Source of the DNA: Ascoidea asiatica JCM 7603
Lineage: Eukaryota; Fungi; Ascomycota
Direction of reading: 5' to 3'
DNA length: 64,000 nt
Assembly (NCBI GenBank): GCA_001600695.1
Contig: BCKQ01000013.1
Location: 126,045-190,044, forward strand
Shown here: piece by piece, positions 1 to 64,000 of the stretch
How positions within the stretch are numbered: the stretch's first letter is position 1
How the letters are laid out: every line of letters begins with the position of its first letter
Translations under genes and position numbers: made by a program
Notes under the pieces: generated by a model
What the model was told of the DNA's origin: nothing
Seen by the model: the letters and a program-made list of their open reading frames with translations, nothing else
Databases searched by the model: none

Positions 1-415
1 TCCAACACAAAATGAAGCTTTAACAATGATTTGTACACAAGTTTTTGGTAATAATCAAACAATTACATTTGCAGGAGCTTCTGGACAATTTGAATTAAAT
101 GTTTTTAAACCTGTAATGATTTTCAATTTATTAAATTCAATAAAATTATTATCTGATGGTTGTAAATCTTTTAGAATACATTGTGTTGATGGTATAAAAG
201 CAAATAAAGATAAAATTAATAAATTATTACATGAATCTTTAATGTTAGTTACAGCTTTAAATCCAAAAATTGGTTATGATAAAGCTTCAAAAGTTGCAAA
301 AAATGCTCATAAAAAGGGTATTACTTTAAAAGAATCTGTTTTAGAATTAGGTTATTTAAATGAAAAAGAATTTAATGAATGGGTTGTACCAGAAAATATG
401 ATTGGTCCAAAATAA
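1..415 (+). CDS. FUM1: Fumarate hydratase class II, C-terminal part (gene starts left of window)
   Basis: Frame is open from base 2 (PTQNEALTM...). Contains [38 protein letters not shown] and C-terminal [11 protein letters not shown], typical of fumarase C. Confidence 0.96.
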
Positions 416-625
416 GTAATTTTTATATAATTTTTATATGATTTTTTATGTATATAGAATATGAATAGATTATGAAAGAAATAAGATTATAAATTAATAT
501 ATTAATTGGTATTTTTGTGTAAAAGAAAAAAAAAAAAAAGAAAGAAAAAAAAATGCATAAACAATGTAATTAACAAATAAATAATAAATAAATAACAAGA
601 GAATAACGTAAATTGAATAATTAAT

Positions 626-1777
626 TTAATTTATAAAGAATTTTTTTGAATCCCAGATATATAACATTTCATCCCAACCAGTTGTTGCAACCCAACCTGG
701 ATCACCCCAAAGAGACCAATCACAACCAAAAATAAATTCATTATGTTTATTAAAAATTGCTTTACAAGCAATTGAATGATTAATTTTATTTGCTAAATAA
801 TATGGTTTTTTTGAAATTAAATTATCTGTTGAATCATTCCAAATTCTTGAAGACATATCATATGAACATGATAATAAATAATTTGAATTATGAGGAGAAT
901 AATTAATTTTTCTTATTGCAAAATCATGACCAATTAATTGATTAATTGGAGATTGAATTTTTAAATTTGTTAACATTTTTAAATCCCAAATTTTAATAAT
1001 TTTATCAACACCTGCAGTTGCAAAAATTGTTGAATTATATTTATTCCAATCACAAGCTAAAGTTTCTTGATTTGAATTTGAAATAAAATCAAGTATTAAT
1101 GGATTTGAAGAACGTAAATCCCATAATTGTAAATGAGATGAAGCATTAACAGATATTAAAATATTTGGATTATGAGGAGAAAATTGAACTTGATATATAC
1201 AATCTTGAGTTGAAAGATTATTTGGATTACCTGGATTATTATTTGATTGTTTTATTAAAGGTACAGAAGATTGTTTTAAAATTTTATTATTATTAATATT
1301 AGATATAGGATTAGATAAAGTTGAAGAATGATCAATAGAATTTGAAAATAAAGTTAAAATACTTTTTTTATTATTTGGAGACCATAATTTTATTGAACCA
1401 TCCCAAGAAGAAGTTGCGAAATTAATTTTATTAATTAAATCTATTGAAATTGAATAAATTTCTCTTTTATGTTCATTCCAATTCATTATTGGAAATTGAT
1501 TAAAATTTAAATCAAATAATTTTATAGAACCATCACCAGAAACTGAATAAATTAAATTTTCATTAATTTCACTCCATGATAAATCATATAATGAATCTTG
1601 AGTTTGAAATGAATTAATAACTTTGATTTCACCATTATTTTGAATTTCTAATATGAATAATTTTCCATTTCCTAATAAACCATAATTTGCAGAAGTTGCA
1701 ACAGCTAGTTTATTATCAAAAAAAGGAGAGTATTTTGTAGCATAACCACTGAAACCAGTAGTCTTGAAAGATAACAT
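626..1777 (-). CDS. PEX7: Peroxisomal PTS2 receptor, WD40 protein (383 aa from ATG at 1777; the track's GTG start at 1786 is unlikely)
   Basis: N-terminal MLSFKTTGFSGYATKYSPFFDNKLAVATSANYGLLGNGKL, several WD repeats, and C-terminal GCDWSLWGDPGWVATTGWDE all match fungal Pex7. Confidence 0.95.
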   Translation of the reverse strand: MLSFKTTGFSGYATKYSPFFDNKLAVATSANYGLLGNGKLFILEIQNNGEIKVINSFQTQDSLYDLSWSEINENLIYSVSGDGSIKLFDLNFNQFPIMNWNEHKREIYSISIDLINKINFATSSWDGSIKLWSPNNKKSILTLFSNSIDHSSTLSNPISNINNNKILKQSSVPLIKQSNNNPGNPNNLSTQDCIYQVQFSPHNPNILISVNASSHLQLWDLRSSNPLILDFISNSNQETLACDWNKYNSTIFATAGVDKIIKIWDLKMLTNLKIQSPINQLIGHDFAIRKINYSPHNSNYLLSCSYDMSSRIWNDSTDNLISKKPYYLANKINHSIACKAIFNKHNEFIFGCDWSLWGDPGWVATTGWDEMLYIWDSKKFFIN

Positions 1778-2377
1778 TATGCACACTTCATATATATATG
1801 TATATCATCGACTGATCTATTCTTTATTGGGTCTCTTACTCTGTTGATCTCTTCGTCTTCTGCTCTTCTGACACCTTCTTTTTTTTTCTTTTCTTTTCTT
1901 CCTGCTTCAAATTCACACGCAGCAAACCCACCAAAAAAGAACTCGAAAAGCGAGATAAAAATCTGAGATTAGCAATTCACGGAAAAACACGCCACTGAAT
2001 TGGGGGATGAGCCACCAAACGGCTCGGCTGGTAGACAACAAAGTCCACTTCAAACAGGTATTAAAAACTAAATAATTTTATAATATATATATTTATATCC
2101 CAAATAGTCAGGTGGTGATTGTCTGGTGTTGCTGTCATGCTTCCTGGCGCAGTACGTGAGTGGCGGTTCTGCTTGTTTCGCATGCTTTGAAGTTTGCTTC
2201 TTTTTGGTTTAAATATATTTGAATTTGCTTCTTTTGAAGTTTTTAATTCTTTTGTTTCTTTATTTCTTTAATTCTTTTGTTTCTTCTTCAATCAATTGAA
2301 ATAATACAGTAAGATATATACATAGACAGATAGATTCATATATTCTATTACTTTTATATCCTTTTTATTCAATCAAA

Positions 2378-5353
2378 ATGGGAACTTATTCCAATCAATC
2401 TCAGTTAAAGACTTCTCAATCAAAGACTCCTCCAGCAAAACCACAAAAAACTCCATTAAATTCAAATAAATCAATATCCAATATATCAAATATATCTAAA
2501 ATATCTAAAATTTCAAATGATTTATTAAATCCTTCAATATCAAATAATAATTCTTTAAATTCAAATCTTTATCCAAAAGGTAAATGTAAATTACTTTGGA
2601 CAAAATCAAAAATTTATATTCATCCAACAAAAAATAAAATTGATAATATTTCTGGATTTTTATCATTAATTAAACCATATTCAAATTCAACAAATAATGA
2701 AATTATATTAACTTGGTTTCCTGAATCAATTTTATCAAATTCATTAAATTTAAATATCTTTAATTCTTGTGATTTATATAGTAATTCAATTAATGATATT
2801 TCCAATAATAATAATAACAATAAAGATAAAAAACAAACTTTTTTCATCAATAATTCTTTTATAAATAATTCAAGTCATTTAGGTTCTTATTCTTTTCAAA
2901 TTCAATTATCTAATATATTCTCAATTCAAATTAGAAAACCATCTTTAGGACTTTGGTATGGTTCAATAATTTTACATTTAAATTCAATTTTAAATCATAG
3001 TTCTGAAATTTTACCAATTTTATTTTTTCATGATAATGAATCAATATCTTATAAAAATGAACAAATTTCTAAAAATAAAAATTTTAATCCATTCTCAAAT
3101 TTAAATCAAGGTGATTTATTTTGGGGTGGTGAACAATTTTTAAAAATTTTAAAAAAATTTATATTAATTGAAAAATCAAATTTAGATAGTTCTTTTTATT
3201 TAATTAATCCAAATTTAGATGATTTAAATTATACAACTTTAAAAACAAATGATATTAATAATATTTCATTTTCTTCAAATAATGATAATAATTCAAATTC
3301 TTCACAATATGATTTAAATATATTATCTGAATTTCATCATAATAATAATAATAATAATAAATCCAAAAACAAGAATAATAATAATAATAATAACTTATTA
3401 AATATTAATAATGATAATAATAAAGAAATTTTAAATAATATTAAAAATTCAATAAATAATATTAATAATAATGTTAATATTAATAATGTTAATAAAATTA
3501 TTACAAATACAAAATGGTCAATTTTAGAATCTTTAGCAAAAATTTCAAGTTTAACAAAAAATAAATTAAATGAAAATCAATCAATTAAAAATTTATTAAT
3601 AAAACCAGAAGTTATAAAAATTAATGAAGAATTTGATTCTGCAAGAGTTTATTTAGCAAAATGGGCTTTATCAATTCAAGAACAAAGTGAAAGAAATAAA
3701 AAAGATTTAATTTTAAATGAAAATTTTAATAATTATTATAAAATTTTAATTAATAAAGAATTTAATGGAAATTTTTCAAATTTTAAAAATTTATCAATTG
3801 AAGAAATTTCAAAAATTTATAGAAGAAAAAAAATTTCAAAAATTGAATGGGAATCATTTTTTAATAATCAAGGAATTTTAATTTTAACAATTAATGAAAT
3901 TAAAGATAGAATTTTTCATGGATCTTTAGATAATGAAATTAGATCTCAAGCTTGGTTATTTTTATTAAATTTAACACCATGGGATTCTTCAACTTTTGAA
4001 AGAAATCAAATTATTAAAAGTTTAAGATCTGATTATGAATTTTATTTAAATAAATGGAAATTAAATTTAAATTTAAAGAAAAAAGATTCATTTTGGATTG
4101 ATCAAAAATTTAGAATTGAAAAAGATATAAATAGAACTGATCGTGATTTACCTTTATATAAAGATGAAGAACCTTTAGAAATTAATGAAGATAATGATGA
4201 AGATAATGATAATAATAATAATGATGAAGAATTTGAAAATAATAAATTAAATGTTAAAAATAAACATTTAAAAAATTTAAGAGAAATTTTAATTACATAT
4301 AATGAATTTAATCCAAATTTAGGTTATGTTCAAGGTATGAGTGATTTACTTTCACCATTATATTATATTTATGAAGATAATGCATTAGCATTTTGGTGTT
4401 TTGTAAAATTTAATGAAAGAATGGAAAGAAATTTTTTAAGAGATCAAAGTGGTATGAAAAATCAAATGTTAGTTTTAACAGAATTAGTTCAATTTATGTT
4501 ACCAGATTTATATCTTCATTTAGAAAAATGTGAATCAAATCAATTATTTTTTTTCTTTAGAATGTTATTAGTTTGGTTTAAAAGAGAATTTGAATTTAAT
4601 GATACATTAAAATTATGGGAAATATTTTGGACAAATTATTATTGTTCTGAATTTCATTTATTTTTTGCATTGGCAATATTATCAAAACATGAAATTTTAA
4701 TTAGAAGATATTTAACAAAATTTGATGAAGTTTTAAGATATATTAATGATTTATCATTAACTATGGATATTGATGATTTATTAATTAGAGCAGAATTATT
4801 ATTTTTAAGATTTAGAAGAATGATTGAAATTATTGATAGAGAAAATGATTTAAAAGAAAGACAAGAAAGACATAAGATTGAAATTGAATCTGAGTCAGAA
4901 AATGAAAATGAAAATGAAATTGAAATTGATAATGAAAGTGAGAATGATATTGGAGTTATTAAAGGTAATAAACAAAATCAAAGAATTCCAAAAGCAAATG
5001 CAAAAGCAAATACAAATTCAATTCTTAAATCAAGTGCAAGTGCAAATTCCAATGCAATTACAAATTCAAATACAACTATTAATACAACAATTAATACAAC
5101 TTCAAATTCTATTTCAAATTCTAATTCAATTATAACTGGAATTACCAAAACAAATACAAAAGTTTCAAATATTCATAGTAATAATAATCAAGGAGGTAAA
5201 GGAAATAATAAAGGTAAAGGAAAAGGTAATAATTTAAATAAAACTGAGAATATTAAAAATTATAAAATTTCAGATGAATTAAGAGCTTTATTAAGTAAAG
5301 AAATTCCAATACAAAAAGAAGTTGAAAGACAACCAGGAATGGGAGGAGGTTAA
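2378..5353 (+). CDS. GYP7: Rab (Ypt7) GTPase-activating protein, TBC domain
   Basis: N-terminal KLLWTKSKIYIHPT, EEFDSARVYLAKWA, TBC catalytic motifs IEKDINRTDR and YVQGMSDL, and MERNFLRDQSGM. Confidence 0.94.
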   Translation: MGTYSNQSQLKTSQSKTPPAKPQKTPLNSNKSISNISNISKISKISNDLLNPSISNNNSLNSNLYPKGKCKLLWTKSKIYIHPTKNKIDNISGFLSLIKPYSNSTNNEIILTWFPESILSNSLNLNIFNSCDLYSNSINDISNNNNNNKDKKQTFFINNSFINNSSHLGSYSFQIQLSNIFSIQIRKPSLGLWYGSIILHLNSILNHSSEILPILFFHDNESISYKNEQISKNKNFNPFSNLNQGDLFWGGEQFLKILKKFILIEKSNLDSSFYLINPNLDDLNYTTLKTNDINNISFSSNNDNNSNSSQYDLNILSEFHHNNNNNNKSKNKNNNNNNNLLNINNDNNKEILNNIKNSINNINNNVNINNVNKIITNTKWSILESLAKISSLTKNKLNENQSIKNLLIKPEVIKINEEFDSARVYLAKWALSIQEQSERNKKDLILNENFNNYYKILINKEFNGNFSNFKNLSIEEISKIYRRKKISKIEWESFFNNQGILILTINEIKDRIFHGSLDNEIRSQAWLFLLNLTPWDSSTFERNQIIKSLRSDYEFYLNKWKLNLNLKKKDSFWIDQKFRIEKDINRTDRDLPLYKDEEPLEINEDNDEDNDNNNNDEEFENNKLNVKNKHLKNLREILITYNEFNPNLGYVQGMSDLLSPLYYIYEDNALAFWCFVKFNERMERNFLRDQSGMKNQMLVLTELVQFMLPDLYLHLEKCESNQLFFFFRMLLVWFKREFEFNDTLKLWEIFWTNYYCSEFHLFFALAILSKHEILIRRYLTKFDEVLRYINDLSLTMDIDDLLIRAELLFLRFRRMIEIIDRENDLKERQERHKIEIESESENENENEIEIDNESENDIGVIKGNKQNQRIPKANAKANTNSILKSSASANSNAITNSNTTINTTINTTSNSISNSNSIITGITKTNTKVSNIHSNNNQGGKGNNKGKGKGNNLNKTENIKNYKISDELRALLSKEIPIQKEVERQPGMGGG

Positions 5354-5602
5354 TTAGTTGTTTATATTTTTATTCATATTTTCATTCATATTTTTATTCA
5401 TTCATTTTTATAATATTGTTATTTTTGTTATTTTTGTTATTTTATTTCTAATTGGTTTATTTAGTTCTTTTTTTTGTTATTATTTTATAAATTTAATTGT
5501 TTGTGTTATATATTGAAATTCATGAGTTTTTGTTATCATTAGTCTTGGTTATATTTTTATTTCATTCCTTATTTGTTTCTTTCTTTGTTTATGTTCTTCT
5601 TT

Positions 5603-5650
5603 GATTATGATTATGATAATGATTATGATAATGATTATGATTATGATTAT
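5603..5650. repeat. (GATTAT/GATAAT)n microsatellite
   Basis: Direct reading. Confidence 0.9.
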
Positions 5651-5768
5651 TATAATATTATCTAATAAATATTACTTCTTTTACAATAATTCTTTTTACT
5701 TCATTACTTGTTATTAACGTAATATATTGATATTGATAATTTAGTACCGGTAGTAGTTAATTTCAGCG

Positions 5769-5845
5769 TTACCCGTTTTCATCGACCTTTTTTCACCGTT
5801 TGTTTTGAAGATTGCGAAGAAATAAATTTGATTGAAAATTTTCAA
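5769..5845. promoter_or_regulatory. Reb1-type site and palindromic RRPE-like element upstream of TIM50
   Basis: TTACCCG at 5769-5775; TTGAAAATTTTCAA at 5832-5845. Confidence 0.5.
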
Positions 5846-5981
5846 GGGATGAAAAATTATGAAAGAAACGAAATAAAAGAGAATAAAGAACAGAGAATAA
5901 AGAGTAAGAAGAGTAGAGTAAGAAGAAGAAAAAAGTAAAGTAATAAAGAATTTAGAAGAAGGAAGTAGTTGTAGTTTTAAA

Positions 5982-7451
5982 ATGAGCTTATTTAGAACAT
6001 CATTGTTAATATCTAAAGGAATTAGAGTTGGTAATAATAATTTAAGATTATCATTAAATTTAAAAAATAATTCAAGAAATTATTTATTTAAAAGATATTT
6101 ATCTAATGAAGTGAATAAACCAGTTAGTAATAAAACTAATAAGAAAAGTGAGTCTATATTAAATGATGATTTATTAGCAAAAGTTGGATTTGATTTAAAA
6201 GATATTGAACAACATAAAGAAGAAATTAATAATAAAGAAGAAAATGAAGATGAAAAACCAAGAGAAAAAAGAGAAAGAAGAAGAAGAGTAACATCAATTG
6301 ATCGTAAAAGAGAAAGATGGGGAACATTATTTAATTTTTTTTTAATTGGAGGTACATTTATTGGTATTGGATATTTAAGTAGAAATTGGGAAGATGGTGA
6401 AGAAGAAAAAATTTTATTACCTGGAGAAAATTCAATTAAAAATGGATATGAAATAAATTTAATGTATTTAAGATTAAAAAGAAGACTTGAATCAATTTTT
6501 ACATTTTTTTCAGAACCTGTAACAAAAGAATTATTACCACCATTACCAAAAGAAGTTGAAAAATATGGTAGTAAATTAACATTAGTTTTAGGATTAGAAG
6601 ATTTATTAATTCATTCAGAATGGTCATCATCAAATGGATGGAAAACTGCAAAAAGACCAGGATTAGATTATTTTTTAAAATATTTATCAATGTATTATGA
6701 AATTATTATTTTTTCAAATAATTCACAAATGTTTAGTGAAACAACTATACAAAAATTAGATCCATATGGAGAAAGTATATCATTTCCATTATATAAAGAA
6801 AATACAAGATATATTGATGGTAAATTAATTAAAGATTTATCATTAATGAATAGAGATTTAGGTAAAATTATAATTATTGATACAAATAAAGATTGTATTG
6901 AATTACAACCTGATAATGGTATATTATTAAAACCATGGGATGGTAAATATGAAAAAAATAATAAATTAATTGAATTAATACCATTTTTAGAATATATTGC
7001 AGCTCATCCAAATATTAAAGATATTAGACCAATAATTAAAACATTTTCAAATAAATATGAAATTGGAAATGAATTTAATAAAAGATCAGAAATTTTAAGA
7101 AATAAAATGAAAATTGAAAAAAATGAACGTAAATTAAAAAATAATTTAAATTGGTCAAATAAATTTTTAGGTTTAAATCCATATAATAAAATTCAAGAAG
7201 AAGAAATTGGTAATAAAACAATTTTAGATTTAATTAGAGAAAATGGACAAGAAAATTATTTAAAATTATTAAAACAACAAGAAGAAAATAGAAAAATAAT
7301 TTTAAAAAAACAAAAAGAATTTGAAGAAGAAATGAATAAACAAAAATTAACAGTTGGTGGATTTATTGCAGGTGAAAGACCAAATTTTGAAGAATTAGAG
7401 AAAAAACAAATGGAAATTATGTCTTCAAATAATAATAATGATAGTAAATAA
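5982..7451 (+). CDS. TIM50: Mitochondrial inner-membrane translocase receptor
   Basis: Basic amphipathic presequence, single TM (LFNFFLIGGTFIGIGYL), and NIF/FCP1-like domain LTLVLGLEDLLIHSEW...GWKTAKRPGLDYFL...KDLSLMNRDL. Confidence 0.95.
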   Translation: MSLFRTSLLISKGIRVGNNNLRLSLNLKNNSRNYLFKRYLSNEVNKPVSNKTNKKSESILNDDLLAKVGFDLKDIEQHKEEINNKEENEDEKPREKRERRRRVTSIDRKRERWGTLFNFFLIGGTFIGIGYLSRNWEDGEEEKILLPGENSIKNGYEINLMYLRLKRRLESIFTFFSEPVTKELLPPLPKEVEKYGSKLTLVLGLEDLLIHSEWSSSNGWKTAKRPGLDYFLKYLSMYYEIIIFSNNSQMFSETTIQKLDPYGESISFPLYKENTRYIDGKLIKDLSLMNRDLGKIIIIDTNKDCIELQPDNGILLKPWDGKYEKNNKLIELIPFLEYIAAHPNIKDIRPIIKTFSNKYEIGNEFNKRSEILRNKMKIEKNERKLKNNLNWSNKFLGLNPYNKIQEEEIGNKTILDLIRENGQENYLKLLKQQEENRKIILKKQKEFEEEMNKQKLTVGGFIAGERPNFEELEKKQMEIMSSNNNNDSK

Positions 7452-7668
7452 TGAAATGAAATAAAATGAATTATTTTTAATTTTTAATTCAATCTGTATA
7501 TAATAAATGAAAGTACAATATCAATAGTTATAAACTAAGTAGATAATTAAGTTAAGTTAATAACTGTATAAGACCACGGAAAGGTATATGCCGCGGAAAT
7601 AAAAAAAAAAAATCAAAACCTGCGCACGGAATCGAAAAAATAAAAATTAAATCCGTGGGGCAAATTCA

Positions 7669-7798
7669 AGGACACAATCTAAGTAAATACAGGACACATT
7701 ATTATCCAGGACGCAGGACAATAGGACTGTTGCTTTTACAATCAGGGACAAGCATCAAATATAGGACCAGGACATATCTGGGAGCATCACGTGGTCCT
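7669..7798 (+). promoter_or_regulatory. Homotypic AGGAC cluster plus Cbf1-type TCACGTG upstream of MED3-like gene
   Basis: AGGAC at 7669, 7691, 7708, 7715, 7723, 7763 and 7769; GGGAC at 7745; reverse copy at 7794; TCACGTG at 7787-7793. Confidence 0.55.
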
Positions 7799-8120
7799 GC
7801 TACTTTCTCGCGGTGTTTTGCAGCAGGGAAATTTTGAATTGAATTTGAATTTTGCATTGCTTTTGGTTTTGGTGCTGCAGCAGGTTTTGGTGGGTTTGAA
7901 GCTGGTGCTGGTTCTGGCTCTGTTTTGCCACTCGCACCCGCTGGAAGAAGAGCAAAGACAAGAACAAGCACCAAAGCACTCAGAAACAAGCAGCAGCCAT
8001 TGTGTTTATATAAATAGTAATACTGATAGTAATACTAATAGTAATATAATATATAAACAATAGTATTTGATAATCTGATATTAGTTTAATCACTCCAATA
8101 TTAAAAGAAGATTAATCAAG

Positions 8121-8151
8121 AGAAGAAGAAGAAGAAGAAGAAGAAGAAGAA
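8121..8151. repeat. (GAA)n microsatellite
   Basis: Direct reading. Confidence 0.9.
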
Positions 8152-8615
8152 TCTTAATCAATTAGTTTATCTCTTCATTCTCATCTTATCCCCATTTAAT
8201 CTTCATATGATTCTCATTAATTCTCATTTATTATCATTTATTATCATTTATTATCATTATATACTTATCAAAAGTATTAATTACATTCATATTATTTATT
8301 CAAAAAGATAATAATAATCTTATTAAAAACATTAAAATTTCGAAAAAAATTAAATAAAAAAGAAAATAAATATTAAAAATTATATAAATATTAAAATCAA
8401 TTTCATCTCATTCTCATTTCATTCTCATTTCATTCTCATCTCATTTTCATCTCATTCTCATCTCATTTTATTACATTCAATTACTTTCATTCATATTTAA
8501 TCTATTAATTTTATAAAATTATCATATTTACTCCGTTAATACTCACATTCACCTATTCATTAACTAATTTATAAACCTATTTATAAACCTATTTATTTAT
8601 TTACTTTAATTCAAA

Positions 8616-9938
8616 ATGAATAATATATTACCAAATCAAAATATTAATCAAAATTTAAATTTAAATCCAAATCCAATTGAAATTATTAATAATTTAAATA
8701 CAAATTCATTTTCAAATTTATCTAATACTAATAATAATAATATTACAAATACTAATACAAATACTAATACTAATAATACTAATAATATCAATAACATCAA
8801 TAATATGAATCTGAATAATATTAGTCTGAGTAAATTAAATATGAACAACAATATCAACAACAATAATAGAATGATAAAAATTGATAATCTTAATGAAAAT
8901 TTACCTTTAAATATGTTAATCTCAAAACATAATCAATCTAATCAATCAATAAATACAAATAATAATCAACAAAGTAATCAACAAAGTACTAATACAATAA
9001 TTCCTACAAGTTCAACTTCTTTTAATAATCATTCTCTGAAATTTTTATTAAAAGATTTTAATCCAAATTCTTTAAATATTGATGATTCAATATCTCAATT
9101 AATTAATCTTAAAAATGATATAAGTATAATAAGAATTAAAATGTTAAATTTTTTTAAATTATTAGCAACTTTAAATCAAAATAATAATTATTATAATATT
9201 AATACATCAACAACAACTACTGATAATAATATTAATAATAATATCAATAATGAATCAACAATTTTTAAATTAGTTTCATATAATTTATTTAAATTAAGAA
9301 ATGATTTAAAAATTTATTTAAATAATTATAATAAATTAATACCTTTAATAGAATTATCAAAACAATATCAAGGTTTTACTCCATCTTCTTCTTTAAGATT
9401 TATTAATGTTTCTAATTCTTTATCAAATCTTTATTCAATTCAAAATCCAAATTTTAATTCAACTTTAATTAATAATTCAAATAAAAAATTATTAAATAAT
9501 AATGATGAATTTAGAAATTTAGTACTTTTAAATTCAACTCCAATTTCAATCTCAATTTTAAATAATAATAATAAAAATAAGAATAATGCCAATAATAATA
9601 ATAATAATAATACAACTAATAATAATAATAATAATAATAATAATACATCTCTAATTTCAAATACAAATACAAATACAAATACAAATACAAATACAAATAC
9701 AAATACTAATACAAATACAAATACAAATACTAATACAAATACTAATACAAATAATACATCTAATAATTTTTCAAATTTACCATCAAATAAAAAATCATCA
9801 AAAATTTCAAAACCTACAAAAAGATCAAAAAAATCAACTAATTCTCCTGCTTTAAATTCTATTTCAACACCAATAAGTGTAAATAATTCTCCAAATTTAA
9901 ATTATAATACAAATAATAATACTAATACAAATACTACA

Positions 9939-9978
<40 letters not shown>

Positions 9979-10145
9979 TTCAAATAAGTGCAAAAACTGG
10001 TAAACCAAAAAGACAATATAAGAAAAAATCAACTGCTCCGAGAAAAAGTTCAAAATCTCAAGTAAATTCAACCTCTGGAAGTCAAAATCAATCTATAAGT
10101 AATGTTAATACCCCTTTAATGAATCAATTACCAAATCAAAAATGA
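8616..10145 (+). CDS. MED3: Probable Mediator tail subunit Med3/Pgd1 with Asn/Thr-rich extensions
   Basis: The helical core SQLINLKNDISIIRIKMLNFFKLLATLNQ...KLRNDLKIYLNNYNKLIPLIEL resembles the Med3 N-terminal domain as recalled. A basic KPKRQYKKK patch lies in the low-complexity tail. Similarity judged by eye. Confidence 0.6.
9660..9750 (+). repeat. Coding (AATACA/AATACT)n hexamer encoding (Asn-Thr)n
   Basis: Direct reading within the MED3-like ORF. Confidence 0.9.
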
Positions 10146-11014
10146 TTATATAAAATTTTCCTTATATTATATTGTTAAAATTATTATCATTATTATCTTT
10201 ACTTATTGTAAATTTCAAACTTTTAAAATTACTAAATTTCAATTATTATTTAAACTTTTAATAATTAAAATCATATTCATTTTCATCAATTCATTCATCT
10301 CATTCTATGATTTTAACTCCTAAACTTTTTTCATAAATACACTTTTATGCTTTCATGTTTTGTTATTCTTCAATACTGTCTTCTTCTTATATTTTTTTTA
10401 TTCTTTACTTTCTCTTTTTTTTTTTTTTGTTTTTTCTTGCTATTCTTGATCAACTTACTTTTTAGTCAATTTTAAAATATTATTTTTCAAAATATAAAAA
10501 TTAAACTTTTATAATATGAAAATTTATTTATTATTTATCTTTAAAGATTTCTATGAAATTAAAAAATATCATTTTATTTCATTAATTATATAATTTATTG
10601 CTTTATTATTTTTTGTTCTCTTTTTCTATTCAAATTTTAAAATTATTTTGATAATATTTCAAAATACCTCATTCGCTTAAATCTTTTTGTATATTTACGT
10701 AATAAATCATTTCTTTTATTGTTTTTTGTTTTATTTATTAATATAAATTCTCTTCTACAGAAAACTTTTGAAATTTTTGAATTGTTTCTAGAAAAGAAGT
10801 TTTGTCGTTGAAAAAAAAAAAAATAAACAAGTTAAATAATTAACTACAATTGAATCATTGTTAAAAACTAAATATAAAAATATGTTGGTATTAAACAAAG
10901 CTGATAAAAAAAAAAATGAAACGTTTTGAAAGTATTAGATTATGTTAAAAAATCATTAAGGTAAATCAAAAAATTGGAGAAGAAAAAAGTAAAATCATTG
11001 AAACAAGGAATATA

Positions 11015-13651
11015 TCAAATATAAGAAGATTTTAAACCAAATAATTTTAATAATTCTTTAGAAGATAATTTACCATCAATTAATTGTGCTTTAGAAAGTG
11101 CATCACCATCAGTAACTGCTTTTGCAAGAGATCTTTTTCTTTCTTGAAGTTCAACAATTTTAGTTTCAACAGTATCTTTAACAATTAATTGATAAATATC
11201 AACTGGTTTTGTTTGACCAAGTCTATAAACTCTATCAATTGCTTGATTTTCAACTTGAGGATTCCACCATGGATCAAATAAAATAACTTGAGATGCAATT
11301 GTTAAATTCAAACCAAGTGCACCACATTTTAATGAACATAATAATACAATTGTATTTGGATCAGTTTTTAATTTTTCTAAAGATTTATCTCTTTTTGCAC
11401 GAGGCATTGAACCATCATATCTTACATATTTAATTTTTTTTTCATTCATAGTTTTTTCTAAAATATCAAGCATTGAAGTAAATTGAGAAAATACAATTGT
11501 TTTTCTTCTTGAATTTTTATTTAAAATTTCAAGTAATTTTTTAACTTTTGCAGAATCTTCTATATTTTCAGGTTCTTCTTTTTTCAGATTTTCATTAACA
11601 TTTAAATCACCTAAAAGATCAGCTAATTCATCTAAATCATCATCATCTATTAATTTATTTGGTTTTAATTTACTTGGAGAAGAAAGAATATTGTTATTAT
11701 TATTATTATTATTGTTATTAGTTTTTGGAGTAATAAATTCTTCCATATCATTTTTATTAAATTCAAATAAAAGTTTCCAATGACAAGCAGCTTGTCTTAA
11801 TCTTAGTAAATAAACTAAAGCACAAGCATAATTAAAACCACCATCACCAAGATCTTTTTTATTTGATAACATTTTTAATTGTAAACTCATTTTAGAAAAA
11901 TTTTTAATATTTGCTTTAAATATATCATCAGAATTTTCATCATTATTATTTTCATTATCATTATCATTATCATTTTCATCTAAACCCATTTCATTTTTTA
12001 ATTTATTTAAAATTTGATTTTCTAAATTTTTATAAAGATTTTTTTCTTGTTTAGTAAATTCAATTTCAATTTTATGAAAATTTTTTTCAGGTAATTTAAA
12101 ACCATTTGATAAAGAACCATTTTCAGAATTATTTAAAATTGCTTTTGTTCTTCTAAGCATAATAATTTTAAGTTCATTTCTTAATAAATTTAGACCTTTT
12201 TTAGCTTGACCTTTTTTAATTAAATTTGAAATTAAATATTTCCAATTATCATTATCAGAATATTTACTTAATCTTAAGAATATAAATAAAGATTGTAATT
12301 CATCAATATTATTTTGAATTGGAGTACCTGTAAGACACCATCTTCTAATTGATTCTAAAGAATAACAAGCTAAACTTGTTTTTGATTTTGTATTTTTAAT
12401 TGTATGAGCTTCATCTAAGATTATTCTCCACCAAAAACCTTTAAATAAAGGAGAATCATTTTTTTTATTAAATTCAGAAACAATTGTTTGATAAGTTGTT
12501 ATTACAACATCATAATTTTTAAGATCTTTATAATTTGAAGTTCTTTTTGGGCCATGAAATACAATTGAAGTTAAATTTGAAGTTTTATTTTGAATTTCTT
12601 CATGCCATTGAGTTACTAAAGCTAAAGGAGCAACAACTAAAGTTGATTTAAACTTTCTCAAATGAGGTTTTTTATCTTGATTTTCCTCTTCTTCTTCTTC
12701 TTCTTCTTTTGAATCTGATTTTTTAATTGAATTTTTTAAATTTCTTAAATTATAATATTTTTCAATATCAGATTTATCTTTTACATCATTAAAAGGATTT
12801 TTAAGTATTAAAGCCATTGCTTGTATAGTTTTACCTAAACCCATATCATCACATAATAAACCACCTTTTTGATTAATATTATTAGTATTATTATTATTAT
12901 CATTATCATTATCAATAGAATCAGATTCTCTTTCAATTAAAAATTTTAAACCTAAAACTTGATGAGGTAATAAATTTACTTTTAAACCATTAATTTTAAA
13001 ATCTTTTGAATTTAAATTTTTAAATAAATTTTCATTATTATTAATTTCATCATCTAAACTAAAAAGTAAATTTTTTGCCATATCTTCATCATTTTTAAAT
13101 TTTTCTGGATTATCTAAAAAACCAGCACCTGATCTAAATTCAATATTTTTATTTAAAGCAGAATTTGGACCATTAAAAGGATCAATTTTTGAATATTTTG
13201 ACCATCTATCTTCAACTACAATTACATCTTTTGGATTATAACCTTTATCAGGTGGTGATAAAATTATTGTTGAATTTTTTAAAGATTTAAGTGTATGTTT
13301 TTTTTCCCAAAATTTATCATTTAAATAATGAGGTTCTACATTTTCTAAATTCTTATTATTTGTTATATTATTCTCATTATCATCTAAACCTAAATCAATT
13401 TTATTTGAAGGACCTAAAATTTTCTTTTTTTTAGTAGTCTTTGAACCAAGTGATGAAAGATTTTTCTTTAATAAAAAACTTGGAGTTTTCTTTTTTTCAT
13501 CTTTTGGTATAAATAAAGGTGATTTTTTCAAAGTTTCTTTAATTTCTTTAATTTCTTTATTTTTATTTTCATTTTTTTTAGATTCTGTTGATTTATCATT
13601 GATATTTAATGAATTGAACATATTTTCCAATGGATCTACTTCAGTTACCAT
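11015..13651 (-). CDS. SNF2-family DNA-dependent ATPase, Rad5/16-Uls1/Lodestar group, no RING finger
   Basis: LLPHQ, GGLLCDDMGLGKT (Walker A), WWRIILDEAH, RWCLTGTPIQN, LLRLRQAACH, IVFSQFT, GALGLNLT, DPWWNP and QAIDRVYRLGQ motifs. Confidence 0.92.
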   Translation of the reverse strand: MVTEVDPLENMFNSLNINDKSTESKKNENKNKEIKEIKETLKKSPLFIPKDEKKKTPSFLLKKNLSSLGSKTTKKKKILGPSNKIDLGLDDNENNITNNKNLENVEPHYLNDKFWEKKHTLKSLKNSTIILSPPDKGYNPKDVIVVEDRWSKYSKIDPFNGPNSALNKNIEFRSGAGFLDNPEKFKNDEDMAKNLLFSLDDEINNNENLFKNLNSKDFKINGLKVNLLPHQVLGLKFLIERESDSIDNDNDNNNNTNNINQKGGLLCDDMGLGKTIQAMALILKNPFNDVKDKSDIEKYYNLRNLKNSIKKSDSKEEEEEEEENQDKKPHLRKFKSTLVVAPLALVTQWHEEIQNKTSNLTSIVFHGPKRTSNYKDLKNYDVVITTYQTIVSEFNKKNDSPLFKGFWWRIILDEAHTIKNTKSKTSLACYSLESIRRWCLTGTPIQNNIDELQSLFIFLRLSKYSDNDNWKYLISNLIKKGQAKKGLNLLRNELKIIMLRRTKAILNNSENGSLSNGFKLPEKNFHKIEIEFTKQEKNLYKNLENQILNKLKNEMGLDENDNDNDNENNNDENSDDIFKANIKNFSKMSLQLKMLSNKKDLGDGGFNYACALVYLLRLRQAACHWKLLFEFNKNDMEEFITPKTNNNNNNNNNNILSSPSKLKPNKLIDDDDLDELADLLGDLNVNENLKKEEPENIEDSAKVKKLLEILNKNSRRKTIVFSQFTSMLDILEKTMNEKKIKYVRYDGSMPRAKRDKSLEKLKTDPNTIVLLCSLKCGALGLNLTIASQVILFDPWWNPQVENQAIDRVYRLGQTKPVDIYQLIVKDTVETKIVELQERKRSLAKAVTDGDALSKAQLIDGKLSSKELLKLFGLKSSYI

Positions 13652-13840
13652 TGTTGTAATTGAAATAATACTTTCTTTTGATTGATTAAAGGTCTTTGAA
13701 TAGTATATATATCCTGTATGAATTGAGTCTATGAATGAAGCAAAAGCAAAGAAATAATAAGAAATAATAAGAAAGAATTTGATTAAATTAAATATTGCAA
13801 ATATTGCAAATATTCTTCTGGATCAAAAATTGATGTTTTT

Positions 13841-14053
13841 TTGTTTACATCTTCAAAAAGTTTATTTTGGGCGTAAACAAAAAAAGAAACAGAAAAAACC
13901 AGAGCAACTGAACAAGCCGCAAACAAGCCACAAAAGCCACAAACATCAGCCGCTAACCAGCCTTAAATCACCAGCCAGTTTATATGCAGCTTTATGTAAA
14001 TTTCTGTATTTGAACGCGTCTTTTTTATTTTTTTTTTTAATTTTGAAATTTTT
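13841..14053. promoter_or_regulatory. Divergent promoter (SNF2 ATPase / NOC4) with forkhead, MSE-like, MCB and RRPE motifs
   Basis: TTGTTTAC 13841, GTAAACAA 13873, GCCRCAAA x3 at 13916/13927/13936, ACGCGT 14014, TGAAATTTTT 14044. Confidence 0.55.
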
Positions 14054-14204
14054 TTGTTTTTGAAGCACAGAAAAGAAAAAAAAAAAAAAGGTGAAAGAAA
14101 AGAGAAAAGAGAAGAAGAAGAGAAGAAGTAATTTGTGATTCAAGAACAGAGGTAGAATTATTATAGAAGAGAAGAGAAGAAGAAGAAGAAGAAGGAACTT
14201 AGCC

Positions 14205-16163
14205 ATGGGAGCAAAGAGAAGAGCATCGATTGTTGCTTCTGAGAACACTAATACTAAGAAATCTCAAATACAAGAGAAGAAGATAAAAGAAATACAGAAA
14301 ACAAATGAATTTGAATTATTAACAAAGGAAGAAATTAAACAATATCAAAAAGATATAATTAATTCACCAAAGAATTATAATAAAATAGTTAAATTGATTG
14401 AAAATTTAAAATATTTAAAAAAATTTTATATTAAAAATACATTTTTAAAATATGAATCAAAAGCAAGATTATTAAATTTAACAATTTATAAAATTTTTGA
14501 ATTTTTATTTAAACATAATAGTATTAAAAAATTAAATAATAATATTAATAATAAACTTATTAATAATAGTAAAAATTATTTTATTAAAGAAAAAAATGAA
14601 ACTGAAGAAGAATTAAAATCAAAAATTATATTAATAAATTGGTTATTTAAAAATTATGAAATTTTTAAAAAATTAATTTTAGAATTTATTAATGAAATTA
14701 AATTTGATAATGATTTAAATTTAGATCAAATTGATATTTATATGAAATTAATTAAATTAGAAAGTAAATATTTAAATCCACAATTTAATTCAAATTATAA
14801 AGATTTTAATCTTGAACCATTTTTCCCAAAAGAAAGTTATAAAAATTTATTATTTTCAATTTTTATTAAATCAAATAATGGTAATATTTTATCAGATGGT
14901 ACAAATGATAATATATCTTTACAATATTTTAATGATTCTTATTTAAGTAAATTTAAAGATTTAAAATTTTATTTTTTAAATGATTTTAAAGATTTATTAA
15001 ATCAAGATAATTATATTGGTAATAATAAATCTTTAAATGAAATTCATCAATTTTTATTTTCTAAATTTTTAACTGTAATGAGAGGTGATTTCTTTGATTT
15101 TCTTCAAGAAGATGACAATGATGATGATGATGAAGATGATGATGAAGATGACGAAGAAGATGAAGAAGAAGAGGAAGAGGAAACAAGAAAAGTTATAAAG
15201 AAGAATAAAATTACATTTTTCACAATTAATCCACCAATTAGTGTTAAAAAAAATTCATTATATTTAAGAAAATTTCAAGAAAATTGGCTTTATTCATTAT
15301 CATTTCCAAATTTATTAAAAAATCAATTAAAAACAACATTATTAATATTACATAAAAGAATTATACCATTTTTTACAAATCCAATAACATTAATGGATTT
15401 TTTAACAGATTCATTTAATATTGAAGATTATAATAATAATAATAATAATAATAATAAAGATGGTAGTGATAATTTAATAATACAAATATTATCATTAAAT
15501 GGATTATTTGAATTAATAAAAAATTATAATTTAGATTATCCAGATTTTTATTTTAAATTATATAAATTATTATTTAATCCATTAATATTATTAAATAATT
15601 ATAAATCAAGATTTTTTAGATTATTAGAAATTTTTTTAAATTCAACACATTTATCATCAAATTTAATTTCATCATTTATAAAAAAAATCTCAAGAATTTC
15701 ATTAAATTTAAATTCAAGTTCAATTGTTATAATTATACCATTTATTTATAATTTATTAAAAAAACATCCAAGTTGTATGATTTTAATTCATAATTTAAAA
15801 GAATTTAATAATAAATTATATTCAGATCCTTTTAAAAATTTAGAAATTAATCCATATAAAACTAAATCTAATTATTCATCATTATGGGAATTAGAAACTT
15901 TAATGACACATTATCATCCAAATATTGCAACATTAGCAAAAATATTTAACGAACCTTTTAGAAAAATGAATTATAATATGGAAGATTTCTTAGATTGGAG
16001 TTATCAAAGTTTATTAGATGCTGAAAAAAAGAGAAGATTTAAAAATGAAATTGGTTTAGAATATGATGAATTTGATCAAATTTTTGAATCAAAAGAGAAT
16101 GAAGATAATGAAGATAATGAAGCTGGTAATAAAACATATTATCTTGAAGGCTGGACTCTTTGA
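14205..16163 (+). CDS. NOC4: Nucleolar complex protein 4 (CBF/Mak21 domain; 40S biogenesis)
   Basis: LLILHKRIIPFF, LMDFLTDSF, NLDYPDFY, FLNSTHL, IPFIYNLLKKHPSCM, SSLWEL...HYHPNIATLAKIF and YNMEDFLDWSY. Confidence 0.95.
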   Translation: MGAKRRASIVASENTNTKKSQIQEKKIKEIQKTNEFELLTKEEIKQYQKDIINSPKNYNKIVKLIENLKYLKKFYIKNTFLKYESKARLLNLTIYKIFEFLFKHNSIKKLNNNINNKLINNSKNYFIKEKNETEEELKSKIILINWLFKNYEIFKKLILEFINEIKFDNDLNLDQIDIYMKLIKLESKYLNPQFNSNYKDFNLEPFFPKESYKNLLFSIFIKSNNGNILSDGTNDNISLQYFNDSYLSKFKDLKFYFLNDFKDLLNQDNYIGNNKSLNEIHQFLFSKFLTVMRGDFFDFLQEDDNDDDDEDDDEDDEEDEEEEEEETRKVIKKNKITFFTINPPISVKKNSLYLRKFQENWLYSLSFPNLLKNQLKTTLLILHKRIIPFFTNPITLMDFLTDSFNIEDYNNNNNNNNKDGSDNLIIQILSLNGLFELIKNYNLDYPDFYFKLYKLLFNPLILLNNYKSRFFRLLEIFLNSTHLSSNLISSFIKKISRISLNLNSSSIVIIIPFIYNLLKKHPSCMILIHNLKEFNNKLYSDPFKNLEINPYKTKSNYSSLWELETLMTHYHPNIATLAKIFNEPFRKMNYNMEDFLDWSYQSLLDAEKKRRFKNEIGLEYDEFDQIFESKENEDNEDNEAGNKTYYLEGWTL

Positions 16164-16213
16164 TTACTTCTTACTAGTTACTTTCTAGTTACTTCTCTTC
16201 TTAAATACTTTCC

Positions 16214-16257
16214 AAACATTGAATAAACATTGAATAAACATTGAATAAACATTGAAT
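16214..16257. repeat. (AAACATTGAAT)4 11-mer tandem repeat
   Basis: Four perfect copies. Confidence 0.9.
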
Positions 16258-16565
16258 AAATAAACATTTATCAACAACAAACAAATAAACAAAGCAGTAA
16301 ACAAACAAATATTTCATTATTTCAATTTGTAGTACAAAGAAGAAGACCCGTGGAATTGGATTCAAACCCGCACGAATTCCATTTTATTTTATTTTATTTT
16401 ATTTTATTTTATTTTGTTTTGTTTTGTTTTGTTTTATTTAAACAGTTGTTAAAAACAAGAACAGGAAAGATAAAAGCAATTGATAAAGAAGTGAAGAAGT
16501 GAAGAAGTGAAGAAGTAATGAAGTAATAATACATTTATGAAAGATAGGAGATAAGATATAGGAAA

Positions 16566-17669
16566 ATGACAGAATTAATAAGTAATTTAAATAATAATTA
16601 TAAAGAATACTTGGATATAATCTCAGATATTGAAAATGAGAATGAAAGGGATGTAGATAATAATAATAATAAAGATTCAATAGCATTTTTAAATACAATA
16701 ATTTGTGAAAGTATTGAAAAAGATATTGAATTTATAAGAAAAGAAAGTATAAAAAGTAATTCAAATTATTTAAAAATAAATGATATTAAAAAAAATAATA
16801 GAGATTCATTAATTATTAATGAATTTGAAAGAAAAAAAAGAAATAAGAATTATAATATTAATATTAATATTAATAGAAATTCAATTGGTTCTATAAATTC
16901 AATTGAAAATAATGATATAATTATTAATAATAATAATAATAATAATAATGGTAATAATAATACTACTATTGTTCATAATAATAATAATAATAATAATAAT
17001 AGTATAGGTAATATTGGAATTGATTTAGATAGTAATGATATAAGTAAATTAAGATTACCTAAAGAGAATATAAATAAATTATCTTATGAAATAGATAATA
17101 AGAAATTTGAGAATAATTTAATATTATTAGAAACCAAACAACAAGAAGAACAAGAACAAGAACAAGAACAAGAACAAGAACAAGAACAAAAAGATAAAGA
17201 TAAAGAAAATGGAATAGATGAAAATGAAGTTATGGAAGTGAAAGATAAAGAAAAAGAAGATAAAGATGAATTATCTATATTAAGAAAAAGATTATTAAAT
17301 AATTCCAATCATCATAAATATGATAACGAAGAAGGAGAAGAAGAAGGAGAAAATAATTTAGATAAAATTAATGAATATCATGATAATTTACAAAATACAA
17401 TTATAAATGAAATGATTGAATTTGTTGGAGATTTAAAAAAAAATATAAATAAATTTAATGATAATTTAAAAGAAGATAATGAAAAAATTATTAATAATAA
17501 TAAAATTATTAAAAATACTAAAAATAAATTATTAAATATTTCAAATAGATTAATTAAATTTAATAAAAGTGATAAAATTTCAATTTTTTTCACAATTAAA
17601 GTTATTTTAAGTATAATTATTGGTACAATTTTAATTTTTTTAATTATTACTATTTTTAGAAGATTTTAA
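16566..17669 (+). CDS. USE1: ER Qc-SNARE Use1/Slt1-like tail-anchored protein
   Basis: LRKRLL motif, then a SNARE-type coiled coil (HDNLQNTIINEMIEFVGDLKKN...FNDNLKED) and a C-terminal TM ending IFRRF. Confidence 0.72.
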   Translation: MTELISNLNNNYKEYLDIISDIENENERDVDNNNNKDSIAFLNTIICESIEKDIEFIRKESIKSNSNYLKINDIKKNNRDSLIINEFERKKRNKNYNINININRNSIGSINSIENNDIIINNNNNNNNGNNNTTIVHNNNNNNNNSIGNIGIDLDSNDISKLRLPKENINKLSYEIDNKKFENNLILLETKQQEEQEQEQEQEQEQEQKDKDKENGIDENEVMEVKDKEKEDKDELSILRKRLLNNSNHHKYDNEEGEEEGENNLDKINEYHDNLQNTIINEMIEFVGDLKKNINKFNDNLKEDNEKIINNNKIIKNTKNKLLNISNRLIKFNKSDKISIFFTIKVILSIIIGTILIFLIITIFRRF

Positions 17670-18010
17670 TTATTTTTTTAATAAATGATTTAATAAATGT
17701 ATTGCAATTTGATAATTTATTGATTTTTTAAGTAAAGAAATAAGTAAATTATTCGAAATCAATAAGTAAATATGCATAAATATAAATATAAATATATATA
17801 ATTACAAGATGAATAAAAGTTTTTCCAATCAATTATTCAAATATTTATCTACCATTCAATATACAGGTTAAACAATTTAAGTAAAATAATGAATAACCCA
17901 CCTTAAGAATGGAAATTATATATAATTATATATTATAAAATAATATATCTACGAAATAATGAATGAAAATTATAATGGTAATAAAAATAACTGAATTTAT
18001 TAATAAATAA

Positions 18011-18051
<41 letters not shown>

Positions 18052-18424
18052 GAATAATAAATAAACAACTAACAAATAAAAAATATAACCTTCAATTTTT
18101 TACAAAAGGGTCAGAAGTTTTTTCAAAGCGCAAATTGTAACAAGAAGTTTTGCACCTTGCGCCATCACCAAAACAAACCAGAATTTATAAATTAAGGAAT
18201 TGTCTGAATAAAGTGCAATTATTTCATCATATGTGTAAAAACTTGGAAGGTCATACTGAAAAAAAAGAAGAAGAAGAAGAAGAAGTAAAATATATTAAAA
18301 GAAAAGAAGGATTCGAGCTCTATTTATACTCCAGCAGAGAGAAGCCAAGAAGATTTAAAAAAGCCAACAGGGTAACAGTGACACTGCAATTATCACAATT
18401 CTTTTCAGGGATCAGAAATATACT

Positions 18425-18580
18425 TGAGACCATAAATAGGGAAGTCCTAGGTGAGACCAGGTGCAGGGTACTTCTTTACGAGACCATAAACATGGATCTC
18501 ATTTTATGAGACCAATAACATGGTAGCTGTTAATGAGACCAATATCATGGTACTTGTTGCAATGAAACCAATCACACGGG
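18425..18580 (+). repeat. Six degenerate 27-29-bp tandem units, consensus TGAGACCA-N4-CA(T/G)GG-N10-12
   Basis: GAGACCA at 18426, 18453, 18480, 18508 and 18535; GAAACCA at 18564. Confidence 0.9.
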
Positions 18581-19470
18581 TTTTCTTTTTCTATTTCTGT
18601 GATTACTCGATTGTTTACCCAATGCGGCAAAACATTCCACGTCAGAAGAACAATGATAAAACACACACACGAAGCAACGGGAGATATTGTTCGTGAACAA
18701 GATCAAGTGTTCGTTTGCTATTGACAGTGCACGAGATGTCTTTGAAGCTTCCAGGGTGTCGGAGCCGGATATGTTTGACCGATGTAGTTAAAGGTCTCAG
18801 TTTGACACATAAGAACTGTACACGAACAGAAACTGAGTTCTTATCGAACAAGTCCAATGTTTGCTAGTTGTTTACTCCCTGACCGACTGAGACAAGGAGC
18901 GTTGCACTTTCACCAGCACCAAACCCACCAAGAACAACAACCACAACCACAACAACTGCCTTAGCTTCTTCTTCTTCTTCTTCTTCTTCGTCTTCTGCTT
19001 CTTCTTCTCTTTATCAATGGATCTAAAATATACTACTTTTCTCTGCTTACTTTACTACTTTTACCCTTTCAAGTAATTTATTCAATCTATCACTCATATC
19101 TATCACTTACTCACTCAAATAACTTAAAACTATTCAATCATTCAATCATTCAATCATTCAATCAATCAATCAAATATAATAATATCAATAATAAATTGTA
19201 CTCATTTTTGTTTTGAATTATTAATTATTATTGGTTTATTCAAATTTATTTACTCCATATTCAATAATTTATATTTTATTCATTTATTCATTTATTTTTT
19301 TCAATTTTTTTACACTCATTTTTAAATTTAATTAATAATGATAATATCTTATTATCATTTAATATATTAATTATTTCAAAAAAAGAAGAGAAAAATAACT
19401 AATTAAATTTATATATTATATGAAAACATATAAGATAATATAATATAATATATGTTATTGATAAATAATA

Positions 19471-19516
19471 ATGAGTAATCAAAAAAGATCACTTTCAATA
19501 TCTTCTTTAAATAATG

Positions 19517-19549
<33 letters not shown>

Positions 19550-19939
19550 TGGCAAATACAAATACAAATACAAAAGATAATCAAGATAATCAAGATAATC
19601 AAGATAATAAAGAAAATAAAGAAAATAAAGAATCAAAAGATAATAAAGATAATAAAGACAATAATGATCCAAATCAACCAAGAAAAAAAAGACAATATAG
19701 TAGAGATGGTTGTAAAGAATGTAAAAGAAGAAAATTAAAATGTGATGAAGGTAAACCTGATTGTTGGCAATGTAAACATTTAAATAAAAAATGTATTTAT
19801 GAAAAATCAATAAAATTTAGTGATTCAAGAGCTTTTACTATAAATTCAAATACAAATAATTTAATTAATATAAATTCAAAAAAATTTAATTTAAACGCCA
19901 ATACAAATACCAATACTAATTCCAACATTAGCGCCAATG

Positions 19940-19975
<36 letters not shown>

Positions 19976-20532
19976 TTAATATTAATATTAATAATAATAA
20001 TAATAATAAATCTTTAACTTTAGGTTTACAAAATTTAAAGAAAAAAAATCCATTATTAATTAAAAAAAAATTAAATTCAAAATTAATTAAAAATTCATTA
20101 TCAAAAGTTTTAAATAAATCACTTTCATCTTCAAATTCATCTTCTAGTAATAATTCAATTTCATTAAAAAAATCAATTTCAAAATCAAATATAAAACAAT
20201 CAAAACAATCAATAAAACAATCAATAACCTCAAATATATCAAATAATATATCAAATGAAACATCTAATGAAATACCTAATGAAATACCTAATAAAATACC
20301 TAATGATATAACTAAAGATTTAAATAATCAATTAGAAAATCATTTAGAAAATTTAAATTCTTCACCATCTTCTTCTTCAACTTCTTTAGAAAAAAATTTA
20401 TTAAATAATGCAAATACTTTAACTGATAATTTAAATGATTTAATAAGTTCAGATATTAATAATTATATCTTTAATCTTAATCAATATTCTGATAATTATC
20501 CATCTCATTCAAATAACTTAACTAATAATAAT

Positions 20533-20563
<31 letters not shown>

Positions 20564-20944
20564 TTGATCCTTTAAATAATATTAATCCAATCACTAATAA
20601 CAACAATAATAACAACAATAATAATCATTTTAATTCAAATTTAAATCATTTTTCAAATAATAATCAAAATAATATTCAAAATACCAATAATAATCAATAT
20701 AATTTTAATAATCTGCAAAATATTAATTATAATCAAAATAATCATTATCAAAATAATAATATACAATCAAATTATAATAATCAATCAAATATAATTTATG
20801 ATAATCAAAATATTAATTCAAATATTAATTCAAATATTCAATCAAATATTAATTCAAATAATTTTAATCAAAATTTTAATAATTTTCCACATTCTTTCAA
20901 TTTTCAACATAATAATAACACTATTAATAATAATCAAATCAATC

Positions 20945-20986
<42 letters not shown>

Positions 20987-21453
20987 GTAATCCCCCAAAT
21001 ATATATAATCATTATCAACAACAAATTTCAGATATCAGAAATACTTCAAATTCAAATACTAATAACATTATCAATCCTTTAAATAAAAATCCTGTTCAAG
21101 ACAATAATCATAATAATCAAAATATTAATAATATAAATAATGAAAATATTAATCATAATAATCCAGGAATGAATTTTGAAATTGATGGTTTTTTAAAAGA
21201 ATTATTATTTTTACCTCCAATAAATAATTCTTCATTACCAATACAAAAATCAAATAATTCAAATAGTGAAGTAAATTCTATAATTGATAATGATTCTCCA
21301 TTTCCTGATTATAATAATTTAAATTTTGAATATATTATTAAAAGTGATGCAAATTTAACTTCAAATTTTAGTTTAAATAATTCTCCAAATATAAATTATT
21401 CTAAAACAAATTCTTCAATAAATACTTTTCCAAATAATAAAAATAATATTAAT

Positions 21454-21492
<39 letters not shown>

Positions 21493-23790
21493 TTAAAAAG
21501 TAATTTAAATTATAATTCTAATAATCCATCTATTTCTAATAATTCAAATAATATTGAACCACCAAAATCTCCAATATTAAATAATGATAAAGAAATTTTA
21601 ATTAAAGTTTCTTCATGTTTTGATGCAACTGGTAATGAAAATGTTGGTAATTCTCTTGATAAATTATATATACTTGATATTAATAATAATTTAATTGATT
21701 TATCACTTGTTTCTCAAGGTAATAATGAAATTAGTTCAAAACCAATAGTTTTAAAATCAATTTTAAAATCTGTACCTTTAACAATTTTTACAAAAATTAA
21801 AAATTTAAATACAAATCATTTAAAATATTTACAAAAATTTTATGATGAAGTTAGTATAAAATATTTTCCATTAGCAATTTCAAAAAGTTATTTAAATCCA
21901 AAATTATTCTTAGAAAATAAATTAGATGATTATAATAAATTATTATCTTTATCAAATTCTGATTTAAATTCTGATTTAAATTCAAGTGATAATGAATACA
22001 ATGAAAATAATTCTTTAGAATATTCAATAAATGAAAAAAAAAAAATTGAAGAAGAAAATTTATTTAAAGAACAAAATCCAATAAGAGATTTACTTTTAAT
22101 TCAAGCAAAAAATTGTCCATATTTATTAAGTTCACTTTTAGCAATTACTGCAAGATTAGAATTTTTAAAAACAAATGATATGAGAGATGAATTATATAGA
22201 AAAAATTATTTAGCAACATGTTTAAAAACTTTAAATGATAATTTTAAAGTTCAAAGTTCAAGAAATTCAATAAATAGTGGACATTCAAATTTTGATGATA
22301 AAGAAATTGAATTTAATTTAAAAAAAGAAAATGATAATTCAATTAATATAACAACTTTAAAAGAAGAAAATAATGAAAATGATAAAAATGATAAAGATAA
22401 TAAAATTAATAAAAATAATAAAAATAATAATGAAGATAAAGAACAAGAAAGAGCTAGAAAAACTTTAGGTACAATAACTATGAAAGGAATGACAAATGAA
22501 TCTTCAAAACTTAAAATGATAAGAAATATTGATTCATTAATTGTAACAGCATTAATGTTAACAATAGATTCAACAATTGTTCAATATAATGGAGCTTGGA
22601 GAAATTATTTAAGAAATGCAATGAGTTTATTAGTTAATTATTTAAAATATTTTAATAGTAAAGCATCAAAGAAAAATAAAAGATTATCACCAATGTTAAC
22701 ATTTGCAAAATTAATGTTTACATCAGTTGAAACATTAGCATATTTAACAAATGATTCAGATGAACAATCAATAACATCATCATCAACAATTGATTTACTT
22801 TTAAATTCATTTAATGATCTTGAAAAAGAAAATGATGATAATAAAGATTTTAAAAATAATATTTTTGAAAATAAAACATATGGTAAAACAGAATTATTAT
22901 ATTTAAAAAAAATGGGATTAATATCATTAGATGGATATAATATTTTTCTTGGATATTCAAATGATATATTATTATTATTTAAACAAATTTTAATGATAAT
23001 TAAATTAAGATCAAAAAATAATTTAAAAAATTTATATGATCAAACAGATATGGTACTTCATTTAATAAAATTATTAAAAAAAGCCAAAAATTATTATTTT
23101 GCATCAAAAAATATAATTATTGAAGAAAATAATGAATTTCATCCATTTTATAATAATAATAATAATGATAATAATAATGATAATAATAATGATAATGATG
23201 AAAAGAAAATGGAAATTAAAATTCCAATATCATGTTATGGATTTGGTAATAATAAAATTGGAAAATTTTTATATTCATGGTATGATCTTTCACATCAATT
23301 ACATGTAAATGCTGCAACTATAAAAATATATAAATTAAAAGGATTTTTTGGAATTCCAACAAATAATCCATTAATTCAAGAAGTTGTTTATAAATCTATA
23401 AAATTATTATTTTTTTTAGAAATTGAAAATGAAATTGAAAATGAAATTGAAGATGAAAATGAAAAAGAACTAAAATTTTCAATATCGAAAGAACATAAAA
23501 ATAAAATTTTTAAAAAAATTTGTAATGATTATAGATTAACAATGATTCATTGGCCATTAATAATAATTGGATTAAATTGTATAAAAGAAAGAGATCAAAA
23601 GATTATTGAATTTTTTTTTGAATGTTTAATTGAAATGGGAGTTGGTAGTTCAGAATCTTCAATAAAAAAATTAAAAAAAGTTTGGAAAGTTTATAATGAT
23701 AATAAATTAGGTGATATAAATTTGAATGAAAAAGAAGAAAATATTGAAAAAGAAGTTAGTGGTGAATTTGATTTTATACCATTTTTTTAA
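19471..23790 (+). CDS. Zn(II)2Cys6 transcription factor, Lys14 family
   Basis: KRQYSRDGCKECKRRKLKCDEGKPDCWQCKHLNKKC closely resembles the Lys14 zinc cluster. Also has a C-terminal fungal TF domain (IHWPLIIIG) ending DFIPFF. The exact paralog is uncertain. Confidence 0.85.
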
Positions 23791-24840
23791 AATTATTTAT
23801 TTTAGTTTTAGTCATTGTACATTTTATTTTATTTTATTTTATTTTATTTTATTTTTTTAAGAAACATTAGATTTTTTTTATTTCTTGTTATTGTTATTGT
23901 TATTTTCTTTTATTCTATTATTGTTTTATTGTTAATTTATTTATTCTTTTATTGTTATTGTTATTGTTATTGTTATATTGTTATATTGTTATTTTTTTAT
24001 ATAATTCTCTCATTACTTCTTAGTTATTATTAAATCTTTTTCATTCTATTATTTTCATAATCAATTATCTCCACTTTTTAAATTATTAAAAGACTTAAAT
24101 AATTTTTTTTTTTTCCTTTTATTCGAGATTGTAATTTATTAATTTCTTATTGTTGATTCTTATTAAATTTTGAGGTTTTTTACCCAATTCGGACAAATGA
24201 AATTTTCAAATTTCAAATATGTACGTGGGTGTGTTGTAATGTAGTCCCAGAGTTGTGGTCTCTGATCAAATTCAATTTATTAATTGTTGATAAAAATTAA
24301 AAAAAATTAAAAAAAAATTACAAAAAAACAATTAACGTTTTTTTTTCAGGGGTCTGAGATTTCACCTCGGAGGTTTGACGCCGGATAAACCCCGGTTAAA
24401 TTTAAAAGACTTAAAGAATTTATACCCGAGTAATAACAGTAACATGTGTAATGAATATGATGAATATCCGAGTCATGGAGTAAGATATAATAGAATTATA
24501 ATAATCTGAGTTAAGAATTAGTATGTAAGATATGAATATTTAAAATAGGTTAAATGAAAGTTTGAAACCGTTATAAATAACCATATAAGGTTACAATTTA
24601 ATATTTAATAATTTATTGAAAAAATTGACTTTGAATTGGAATTGAAATTAAAATTAAAATTAAAAATTAAATGGTAATCAAATAATAATAGTTTGATAAT
24701 TTAATGGTATTTAATATTTTTAAACGCTCCGTCGACATTTTTCAAATTTAAATATCAGATCAAATTTAAAGTAAGTAATTATTTAGACTCTAGATTTAAA
24801 TTTGAATTTTGACTCTAAAGTAAAGTAATTCATGAAAATA

Positions 24841-24924
24841 TGAATATGAATATGAATATGAATATGAATATGAATATGAATATGAATATGAATATGAATA
24901 TGAATATGAATATGAATATGAATA
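24841..24924. repeat. (TGAATA)14 microsatellite
   Basis: Perfect hexamer run. Confidence 0.95.
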
Positions 24925-25408
24925 TAAAATTGACTCAATTTATATGATTTACTTTTCATTTATTAGTTTATATCCTTTAGATTTAATTCTAGTATTTTAA
25001 ACATGTTTTATTAATTCAGATTCTTCAACAACTACTTCTGAAGGTTTTGAATCAGTGATTAAAAGCACAGGCAAAGCACAGGCAAAGCACAGGCAAATAG
25101 TGCCGGCGACGAGCTACAAGCCTGGAGCCAGGGAAACCGGCCACAGAAAAGGACAATCGAGGCCAGAGAAAGAGGTGTTGTTGAAGCTGAGAGGCCGTGG
25201 AAAGAGGCAGCCGCCGTGGTTGGCACGACGAGAGACCAGCGAAGTGAGCCTCTGGCCGGTGCAGACTATCTGCCTGTGCGCTGCTCTTCCGGACGAGCTC
25301 TGTCCCGGTCCCAGCAGAGACTCGCTGCCTATGAACTTGCCCACAATCCACCAGCACACAACAACAACAGGACTGCTCTGCTCTGCTCTGCTCTACTCTT
25401 ACCACAGG

Positions 25409-25445
<37 letters not shown>

Positions 25446-25520
25446 GCTGCTCTTACTACTCTTACAACACTACTACCACTACTACAACACTACTACTACC
25501 ACCACCACTTTATTACTACG
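25409..25520. repeat. (TAC)n/(CAC)n compound microsatellite
   Basis: Direct reading. Confidence 0.85.
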
Positions 25521-26469
25521 AAATGTGAGGATTGGCATTGTTACACTCTTATTTGTACTGTACGTAATGTAATAATAATCACTACTACTTACTTACTAAC
25601 TACTAACTACTTACCTACTTAATAAATCACTCTTTATTTTCTATTTTCCCTAATCTTTTTTTGATCTTTTACTCTATAAATAAAAGCCAACATTTTTTAT
25701 ATTCTTAGATTTATTATCTTTAATAATCTTTTCTACTTTCATTAAATATTTAATTTAATTCAATTTATTTATTCATATTCATCTTCATCTTCATTTTAAT
25801 CCTTGCCTTCTCATCTATTCATTTTGTCATTTTATCATTTATCATTTTATCATTGAAATAATTTTTCAATATATTCAAAAATTTAATCTCTTTTCACCTT
25901 TTTTCTTTTTTTTTTTTTCAATTGTTAATTATTTTGTATTTTAGTTACTCATTTTGTATTGTATAATCATTTTTATTTTTTCTTATTATTTTCTTTCTTT
26001 CTTTTTAAATCAATTTATTATCAAATCTATCAAATCTATTAACAAATCAAATTCAAATTCAAAATCAAAATCAAAATCAGAATCAAGATTAGTATTATTA
26101 TAAATATTTGTAATAAAATTAAGATTTGAAATAATTTTAAAAAATTTTATAAAGAAAAAGAACAACAAATCATATAATTGTTTAATAAAATCAATTTGAA
26201 TCAAAATAATTCATAATTTATAATATCATATACTTTATAATCAATTAATAAAGACTTTAATCAATTTATCAATTTATTTCTTCTATTGTATATTTATATA
26301 TCAATTCAAATCACATCATATCATATTATCATATTAATTATATTCACCGTTAATATATTTCATATACTTTATAAATATCTTAACACCAATATTCATAGTA
26401 ATATTCATATTAATATTCATAGTAATATTAATGATCTGATATTATAATTATATATAAATATAATTAAAG

Positions 26470-26917
26470 ATGCAAACAACTCAATTATCTTCAGTTTCTT
26501 CTTCAATCATGAAAGATTCAAATTTCTCATCTTATTTCAATTCATCCAATAATAATAATAATGATTGTACTGTTTCTCCTATTGATAATTCAATATCTAA
26601 TTCAAATCAAGATTCAATCTCATTATCAGTTTCAGCGTCAATTAATAATTCAATTACCAATTCAAACTCAAATTCAAATTCAAATTCAAATTCATTTTTA
26701 TTAAATGATAATAATACAAATAATTCATCTTCCATCAATACAAATACAAATACCAACACAAATAACAATTCAAATGCTTTAAATATTGATATTGCTTTAA
26801 GTTCTTTAGATCTTGATTGTAATGATGATTCAATGAATTCTTCAAATGATCAATTAAATTCAAATTCAAGAAATTCTTCAAATTTATATTCTTCCTCAAT
26901 ATATCAAAATAATAATA

Positions 26918-26948
<31 letters not shown>

Positions 26949-29900
26949 CAATAATAATAATCATATTTTACCTTTTAATTTATCTAATCAAAATATTAAT
27001 CATATCAATAATCAAATGAATAATCAAATAAATCAATTTCAATATCAAAATATTAATCAAAATATTAATCAAAATAAATTATCTTTAACAACAAGAAATA
27101 TTCCAATAATTAGAAATTCAAATTCAATTTCCATTTCAAATTCAAATTCAAATTCAAATTCTTCTACTTCAAATAATAACATCAATAACATCAATAACAA
27201 TAATAACAACAATAATAATAATAACTTTATACCAAATCATGGTCATTCTTGGTCTATAAGTTCTTTTCCATTACCTAAATCTTCTTCTCCATTTCAACCA
27301 AATTCAACTTCTAATTTAAATCCTTTATCTAATTTATCTTCAAATAGATCCATTCAACAACAACAACAACCACCAAAACTTCCTCAACAACAACCTCAAC
27401 AAAATATAATTTTATCTGATAATTTAAATATAAATGAAAATTATGATTATCAAAATATTTCAAATTCCACTTCTTCAAGATCTTCTTCAAATCCTTTGGA
27501 TAATAATGATTTAATTAATGATAATGGTATAAGAATTAGTCCTCAATCTTATAAAGAAAGAAGACAAACTTTTCATAATTATAATAATAGTATGTCTTCT
27601 GGTTTTTTACAACTTAGAAATAATAATAATAATATCAATAATATCAATAATATTAATAATATTAATAATATTAATAATATTAATGGTTTAAATTTTAATA
27701 ATTTTAATATTAATGATACAATTATTGATAGTCCTGCAAATTCAACTAATGATTCATTTCCAATGAGTGCAAATTCAAATCAATTATTAACTACAATAAG
27801 TAGTTCTGTATCTCCATATATTCCTTCTCCAATGTCTTTTAATCAAAATTCTTTTCAACAATCAAATTCAAATCAATCTCAAAATACAATTCAAAATCCA
27901 ATTCAAAATCCTATTCAATCTCAATCTCAATCTCAAAATACTATTCAAAATCAAAACTCTAATGAACAATCTAATTCAAATAATTATTATCCTAATATAA
28001 ATAATGATTATAATTCTCCAAATTCATTCACTCCATCTCAACAAATCTCAAATAATCAATTTAATTCTAATGATAAATTTCCTCTTTATCAAGGTCATTC
28101 TCATAATCTTACTTTAAGTGTTGTACAAAATGTGAATAATTCTAATGTTTTTCAAGGTAATAATCTCAATAATAATAACAATAATGCCAACAATAACAAT
28201 AACAATAACAATAACAATAACAATAATGCCAACAATAACAATAACAATAACAATAACAATAACAATAATAATAATAATAATAATTCTAATATTATGAATA
28301 CTACTACAAACACCAATACCACTACTACTGTTAATAATAATAACAATAATAATGGTGTTCAAAATTTATCTTCTACTGGTAATCAACTTTGGAATCAATC
28401 AAATAGAAGTTATGATACAATTGAACATAGTCGTCGTGCTTCTTTAAATTTACCTATTAATTTTAATAAATTTTCTCAATCTATTAATAATAACTTTAAT
28501 ATCAATGGAAATAATAATATTAATAATAATATTAATAATAATAATGTTAATACTAATTCAAATATTAATGATTTTCCAGGTAATAGAAATTCAATTGGTA
28601 GTTCTTTACAACCATTAAATATTAATCCAATTAATAATTTTTCATTTACTTCTATTGGAACTCCAACAAATAATTTGAATAATAATCGTCCATTTTCTGG
28701 AATTTCAAATATTGGAATTAATGAATTAGAAAATAATAATAATATTAATAATTCTAATAATGGTTCAATGCATATGAGTTCTTCTTCTGGAAATTTTAAT
28801 TTTCCTGGTTCAGAAAATAATATTTATAAAAATTTAAATAATGGTAATAGAAATTTAAATAATAATATTCAAAATAATTCTCCAAATCCAAATTCTAATA
28901 ATTTTTCAGGAAATTTAAATGATAATTTTCGTGGAAATTATAATGGAAATTTTGCAAATGAATTTATTAATTCTAATCGTATTTCAAGAAATTTTAGTAG
29001 TCCAGCTCCTTCACATTCTCCTAGTTTTTCTTCTGGAGGTCAAAATTTTCCTAATGTACTTCAAGCATCAAATACAAATGTTTTAAATTCTTCATTAAAT
29101 AATCCAAATATTAATAATAATATTGGAATAAGAAAATTTAGTAATAATTCTACAACTTCCATTACTAATCGTAAAAGGGGTGAAGATGCTTCTAAATTTC
29201 TTAATGCTAGAATTGAAGACTTTAAAGGTCAAATTTATTCATTATGTAAAGATCAACATGGTTGTAGATTTCTTCAAAAACAACTTGATTTATCTGAAGA
29301 AGAAATTAGTAAATTAGAAAAAAATTCTGAAAATAAAGAGAATATTGAAGGTGATGGTAAAGCAAAGTCAGAACCTTCTGGATCTCCTTTAGTAGCTTCA
29401 AAATATGAAAATCATGCAGCTTCAATGATTTTTGAAGAAATATGTAATAATGTTGTTGAATTAATGACTGATCCTTTCGGAAATTATTTAGTTCAAAAGT
29501 TATTAGAAAAAATTACTATTCAACAAAGAATTGTTTTAATAAAAAATGCATCTAAGCATTTTATTACTATTGCTCTTGATCCTCATGGAACAAGAGCACT
29601 TCAAAAACTTATTGAAGTTATTTCAACTCAAGAAGAAAATTCAATTATTATTAGTTCTTTTGAGAAAAATATTGTTAGCTTATCTAGAGATTTAAATGGT
29701 AATCATGTTGTACAAAAGATTTTAACAAAATTCAATGCTAGACCTGAGAATATTCAATTTATTTTTGATGCTGCATGTCAAAATTGTATTAAAATTTCTA
29801 CTCATAGACATGGTTGTTGTGTTTTACAAAGATGTTTAGATTATGGATCTCAAGCACAATGTAAACAATTATCAATGGTTATTGCTAAAAATTCTCTTAA

Positions 29901-30354
29901 TTTATCTGTTGATCCATTTGGAAACTATGTTGTTCAATATGTTCTTAGTAAAGGTGATGATGAATCTATTTCATTGATTGTTGATTCAATCTTAAGTAAA
30001 CTTTTACAATTATCTACTCATAAATTTGGATCTAATGTAATTGAAAAGACTTTAAGAACTGAAAGTTTGGCTCCACTTTTAATTGATAGAATTTTGAGTG
30101 AATCTTATAAATGTATTTCTAATTATGGTAAGGGTATTACTGGAACTGCAGAAAACAATGGATTTTTAACTAAACTTTTACATGATCCATATGGAAATTA
30201 TGTTTTACAAACAAGTTTAGATGTAGCTAAAAAGCTGGATCAATTTAATAAACTTGGTGAACTTTTAAGACCATTATTACCAGCTGTTAAAAATACTCCA
30301 CATGGAAGAAGAATTAGCGCTCGTATTCAACAAGTTACTCAACTTGATAATTAA
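26470..30354 (+). CDS. PUF4: Pumilio-family mRNA-binding protein with ~900-aa Asn/Ser/Gln-rich N-terminus
   Basis: Eight PUF repeats: SLCKDQHGCRFLQK, MTDPFGNYLVQK, DPHGTRALQK, DLNGNHVVQK, THRHGCCVLQR, DPFGNYVVQY, THKFGSNVIEK, DPYGNYVLQT. Confidence 0.92.
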
Positions 30355-32422
30355 AGTTGATTATTTTTAAAGATTTAATATTTCCATCAAATTTTTGATA
30401 TTTATTGACAATTAAATTTAATTTTTTTTCATTTTTTTTTTTATTTCAATTTTTACTAATGTATTCAAATAAGAATTTATCATTTTTTATCACTAGCATT
30501 CTTATTAATTTATCTATTACTATTAATCTTGAATGATTTTTTTTTTGTTTAATTTTTGATTTTGTTGGTCATTCAATATCATACTTGTGTATATTAAGAT
30601 GCTCTCACTTATGTCATTTTCATTCTATCTATTGTCTTGTTTTTTTGGATTTTAGGGATTTGATCTCTTGTTTAAATTTTTATTCATATACATTAACTCT
30701 CTCTTCATAACTATGATGGTTCTTAATCTCATATTTTTCTTCATATTATTTTACTATATATTATTTTTGAATTTGAATTTTTTATATTTTATTTTTGAAA
30801 TTTTTTTTATGAATGTCTCAATATTATCTTTAGTATACATTACATTATTTAACACTTCTAATAAAATACGTTTTCATTATTTTTTATTTATTGACTTCTA
30901 TTTCAAATAATGCTTTTGTTTCAGTCCAGGGGAAGTTAAAATTCATTTTTCTATCGGATTGAAAATTTAGAACTCCAATAAGCTGGTCAAGTTCGTACAT
31001 CTAATCAGCTTATTAAAAAGCTTTCCTTTACATATTGTAATTTACCATATTTTCTGAAATTTAGATCATTCCTAAATTATGTGATTAAATGCATATATTA
31101 TAACGCACAAGCATGATTTGAAAAAAAAGCTTATTTAAAGTTTGTTTTAGTAAGATTTATACTGGACCCATGGAACTGGATTTCACGATCTGGTTTTGTG
31201 TTTCATCAAAAAAACCTGGGGTTGCTTAATCTGTTAATAATCTCTACTATTGTATGTGTAGAAGTTACTGAATAAACTTGATTGGCAAGAAAACTGTTAA
31301 ATTGTAATCTAGGAATATTGATTTAAGCTGCTTGGCTTTGTTGATAAGAAATCTCAGTAATGTCCTAGATAGGGAAACGTGATTATTTTCTGAAAGGCAT
31401 TTAGGCTCTGATAAGACTATTGAAGAACCTTGCAAGTTAAAGGTCTGGATAAGAGAAATATATATGAATTTTTTAAAACTCTTATCAATATGCACTTACT
31501 TACAGTTTTGAAAAATTCATATTTATCGTAGATAATCAATAGTTTTTTCTTTATTTATTTGACAGGAGGATAATTAATCTTCTTTGGTAAGCGAAAGAAG
31601 GTCAAATATACTTCTGACATGCAATTACCACTATAGGTTTATGATTAAATAATATTATTATTTGCTTAGTTCCAAAAATAATTCAACATAGCGTTAGAAT
31701 AATGTAAATAATCTGGAGAATTAATAGAAGACAGTAAAACTGTTGTTTTCAGTTTGATATGAATGTGTACCCAGTACAAATTAACATAGCTTACAAAAGA
31801 TCTATTATCTCAGTGGACTACGCAGTATTTCTATTAATCAAATCTTTTAAACAAAAAGGCTTTATGTTGTAGCATTATTGGATACTGAATATTGCCACAA
31901 TTATGGAATACAGTAATAATAAATACAATTCTCTTTATAACCTCTTTGAAAGTAGTGAAATTCATCCTCCAGATATACTCTTTATATTACTCTTTTAGGC
32001 AAATAAATGCCACGGCTCTGAAGGAAACTGCTTTTTTTCTCCCGCTTCAGCCAAAACACATACAAAACAGCGGGATCGCATCTGCCATAGAGAAAACATG
32101 GGTGTAAAATCAATAAAAAAAATAATCTGAATAAAATATACTTCTTTTGCAGTATTTTATATTATTTAGGTATCCATTTGGTTATTATTCTGTTATGACT
32201 GAGTATTTAAATTCACACACACCTGGAAATCTGGCAAAGACATTCTATATTCAACTTTGCGAAAATAATAGACTTCATTAATGAATTTTTGATTTTTTGA
32301 GGGGTAGATAAATCATGGAACAATTCCTCTTAATTTTTCAAATGTTTTAAAAATTACGTTATCAAAATAAAAACATTAAAAAAAAAAAGATTCAGTTTAT
32401 GAATTATTAGGTACTTTCAATT

Positions 32423-33400
32423 ATGTGCCAGAATTTCAATTTATATCAACAACTGGAGTGCAAAGGTCAGAGTTTGATAAATCTTCAATTAAATCAATCT
32501 TCATATTCTTCATATATTTCAACATTTGATCCTCAAAAACACTTAACTTTTGTCATAGTAAATGATAAATTAATCATTAAAAATGGTAAAAAAGAATCTT
32601 TATTTAGGTGTTTAGGAAGCTTCAATTATTTCAAACTTTTTAGCAACTCTGGTTGTAAAATAATATATTCTGAGATATTATCATATTTAACAACTAATAT
32701 ATCTGCAAATACAATACCAATTTCATCAATAAATTTACCTTTTATTTATAATGCATTAAAATGTCCAAAATTGATTGAGAATATAAATACTATTATAGGA
32801 TTATCTTTAAAAATAAATATTAAAAGTTCTTTTGTATTTTATGGTAATAGAAATTTTTCAAATAAAAATCCTATCCTTAGTTTCATAGATTCAAATAATT
32901 CTCCATATCATTATGCATGTTTAATAAAAATAGATAATTTAAATTCAAATATAATGCCAAAAGGATTTTCAGTGATTCTAAAAGGCAGAATTGTTCAACT
33001 TTCTTCTTTTTTCAATACTAATAATAATAATACTAGTCATCACCATAGCTTTGATAATGAAGCATTCATTGTTCTTTCTTTAACACCAGAAAATATTTTA
33101 AATTATGAAGATAAGCTTTTTATGAAAAGATTACTTTCTCAAAAACAGATTAATAATGCTGGCCAAATTAATTCTAGTTGTTTGTCAATTCAATCTTCTT
33201 ATAAAAATATTGATTCCATAAATATTCAAAAATCTATTGGAGAAGATAAAACTTTTAATAATTATGCAAATTGGTTAAATGATTTTTATAATAAAGATCA
33301 AGTAATCAAAAAACATCAACTTTCAATTCCTTCATATACCTCAATTAAAAAACCTAAACATAAAAAACAATTAGGAATTCCTGATTTAAAAAGTTTATAA
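32423..33400 (+). CDS. Hypothetical protein (325 aa), no recognised family
   Basis: 978-nt ATG-initiated open frame in AT-rich DNA where stops are frequent, with host-like A/T-ending codons. No motif recognised. Confidence 0.6.
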   Translation: MCQNFNLYQQLECKGQSLINLQLNQSSYSSYISTFDPQKHLTFVIVNDKLIIKNGKKESLFRCLGSFNYFKLFSNSGCKIIYSEILSYLTTNISANTIPISSINLPFIYNALKCPKLIENINTIIGLSLKINIKSSFVFYGNRNFSNKNPILSFIDSNNSPYHYACLIKIDNLNSNIMPKGFSVILKGRIVQLSSFFNTNNNNTSHHHSFDNEAFIVLSLTPENILNYEDKLFMKRLLSQKQINNAGQINSSCLSIQSSYKNIDSINIQKSIGEDKTFNNYANWLNDFYNKDQVIKKHQLSIPSYTSIKKPKHKKQLGIPDLKSL

Positions 33401-35454
33401 TAAGATAAATTTTCAAAAAAAGAAAATTTTAAAACCCCTCATAAGTAAAACCTATATAATAATAAACAATCGTAATAGCATTTTTAAGCATAAAACAAAC
33501 TGAATCATATAAAAACTTGAACTTTTTCTCAAATAGCCGATTGAGAATACCATATTATAATTTGATTTTATTGAAACTCTTGTTAAATCAAAGTTTATCT
33601 TTTAAATTATTATCAACGAGATATTGTTTCAACTAAAATAGAAAATAAGAAGAAAACAAATTTTCGGATAAAATGTACATGACTGAATTTATATTCAAAA
33701 CAGATTGTGAGATATTTGAAAATTTTTCAGTAATATTAAGTTTATATTTGAATCTTTCTGCTTTCTGAACTCATCTTGGAAATTTTATTTGAGAAAATAT
33801 GGACATTCAGGTTATTGAATAGAACTTTTGAAATTCAAAAAGCTACAAACAATAATTAAAGAGAGCTCTGCGATTGTTCTCTTCATTTTATGAGAAACAA
33901 TAGTGAATTATCTAGAAAGAAAGTCAGAGACAAATCCAAAATAAAATTTCCAATTTGTTTTTGCAATATATGATTCTCACCATTTCTTCTTTTAGGAATA
34001 ATTCTCTCTGAAATAAATTAGGATAATTAATAAAAAAAGTAAAGAATCCATAAATTTTCCTTTTTCAGTCTGCTTGTAGAACTTAAAGCTTTCTAAAGGT
34101 ATCAGAAAAGTGATAAAAATAAATTCATTTGTAGCAAGGTCTAATAGTATGATTAAGATTTTCACCATTAGAGAGGAAAACTCTTTTAATTGGCACCCAC
34201 AATATAAAGGAAAATAATTCCCTTTCATATTACTCAGAATAAAAAAGTTTTTATTTCATCAATTGTCGCGATATCTCAACGATTGAATAATAATAGGAAA
34301 TGAATTATCAGCAGACATTTAATATATGAATTTTTGAATTGATTGTATTTGCTTTTATTACAAGATCAGATTTTCTTCGAAAGATTGAAAAAATGATTAT
34401 TGTATACCATAATCATATATCGAATCTGAATTTCAAAATTGAAACCAAATAAACTAATCAATCTTATGAGTTTTAAATTGACTAACTACTCCTAAAAGCA
34501 AAGTAAAAAAATTCTCATTATGTTATAAACGAGATTTCTAATATAACTTTCGATTTTACTTAAATTGATAAATAATTGGAATAACTTCAAAATATGAAAA
34601 AATATTTACTTTTGCTTGAATTCCGGCGTAGTTTTCCAATAAACATATTCTACTAGCTGCAGTTATTACTATTTAATAGCTCTAAGTTATGTGAGATTAG
34701 AAAAGGCTATAATATTAACAGCCTAATAGCCAATCAAATAGCAAGCTATAATACAAAGATATAATAATGGAAAAAAGTTGCAATCAGCATATGGCAGAGT
34801 CACTTAAAATGAAAAAAACTGTGATATTTCAATGATTAATGATTGATATTATTAGATTCATTATTATAATCAATATATTTATCCCCGAAATGAATATCAT
34901 CTTCGAGTTATCTGATTTTTAAGAGTATTTTAATGTAAATACAAAAAAGAGAAAGTGTCATAAACTCTTTATCCAAGGGGGTTTTATTTGAATTACCAGA
35001 TTCGTTAGAGCGTATATCGAATGACATCAATATGGAATTGCCAAAAAAAATGGGTTTTTATTAAATTTCAATAAAAAGAGAATAAAAAATTCTGCTTATA
35101 AAAAATCTGATACATCAATAAATGGTTGATTGTTGATTGGCAACTTCAAAAATCTGATCTTTTACTTTATAGTGAACTGGAAGTGATAATATCCTAAATG
35201 ACTGTAGATTGAAAGTTTTTTTTTATAAATCAAAATATCGAATAATAAGCAACCATTTTAAAAATGATATAATTATACTTTTATTTCCGAAGCTTGAAAA
35301 TAATGAGCACTATTAAAGTACAGCAAACAATTGCAAGGAATTAGGCCAAATTAAAAAAGTAGGAAAGAAATAATTTTAAGTTGAGAAGGCAAGAGAAGTG
35401 ATATACGAATATTCATTCAAATAAAAAAATAAAAAAACCAATAAGATATAAAAT

Positions 35455-36636
35455 TTAATCTTTTAAAATTTCATCTAAAGATATATCAGAAGGAATAGTT
35501 GCAGCTTTTTTCCAAAATTTATTTACATGACGAATTCCAGAGTCTGAAGCAATTATTACAATTTTTTTATTTTTACCTAATTTTTTAGCAGCTTTAACCG
35601 CAGCAACACAACTTATTGCAGAAGAAGAACCCCAAAATAAAGCATCATTAACTAATAAAAATTTAGCCATTTTTAAAGCTTGATCATCAGTAACTCTTAT
35701 TGCTTCATCAATATAATCTTCACCTTCTTGAAAATTTTTTGTAATTCTATTTAAACCAATACCTTCAATAATGGTATCAACTTGATGTCTTCTTCTATGA
35801 CCTTCTTTTTCAGTATTATTATACATTACACCAAAATTAATTCTATTATAAAATCCACTACCTTGTGGATCAGCTAAGAAAACTTTTAAATTTGATAATT
35901 TTGATTTTAAAAATTTAGAAATTCCAGTAATTGTACCACCAGTACCAGCACCAGCAACAAAAGCATCAATATTACCATTTAATTGATTATAAATTTCAGG
36001 ACCTGTTGAATTATAATGAATTTTCCAATTATAATCATTTTCAAATTGATTTGCGAAAAATCCATTAGAATTATGAGATTTATCATTTGTGAAATTTATT
36101 GATAAATTTTTCGCCACATTAATATTATTATTTGGATCAATAATTGAAGATGGTTTAAGTTTTTCAACTTTTGCACCTAAAGTTTGTAATAAATTAATTT
36201 TATCAGGAGAAGTATCATTTGGTACAGATATATGACATTTATAACCTAAAGAATTTGATAAAGAAGCAAATGAAATTCCAGTTGAACCTGAAGTACCTTC
36301 AAAAATAGTATCACCATTATTTGGTTTAATCAAATTTTCAGATTCTGCTTTTTTAATTAAATAATATGCTAATCTATCTTTTGAAGAACCTGAAATATTA
36401 TATAATTCTAATTTTGCATAAATTTCACAATTTGTATAATTTGATAAAGATTTTATTAAAAAAATTGGAGTATTACCAATTAAAGATTCAATACCATTTT
36501 TTAATGGAGTTGGTAATTTTGAATTAGATAAATTTTTATTAATTTTTTTATTATTAATATAATATTGATAAATTGAGATTATTAAAGCAGAAATAGAAAC
36601 AGTTGTTGTAATATAAGTTTGCCAAGATTTTGTCAT
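35455..36636 (-). CDS. MCY1: Cysteine synthase-like PLP enzyme with N-terminal membrane anchor (YGR012W type)
   Basis: LIGNTP, SGSSKDR (PLP lysine), EGTSGSTGIS, NQFEN, GAGTGGT, and the subfamily signature EKEGHRRRHQVDTIIEGIG. Confidence 0.9.
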   Translation of the reverse strand: MTKSWQTYITTTVSISALIISIYQYYINNKKINKNLSNSKLPTPLKNGIESLIGNTPIFLIKSLSNYTNCEIYAKLELYNISGSSKDRLAYYLIKKAESENLIKPNNGDTIFEGTSGSTGISFASLSNSLGYKCHISVPNDTSPDKINLLQTLGAKVEKLKPSSIIDPNNNINVAKNLSINFTNDKSHNSNGFFANQFENDYNWKIHYNSTGPEIYNQLNGNIDAFVAGAGTGGTITGISKFLKSKLSNLKVFLADPQGSGFYNRINFGVMYNNTEKEGHRRRHQVDTIIEGIGLNRITKNFQEGEDYIDEAIRVTDDQALKMAKFLLVNDALFWGSSSAISCVAAVKAAKKLGKNKKIVIIASDSGIRHVNKFWKKAATIPSDISLDEILKD

Positions 36637-36852
36637 CTTTTGAATAATAGATTATATTATATTGTATTATATTATATTAATTTATTGTTTATTCATTGAT
36701 ATTGATTTATACAGTATATCAATATTATGAAAATTTGTATCTTTATTATACAATAATTCTAGGTTAATAAATATAATTTAGATCCGTGAAAAAGAGAGAA
36801 AAGTGAAAAAAAGGGCCTGTTGACGATTAAGCGCCGACATATTTTATATTGT

Positions 36853-36918
36853 TATTGATATTGATATTGATATTGATATTGATATTGATATTGATATTGA
36901 TATTGATATTGATATTGA
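36853..36918. repeat. (TATTGA)11 microsatellite
   Basis: Perfect hexamer run between CKS1 and MCY1. Confidence 0.95.
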
Positions 36919-36993
36919 TATTAATATTGATATAGACATGTATATTGAAAGAGATATATAAAAGTAATATATTATGCTATGTTATATAGGTAA

Positions 36994-37425
36994 TTAGTAT
37001 CTATTATTTGAATCGAAATCTTTCGCTCTTTTAAATAATAGAATATGAGGTTCAGGAGCATGAGTTTCATAATGAACCCAACCTAAAGATTGAGTTATAC
37101 CAAGACCTCTCCATTCTTGTTCTAATAAAATTTTTAAAGTACCAGTTTCTGGATTAAAATAATCATTTGGAATAACTTTTAACATATTTTTAGGTAGTAT
37201 TACATGACGATATTCAAAATTATCATCTGAATATCTAATATGAAATTTAAAGTATAATAAATATAGGTAATTAGTAAAAATGTAATAAATTATAAGATTA
37301 TTTAAGTAATTAAGTAATTAAGTAGAAAAATAAACATACCTTGCAGAATAATGTATTTTATCTTGAAATTCAAAAACTTTTGCTTTTTCAGAACTTGTTA
37401 AACATCTTGGCTGTTGAGAACCCAT
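36994..37425 (-). CDS. CKS1: CDK regulatory subunit, 108 aa; exons 37425-37340 and 37234-36994
   Basis: The spliced product [51 protein letters not shown]...[30 protein letters not shown] is continuous Cks1. The exons total 327 nt, in frame. Confidence 0.96.
37235..37339 (-). other. Spliceosomal intron in CKS1 (105 nt, phase 2)
   Basis: 5' GTATGT, branch-like TACTAAT (37270-37276), 3' TAG. Removal restores the conserved HYSARYSDD. Confidence 0.93.
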
Positions 37426-38297
37426 AATTTGAAATTATTAATATGAAATATGATGAAATAAGATAGTATAAGATAGAATGAAATATTATGAGATAAATGA
37501 AATGAAATGAAATAGGATAATATTATATTATAAATAAGGATAAGTAATTTCAAAAATTGAATAAATATATGAATAATTTATGATTTCAATGAATTTTAAT
37601 GAAATTTGATATATTATACTATATTGATATAAAAATATTAACAAAGTAATAAAAATCCAATAGAGTAATAGAGTATTATAAAGATATGAAAATATATAAT
37701 TTTAAAAATTGACGATTGATAAGCCGAAAACTTAAATAAATAGTTAAATAATAATATTATTTAAATTTGAAGTTAAATATCCTTAATATAATTAGACGAC
37801 GACTTTAAAATTATGATAATATTGTATATAATAATAAACAAAATAAGACACACAATACAATAGAATACAATAGAATAGAACAGTAGCTTTGATATTTATA
37901 TTAGTTTTGATCTATTTATTTTCAATCACTTCACCTTTATATTCTTTATATTCTTTATATTCTTTATATTCAGTATATTCAGTATCAATATTCTGTATTT
38001 GATTATTATTGTAATATTAAATCGTATTTTATTAGTGATTAGAGATTATTTATTTATTTTCTGGTACTGACAAAGCGCAAAGTGCAAAATCACAATCAAA
38101 ATGGAAATGGAAATGGTCAAGCGATGCTCATGAGAAGTTGAAGGGAAGTTGAAGGGAAGTTGAAGGGAGTTTGAAGAGATTCGCTCGTCTGGAGCTTGTA
38201 ATGGTGAGCCACAGGAAGCAAGGCTGGTGGAGGTGGCTAGAAAAGAGCAGAAAAAAAAGAAAAACTGAAAAAAAAAAGTTTAGATATAACAAGAAGA

Positions 38298-38386
38298 CGA
38301 CCCCGGACAGGATCGAACTGTCGATCTTGAGATGATCTGTTATTTGAATAACAGTCTCACGCCTTAGCCAGCTTGGCCACGGAGTC
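38298..38386 (-). tRNA. tRNA-Asn(GTT) with 15-nt intron (38334-38348)
   Basis: Cloverleaf GACTCCG-TG-GCCAAGCTGGCTAAGGC-G-TGAGA-CT[GTT]A-(TTCAAATAACAGATC)-A-TCTCA-AGATC-GACAG-TTCGATC-CTGTC-CGGGGTC-G. Acceptor, anticodon and T stems pair. An oligo-T Pol III terminator lies about 20 nt downstream. Confidence 0.96.
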
Positions 38387-38939
38387 TCTTTGATGGAAAT
38401 TAATAGAATAGAATTTGCTATTATGAAAAACCCTCTAACCACGTGCTGTTATTTAATTCCGGCTATCGGGTAGGTTTATATCAGCCCTCGGAGTTTTATT
38501 CGTGGCTCAGCAGTGTTGTTCGTGGTGTTTGTAGTGTTTGTGTGGTTTGAAGCCGTGGCTTGCCTGGCGCAGTAACATGTTTTCTTTGATCTCACCCGTT
38601 AAGAGTGTTAAAGCACCTAAATCTCTTAAGTCTCTGGAGAGTTGCAATATATTAATAATTTCTCCATGAAGAGCTCATTTTCTCGTACTTTCACCATAAG
38701 CAAATAATTTCATCTTGTTATTTATTCATCATAAATAATTATTTTCATAGATAGATATAATCAAATTTATCGAATTAACTGATTCTTCAATATTCATATA
38801 AATATCTACATTCACATCACTTTAATATTCTTTATAATCCTCATATTCTAATATTCATATAATCATACATTCATCTACTCATTCATTCATAATCACATAC
38901 ATATACATATACAATCACAAATACAAATTTCAAAAAAAA

Positions 38940-40850
38940 ATGATGAAAATAGAAACAAATTTAAAATTTAAATCAAAATCAAAAATAATTTCAAGAGATG
39001 AAATTGAATATAGAATTGCAATTGGTGAAGCAATTGTAATTTTTGAAAATTATGTTTTAAAATTAAATAATTGGATTGATAAACATCCTGGTGGTGATAA
39101 AGCTATTCATCATATGATTGGTAAAAATGCAACTGATGAAATGAAATCATATCATTCTTTTAATTCAATAAATAATTTTAAAAATTTTTCAATTGGTAAA
39201 ATTAATTATAATTGGATAAATTTTTTACCTCCGATTCAAGGTGGTTTATATAATTCAAATTTATTTAATCCTAAAATTGATATTATCACAATTAATACCC
39301 AAGATAATGATCAGAATAATAAAATTGAAAAAATAAATTCATTAGATTCTTCTTTTAATTCATCATTAAATTCTTCAATTATAGATTCATTTAATTCTTC
39401 AATTTCTTCTTCAATTTCTTCTTCAATTTCTTCTTCAATTTCTTCTTCAATTTCAAATATTTCAAATATCTCAAATATCTCAAATGATTTTTCAAATAAT
39501 TTTTCAAATAATTTAATATTAAAATCTTCAAATAAAAATCATTTAAAAAAAAATTTAAATAAAATTCCAATTGGTTCTTCAAATGTAATAATAACTCCAG
39601 TAATTAATCAAAATTTAATTTTAACAATTGATAAATCTTATTTATTTAAAAAAAATGTAATTAAAGATCCAGAAGATTTAATTGATAATTATGATAATAA
39701 TTTAATTTTAAATGATTTAAATTCATTACCTTCTTTAGATTATAAAACTCAAAATAATTTATCAAAAAAATATAATATTTTACATCAATATGTTTTAAAT
39801 AATGGTTATTATAATTGTAATTATTGGTCTTATTTTAAAGAATTTTTAAGAATTTCTTCATTATTAATATTTTCTTCTTCTTTTTTTAAATTAAATCATT
39901 TATTTCTTTCTGCATTTTGTTTAGGTTGTGCTTGGCATCAAATGACTTTTATAGCTCATGATGCTGGTCATATTTCTATAACTCATAATTATCAATTAGA
40001 TAATTTTATTGGAATGACAATTGCAAATTGGTTTGGTGGTTTATCTTTAGGTTGGTGGAAAAGAAATCATAATGTTCATCATTTAATTACAAATGATCCA
40101 ATTCATGATCCTGATATACAACATTTACCATTTTTCGCAGTTTCTACAAGACTTTTTAATAATATTTATTCAACATATTATGAAAAATATTTATATTTTG
40201 ATAAATTTTCAAAATTTTTAATTAAAATTCAAGAATATTTATATTATCCAATTTTATGTTTTGGTAGATTTAATTTATATAGATTATCTTGGACTCATCT
40301 TTTATTAGGTTTAGGTCCAAGAAAAGGTAAAGCTGCTTGGTTTAGATATTATGAATTAATTGGTTTATCTTTTTTTTTTTATTGGTTTTTTTATTTACTT
40401 GTTTTTAAACAAATTAATAATTGGAATCAAAGAATTCAATATATTCTTGTTTCTCATATTACTACAATGTTAGTTCATGTTCAAATTACTTTATCTCATT
40501 TTGCAATGTCAACTTCTGATCTTGGAGTTTCTGAATCTTTTGTTTCAAGACAATTAAGAACAACAATGGATGTTGATTGTCCAGAATTTATTGATTATTT
40601 TCATGGTGGTTTACAATTTCAAGCAATTCATCATTTATTTCCAAGATTACCAAGACATAATTTAAGATCTTTACAACCAAAAGTTATTGAATTTTGTAAT
40701 GATGTTGGTTTAAAATATACAATTTATGGTTTTGGTAAAGGTAATGGTGTTGTAATAAGTAAATTAGCTGAAATTGGAAGACAAGCTAAAATTTTATCTG
40801 ATTGTACAAAAGAAATGAAAAGAGAAGCAATGGGTACAAAAAAATTTTAA
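38940..40850 (+). CDS. SLD1: Delta-8 sphingolipid desaturase (cytochrome b5 fusion)
   Basis: HPGG heme motif, histidine boxes HDAGH, HNVHH and QAIHHLFP, and HDPDIQHLPFFA. Confidence 0.95.
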   Translation: MMKIETNLKFKSKSKIISRDEIEYRIAIGEAIVIFENYVLKLNNWIDKHPGGDKAIHHMIGKNATDEMKSYHSFNSINNFKNFSIGKINYNWINFLPPIQGGLYNSNLFNPKIDIITINTQDNDQNNKIEKINSLDSSFNSSLNSSIIDSFNSSISSSISSSISSSISSSISNISNISNISNDFSNNFSNNLILKSSNKNHLKKNLNKIPIGSSNVIITPVINQNLILTIDKSYLFKKNVIKDPEDLIDNYDNNLILNDLNSLPSLDYKTQNNLSKKYNILHQYVLNNGYYNCNYWSYFKEFLRISSLLIFSSSFFKLNHLFLSAFCLGCAWHQMTFIAHDAGHISITHNYQLDNFIGMTIANWFGGLSLGWWKRNHNVHHLITNDPIHDPDIQHLPFFAVSTRLFNNIYSTYYEKYLYFDKFSKFLIKIQEYLYYPILCFGRFNLYRLSWTHLLLGLGPRKGKAAWFRYYELIGLSFFFYWFFYLLVFKQINNWNQRIQYILVSHITTMLVHVQITLSHFAMSTSDLGVSESFVSRQLRTTMDVDCPEFIDYFHGGLQFQAIHHLFPRLPRHNLRSLQPKVIEFCNDVGLKYTIYGFGKGNGVVISKLAEIGRQAKILSDCTKEMKREAMGTKKF

Positions 40851-41179
40851 TTTTTTAAATTTTTTAAATTATTTATCAAAATTTTGTTATTAAGAAAGAA
40901 AAAAGAAAATATTGTTTTATAAAAAGGAATATAGATCACATGATATACAGCATACATATATACAAATAAAAATAAAAATAAAAATAAAATTAGAAACAAA
41001 ATTTGAAATAATAATATAATAGTAATAAAAATGAAAAAAAAAATTGTGTCCAAGATTGATTGATAAGTAAATTTAAAATAAAAAAGATAACTAAAACAAA
41101 AAAATAAAATTAAGTAAAATATAATAAAAATGTTCCAAAAGAAAAATTTAATCCAAGGAAATATAATGTCCATAAAGTA

Positions 41180-44100
41180 TTATTTGCTTTGATCATTCGA
41201 TAAATATTGAGCCCAATCTTTTAAACTAAAACTAGATGGAACTTCACTTACTTCAATAGATTCAGATTCTGAACTGGACAGTATCATTCCATTACCGTAA
41301 AGATTATCTGAATTTCCACTAAGTATTGCTTGATCATTGAAAAAATGAATATTTTGATTTTTCAAATCATTAAGAAAATCTGTTTTTCTACTCTGAAATC
41401 CATTCAACGAAAAATCTGAAGCATTAAGTATAATTGTAGGTACTCCATCAGTATCAATAGTTGATTCAGTTCCAATTTCTGGAAATAATTCAACAGGACC
41501 CCAAGTTGATAATATAAAAGAATCCATCAATTGAGGAACATTATAAGACATTCCATATTCACCCCACGATTCTAAAGAATCAATAATAGTATTTGAATTT
41601 TTATTCAATTGATCCTTATCAAAAGCACTTTGCTTGTTAACATTGCTAGAGTTATTGATAGTATTTTTTGTTTCTCCTTGAAAGTTATGATTTTGATCAG
41701 ACTGACCACTAAATTTTTCTTTAACTCCATTATTCATGTTTAGCTGATTATTGTTAGTATTACCGCCCTCATATACATTTTGATAGTGACCATTCGAAGG
41801 ATTATTCTCCATTCTAGAAAAGCTAACATTATGTTGAATGTTTGGAATTTGACTGGATCCAGAATATTCACCGGATGGTTGATTATTCAGCAATGGCCCT
41901 TCTGATGGAGGAAATTTTTGTATATGTTGTTGTTGAATGGGTATATTAGGAGGATATTGTTGTTGCAGAGGAAATTGCTGACGGGGAAAAGGTGGATGTG
42001 ACTGTTGTTGTTGAAATGGCAGTTGAGAAATAGGTTGCGAATAAGGTTGTTGTGATAAAGGTGGTTGAACGGAACCCTGATTCACGAGAGGAGGAAGTTT
42101 TGGAGGAGTATTATTATCAGAAATTGAAGGATACATATAAGGTGGTATATTTTGCGGTATATTTTGCTGAGGATAATACAGACCATTATTGAATGAACTA
42201 TTTTTAACTGACATTGGACTTTGCCCGGGAAACTCTGATCTTTGTGATGAATAAGAATTATAAGGAGGTTGGGCTTGATTTCTTGAATTAGGGATATTGG
42301 AATATACCTCTCTTTCTTGATTAGAGTGAATACTATTTGCATATAAATCACCATTAGGTTGTTGTTGTTGGGAAGAAGGATAGTTATTACCAACTGGGTT
42401 AACTGGTGCCGTCTGAGATTGAAAAGGGTTTTGAGTGAAAGGTAAATTACTACCTTTACTTTGAGATTGAGGTTGTGTCATATACGTTTGTGTGTAGTCA
42501 ACAGGAGGTTTTTCTTCATTCCAATGGGATTTATAGGCTGGAGGTTCATTTGGATTTAATGAAACAGAATCAGGAGAATGTGAACCAGAATCCATTTTTT
42601 GATCTGGTTCTTCAGGTTGATCAGATAATTGACTTTTATAATTATTTACAATATCTTCAATGCTGAAACCTCTTCTAGAAGATTTAGGTCTAGTATATCT
42701 AAGCTTATTTTTTGATTTAATTTTTTTAGAGTATGAATTATTTTTTAAGAAATCTTTAACAATTTTTTTTCGAATCAGAGGATTACATCTAATTGTTTCA
42801 AATAATTTTAAACAATATTTTCCTAATTCCCAAAATTCAATACAACGCTCAACGTAAGAATAACATTTTCCAAAATAATATGTTGCAGTTTCTTTAACTA
42901 TTGGATTTGGTGAATCTAAATGATAAACAAATATAATACAAGCATAAAAAATTGAATATAATATAATACCATTTGCATGACCAAGATCTCCATGTTTTAC
43001 AATATCATCAACAATTAAAGCCAATTGTGTTGCAGAATAAAAAGCAATATTTTCATTAAAATTTAATCTTTGTGGTTTTTTTAAATTTGGTTGTGGTTTT
43101 TGACTTTTTTTCAAAAATGAAGAACGATGAAGTAAACAAATAACAGTATAATAATTAATATAAGAAATAGCAGCATGTAAAGAATAATTTTTTCTTGAAT
43201 ATTTTAATTCTGGAGGAAGTTTTTTAACCCATTGTGTTAATAATTGATCAAAAACAGCAATTAATTGAGGTTTATTTTCTTTCATTTCAGATCTTACAGA
43301 AAATACTTCTTTTAAAATTAAACCTAAAAGCATATATAAACTGCAATAATTCATAAAAAATAAAGCTCTTCCTCTATCTATTGGTCTTAAAGGAACAAGA
43401 CCAAGTTCTGGATCAGTTTCATCAAAATCAGAATGTTCAAGCATGGCAACATCGCAATCAACTAAATCTATAGAACAAGGTCTACCAAAAATTAAAGAAA
43501 GTCCTCTATCTCTTAAAAAAAGATACCACCAAATTAATTTCCAAGATTTTTTTTCAATTAATGAAAGATCAGAATGTGCTACACTTCTTTGAAAACCATA
43601 ACCTTGAGCAACAGCAATTGCAACTCTATTCCAATAAAATGCATTACCTGTAACATCTTCAGGACCTTCCCAATACCAACCAAATAAAATTAAAGATTGA
43701 ACGATAGATAATGGATCTTTTTCATAATTTGATTCAAATAAAGCTTTTGCTCTTTGAAAAAAAGTTGAACTTGAAAGTTTATTTGAACCTTTACTATCTT
43801 TTAAAAGATCATTAACACAAACTCTTGAACCTGCTAAAAGAATACTTTGTAATAATAATAAAGAAGGAGGATTTTCAGGATCATGAAATCTTTTCATAAA
43901 CCAAGCTTCACTAACAATAGGTGTAACTTGATTAATATGATTAAAATAAGATTTAATTATATCCATTGTTAAAGATTTTGAAGGTAATAAAAAAGCACCT
44001 CTTAATTTTAAAATTTCAAGTTCAACAGTATCAATATTATCAGAATTTATAAATCTATTATAACCAGTAATTGAATAATGACTTGATTTATTTTGTTTTG

Positions 44101-45451
44101 TATCTTCAACACATAAACCAATAGTTGAAGATCTACCATAATAAGAAAAAGCACCTTTTTTCTTTGATTCTTTAATTAATTTTCCATTATAAGTCATTGC
44201 CCATTCAGCAGCATTTTCTTTTGAAATTGCAGCAATTGGATCTGGTTTTATAGAAAAATTCATTCTTCTTCTTTTTGTAGATGGAGTATTATTTGAATTA
44301 TTTGAATTATTTGAATTATTTGAATTATTTTGATTTATTGAAGGAGAATTATCTTTTATATTATTGTTATTATTTAAATTATCAATTAAAGGTGAATTTG
44401 TATTCAGATTTTGAACTGAAGTCATTTTAGTATCTGTAATTTCATTATTATTTTCATCTTTAATTATTGAATTATTATTATTTATGTTGTTATTTGTAGA
44501 AATATCATTATTAATTAAATTATTTTTATTTTTATCATTATTATTTATATTATTAATTTCATTATTTGAGATATTATTATTATTAATATTATTATTTTTA
44601 TTATTATTTTTATTATTATTTTTAACGTTTTTAGAATTAATTTTACTTGTTTTATTATTTAATTTATTAGTTTTTTTATTATCATTAATATTTTCAATTT
44701 TTTTTTGTTGTTGTTGAAGTTCATTTAAATTATTATCTTGATTTGAATTAATTTGAATTTTTTTTTGTTTTTTACCTCTTTTTTTTGTTGTTTCTGGAAA
44801 AGTACAATCACATCTAAAAGTTACACAATTTGTACATGGAATTCTAATCATTGCATCACAACGAACTTTTCTTGCATGACAAACTTTACAAGCTCTTGCA
44901 GATCTTGGTCTTTTATATTTCATTGTAAAAGCAGGTTTTTTTTTTATAATATTTTTTGGAGTATTTTCTTTACTTGAATTTATAATATCATTGTTTTCAT
45001 TATTATTTTCAACATCTATTATATTTTCATTATTTTCATTATTTTCATTATTTTCATTGTTATTTTCATTTTCTTTATCAATACTAATATCTTGATCTAT
45101 ATTAATATCTTGATCTAGATTGATATCTTTTTCTTTATCTTTATCTTTATCTTTATCTTTATCTTTAATTTTAAATTTATTTTTTATAGTTTTATTTTTT
45201 AATTTTTCTTTTTTTTTAATTTTATTTTTATCAATATTGGAATTATCAATTGAATTATCAATTGAATTATTTATATTTGAAATTATTGAATTATTAATTG
45301 AATCATTAATTGAATTATTAATTGTATTATTTATTGAATCATTAATTGAAGTATTTATAGGAGTATTTATTGGAGGATTCATAATTGAATTTATTGAAGA
45401 ATTCATATTATTACCGTTATTATTATTGTTATTTTCTATATTATCAGCCAT
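41180..45451 (-). CDS. CTF1: Zn(II)2Cys6 transcription factor, Ctf1-alpha/FarA (fatty-acid utilisation) family
   Basis: RSARACKVCHARKVRCDA..IPCTNCVTF, ELEILKLRGAFLLP, PPSLLLLQSILLAGSRVC and GWYWEGPEDVT are characteristic of Ctf1a/FarA. Confidence 0.88.
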   Translation of the reverse strand: MADNIENNNNNNGNNMNSSINSIMNPPINTPINTSINDSINNTINNSINDSINNSIISNINNSIDNSIDNSNIDKNKIKKKEKLKNKTIKNKFKIKDKDKDKDKDKEKDINLDQDINIDQDISIDKENENNNENNENNENNENIIDVENNNENNDIINSSKENTPKNIIKKKPAFTMKYKRPRSARACKVCHARKVRCDAMIRIPCTNCVTFRCDCTFPETTKKRGKKQKKIQINSNQDNNLNELQQQQKKIENINDNKKTNKLNNKTSKINSKNVKNNNKNNNKNNNINNNNISNNEINNINNNDKNKNNLINNDISTNNNINNNNSIIKDENNNEITDTKMTSVQNLNTNSPLIDNLNNNNNIKDNSPSINQNNSNNSNNSNNSNNTPSTKRRRMNFSIKPDPIAAISKENAAEWAMTYNGKLIKESKKKGAFSYYGRSSTIGLCVEDTKQNKSSHYSITGYNRFINSDNIDTVELEILKLRGAFLLPSKSLTMDIIKSYFNHINQVTPIVSEAWFMKRFHDPENPPSLLLLQSILLAGSRVCVNDLLKDSKGSNKLSSSTFFQRAKALFESNYEKDPLSIVQSLILFGWYWEGPEDVTGNAFYWNRVAIAVAQGYGFQRSVAHSDLSLIEKKSWKLIWWYLFLRDRGLSLIFGRPCSIDLVDCDVAMLEHSDFDETDPELGLVPLRPIDRGRALFFMNYCSLYMLLGLILKEVFSVRSEMKENKPQLIAVFDQLLTQWVKKLPPELKYSRKNYSLHAAISYINYYTVICLLHRSSFLKKSQKPQPNLKKPQRLNFNENIAFYSATQLALIVDDIVKHGDLGHANGIILYSIFYACIIFVYHLDSPNPIVKETATYYFGKCYSYVERCIEFWELGKYCLKLFETIRCNPLIRKKIVKDFLKNNSYSKKIKSKNKLRYTRPKSSRRGFSIEDIVNNYKSQLSDQPEEPDQKMDSGSHSPDSVSLNPNEPPAYKSHWNEEKPPVDYTQTYMTQPQSQSKGSNLPFTQNPFQSQTAPVNPVGNNYPSSQQQQPNGDLYANSIHSNQEREVYSNIPNSRNQAQPPYNSYSSQRSEFPGQSPMSVKNSSFNNGLYYPQQNIPQNIPPYMYPSISDNNTPPKLPPLVNQGSVQPPLSQQPYSQPISQLPFQQQQSHPPFPRQQFPLQQQYPPNIPIQQQHIQKFPPSEGPLLNNQPSGEYSGSSQIPNIQHNVSFSRMENNPSNGHYQNVYEGGNTNNNQLNMNNGVKEKFSGQSDQNHNFQGETKNTINNSSNVNKQSAFDKDQLNKNSNTIIDSLESWGEYGMSYNVPQLMDSFILSTWGPVELFPEIGTESTIDTDGVPTIILNASDFSLNGFQSRKTDFLNDLKNQNIHFFNDQAILSGNSDNLYGNGMILSSSESESIEVSEVPSSFSLKDWAQYLSNDQSK

Positions 45452-46439
45452 TTCAGAATTTGATTTTATATTATATGTAATATAATATGTAATATAAGAA
45501 TATAGTTAGTTAGTTAATATAATGAGGGATAATTATATAAATTTGAGAGAAATTGATATTTATATATATATAAATTAATAGTATTAGAGATAATAGTGAT
45601 AATTAAAATAAATTTTATATAAAGTAAGTACTAAACATTCATGTCAATAATTTATATAACTAATAATAAATACGAGATATTAAATTTGTGATTGAAATTG
45701 GAATTGAAATTGGATTATTAAATTGAATAAAAAGAAATTAGGAAAAAGAAGTTTGCGCAAATAAATATCAAATGATATCAAATGATATCAAATGATATTG
45801 AATGATATTGAATGATATTAATGACTAGAATCTTTGATTATATGATTATTATAATCAAGTATGATTAAATATTCTATTTATTATGAGATAAATTTTATAT
45901 TCAATGATAAATTTGATTAATTATATAAGAATTAGTAAAAGAGTAAAAAGCTTGCTAATTATTTCTTTTGATTTCTTTAAGTATTATATATTTAACTATT
46001 AAATATTAGATAATAGATAATAGATTATAGATAATAGATAATAGATAATATATATATTGTTAGAGGATATAAATATAATTTTAGTTAAATTACAGATTAA
46101 AGCCTGAAAATATATTAAAGAATATTGTAATGATAATAATATTAATGAATATTAATGGATATTAATATTTGAAATGTAAATAAATATTATATTCTATATT
46201 ACTAGTACTAGTACTGTAAATGGCAAATGTTTCAGTATCTGATTTGAGAATTAAATCAAATTAAATTTATTTCGTTAGTTTTAAAAACCATTTAAAACTG
46301 TTTCAAAAAGTGAATTGATTTGTGAAGAGTTTTTAAAGATTTCTAAAGAATTATTGTAAAATTGATAAAATTTTGTTAAAATTTCTAAGGATTTACAACG
46401 ATGTGAAAATGTTCAGAGGTAGTTGTGGTAGAATTTGAT

Positions 46440-47075
46440 CGGTAAAAGATCCCTCGCTCTAGAGGGCGGTGGCAGAGATGCTAGATACATGAAACAGCAC
46501 AGCCACTTGGGGGATAGTAAACTGTTTATGAACCAATGATGGTGGGTATTGGTGTATGCTATTCAGGCTTACTATGGATACCAGTGGATAATCACGGTTA
46601 GAGCATGTTAACGAAACATGAGAAAAAGCAGTTCAGGCTGGGGGAAAGTGGGCATTTAGTGCAGAGATTGTTCTGGAGAGATTCACGCCATTCTCGGGGT
46701 GGAAGATAGAAATGAGTCAGGATTGTGAAGCAGACTGCAATCAAGCACTGGGATTTTGCCTGCGATTGTATCATTGAGCCTGGGCTAACCTAGGTTGGAA
46801 CAGCGCCGGCAGCACAAACAGCGCCACCTTTGCTCTTTGACTGGGGGAGCATTGAGCATTGTTGCCGGTGGGCTTGTTTCTGGAGTTGGCTTTGAAGTTG
46901 CCTTTGCGCTGGAGCTGAACGCTAATTTGCAAAAGAAACCACCGCGGCCCAACCCCCCGTGCAAATAAGAGCCGAGCAAACAGGGAAAGCTCCTCGGATT
47001 CGCCAGTCTTCCACACCACAACCATTGACGTCAACTTCCTGCGGTACATAACTTACTTCACTCCGAAAGTCCACT
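46440..47075 (-). promoter_or_regulatory. GC-rich upstream regulatory island of CTF1-like gene
   Basis: TGAGTCA 46713, CCTCGG 46992, TGACGTCA 47026, and several (C/T)TGGGG Adr1/Mig1-like boxes. Confidence 0.5.
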
Positions 47076-47724
47076 GCAATATTCTTTGTTTCTCTCTTAT
47101 TCTTATTCCTATTATATTTATATTTATATTTATATTTATTATTCTATTCTATCGCATTTTTCAATATCCTTACTCTGTTTTCGCTGGTCTTGTTTTTGTT
47201 TATTCACTAAAATATATATTTTAATATTTGTTATTTCGTATTATTATAATCATACGATATCTATCCTCATAGAGCTATTCACTTTCTATTCACATGTCTT
47301 TGTTATCAAAAAATTGTTGAATTGATTTAAACGCTAACTGCCGTGGAACAAGTACCATTCACAGACCACGGTCCACTATTATTAGGTAATAATGGGCTAC
47401 TTCTTACCTTTCGGTTACTAACAAACAACTTTTACCCCTGGCAAAAATGGTTTATTTCCAAGGTTTTTAGTTTCACTTTATTCTACTCTTTTCCACTGCC
47501 CACCACTAGTATTCACCGGCGTGTACATCTTTTTATTACTCATGTTCCGCCCTCCACCCCCTACAGCCGCCCCCGCTCTCCGTTTTTATCCGGGTGTTCA
47601 CTCTCGGACGCACTTTCCCGCAGTTGCCTTGTCTTTAGTACCACATGACCCAAATAATTGCATACAATCTCGGCTCGCTCAAATTATCGCTCGAATTCAC
47701 ATTAATTACTTAACTTAACTAAAC

Positions 47725-48064
47725 TTAGGGCTCTAAAGAACATTAAATTTATTCTAGATCTATAATCCGGGTAACTTCATTACTTATCTTCTTTTTCATT
47801 AACACATGAAATCTTCAGATCTAAAATAAACCTAATTAATTTACCTCATTGATTTACCTCATTACTTGAAACTAGAAAAAAAATTAAAGAAATTTTTAAC
47901 AAATAAAAACGTAATCATTGTCATTTTTAAAACTACCTCAATTATGGTCTCTATTTTTTTATTTATTTTTCAAAATATTTTTTTTTTTTTTCAATCCCGT
48001 GCCTGCATTATATTTTTTCAAATCTAAAAACCAAAAAAAAAAAAATAATATATTAAAATTTTCA
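47725..48064 (+). promoter_or_regulatory. Ribi-type promoter of DBP3 (Tbf1, Reb1, RRPE motifs)
   Basis: TTAGGGC 47725, CCGGGTAA 47767, AAAATTTTCA 48055 (reverse RRPE). Confidence 0.55.
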
Positions 48065-48146
48065 AAATTTATAATGTATTGTAATATACATAATCTGTTT
48101 AAGTTTCAATTGAATCAATTTCATTATTTGTTACATTTATAAATCA

Positions 48147-48177
<31 letters not shown>

Positions 48178-48192
48178 TAATAATTTTTAAAA

Positions 48193-49983
48193 ATGACATC
48201 GGTTGATCTTAAAGAACATAAAAAAAAGAGAAAACATTCTATAAGTGAATCATCTATAATATCAAAAGATGTTGAAACTATTTTAAAAAAAACTAAAAAA
48301 GATAAAAAACATAAGAAAGATAAGAAAGATAAAAAAGATAAAAAAGATAATAAAGAAAAGAAAGAAAAGAAAGATATAATAGATGAAATAGATAATGTAG
48401 AGAAAACAGAATCACTAGAGAAAAAAGAGAAGAAACATAAAGATAAAAAGGATAAAAAAGATAAAAAGGAAAAAAAAGATAAAAAAGAAAAGAAGGATAA
48501 GAAACATAAGAAAGATAAAAAAGAAGAAATACATACTGAAATAAAGGAAAATATTGAAAATAATGAAGACCATGAAGATATTGCTTCAAAATCTTCAACA
48601 ACTTTATATATTGATAATAATGCTTTAAAAAATTTAACTAAAGATCAAATAGATAAATATTTAATTGATAATTTTGTTTTAGTTGGAGATCCAAATTCAA
48701 AATCTATACTTAAACCAATAATTGATTTTAAATATTTATCTTTATCAAATCAAAATTTATCAAATGCTTTTAAAAATTTTAAAAATCCATCTCCAATTCA
48801 AGCTATTTCTTGGCCTTATTTATTTGATTCAAGAGATGTAATTGGTGTGGCAGAAACTGGTTCTGGTAAAACTTTTGCTTTTGGTTTACCTGCTGTTACT
48901 CATATTTTATCTTCTGAAGATTATTTAAAAAATAATAATAATTTATATCCAAAAGTTTTAATTGTTTCTCCAACAAGAGAATTAGCAATGCAAACTCATG
49001 AATCTCTTGAAATTTTAACAAAAAATATTAAAAATATTAAATCAACTTGTATTTATGGTGGTGTTTCAAAAGATGATCAAAGAAAAAATATTAAAATTTC
49101 AAATATTTTAGTTGCAACTCCAGGTAGATTATTAGATCTTTTAGATGAATATAATCCATGTTTTAATCTTTCTAAAATTTCATTCTTAGTTTTAGATGAA
49201 GCTGATAGAATGTTAGAAAAAGGTTTTGAAAATGATATTAAAAAAATTTTTTCTTTATCAAATAAATTTAGACAAACTTTAATGTTTACTGCAACTTGGC
49301 CAGAAGAAATTAGACAAATTTCTTCAAATTATATGAATTCTCCAGTAAAAATTTCAATTGGTGAAAATCATGATGAATTATCTGCAAATAAAAGAATTAA
49401 ACAAATTGTTGAAGTTATAGATCCATATGATAAAGAAAAAAGATTATTACAATTATTAAATAAATTTTTAAAAGATGATAAAAAAAATGATAAAATTTTA
49501 ATTTTTGCTTTATATAAAAAAGAAGCAACAAGAATTGAATCTTATTTATTAAGAAATTCTTATCAAGTTAGTGCAATTCATGGTGATTTATCTCAACAAC
49601 AAAGAACAAATGCTTTAAATAATTTTAAAACTGGTAAATCAAATTTACTTTTAGCAACTGATGTTGCCGCAAGAGGTTTAGATATACCAAATGTTAAAGT
49701 TGTAATAAATTTAACTTTTCCATTAACTGCAGAAGATTATGTTCATAGAATTGGTAGAACTGGAAGAGCTGGTCAATCTGGAATTGCATATACTTTATTT
49801 ACTGAACGTGAAAAACATTTAAGTGGTGCTTTAATTAATGTTTTAAAAAATGCAAATCAAGATGTTCCTCCAGAATTATTAAAATTTGGTAGTCATACAA
49901 AGAAAAAAGAACATAGTGCTTATGGTGCTTTTTTTAAAGATGTTGATTTATCTAAAAAACCTAAAAAAATTGTGTTTGATTAA
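48193..49983 (+). CDS. DBP3: DEAD-box RNA helicase (60S biogenesis) with KKD/KKE N-terminal repeats
   Basis: [53 protein letters not shown], and C-terminal [17 protein letters not shown]. Confidence 0.96.
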
Positions 49984-50187
49984 TATCTACTCAATTTAAA
50001 TTTAAATTTTAAAACTTTTTTGTTTTTTTTTTGTAATTTTTGTATTCATAAATATGTTCTTCTGTATTAAAAAATTAAATAAATTAATAAATCAAACAAA
50101 AAAAAAAAAAAAAAAAAACCCAAAAAAAACCCAAAAAAAAATATAAAAAAAATAAAAAACCTCATAGATTTGAAAAAAAAAAAGTTT

Positions 50188-53100
50188 TTAATCTAATAAT
50201 AAATTGATTTTATTTTGACGAACAACATCAACCCAAGTTATTTTATGTCCAAGTTTCCTTTCACGCCAAACAATATTAATTACCTGTCTTGCTTTCCAAC
50301 GACTTTTCAAACTCATATATTCATATCGTTTTAAAAGTGATACAAATTCTGTAGAGATTTCATCTGAATCTTCTCCATTTAATGGAATTATTTCACAACC
50401 ACAAATAAAATATTGCCAATAAATTGGTGTAACTAAAACTTTTTGATAATCTGCTATATTTTGAAGCATTTTTAAATGTTCAAAACAAAGCATTGTATTA
50501 ATTCTAATTTTAGATTCATCACATTTATCACAAATAAGTCGATAATAAAAAATTTTAATTGCATAAAAAAATGAAAACATATTATGATATACTACTTCAT
50601 GCCATGCACTTTCAAAATCAAAATCTTCTAATATTTCAATACTATTTTTTCCATTAACTAATTGATCATCTTTCATACAAGGTACTTCTGATCCATTTTT
50701 TTCTAAAAAATTCCAATCTGGCTTCCAAGATTTCATTTTTTTATTAAAACTATTAATTGAAACATTTAAGTCACTTTTTCTTCCTAAAAATCCATCAGAT
50801 TTACTATTTGTATTTTCAAATTTGTTTCGTTTCTCACTAAATAATCCACTGAGCATTGTAAATAATCGAATTAAAGAATTTGGAAAACAATATAAAGCAT
50901 CAATATCTTCAGAGTTCGTTTTTGAAGGTTGAGATCCAGAAAGATTTTTTAATTGCTTATTTCTGGACTTATTACCATCATTCTTTGTAACTGACGGTGG
51001 CCTACTTTCTTCATTGAAGTTGTTCTCGGAATCAATAGATGATACTCTTTTCATTTTCATAGCAATTTCATCATTATTTAATCTATCATCAAATAAATTT
51101 TTATCAGAAATATTATTTTCCTTGAAATTACTGTCTTTTTCAGTATTTATTGTTCTTGGTTTTAGCCCAGTTACTATAGTTTCTCTTAACGGATCACGTC
51201 TAGGAAGTGGGATTTCAGAAGCAATTTTTGGTGCCAATTCTCCTAAGTACAGACATCTATCTCTTGCAATCCTAATAAACTTAGGAAATGATGATGGTTC
51301 TGATGTATATGCCAACTCGTTTGAATTAGTAACTAAATACTCGATTTTCTTCTTTCTTTCATTATTGGTATTTTGATGAAAATTAGAACCAACTTTTGAT
51401 ATTGTTTTCTTTAATTTACTGAAATCAAATTGTAAATCTTGTTCCTCATCATAAATTTTCTCAAATTTAACTTTATTCATAAGTCCTTCTGATGTCATCG
51501 GTTCAATATCGATTTCAAATACTGATGTTGATTCAAATAAAAAAATCAAAAAATTATAAATCCGATGTAAAGTTTTGGCCTTAAGAGATACAGTGGAGTT
51601 ATTCCTTAGTCTTTTTGAAACAAATTCCTGACATGTTTTTAAAAATAATCCACAATTTTGCAAGGAACCATTTATAGAATCCACAGAAACTATATTTAAA
51701 AAAGCTGTCAAAACTTCTTTATGCTTATAATATCCCAAATCCAGAAAAATAGTAGCAAGAGCTCTAATAGATACATTTCTAAAATAGCATCCAATATCAG
51801 CCCAATGTCTGTAACAAAATTCGTTTGTATATTTGTAACGGGTTGCAATAAAATAAGCCGATGCTGCCAAAGAGGAATAAAGGAGAGAAACTTTAGGAAC
51901 CGAAATTTCTGCCTCGAGAACAATTCCACCAAATGTCGTCTCAATTCTGGGTAAAAAAATGGATTTCCAAGGATTTGATTTCGACCTTAGTACAGTTGAC
52001 ATTTCAGTTATTTTTTGTTGATAAATCTTGATTAATGTTTTAGATAATGGGGTGACTTTAGTTTCAGTTATTATATTTCGATTAAAATCCCCAAAAAAAC
52101 ACTCAGGGACATGGAAAACAGGTTCTTGCGGTTTACCGACCTCTTTCAGTCTTGAAAAGGAATTTGTCTTGTCGTGAAGAATTGGATCATCAAAAATATC
52201 TGGAAGAAAATTATCAAAGTAATTAGTAATTTCTAAGTCCCTTGGAAGGTATGATATTTCATTATCGTCTTCTTGAAATTCCTCAGGGATTACTGATTCT
52301 TCCCGGCCATAAAACTTAGTTAAAATCGACCAATAATGATATGAATTGCCTTCCTTTAAACTTTTTTTTGAGTTATGATTAACACTGTATTTCAAATTTT
52401 CTGCTCTATTATCTTTTCTTTTACTTTTTCTTTGAGCCTTGTTTCTAGAATTACGATCAATAAAATCATTGGAAGTAAACCCCATTGGAGTAGGTAGACC
52501 AGTCTGATTTCCGTTGTTAAAAATACTCGTATTGAAATTCACAAAACCATCAAGATTCTTATTGTTATCATCATTTTGAGAATTGGCATATAAATTTGTG
52601 GGCTGCTCAGGATTGTATGAATTATTAGTAGAAATAGTAGGAGGATTATTAGCACTAATATTAGAATCAATTGAACTTATATGACTTGAACTTATATTAT
52701 TAGAATTTATATCTTGAGAAACCATATTATTTAAGGTTATATTATTTAGATTTGAATTATCTGAATTAGAATTGATATTTGAATTTACCAAATATTCTCT
52801 AAATGTATTATTTTCACGAGAATTATTGGATAATGGTGGAAAAATTGAAGGGTGATCATTTATATAACTTTCCTCAAAAGGGAAATTTTGGTTCTGACTT
52901 CGATTTTCATTACTATAATTATTATTATTATTATTATTGAAATTAGCATTGAAATCTCTTTGTTGATCTGAATTTAGTGGTTTAAATAATAAGGGAGGAT
53001 GATTATTTTCATAAAAATGCATTTGATTACTCAATTCAATTAAGTTTGTAGGTTGATTTTGACTTTGATTTTGATCATCGTTTAATTTGAGTTGAACTTG

Positions 53101-54623
53101 AAATGCATCAAAAGTAGAGTTAATTGGCTGAAAATTTTGATTCGGCTGAATTTGGTTATTACTATTACTATTACTATTATTGTTATTGTTATAATTATTA
53201 TCACTATTACTATTATTATTGATATTATTAGAATTATCGTTATTGTTATTAGTAATACTGGTATTGTTATGATTTTGCAAATTTTGCAGATTTTGGTTTG
53301 AATTTGAAAATTGAATTTGATTACCATTTATATTTTCCAGGAAAATTGGATCTATAGGTGAATTAAATGCAAATTGAACATTATAATCATTACTTGCTGG
53401 AAGATCAAATGAATTATGAAATTGGGTATCAAATCCGTTCAAAGATCTAGTAAGATGACTATCTATGTTAAATGAGGGATCTATATTTTCACCATTTATA
53501 TAAGTATTATTTGAATAGTTGTAATTTATATTATCACCAATATTAGTAATATTTTTGAAATTATAGTCATCATTGGAATTTGTAATATCAATTATTGAAT
53601 GATCTAAAGGTGATTCGATATTTGAATCTAAATCAGGAGAAAAGTTTTTAGAATTATTATTATCTTTTATATTATTTTGAATTGAAGATTCTATTGAATG
53701 ATTATTTATATTTATATTATTATTATTATTATTATTATTTTCTTGATGAATTGAATTTGAATTTTCATTTATAGTTAAAATTGATGATTTATTTTTAACT
53801 AAATTTGAAGTTATTCTTTTTTGTAGAGGAGATTGATTTTTTTTAGAAAAATTTGAAGAATTTGTTTTTTCTATTAACATTTTCATTTTTTGAGAATTAG
53901 GTTTTAAATTTGATTTAGAATTTGATTTTGGAGATTGTTTTGATTTTGATTTTTGTTTTAAAGATTTTAGAGATTTTGGACTATTTTGGGAATTAGTTTT
54001 ATCTTTTGATATTCCTCCACCTTTTTTTCTTTTATTTTTATTAAATTTTTTAGTATTATTAGTATGATTATCATTACCGTTATTAGAAAAATTGTCATTA
54101 TTGTTATCATTATTGTTATTGTTATTAGTATAATTTACACTATTAGGAGTCTGAGTCTGAGTCTGATTTTGATTTTGATTTTGATTTACAGAATAATTCT
54201 GATTCAGATTATTTAGATTTGAAAAATTTCGAAAATTTTGTCGATTTGATTTATTATTAATATTATTATTATTATTAATATTATTATAATTTAAAAGATT
54301 ATTTGAAATGTTATTTGAAATATTATTTGAAGAAATAGTTTCAAAAATATTATATGGAAATACAGTAAATGGACCACGAGTTATAGATTTAAAATTTTTT
54401 TTTAATGAATTTTTTGAATTAAAATCATCAATAATTTCAAAATCTTGTTTTAAACAATTATGTAAAATATTTAAATGTTTATCAATTTCATAATAAGTTT
54501 TATAAATCATATTTTCAGGAAATTTAACAAATTCTATAGTTCTTCTTTGAAAATAAGGTTCATTATTGGAATTTGAATTTGAATTTGAATTTGAATTTCC
54601 AGAATTATTATTATAGATACCAC

Positions 54624-54665
<42 letters not shown>

Positions 54666-55284
54666 GATGAATTTGATATGGATTTCCAATAGTTTTTAAA
54701 TTTGTAATTCTATCAAATTCAGTTGGAGGTAACCAACATAATTTTATATCATAACCATTACAAGATTTTTTTGATCTTAAACAAGTACCACAAGTTGGTT
54801 TAATATTATCACATTTTACTTTTCTTTTTCTACAAGTCCAACAACCAGTAAAAGTTTTAGTTCTTTTAACTTTTTTAAAAGTTTTTGAAAAATTATTTGA
54901 AAGTATTGGTATTGAAGTTGGAGTTGATTTTATTGAAGATGAAGAAGATGATGGAATAGATAATGAATATGAAGTTGTTGAATTTGATGTAGATGAGTTT
55001 GTATTTGTATTTGAATTTGAATTTGAGTTTCTTTTTTTAAAAACTTGATTAGTTTGATTACTTTTTTGAGGTTTTAAATTAATATTTTGATTTTGAATTT
55101 TATTATTATTATTATTATTATTATAATTGATATTATAATTAGTATTGTTTTTATTGTTTATTGTAATTTTTGAATTTCTTTTTTCATTTCTTTTTTCATT
55201 TATATTTACATTTATATTTACATTATCGATATTATTATTTATAATGTTATTATTATTGTTATTGTTATTATTATTAGAGTCTGA

Positions 55285-55323
<39 letters not shown>

Positions 55324-55374
55324 TGAGGAAGATAAAAGTGTACTTGAAGATAATATTGGAAGTTTTGGTATCAT
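50188..55374 (-). CDS. Zn(II)2Cys6 transcription factor, Arg81-like
   Basis: KTFTGCWTCRKRKVKCD...GYDIKLCW, followed by EPYFQRRTIEFV and GPFTVF as in Arg81. The C-terminal fungal TF domain is divergent, so orthology is not certain. Confidence 0.82.
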
Positions 55375-56376
55375 TATATAAAAATTTAAATTGAAATATA
55401 TAAATTAAGTATATTTAAATATATGAAATATCATTGATTATTAGTATAATGTAAATAATAAATAATTAATATTTTTGATTAATGATGTATAATTTTTTAT
55501 TAAAATTTGATAATTAATTCTTAAATCCTTAAATCCTTAAAGGGATATTGACTGCTATAAATTTTATAAATATAAATATGATAAAATTAAGATATATATG
55601 ATATTAATTTAATGAATTTAATGATCTAATAATGATATAATTGTGAGATTTTTAATAATTTGAAAAGTATTGATATTTAATTTTTTCATAATATTATTGT
55701 AATATAATTGTAATATAAGATTTTAAGATTATAAAAATTAAGAAAATAAGAATATTATTGTTTATAAATTGAGTGTAAGAATATATGATGAGGTAAAAAA
55801 AAGAGTAAAAAGAGAAAAAAGAGAAAGAGAGAGAGAAAATAAATAAATAGAAAGTAAAAGAGAAATTATAAGATTTATATACTTGAAATAAATAAGTAAT
55901 TAAGTAAATAAGTAAATAATCAAAGAAAATAATGAAATGTTATGAGATTTTTAAAGATTATTTCAATTGGTTTATTGATAATTTAAGGAGTTTTTTAAAA
56001 TATTTCAAGTAAACTTTTTAATTAAATCTTTGAAGATTAATATTGAAGATAAATTGAAAAATGATTTTCAAGATTTAATTTATGAAAAATATAAAATAGT
56101 AATTAAATTGAAATATAAATTTTTAAATAAATTGAGATTTCATAAACTTTTTGTTAATAAAATTGTAGTTTTAATATAATTTTTAATATATTTTTTAATA
56201 TTCTAATTCATTCGGTAATTGTAATTAGTACGGGTACAGTAATTTGAATAAAATATCTTTTTAGTGTCTTTTTATGTCTTTGAATGTCTTTTAAAAGATT
56301 CTATCCTTTAATCTAACCTTTATTTTTGTAATTATTTATTATTTATTTATTACTATTTGTGAGGTGAACATTATTA

Positions 56377-56421
<45 letters not shown>

Positions 56422-56601
56422 GATTTATCACATTATCTCAATTATCTCTCTTCGAAATCAAGATACTGGAAGTGAACTGTTTCTGGTATCAATGCGTTGA
56501 AAATGTTTAATGTTTAATGTTTAATGGTTAATGTTTAATGGTAACGGTAACGTTGAGGTAATTCAATTCAAGTGGTTGACTCGAGTGGCGAGCAGGGAGT
56601 T

Positions 56602-56666
56602 GTAAGTAAGTAAGTAAGCAGTAAGTAAGTAAGTAAGTAAGCAGTAAGCAGTAAGCAGGTAAGTAA
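56602..56666. repeat. (GTAA)n / (GTAAGCA)n compound microsatellite
   Basis: Direct reading. Confidence 0.88.
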
Positions 56667-57637
56667 CAAAGAAACCAGGTTACCCTCCGCCGGAAAAACA
56701 ATCCCACCGGCGCGCAAGTTCGAGAGCCGGAGCTTGCGCTTTACCAAAATATGACCCGGTGCAGGAATATGTCCGGACAGGTGTCATAAAGTGACACACA
56801 TCCTAGATCTGTGGCACCCATATCTTGCTATCATGGCCCTATGTCCTAGAAAGTGCCGTGACCATTGTGAGACCATCTACATGGACATCAAATACAGACC
56901 CGTATCACTGGTTTTGGAAAGAGGCTGTGTGTTGACGCCGTCCACTGCCGTCTGCAGCTCCACCCGAACCCAGCGAACGCCACGGACCGATCCAGCCAAT
57001 CAGCCTCTGCCCACTGCTCTAGCTGCTAAGTGAACTAGTTCCGTTGTTCTGCTGGTGGCGAAGAGCAAACCTCACTCTTTCTCACTCTCTCACTCTCTTT
57101 CTCTCTTTCTCTCACGCCAATTCAATCTGATTTTTATTATGATGTGAAGCTGTTTGATATGTATTATATTGTGTATGTATGTATGTATGTATGTATCTAT
57201 CTATCTATGGTGGGTTATCCTGTTAACTGTTGTTAATTCTCTCTTAACTAGCAAATATTATTTATTTCCATTTCCATTTCCATTTCCATTTAAAATTCAA
57301 TAAGATTTCAATAAAAAAATTATTAAAAAAATTTAAAATACCTAATTTATTCAATATATTTATCAAAACAACAATATTCAATTCAAATTTTTATTAATCA
57401 TTTAAATACTCTTCATTTTCCTCTTTATTTTATTCCATTTCATTTTCAATTTCAATTTCAATTTCTCTTTTTTTTTTGTTTTTTTTTTCATTCAATATCT
57501 ATCTATCTATCTATCTATCTCTCTATCTTCTTTAATTCTCTTTTCTATATTCAATTTCACTTATTATAATCTTATTTTATCAATTCATTTTTTTTTATTA
57601 TTATCCTATATTATATTATATTATATTTCTTTAAAAA

Positions 57638-59731
57638 ATGAAAGATTCTGATCTTTGTTCAATTTGTTTAGAACTATTAATAATTAAAAATGATGATGAT
57701 GATGATAATAATAATAATAATAACTTAAATATTGAAAATCCAAGTTTAATTGGAAAAATTTTACCATGTAATCATAATTATCATAATTATTGTATAAAAA
57801 ATTGGTTAAAAAAAGCAAATTCATGTCCTGAATGTAGAATAAATTTTACTAAAATTCAAATTATTGATATAAATAATAATAATAAATTAATTAATGAAAA
57901 TATAATTTCAAAAAATTATAATAATTTATTAAATATTTCAAATACATCCACTAATCTTAATCTTAATCACAATATCAATATCAATATCAATCATAACATA
58001 ATACCTCATTCTAATGATAACAACAACGACAACGACAACAACGAAGATGATGAAGATGATTATATTTTAAGAATTAATAATTTAATTTCAAATAAAATTA
58101 ATTGTACAATTTGTAATATACCTTCTTCAAAAAATACTGGTTTAGCTTTATGTTCTTCATGTTCAAATACTTTTCATCCATTTTGTTTAGGTATTCAAAT
58201 TTCAAATATTAATTTAAATCAATGGAATTGTCCAATGTGTGATAATTTACAAAATTCAAATATAACTATAGTTTTTAAAAAAACTTTTATACCTTTAAAT
58301 AATTTTATTACTACAACCAATACTATCGCCAATAGAAATAATAAAAATAAAAGAAAAATTAAAAATAATTTATCAAATTTAATTCAAAATGATTATTATA
58401 ATGAAGATTTTTTAAATTTTAATCAATTTAATAATTCTTATGATTATGATAATGATAACAACTTAGATTTTAATTATGATGATAATTATGATTATGATTA
58501 TGATTATGATTATGATTTTTCTTCTTTTCCATTATATAGTAAATCTAGAAAAGGTTTAAAATTAGTTTCAAATCCTGAAGATTATTATTCTGATAATGAC
58601 TTAGATAATTATAATGACTTAGATAATAACTTAGATAATAACTTAGATAATGATACTTATAACAATAATAATAATGAAAATAGAAATAGATTTAAAATTT
58701 CTAATAAAAATAATAAAATTAATTGTTTAATACCAAGTCCAAAATTATCAAATTCAATTTTATCAAATGAAGAAAATGAAGCTTGGAAAGATTTTGAATC
58801 TTTTAAAAATAATTTCTCAAATAAAGAATTAATTAATTCAAATAATCCTTTATCATTTAATACTAAAGATTCTAAAGATTCTAAAAATATTCAAAATATT
58901 CAAAATATTCAAAATAATAATGATTTAAATCATATAAATAAATCAATTATAAAATCAAATGATAATAAAATTAAAAAATTAAAAAGACCAAATAGAAAAG
59001 ATAATAAAAGAAAAAAATTAATATCTTTACAACAAAATAATAATATTCAATCTTCAAATTTAATATCATCTTCAACTTCAACTTCAACTTCAACTTCCAC
59101 TCCAAGCTCATCTTCAACTGTTAAATCTTTAATGATGAAAATGCAACATAAATTAAATAATAATACCCCCAATAATTTCAATAATATTTCTAATAAAAAT
59201 TCAATCACCAATAATAATTTCTTCTCAAATGGTAGAATTATTAAAAATTTTCAACAAACTTTATATGGTCAAATATCTCCTCCAATGTCACCTCCTCCAT
59301 TATCTCCAACTTTTGAAATTTCTTCAACATTTGATTCTAATTCAAAAATTTCTATAAAATCTGAAGATATTGAATTAAATCAAATTCAATCAATAAAAAA
59401 TGACAAAGGTAAAGAAAAAGAATCATTTCCATCAATAATAAAAACTGAAATTAATAATATTAATAATATTAATAATATTAATAATGAAATAACTTTAGAA
59501 GATAAAGGTAAACTTCAAACTATAATACGAGGAATTTTAACTCCTTTATATCAATCTGGTAAAATTAATGAAGAAATATATACAAATATAAATCAAAAAA
59601 CAAGTAGAAATTTATATAAATTATTAAATTTAAATAAATTTAATAATAAAGAATCATTTATTAAATTACAAAAAATTGCTGAAAATAATATTAAAGAAGA
59701 ATTAAAAATTTTAAATTCAAAAGATATATAA
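57638..59731 (+). CDS. ASR1: RING/PHD E3 ligase acting on RNA Pol II CTD
   Basis: RING-H2 (CSIC...PCNHNYHNYC...CPECR), PHD (CTIC...CSSCSNTFHPFC...WNCPMC), and a C-terminal SRI-like segment (LTPLYQSGKINEEIYTNINQKTSR). Confidence 0.85.
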   Translation: MKDSDLCSICLELLIIKNDDDDDNNNNNNLNIENPSLIGKILPCNHNYHNYCIKNWLKKANSCPECRINFTKIQIIDINNNNKLINENIISKNYNNLLNISNTSTNLNLNHNINININHNIIPHSNDNNNDNDNNEDDEDDYILRINNLISNKINCTICNIPSSKNTGLALCSSCSNTFHPFCLGIQISNINLNQWNCPMCDNLQNSNITIVFKKTFIPLNNFITTTNTIANRNNKNKRKIKNNLSNLIQNDYYNEDFLNFNQFNNSYDYDNDNNLDFNYDDNYDYDYDYDYDFSSFPLYSKSRKGLKLVSNPEDYYSDNDLDNYNDLDNNLDNNLDNDTYNNNNNENRNRFKISNKNNKINCLIPSPKLSNSILSNEENEAWKDFESFKNNFSNKELINSNNPLSFNTKDSKDSKNIQNIQNIQNNNDLNHINKSIIKSNDNKIKKLKRPNRKDNKRKKLISLQQNNNIQSSNLISSSTSTSTSTSTPSSSSTVKSLMMKMQHKLNNNTPNNFNNISNKNSITNNNFFSNGRIIKNFQQTLYGQISPPMSPPPLSPTFEISSTFDSNSKISIKSEDIELNQIQSIKNDKGKEKESFPSIIKTEINNINNINNINNEITLEDKGKLQTIIRGILTPLYQSGKINEEIYTNINQKTSRNLYKLLNLNKFNNKESFIKLQKIAENNIKEELKILNSKDI

Positions 59732-59929
59732 TTAATATAATATAATATAATATATTATATTATATTATATTTATATAGTAATGTCCCAATCAAATAGATT
59801 TTTTTTAAAAAACCATATTTTTAAATTCAACTTATTCCTTCATTGTAAAATATTGTATTTCTTTTGATTTATAAGAAAATATATTGTAGATTATAAATAA
59901 ATTTATAATTTAAAAATCTACTTATATTA

Positions 59930-61187
59930 TTAAAATAAATCTCTACCTCGTCTAGCTAATTCATCTGCAGCTTCATTACCTGGAATTCCACAATGTCCTC
60001 TAACATGTTGAAATTCCAATTTAGGAAAATTAATTTTTTGATAAAGTTCATTAATTTCATTAATTAAATTAACTCCAGGTTTAATTAAATCTAAATTTTT
60101 AATATCTTCACCACTTGGTAATTTCCAATTTTTTAATTGCCATTTTCGCCACCATAAAGTTAAACAATTAATTGAATACATACTATCAGTTAAAATTCTA
60201 TAATGATTATAATTTGCAATATTATCTATTTTAATATAAACTTGACCAAGTTCTTTTCTGATTAATAATAAAGCATGTAAAATTGCAGTAAGTTCTGCTC
60301 TTTGATTAGTTTGTTCTCCTAATACAGGACCTGAAAAATTTCTTGGATCATTTATTCCATAATAACAACCATAACCAGCTTTAGCATTAATTCTACCATT
60401 AAATTTAGAAGCTCCATCTGTATATATGTCCCAAGTTTTTATATGTTTCCGATAATCGAAATTAGCCTGACTATAGGCATAACCATTATTATAATTGTTA
60501 TTTTTAATTATTGGTTGAGGTAATGGAGAAGAAGCTGAGATTGGTCCAATTGAGCTGGATTTATTTACCGTAGAATCAAGGCCGTAAGAATAATCATTAT
60601 TTTTATTGAGATTCTTTATTGTTTCAGGATCAAGTGAAGTACATAGATTTTGATTTTGAATTTGATTTTGATTTTGATTTTGAATTTGATTTTGAATTTG
60701 ACTTTCTTTATTCAATTGAGAATTAGGTTTTTTAGGTTTATTTACTTTTTTATTTTGATTTCCAATTGAATTATTAGCTAATTTTTTCTTTTGTGCACGC
60801 GATTTTTTGCTAGGTGGAATTGGAGAATTTGGTGGTAAACTTTTAGATCTTGGTTTCTTTATAGGTTTACTTTTTGTGTATGGATCAGAAACTTTATGAG
60901 ATCCATTGACAAAACTCTCGGCTTGCAATAGGTTATTAAATTTTTTAAACTGGGCACCTTTAAAGCCAGTTACTTGATGAGAACATTCATCCCAAGTATT
61001 ATAAATTCCAGTATTATGTCCTTTAAGTGATTAAGAATAAGTTAGTATTTCTCAATATATAAAGATTTGATTTTTTTTCATTTTATTTAAAATTGAGGTT
61101 CTAATCTAATATTCAATTTGTTAGATTAGATAAAAAAAAAACTTATCACGAACCTTTTCTAACAGCATAGAATCCTACCTTTGCCAT
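59930..61187 (-). CDS. RNH1: Ribonuclease H1, 374 aa; exons 61187-61154 and 61020-59930
   Basis: The spliced N-terminus MAKVGFYAVRKG/HNTGIYNTWDECSHQVTGFKGAQFKKF is a hybrid-binding domain. Catalytic motifs IYTDGAS, TNQRAEL, ILTDS and HVRGH..GNEAADELA are present. The exons total 1125 nt, in frame. Confidence 0.93.
61021..61153 (-). other. Spliceosomal intron in RNH1 (133 nt, phase 1; GTTCGT...TACTAAC...AAG)
   Basis: Perfect TACTAAC at 61041-61047. These boundaries restore the conserved YAVRKGxxTGIY motif in frame. Confidence 0.87.
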
Positions 61188-61915
61188 TTCAAATGATGTT
61201 ATTTTACTTTTGATCTCTAGATTCTTTAAAAATGAACTGAGTTTCCTCATATGAGTTTTTATGAAATGAAATAAGTAAAATATATCAATTTCAATGTTTT
61301 TATCTACCAATCTCAAAACTGATAAATAAGCATTATCAATATTCTGACCATGATAGTTAACGTTAACGATACATTCAATATTTTGGTTCTCGATATTCTT
61401 ATTTAATTATTAAGCACGTGAAAAAACAGTTAGCGTTATCGGCATTTTCTTGTTACCAAAATTATGGATACAGTAATTACCATTCATGTGGTACTTTACT
61501 GAAATCGTTTTTGAATCCACTTTTACGGATTGTTTTCTATTTAAGTAGTGATTGTTAAAGTTATACCGAAAAAGATTAAGAAAATAAAGGAATTTCCAAT
61601 TGAGACTCAGAGACAAAATTAAGTAGATCAACTTCTTAAGAGGTTTTAATTTAGTCGAATAAACTTATAATAACAATAACAATTATGTTAATAGAAAAAG
61701 AATATCAAACATTCAATTGTTTATCTTTTAGATAATCTATTCATGAATTAAGATAGTTCTACAGAAGTTATGAAAAAAAAAATTAAACAAATGTTAAGAA
61801 TATTTATTCTATTGATAACTTTATATATAGGAATATAAAAAAAATCATAATGACATTAATAAATGAAAAATTGTAACGTTAAAAGGAAAACAAAAATTTA
61901 ATAAATCAAAGAAAT

Positions 61916-63034
61916 TTAAACATCATTACAATCTAAAACATAACGACCAGCAATTTTACCTTGTTCCATAAGATCATAAACCATTGGTAATTCTTTTAAT
62001 GGAACAACTTTGATTGGAGATTTAACTAAACCTCTGGTAAAGAAATCAATAGCTTCTCTAGTATCAGCTCTATTTCCAACATATGAACCTCTAATTTCAA
62101 TAGATTTAACAACATGAGAGAAAACTTCTGAACGACAGACTGCACCAGCTGGTAAACCAACTAAAACAACAACACCTGTTGGTCTAACAAATTCACAAGA
62201 TTGAGAAATTGCTTTATCAGAAACAGAAACATTAATGACACCATGTGGACCACCTTGAGTTGCTTCTTGAATTGCAGCAACAATATCTTTTTCTTTAGCA
62301 AAATCAATAAATGTTTCAGCACCTAAAGATTTAACCATTGCTTCTTTATCAGCACCAGTATCAATTGCAAGAACTCTATAACCCATGGCAGTTGCATATT
62401 GAACAGCTAATGAACCTAATCCTCCACCAGCACCAGAAACAGCTAACCATTGACCTTGAGCTGCACCAGCAGTTTTAATTGCTTTATAAACAGTAACACC
62501 AGCACATAAAATTGGTGCAATTTCAGCTAAGTCAGTATCTTTTGGGATTTTTGCAGCTTGAACAGCATCTGCAGTTGCATATTGTTGAAATGAACCATCA
62601 TGAGTATAACCAGATAAATCAGCTTGAAGACAATTTGGTTCATGACCTTTTTCACAAAATTCACATGACATACATGAACCATTTAACCATTTAATACCAG
62701 CATAATCACCAAGTTCAAAATTTTTAACTTCAGAACCTTTTGCAACTACAACACCTGCACCTTCATGACCACCAACTAAAGGTAATTTTGTAGCTAAAGG
62801 CCAATCACCTTTCCAAGCATGTAAATCAGTATGACAAACACCAGAATATTTAACATTAATTAAAATTTCATTTGGTTTTGGAGTTGGAACTGGAATATCT
62901 TTATATAATAATGGACCACCATTAGTTTCAAATATAACAGCTTTTTGAGTGGTTGGAATAGCTAATCTTCTAGCTAAAGAAGTTGAAAAATATCTTGGAG
63001 TTGAAAATTTTAAGGCAAGTGACTGTCTAAACAT
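61916..63034 (-). CDS. ADH3: Zinc-dependent alcohol dehydrogenase with mitochondrial presequence
   Basis: Contains [23 protein letters not shown], the structural-Zn cysteines and SGAGGGLG. The 24-aa Arg/Ser-rich acid-free leader has no second Met at the usual cytosolic start. Confidence 0.9.
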
Positions 63035-64000
63035 TTTGAATTATTTTAAAGTTATAAATGTAAATTAAGATAATTAATGAAGTTAATAATAATAATAATA
63101 AATAATCTGATTAATATATTTGTTTTCTTTTTCTTAATGCTTGAGAAAAATGATTAATTACTAATTGATTATATTGAATGAAGTAAAAGAACTAATAAAA
63201 AAAAAAGAAATAGTTTAATCTTTAAATTATGGGGAATCCTGAGATATATATATTCAGTATTTGAGCTAAACAAATCTAAAAAAGAAAGAGGAAAGAGTAG
63301 AACAGTTGGCTGGAAATAATCCTAGGTAAGTTATTAGTGGTAAAAGAGATGCAGTTACGTAAAATCAATAACTGAATTCAATAGTTCTTGCAAGCTTCCA
63401 AATAAACTCAAAAATGAAGTGCACCTAACAAAAATTGGGCTGGGTTCCACTCCGTTTATCTGCATTGTTAGATCTATCGGAGCACTCTAGTGGGGCTCTC
63501 CGCGACCTTCCCGTTAGCTGGCCGGATTATCTGCGACACTCTTTCTATCTGGACTTGAACTTTAGATTTCCTCGACAACGATCGATTGTTTTTGGTTGCA
63601 AGGTAAATCCTGTTAGTAAGGGTAATTTGTATTTATGTGGGTGTGTGCAGCTCCATACAGCCCAGCTTTGAGCTCGGCACAAACTGAGAGAGTCCGAGCA
63701 GCCAAACCCCAGGTTTGACTGGGTGTTTCGTCCGTTCTCCTCGGACTACGGTTTTGAGTGCATGAACCGTCTTTCGGAGTGTTCCCAAGAGGCATAACTA
63801 AAGAGTTTCGAGTAAATCTGGCGCAAAAGTGAGCGGAGCTGCTGGTTATTGCACACCCTAATTGGGCTTTCTATTTCTATATTTCGGAGAGTATAATACT
63901 TTCCAATATATAAACAATATAATTTGTGTTCGAATAGTAATAATATTTGATGAGTTATTATTACTATTCAATTCATGGAGTTTCTTTCAATTTTTCAGGA

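Follow-up and report, generated by a model that had tools for sequence, protein, structure and literature searches.

A tripartite motif with phased arrays in Ascoidea asiatica, found at the divergent snR45 promoter and in many unrelated promoters, as the putative site of a general regulatory factor

Between the USE1 gene of Ascoidea asiatica (16566..17669, + strand) and a Zn2Cys6/Fungal_trans_2 gene of the Lys14 family (19471..23790, + strand) lies a GC-rich island in which one short motif recurs six times in the same orientation and at nearly constant distance. What kind of element is this, and is it peculiar to its locus? A sequence-only reading of the window, by which we mean the whole stretch of 64,000 nucleotides that was analysed, had described two boxes with a fixed gap and freely diverging spacers, and had taken them for an iteron-like array. 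The six units are real: counted from the G of GAGACC or GAAACC they start at 18426, 18453, 18480, 18508, 18535 and 18564, at spacings of 27, 27, 28, 27 and 29 bp, and when the 880 bp around them were dinucleotide-shuffled 2000 times, no shuffle held more than two matches to the pattern. The spacers are less free than was thought, as positions 18-23 read W-N-Y-Y-Y-T, with a T at position 23 in all six units. Since the same T is found in 78 of 80 array units, each site must be counted as 23 bp long (GAGACCA-N7-GG-N6-T) and the array as ending at 18586. All six units lie on the + strand, at 18426..18448 (PWM 26.6), 18453..18475 (29.2), 18480..18502 (25.8), 18508..18530 (27.0), 18535..18557 (29.7) and, for the GAAACC variant that closes the array, 18564..18586 (22.4). 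The 885-1046 bp that separate them from the ATG of the Lys14-family gene (19471) agree with the 0.9-1.05 kb given earlier; the idea that successive units alternate between faces of the helix must be given up, as a 28-bp period amounts to ~2.67 turns, or a step of ~120 degrees per unit.

The motif extends far beyond this island. When the A. asiatica assembly (20.3 Mb in 71 scaffolds) was scanned with the pattern first read from the six units, slightly relaxed, 307 matches were found against 14 in the reversed control; the exact core GAGACCA-N7-GG gave 700 against 21, and the 23-bp pattern, a relaxed core with T23, gave 1,078 against 74, an enrichment that speaks strongly for the motif. The two boxes and their fixed gap were thus correctly perceived from the six units, whereas the 'CA' assigned to the second box is not invariant genome-wide and falls outside the core. 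The 7-nt gap is strict: a gap of 6 nt was met 62 times (19 in the control), mostly at the same sites ending in GGG, and one of 9 nt 27 times (control 26). Where both GG positions lack a G, GAGACCA shows no enrichment (422 against 493), so both boxes are needed. T23 is present in 546 of the 700 exact sites, and the matrix of the 80 array units adds W at position 18 and pyrimidines at 20-22. The site is accordingly tripartite, with GAGACCA, GG at +15/16 and T at +23, the boxes being about 85-100% fixed and the other positions near background. Because its right part often reads GG-G-TCT, the whole forms a pseudo-palindrome with a one-base offset, which might be read by a dimer or a two-domain protein. 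Sites occur equally on both strands and are mostly single, with one exact core per 29 kb; scaffold C1 also holds 250 kb (C1:2312339-2562302) devoid of an exact core site, the largest such gap on that scaffold, with variant sites inside it.

The motif had been judged to be none of the familiar yeast ones, and by inspection it does differ from the Abf1, Reb1, Rap1 and Mcm1 consensi, and likewise from that of Tbf1. Coincidence with the BsaI site and resemblance to the tRNA B-box were both dropped, since the sites are dispersed and carry additional fixed positions, and since the GTTC part of the B-box is missing. The portion of the literature that was covered holds no account of the motif, of Ascoidea motifs or telomeres, or of a comparable new general regulatory factor (GRF). 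A paper on Pdc2 gives no comparable consensus, and from RP promoters of the sister species A. rubescens the Tbf1 motif alone was extracted (PMC6173580).

The arrangement of the sites relative to one another is as regular as the motif itself. There are 102 same-strand pairs at distances of 20-46 bp, against none in the control, and among the matches listed 78 of 100 direct pairs are spaced by 27-29 bp; a smaller group at 35-37 bp is not significantly periodic, and longer direct distances peak at 54-59 bp, echoing the 27-29-bp spacing. The matches listed fall into 18 isolated pairs and 19 arrays, the latter with three to seven units each, and within any one array the units are always in direct orientation. 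The array at 18426 is therefore one among about 37 phased loci, alongside ~1,000 sites in unrelated promoters, so that what endures of the iteron-like array is a set of putative sites for an uncharacterised DNA-binding protein, neither a one-off nor tied to the Lys14-family gene. The longest array seen has seven units and lies upstream of PDS5 (C13:209557-209738). It is 65 kb from the window array and among those most similar to it.

Inverted pairs are fewer than direct ones and have minima of their own. Head-to-head gaps between the 16-bp cores fall at 9-11, 14, 18-22 and 27-29 bp and tail-to-tail gaps at 14-15 and 23-25 bp; each set shows helical phasing, with a period of 9-10 bp (p <= 0.005), and no pair lies below the respective minimum (p about 0.003 and 0.004). 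The tail-to-tail minimum of 14 bp corresponds to two 7-bp tails, each ending at T23, that just touch, and the head-to-head minimum of 9-11 bp to 4-5 bp on each side. A tail of 7 bp and a head of 4-5 bp add up to 11-12 bp, which is the gap in direct arrays, and a single footprint of ~28 bp therefore explains all three minima. We infer from this fit, which is the strongest argument available, that one protein probably occupies neighbouring sites simultaneously.

Where the sites lie suggests what such a protein might do. About 200 kb, comprising the window, the 19 arrays and 24 single sites, entered the positional statistics. All ten PWM matches in the window are intergenic, although at least 63% of it is coding, and 23 of the 24 single sites sampled are intergenic, with one inside a reading frame. 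Besides the six units, the window has a single GAATCC-variant site in the USE1 promoter (16341..16363, - strand), one between the Lys14-family and PUF genes (24240..24262, -), one upstream of a DEAD-box helicase gene (47929..47951, -) and one in the divergent gap between a Zn-cluster TF and a RING/PHD gene (56869..56891, +). Of the 17 arrays with both neighbours visible, none occupies a convergent gap; in the window 5 of the 16 gaps are convergent, a small baseline. The flanking genes are unrelated (PGK1, PDS5, NSE4, UTP25, RTC4, MetRS, a permease, mitochondrial peptidases), and the combination of promoter-type gaps with unrelated neighbours is the pattern of a general factor and not of a regulon. 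Flank skews of the arrays were uninformative.

At the locus in question, the transcript nearest to the array is on the opposite strand: an snR45 C/D-box snoRNA gene (18087..18254, - strand) whose 5' end is 172 bp from unit 1, recognised at full model length with Rfam RF01266 at 47.6 bits (E 0.00027), short of that family's gathering score of 80. A likely TATA box, TATAAATA (18321..18328, -), was read from the sequence 67 bp upstream of snR45. With this box and the array both upstream of snR45 and the Lys14-family gene forming the other arm, the interval is best described as a divergent snR45/TF promoter. The remaining arrays have no link to snoRNAs, and only tRNAs lie near two of them.

The explanation that we consider probable is that the six units are putative sites of one abundant sequence-specific protein acting as a GRF. 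In S. cerevisiae, Abf1, Reb1 and Rap1 are such factors; the Abf1 site is bipartite with a fixed gap, and GRF sites are typical upstream of snoRNA genes. The sites of yeast GRFs number from hundreds up to about a thousand, spread over promoters of unrelated genes, and the repertoire of these factors turns over between lineages (PMC2897762). The A. asiatica motif, like those of Abf1, Reb1, Rap1, Cbf1 and Tbf1, is present in many promoters of unrelated genes, but its sequence matches none of them and its site is longer (23 bp, tripartite). The motif acts like a GRF site and is outside any named GRF motif family. Furthermore, these factors are not known to have close-packed 27-29-bp arrays of up to seven units in many unrelated promoters. 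In a sample of 196 kb, picked around motif matches and so not a random set of promoters, the Abf1, Reb1, Tbf1 and Rap1 consensi showed no clear enrichment, that of Abf1 even being depleted (1 against 11.7 in shuffled sequence), while Cbf1 sites were enriched, often near the new motif; the factor may thus fill a vacant role. A Pfam search of the genome for Abf1, run without a positive control, returned no match, and two weak Reb1-like matches are present in the genome.

Were this reading correct, an abundant factor would bind the 23-bp site and open promoters as Abf1 or Reb1 do, probably by contacting two major grooves about one turn apart together with a third patch. Neighbouring molecules would co-occupy their sites and probably stabilise one another in direct orientation, and at some promoters selection would have brought the sites as near to one another as is permitted, at a distance that is probably cooperative. 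A filled array of 160 bp, longer than a nucleosome core, could then displace a nucleosome and keep the divergent snR45/TF promoter open and active. Such close packing has a parallel in plasmid iterons and parC-type arrays, which are likewise direct and phased in a way that suggests cooperative loading; they differ in that the arrays described here stand in eukaryotic chromosomal promoters, at many loci and with no adjacent initiator or partition gene. The result would be a precise, high-information motif with a built-in estimate of its footprint, belonging to a factor that is probably among the chief organisers of promoters in a yeast lineage so far unstudied. It makes GRF turnover directly testable, and in the strict lattices of 27-29 bp, together with the phased inverted pairs, steric and cooperative packing would have left an unusually clear trace in the genome. 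The obscurity of the organism and the weak conservation in its sister species limit the reach of these points.

Conservation was followed mainly in A. rubescens, whose PGK1 is sister to that of A. asiatica (SH-aLRT 96) and whose gene order around the window is shared. Its snR45 stands at the syntenic place (stretch L087, 11384-11555), and yet the USE1-snR45-TF interval has no array despite the synteny, so that comparison of the orthologous region went against the element; nor are the single sites of the window kept there. The six-unit array in the PGK1 promoter of A. asiatica corresponds in A. rubescens to two sites, an exact one and an inverted variant. A scan of 77 kb from the sister species yielded one exact match and six relaxed ones, against 1.4 in shuffled sequence but four in the reversed control, and a de novo search for gapped words recovered simple repeats only. 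The motif is not enriched in the PGK1 flanks of S. crataegensis. The top SNF2 matches and the second Use1 match came from distant, non-syntenic yeasts without the motif, and a homolog search with the C-terminus of the Lys14-family protein found no match. On these comparisons of sequence, the arrays look lineage-specific.

Which protein might bind the sites is a narrower question, and here the genome offers candidates only. Three CENP-B/Abp1-like HTH proteins are encoded (a probable Pdc2 orthologue and two frames of 1,245 and 546 aa), as are AFT/FAR1 (MULE-type) proteins, among them a 712-aa protein with two tandem AFT/FAR1 DNA-binding modules (scaffold C3; stretch L092:995-3133), the promoter of whose gene contains no motif site. 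The sites of the pogo-derived double-HTH family, namely the CENP-B box and those of S. pombe Abp1/Cbh, have two boxes 11 bp apart, a YGG(G) end and an A/T-rich linker, a geometry that resembles the motif; nothing links any of these transposase-derived proteins, the three HTH proteins included, to it. The CENP-B box itself (TTCG-N4-A-N2-CGGG) is not enriched, with 6 matches against 24 in the control. A more ambitious form of the GRF reading, which is conceivable although we would rather doubt it, has a lineage-specific replacement GRF, possibly derived from a transposase of CENP-B/Abp1 or MULE/AFT type, that polymerises head to tail on 28-bp lattices, the long arrays being chromosome elements of a class apart (boundaries, anchors or strong origins) in addition to ~1,000 single promoter sites.

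The main rival to a general regulatory factor is the origin recognition complex, with the motif as an ORC(-Cdc6) recognition site, the sites as origins and the arrays as strong origins. The density of exact cores is origin-like, and origins, like the motif sites, are intergenic. Yarrowia lipolytica has at least 556 origins, and the part of that report that was seen describes an ORC-Cdc6 consensus that is likewise tripartite, with a C/CC at the centre of its roughly 27 bp, intergenic and of similar density (bioRxiv 10.64898/2026.03.10.710760). As given in that part, the Y. lipolytica consensus nevertheless has other bases and is far more degenerate, with no phased head-to-tail arrays described, and the bases of the A. 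asiatica motif match neither known origin consensus. The agreement in density also holds for the exact core only, relaxed matches exceeding 1,000, and the sites on C1 are spaced randomly (CV 1.15, against 0.98 at random) and not at the roughly even 30-40 kb expected of origins. Motif sites in general avoid convergent gaps and favour promoters. In Orc4, the stretch corresponding to the S. cerevisiae insertion helix is shortened and without the F/Y residues present there. The packing of ORC rings every 28 bp looks sterically unlikely. We consider this explanation unlikely on balance; if the binder were ORC, the motif would represent a further independent solution to sequence-specific origins. 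The Orc4 of A. asiatica has 1,428 aa (scaffold C22; stretch L093:219-4505), against 529 aa in S. cerevisiae, with an N-terminal extension of about 900 aa that is charged and of low complexity and has no obvious AT-hooks.

An equally unlikely alternative separates the two kinds of site, so that the single ones are ordinary promoter sites and the ~19 long arrays have a role in chromosome structure, as a boundary, a polar fork barrier, or an SMC or nuclear-anchor site, and do not activate the adjacent genes. The invariably direct orientation, the frequency of about one long array per Mb and the lack of a function shared by the neighbouring genes would suit such a role. The continuum from single site through pair to seven-unit array does not, and neither do the promoter-type gaps, the position a few hundred bp from a gene start or the absence of the array at the syntenic place in A. 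rubescens. A point centromere was rejected, as three to four arrays on C1 and two, 65 kb apart, on C13 argue against one. No 5.8S rRNA gene or rDNA was found in the assembly, which may lack the rDNA unit.

Transposon ends typically carry phased direct repeats, and transposase-derived domains are encoded in this genome, which could make the units subterminal transposase-binding repeats of a DNA transposon or MITE. Against a mobile element stands the lack of any homology between loci beyond the units. Neither a transposase nor a terminal inverted repeat was seen next to the 19 arrays that were examined, and the sites, about 1,000 of them, are mostly single, so that we hold this origin to be very improbable. 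Still less credible is that the array is a functionless 28-bp minisatellite in decay. At variable positions, similarity between units is slightly higher within arrays (0.42) than between them (0.39, p 0.002), and two adjacent units at C13:209.6 kb are near-identical, from which it appears that local duplication probably seeds some arrays; conservation is nonetheless specific to columns and not a uniform decay, dozens of unlinked loci share the boxes and the period, phasing extends to inverted pairs, and the counts across the genome refute such an origin. Duplication may supply arrays, with selection acting on the boxes.

As improbable as the minisatellite is either of the alternatives that the sequence-only reading itself had ranked low, a repeat/spacer small-RNA locus or an interstitial telomere relic, since the sites are equal on both strands and mostly single, no credible Rfam match falls on the array, and its marginal fold (z-score -2.14, reached by 4 of 200 shuffles) is expected of pseudo-palindromic units. 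The telomere variant is refuted by the genome's own telomere repeat, a 17-mer unrelated to the unit. This repeat, CAACTGTCATCCAACAT on the C-rich strand, does not appear in the literature searched; it was read at six scaffold starts, those of C2, C4, C5, C9, C14 and C15.
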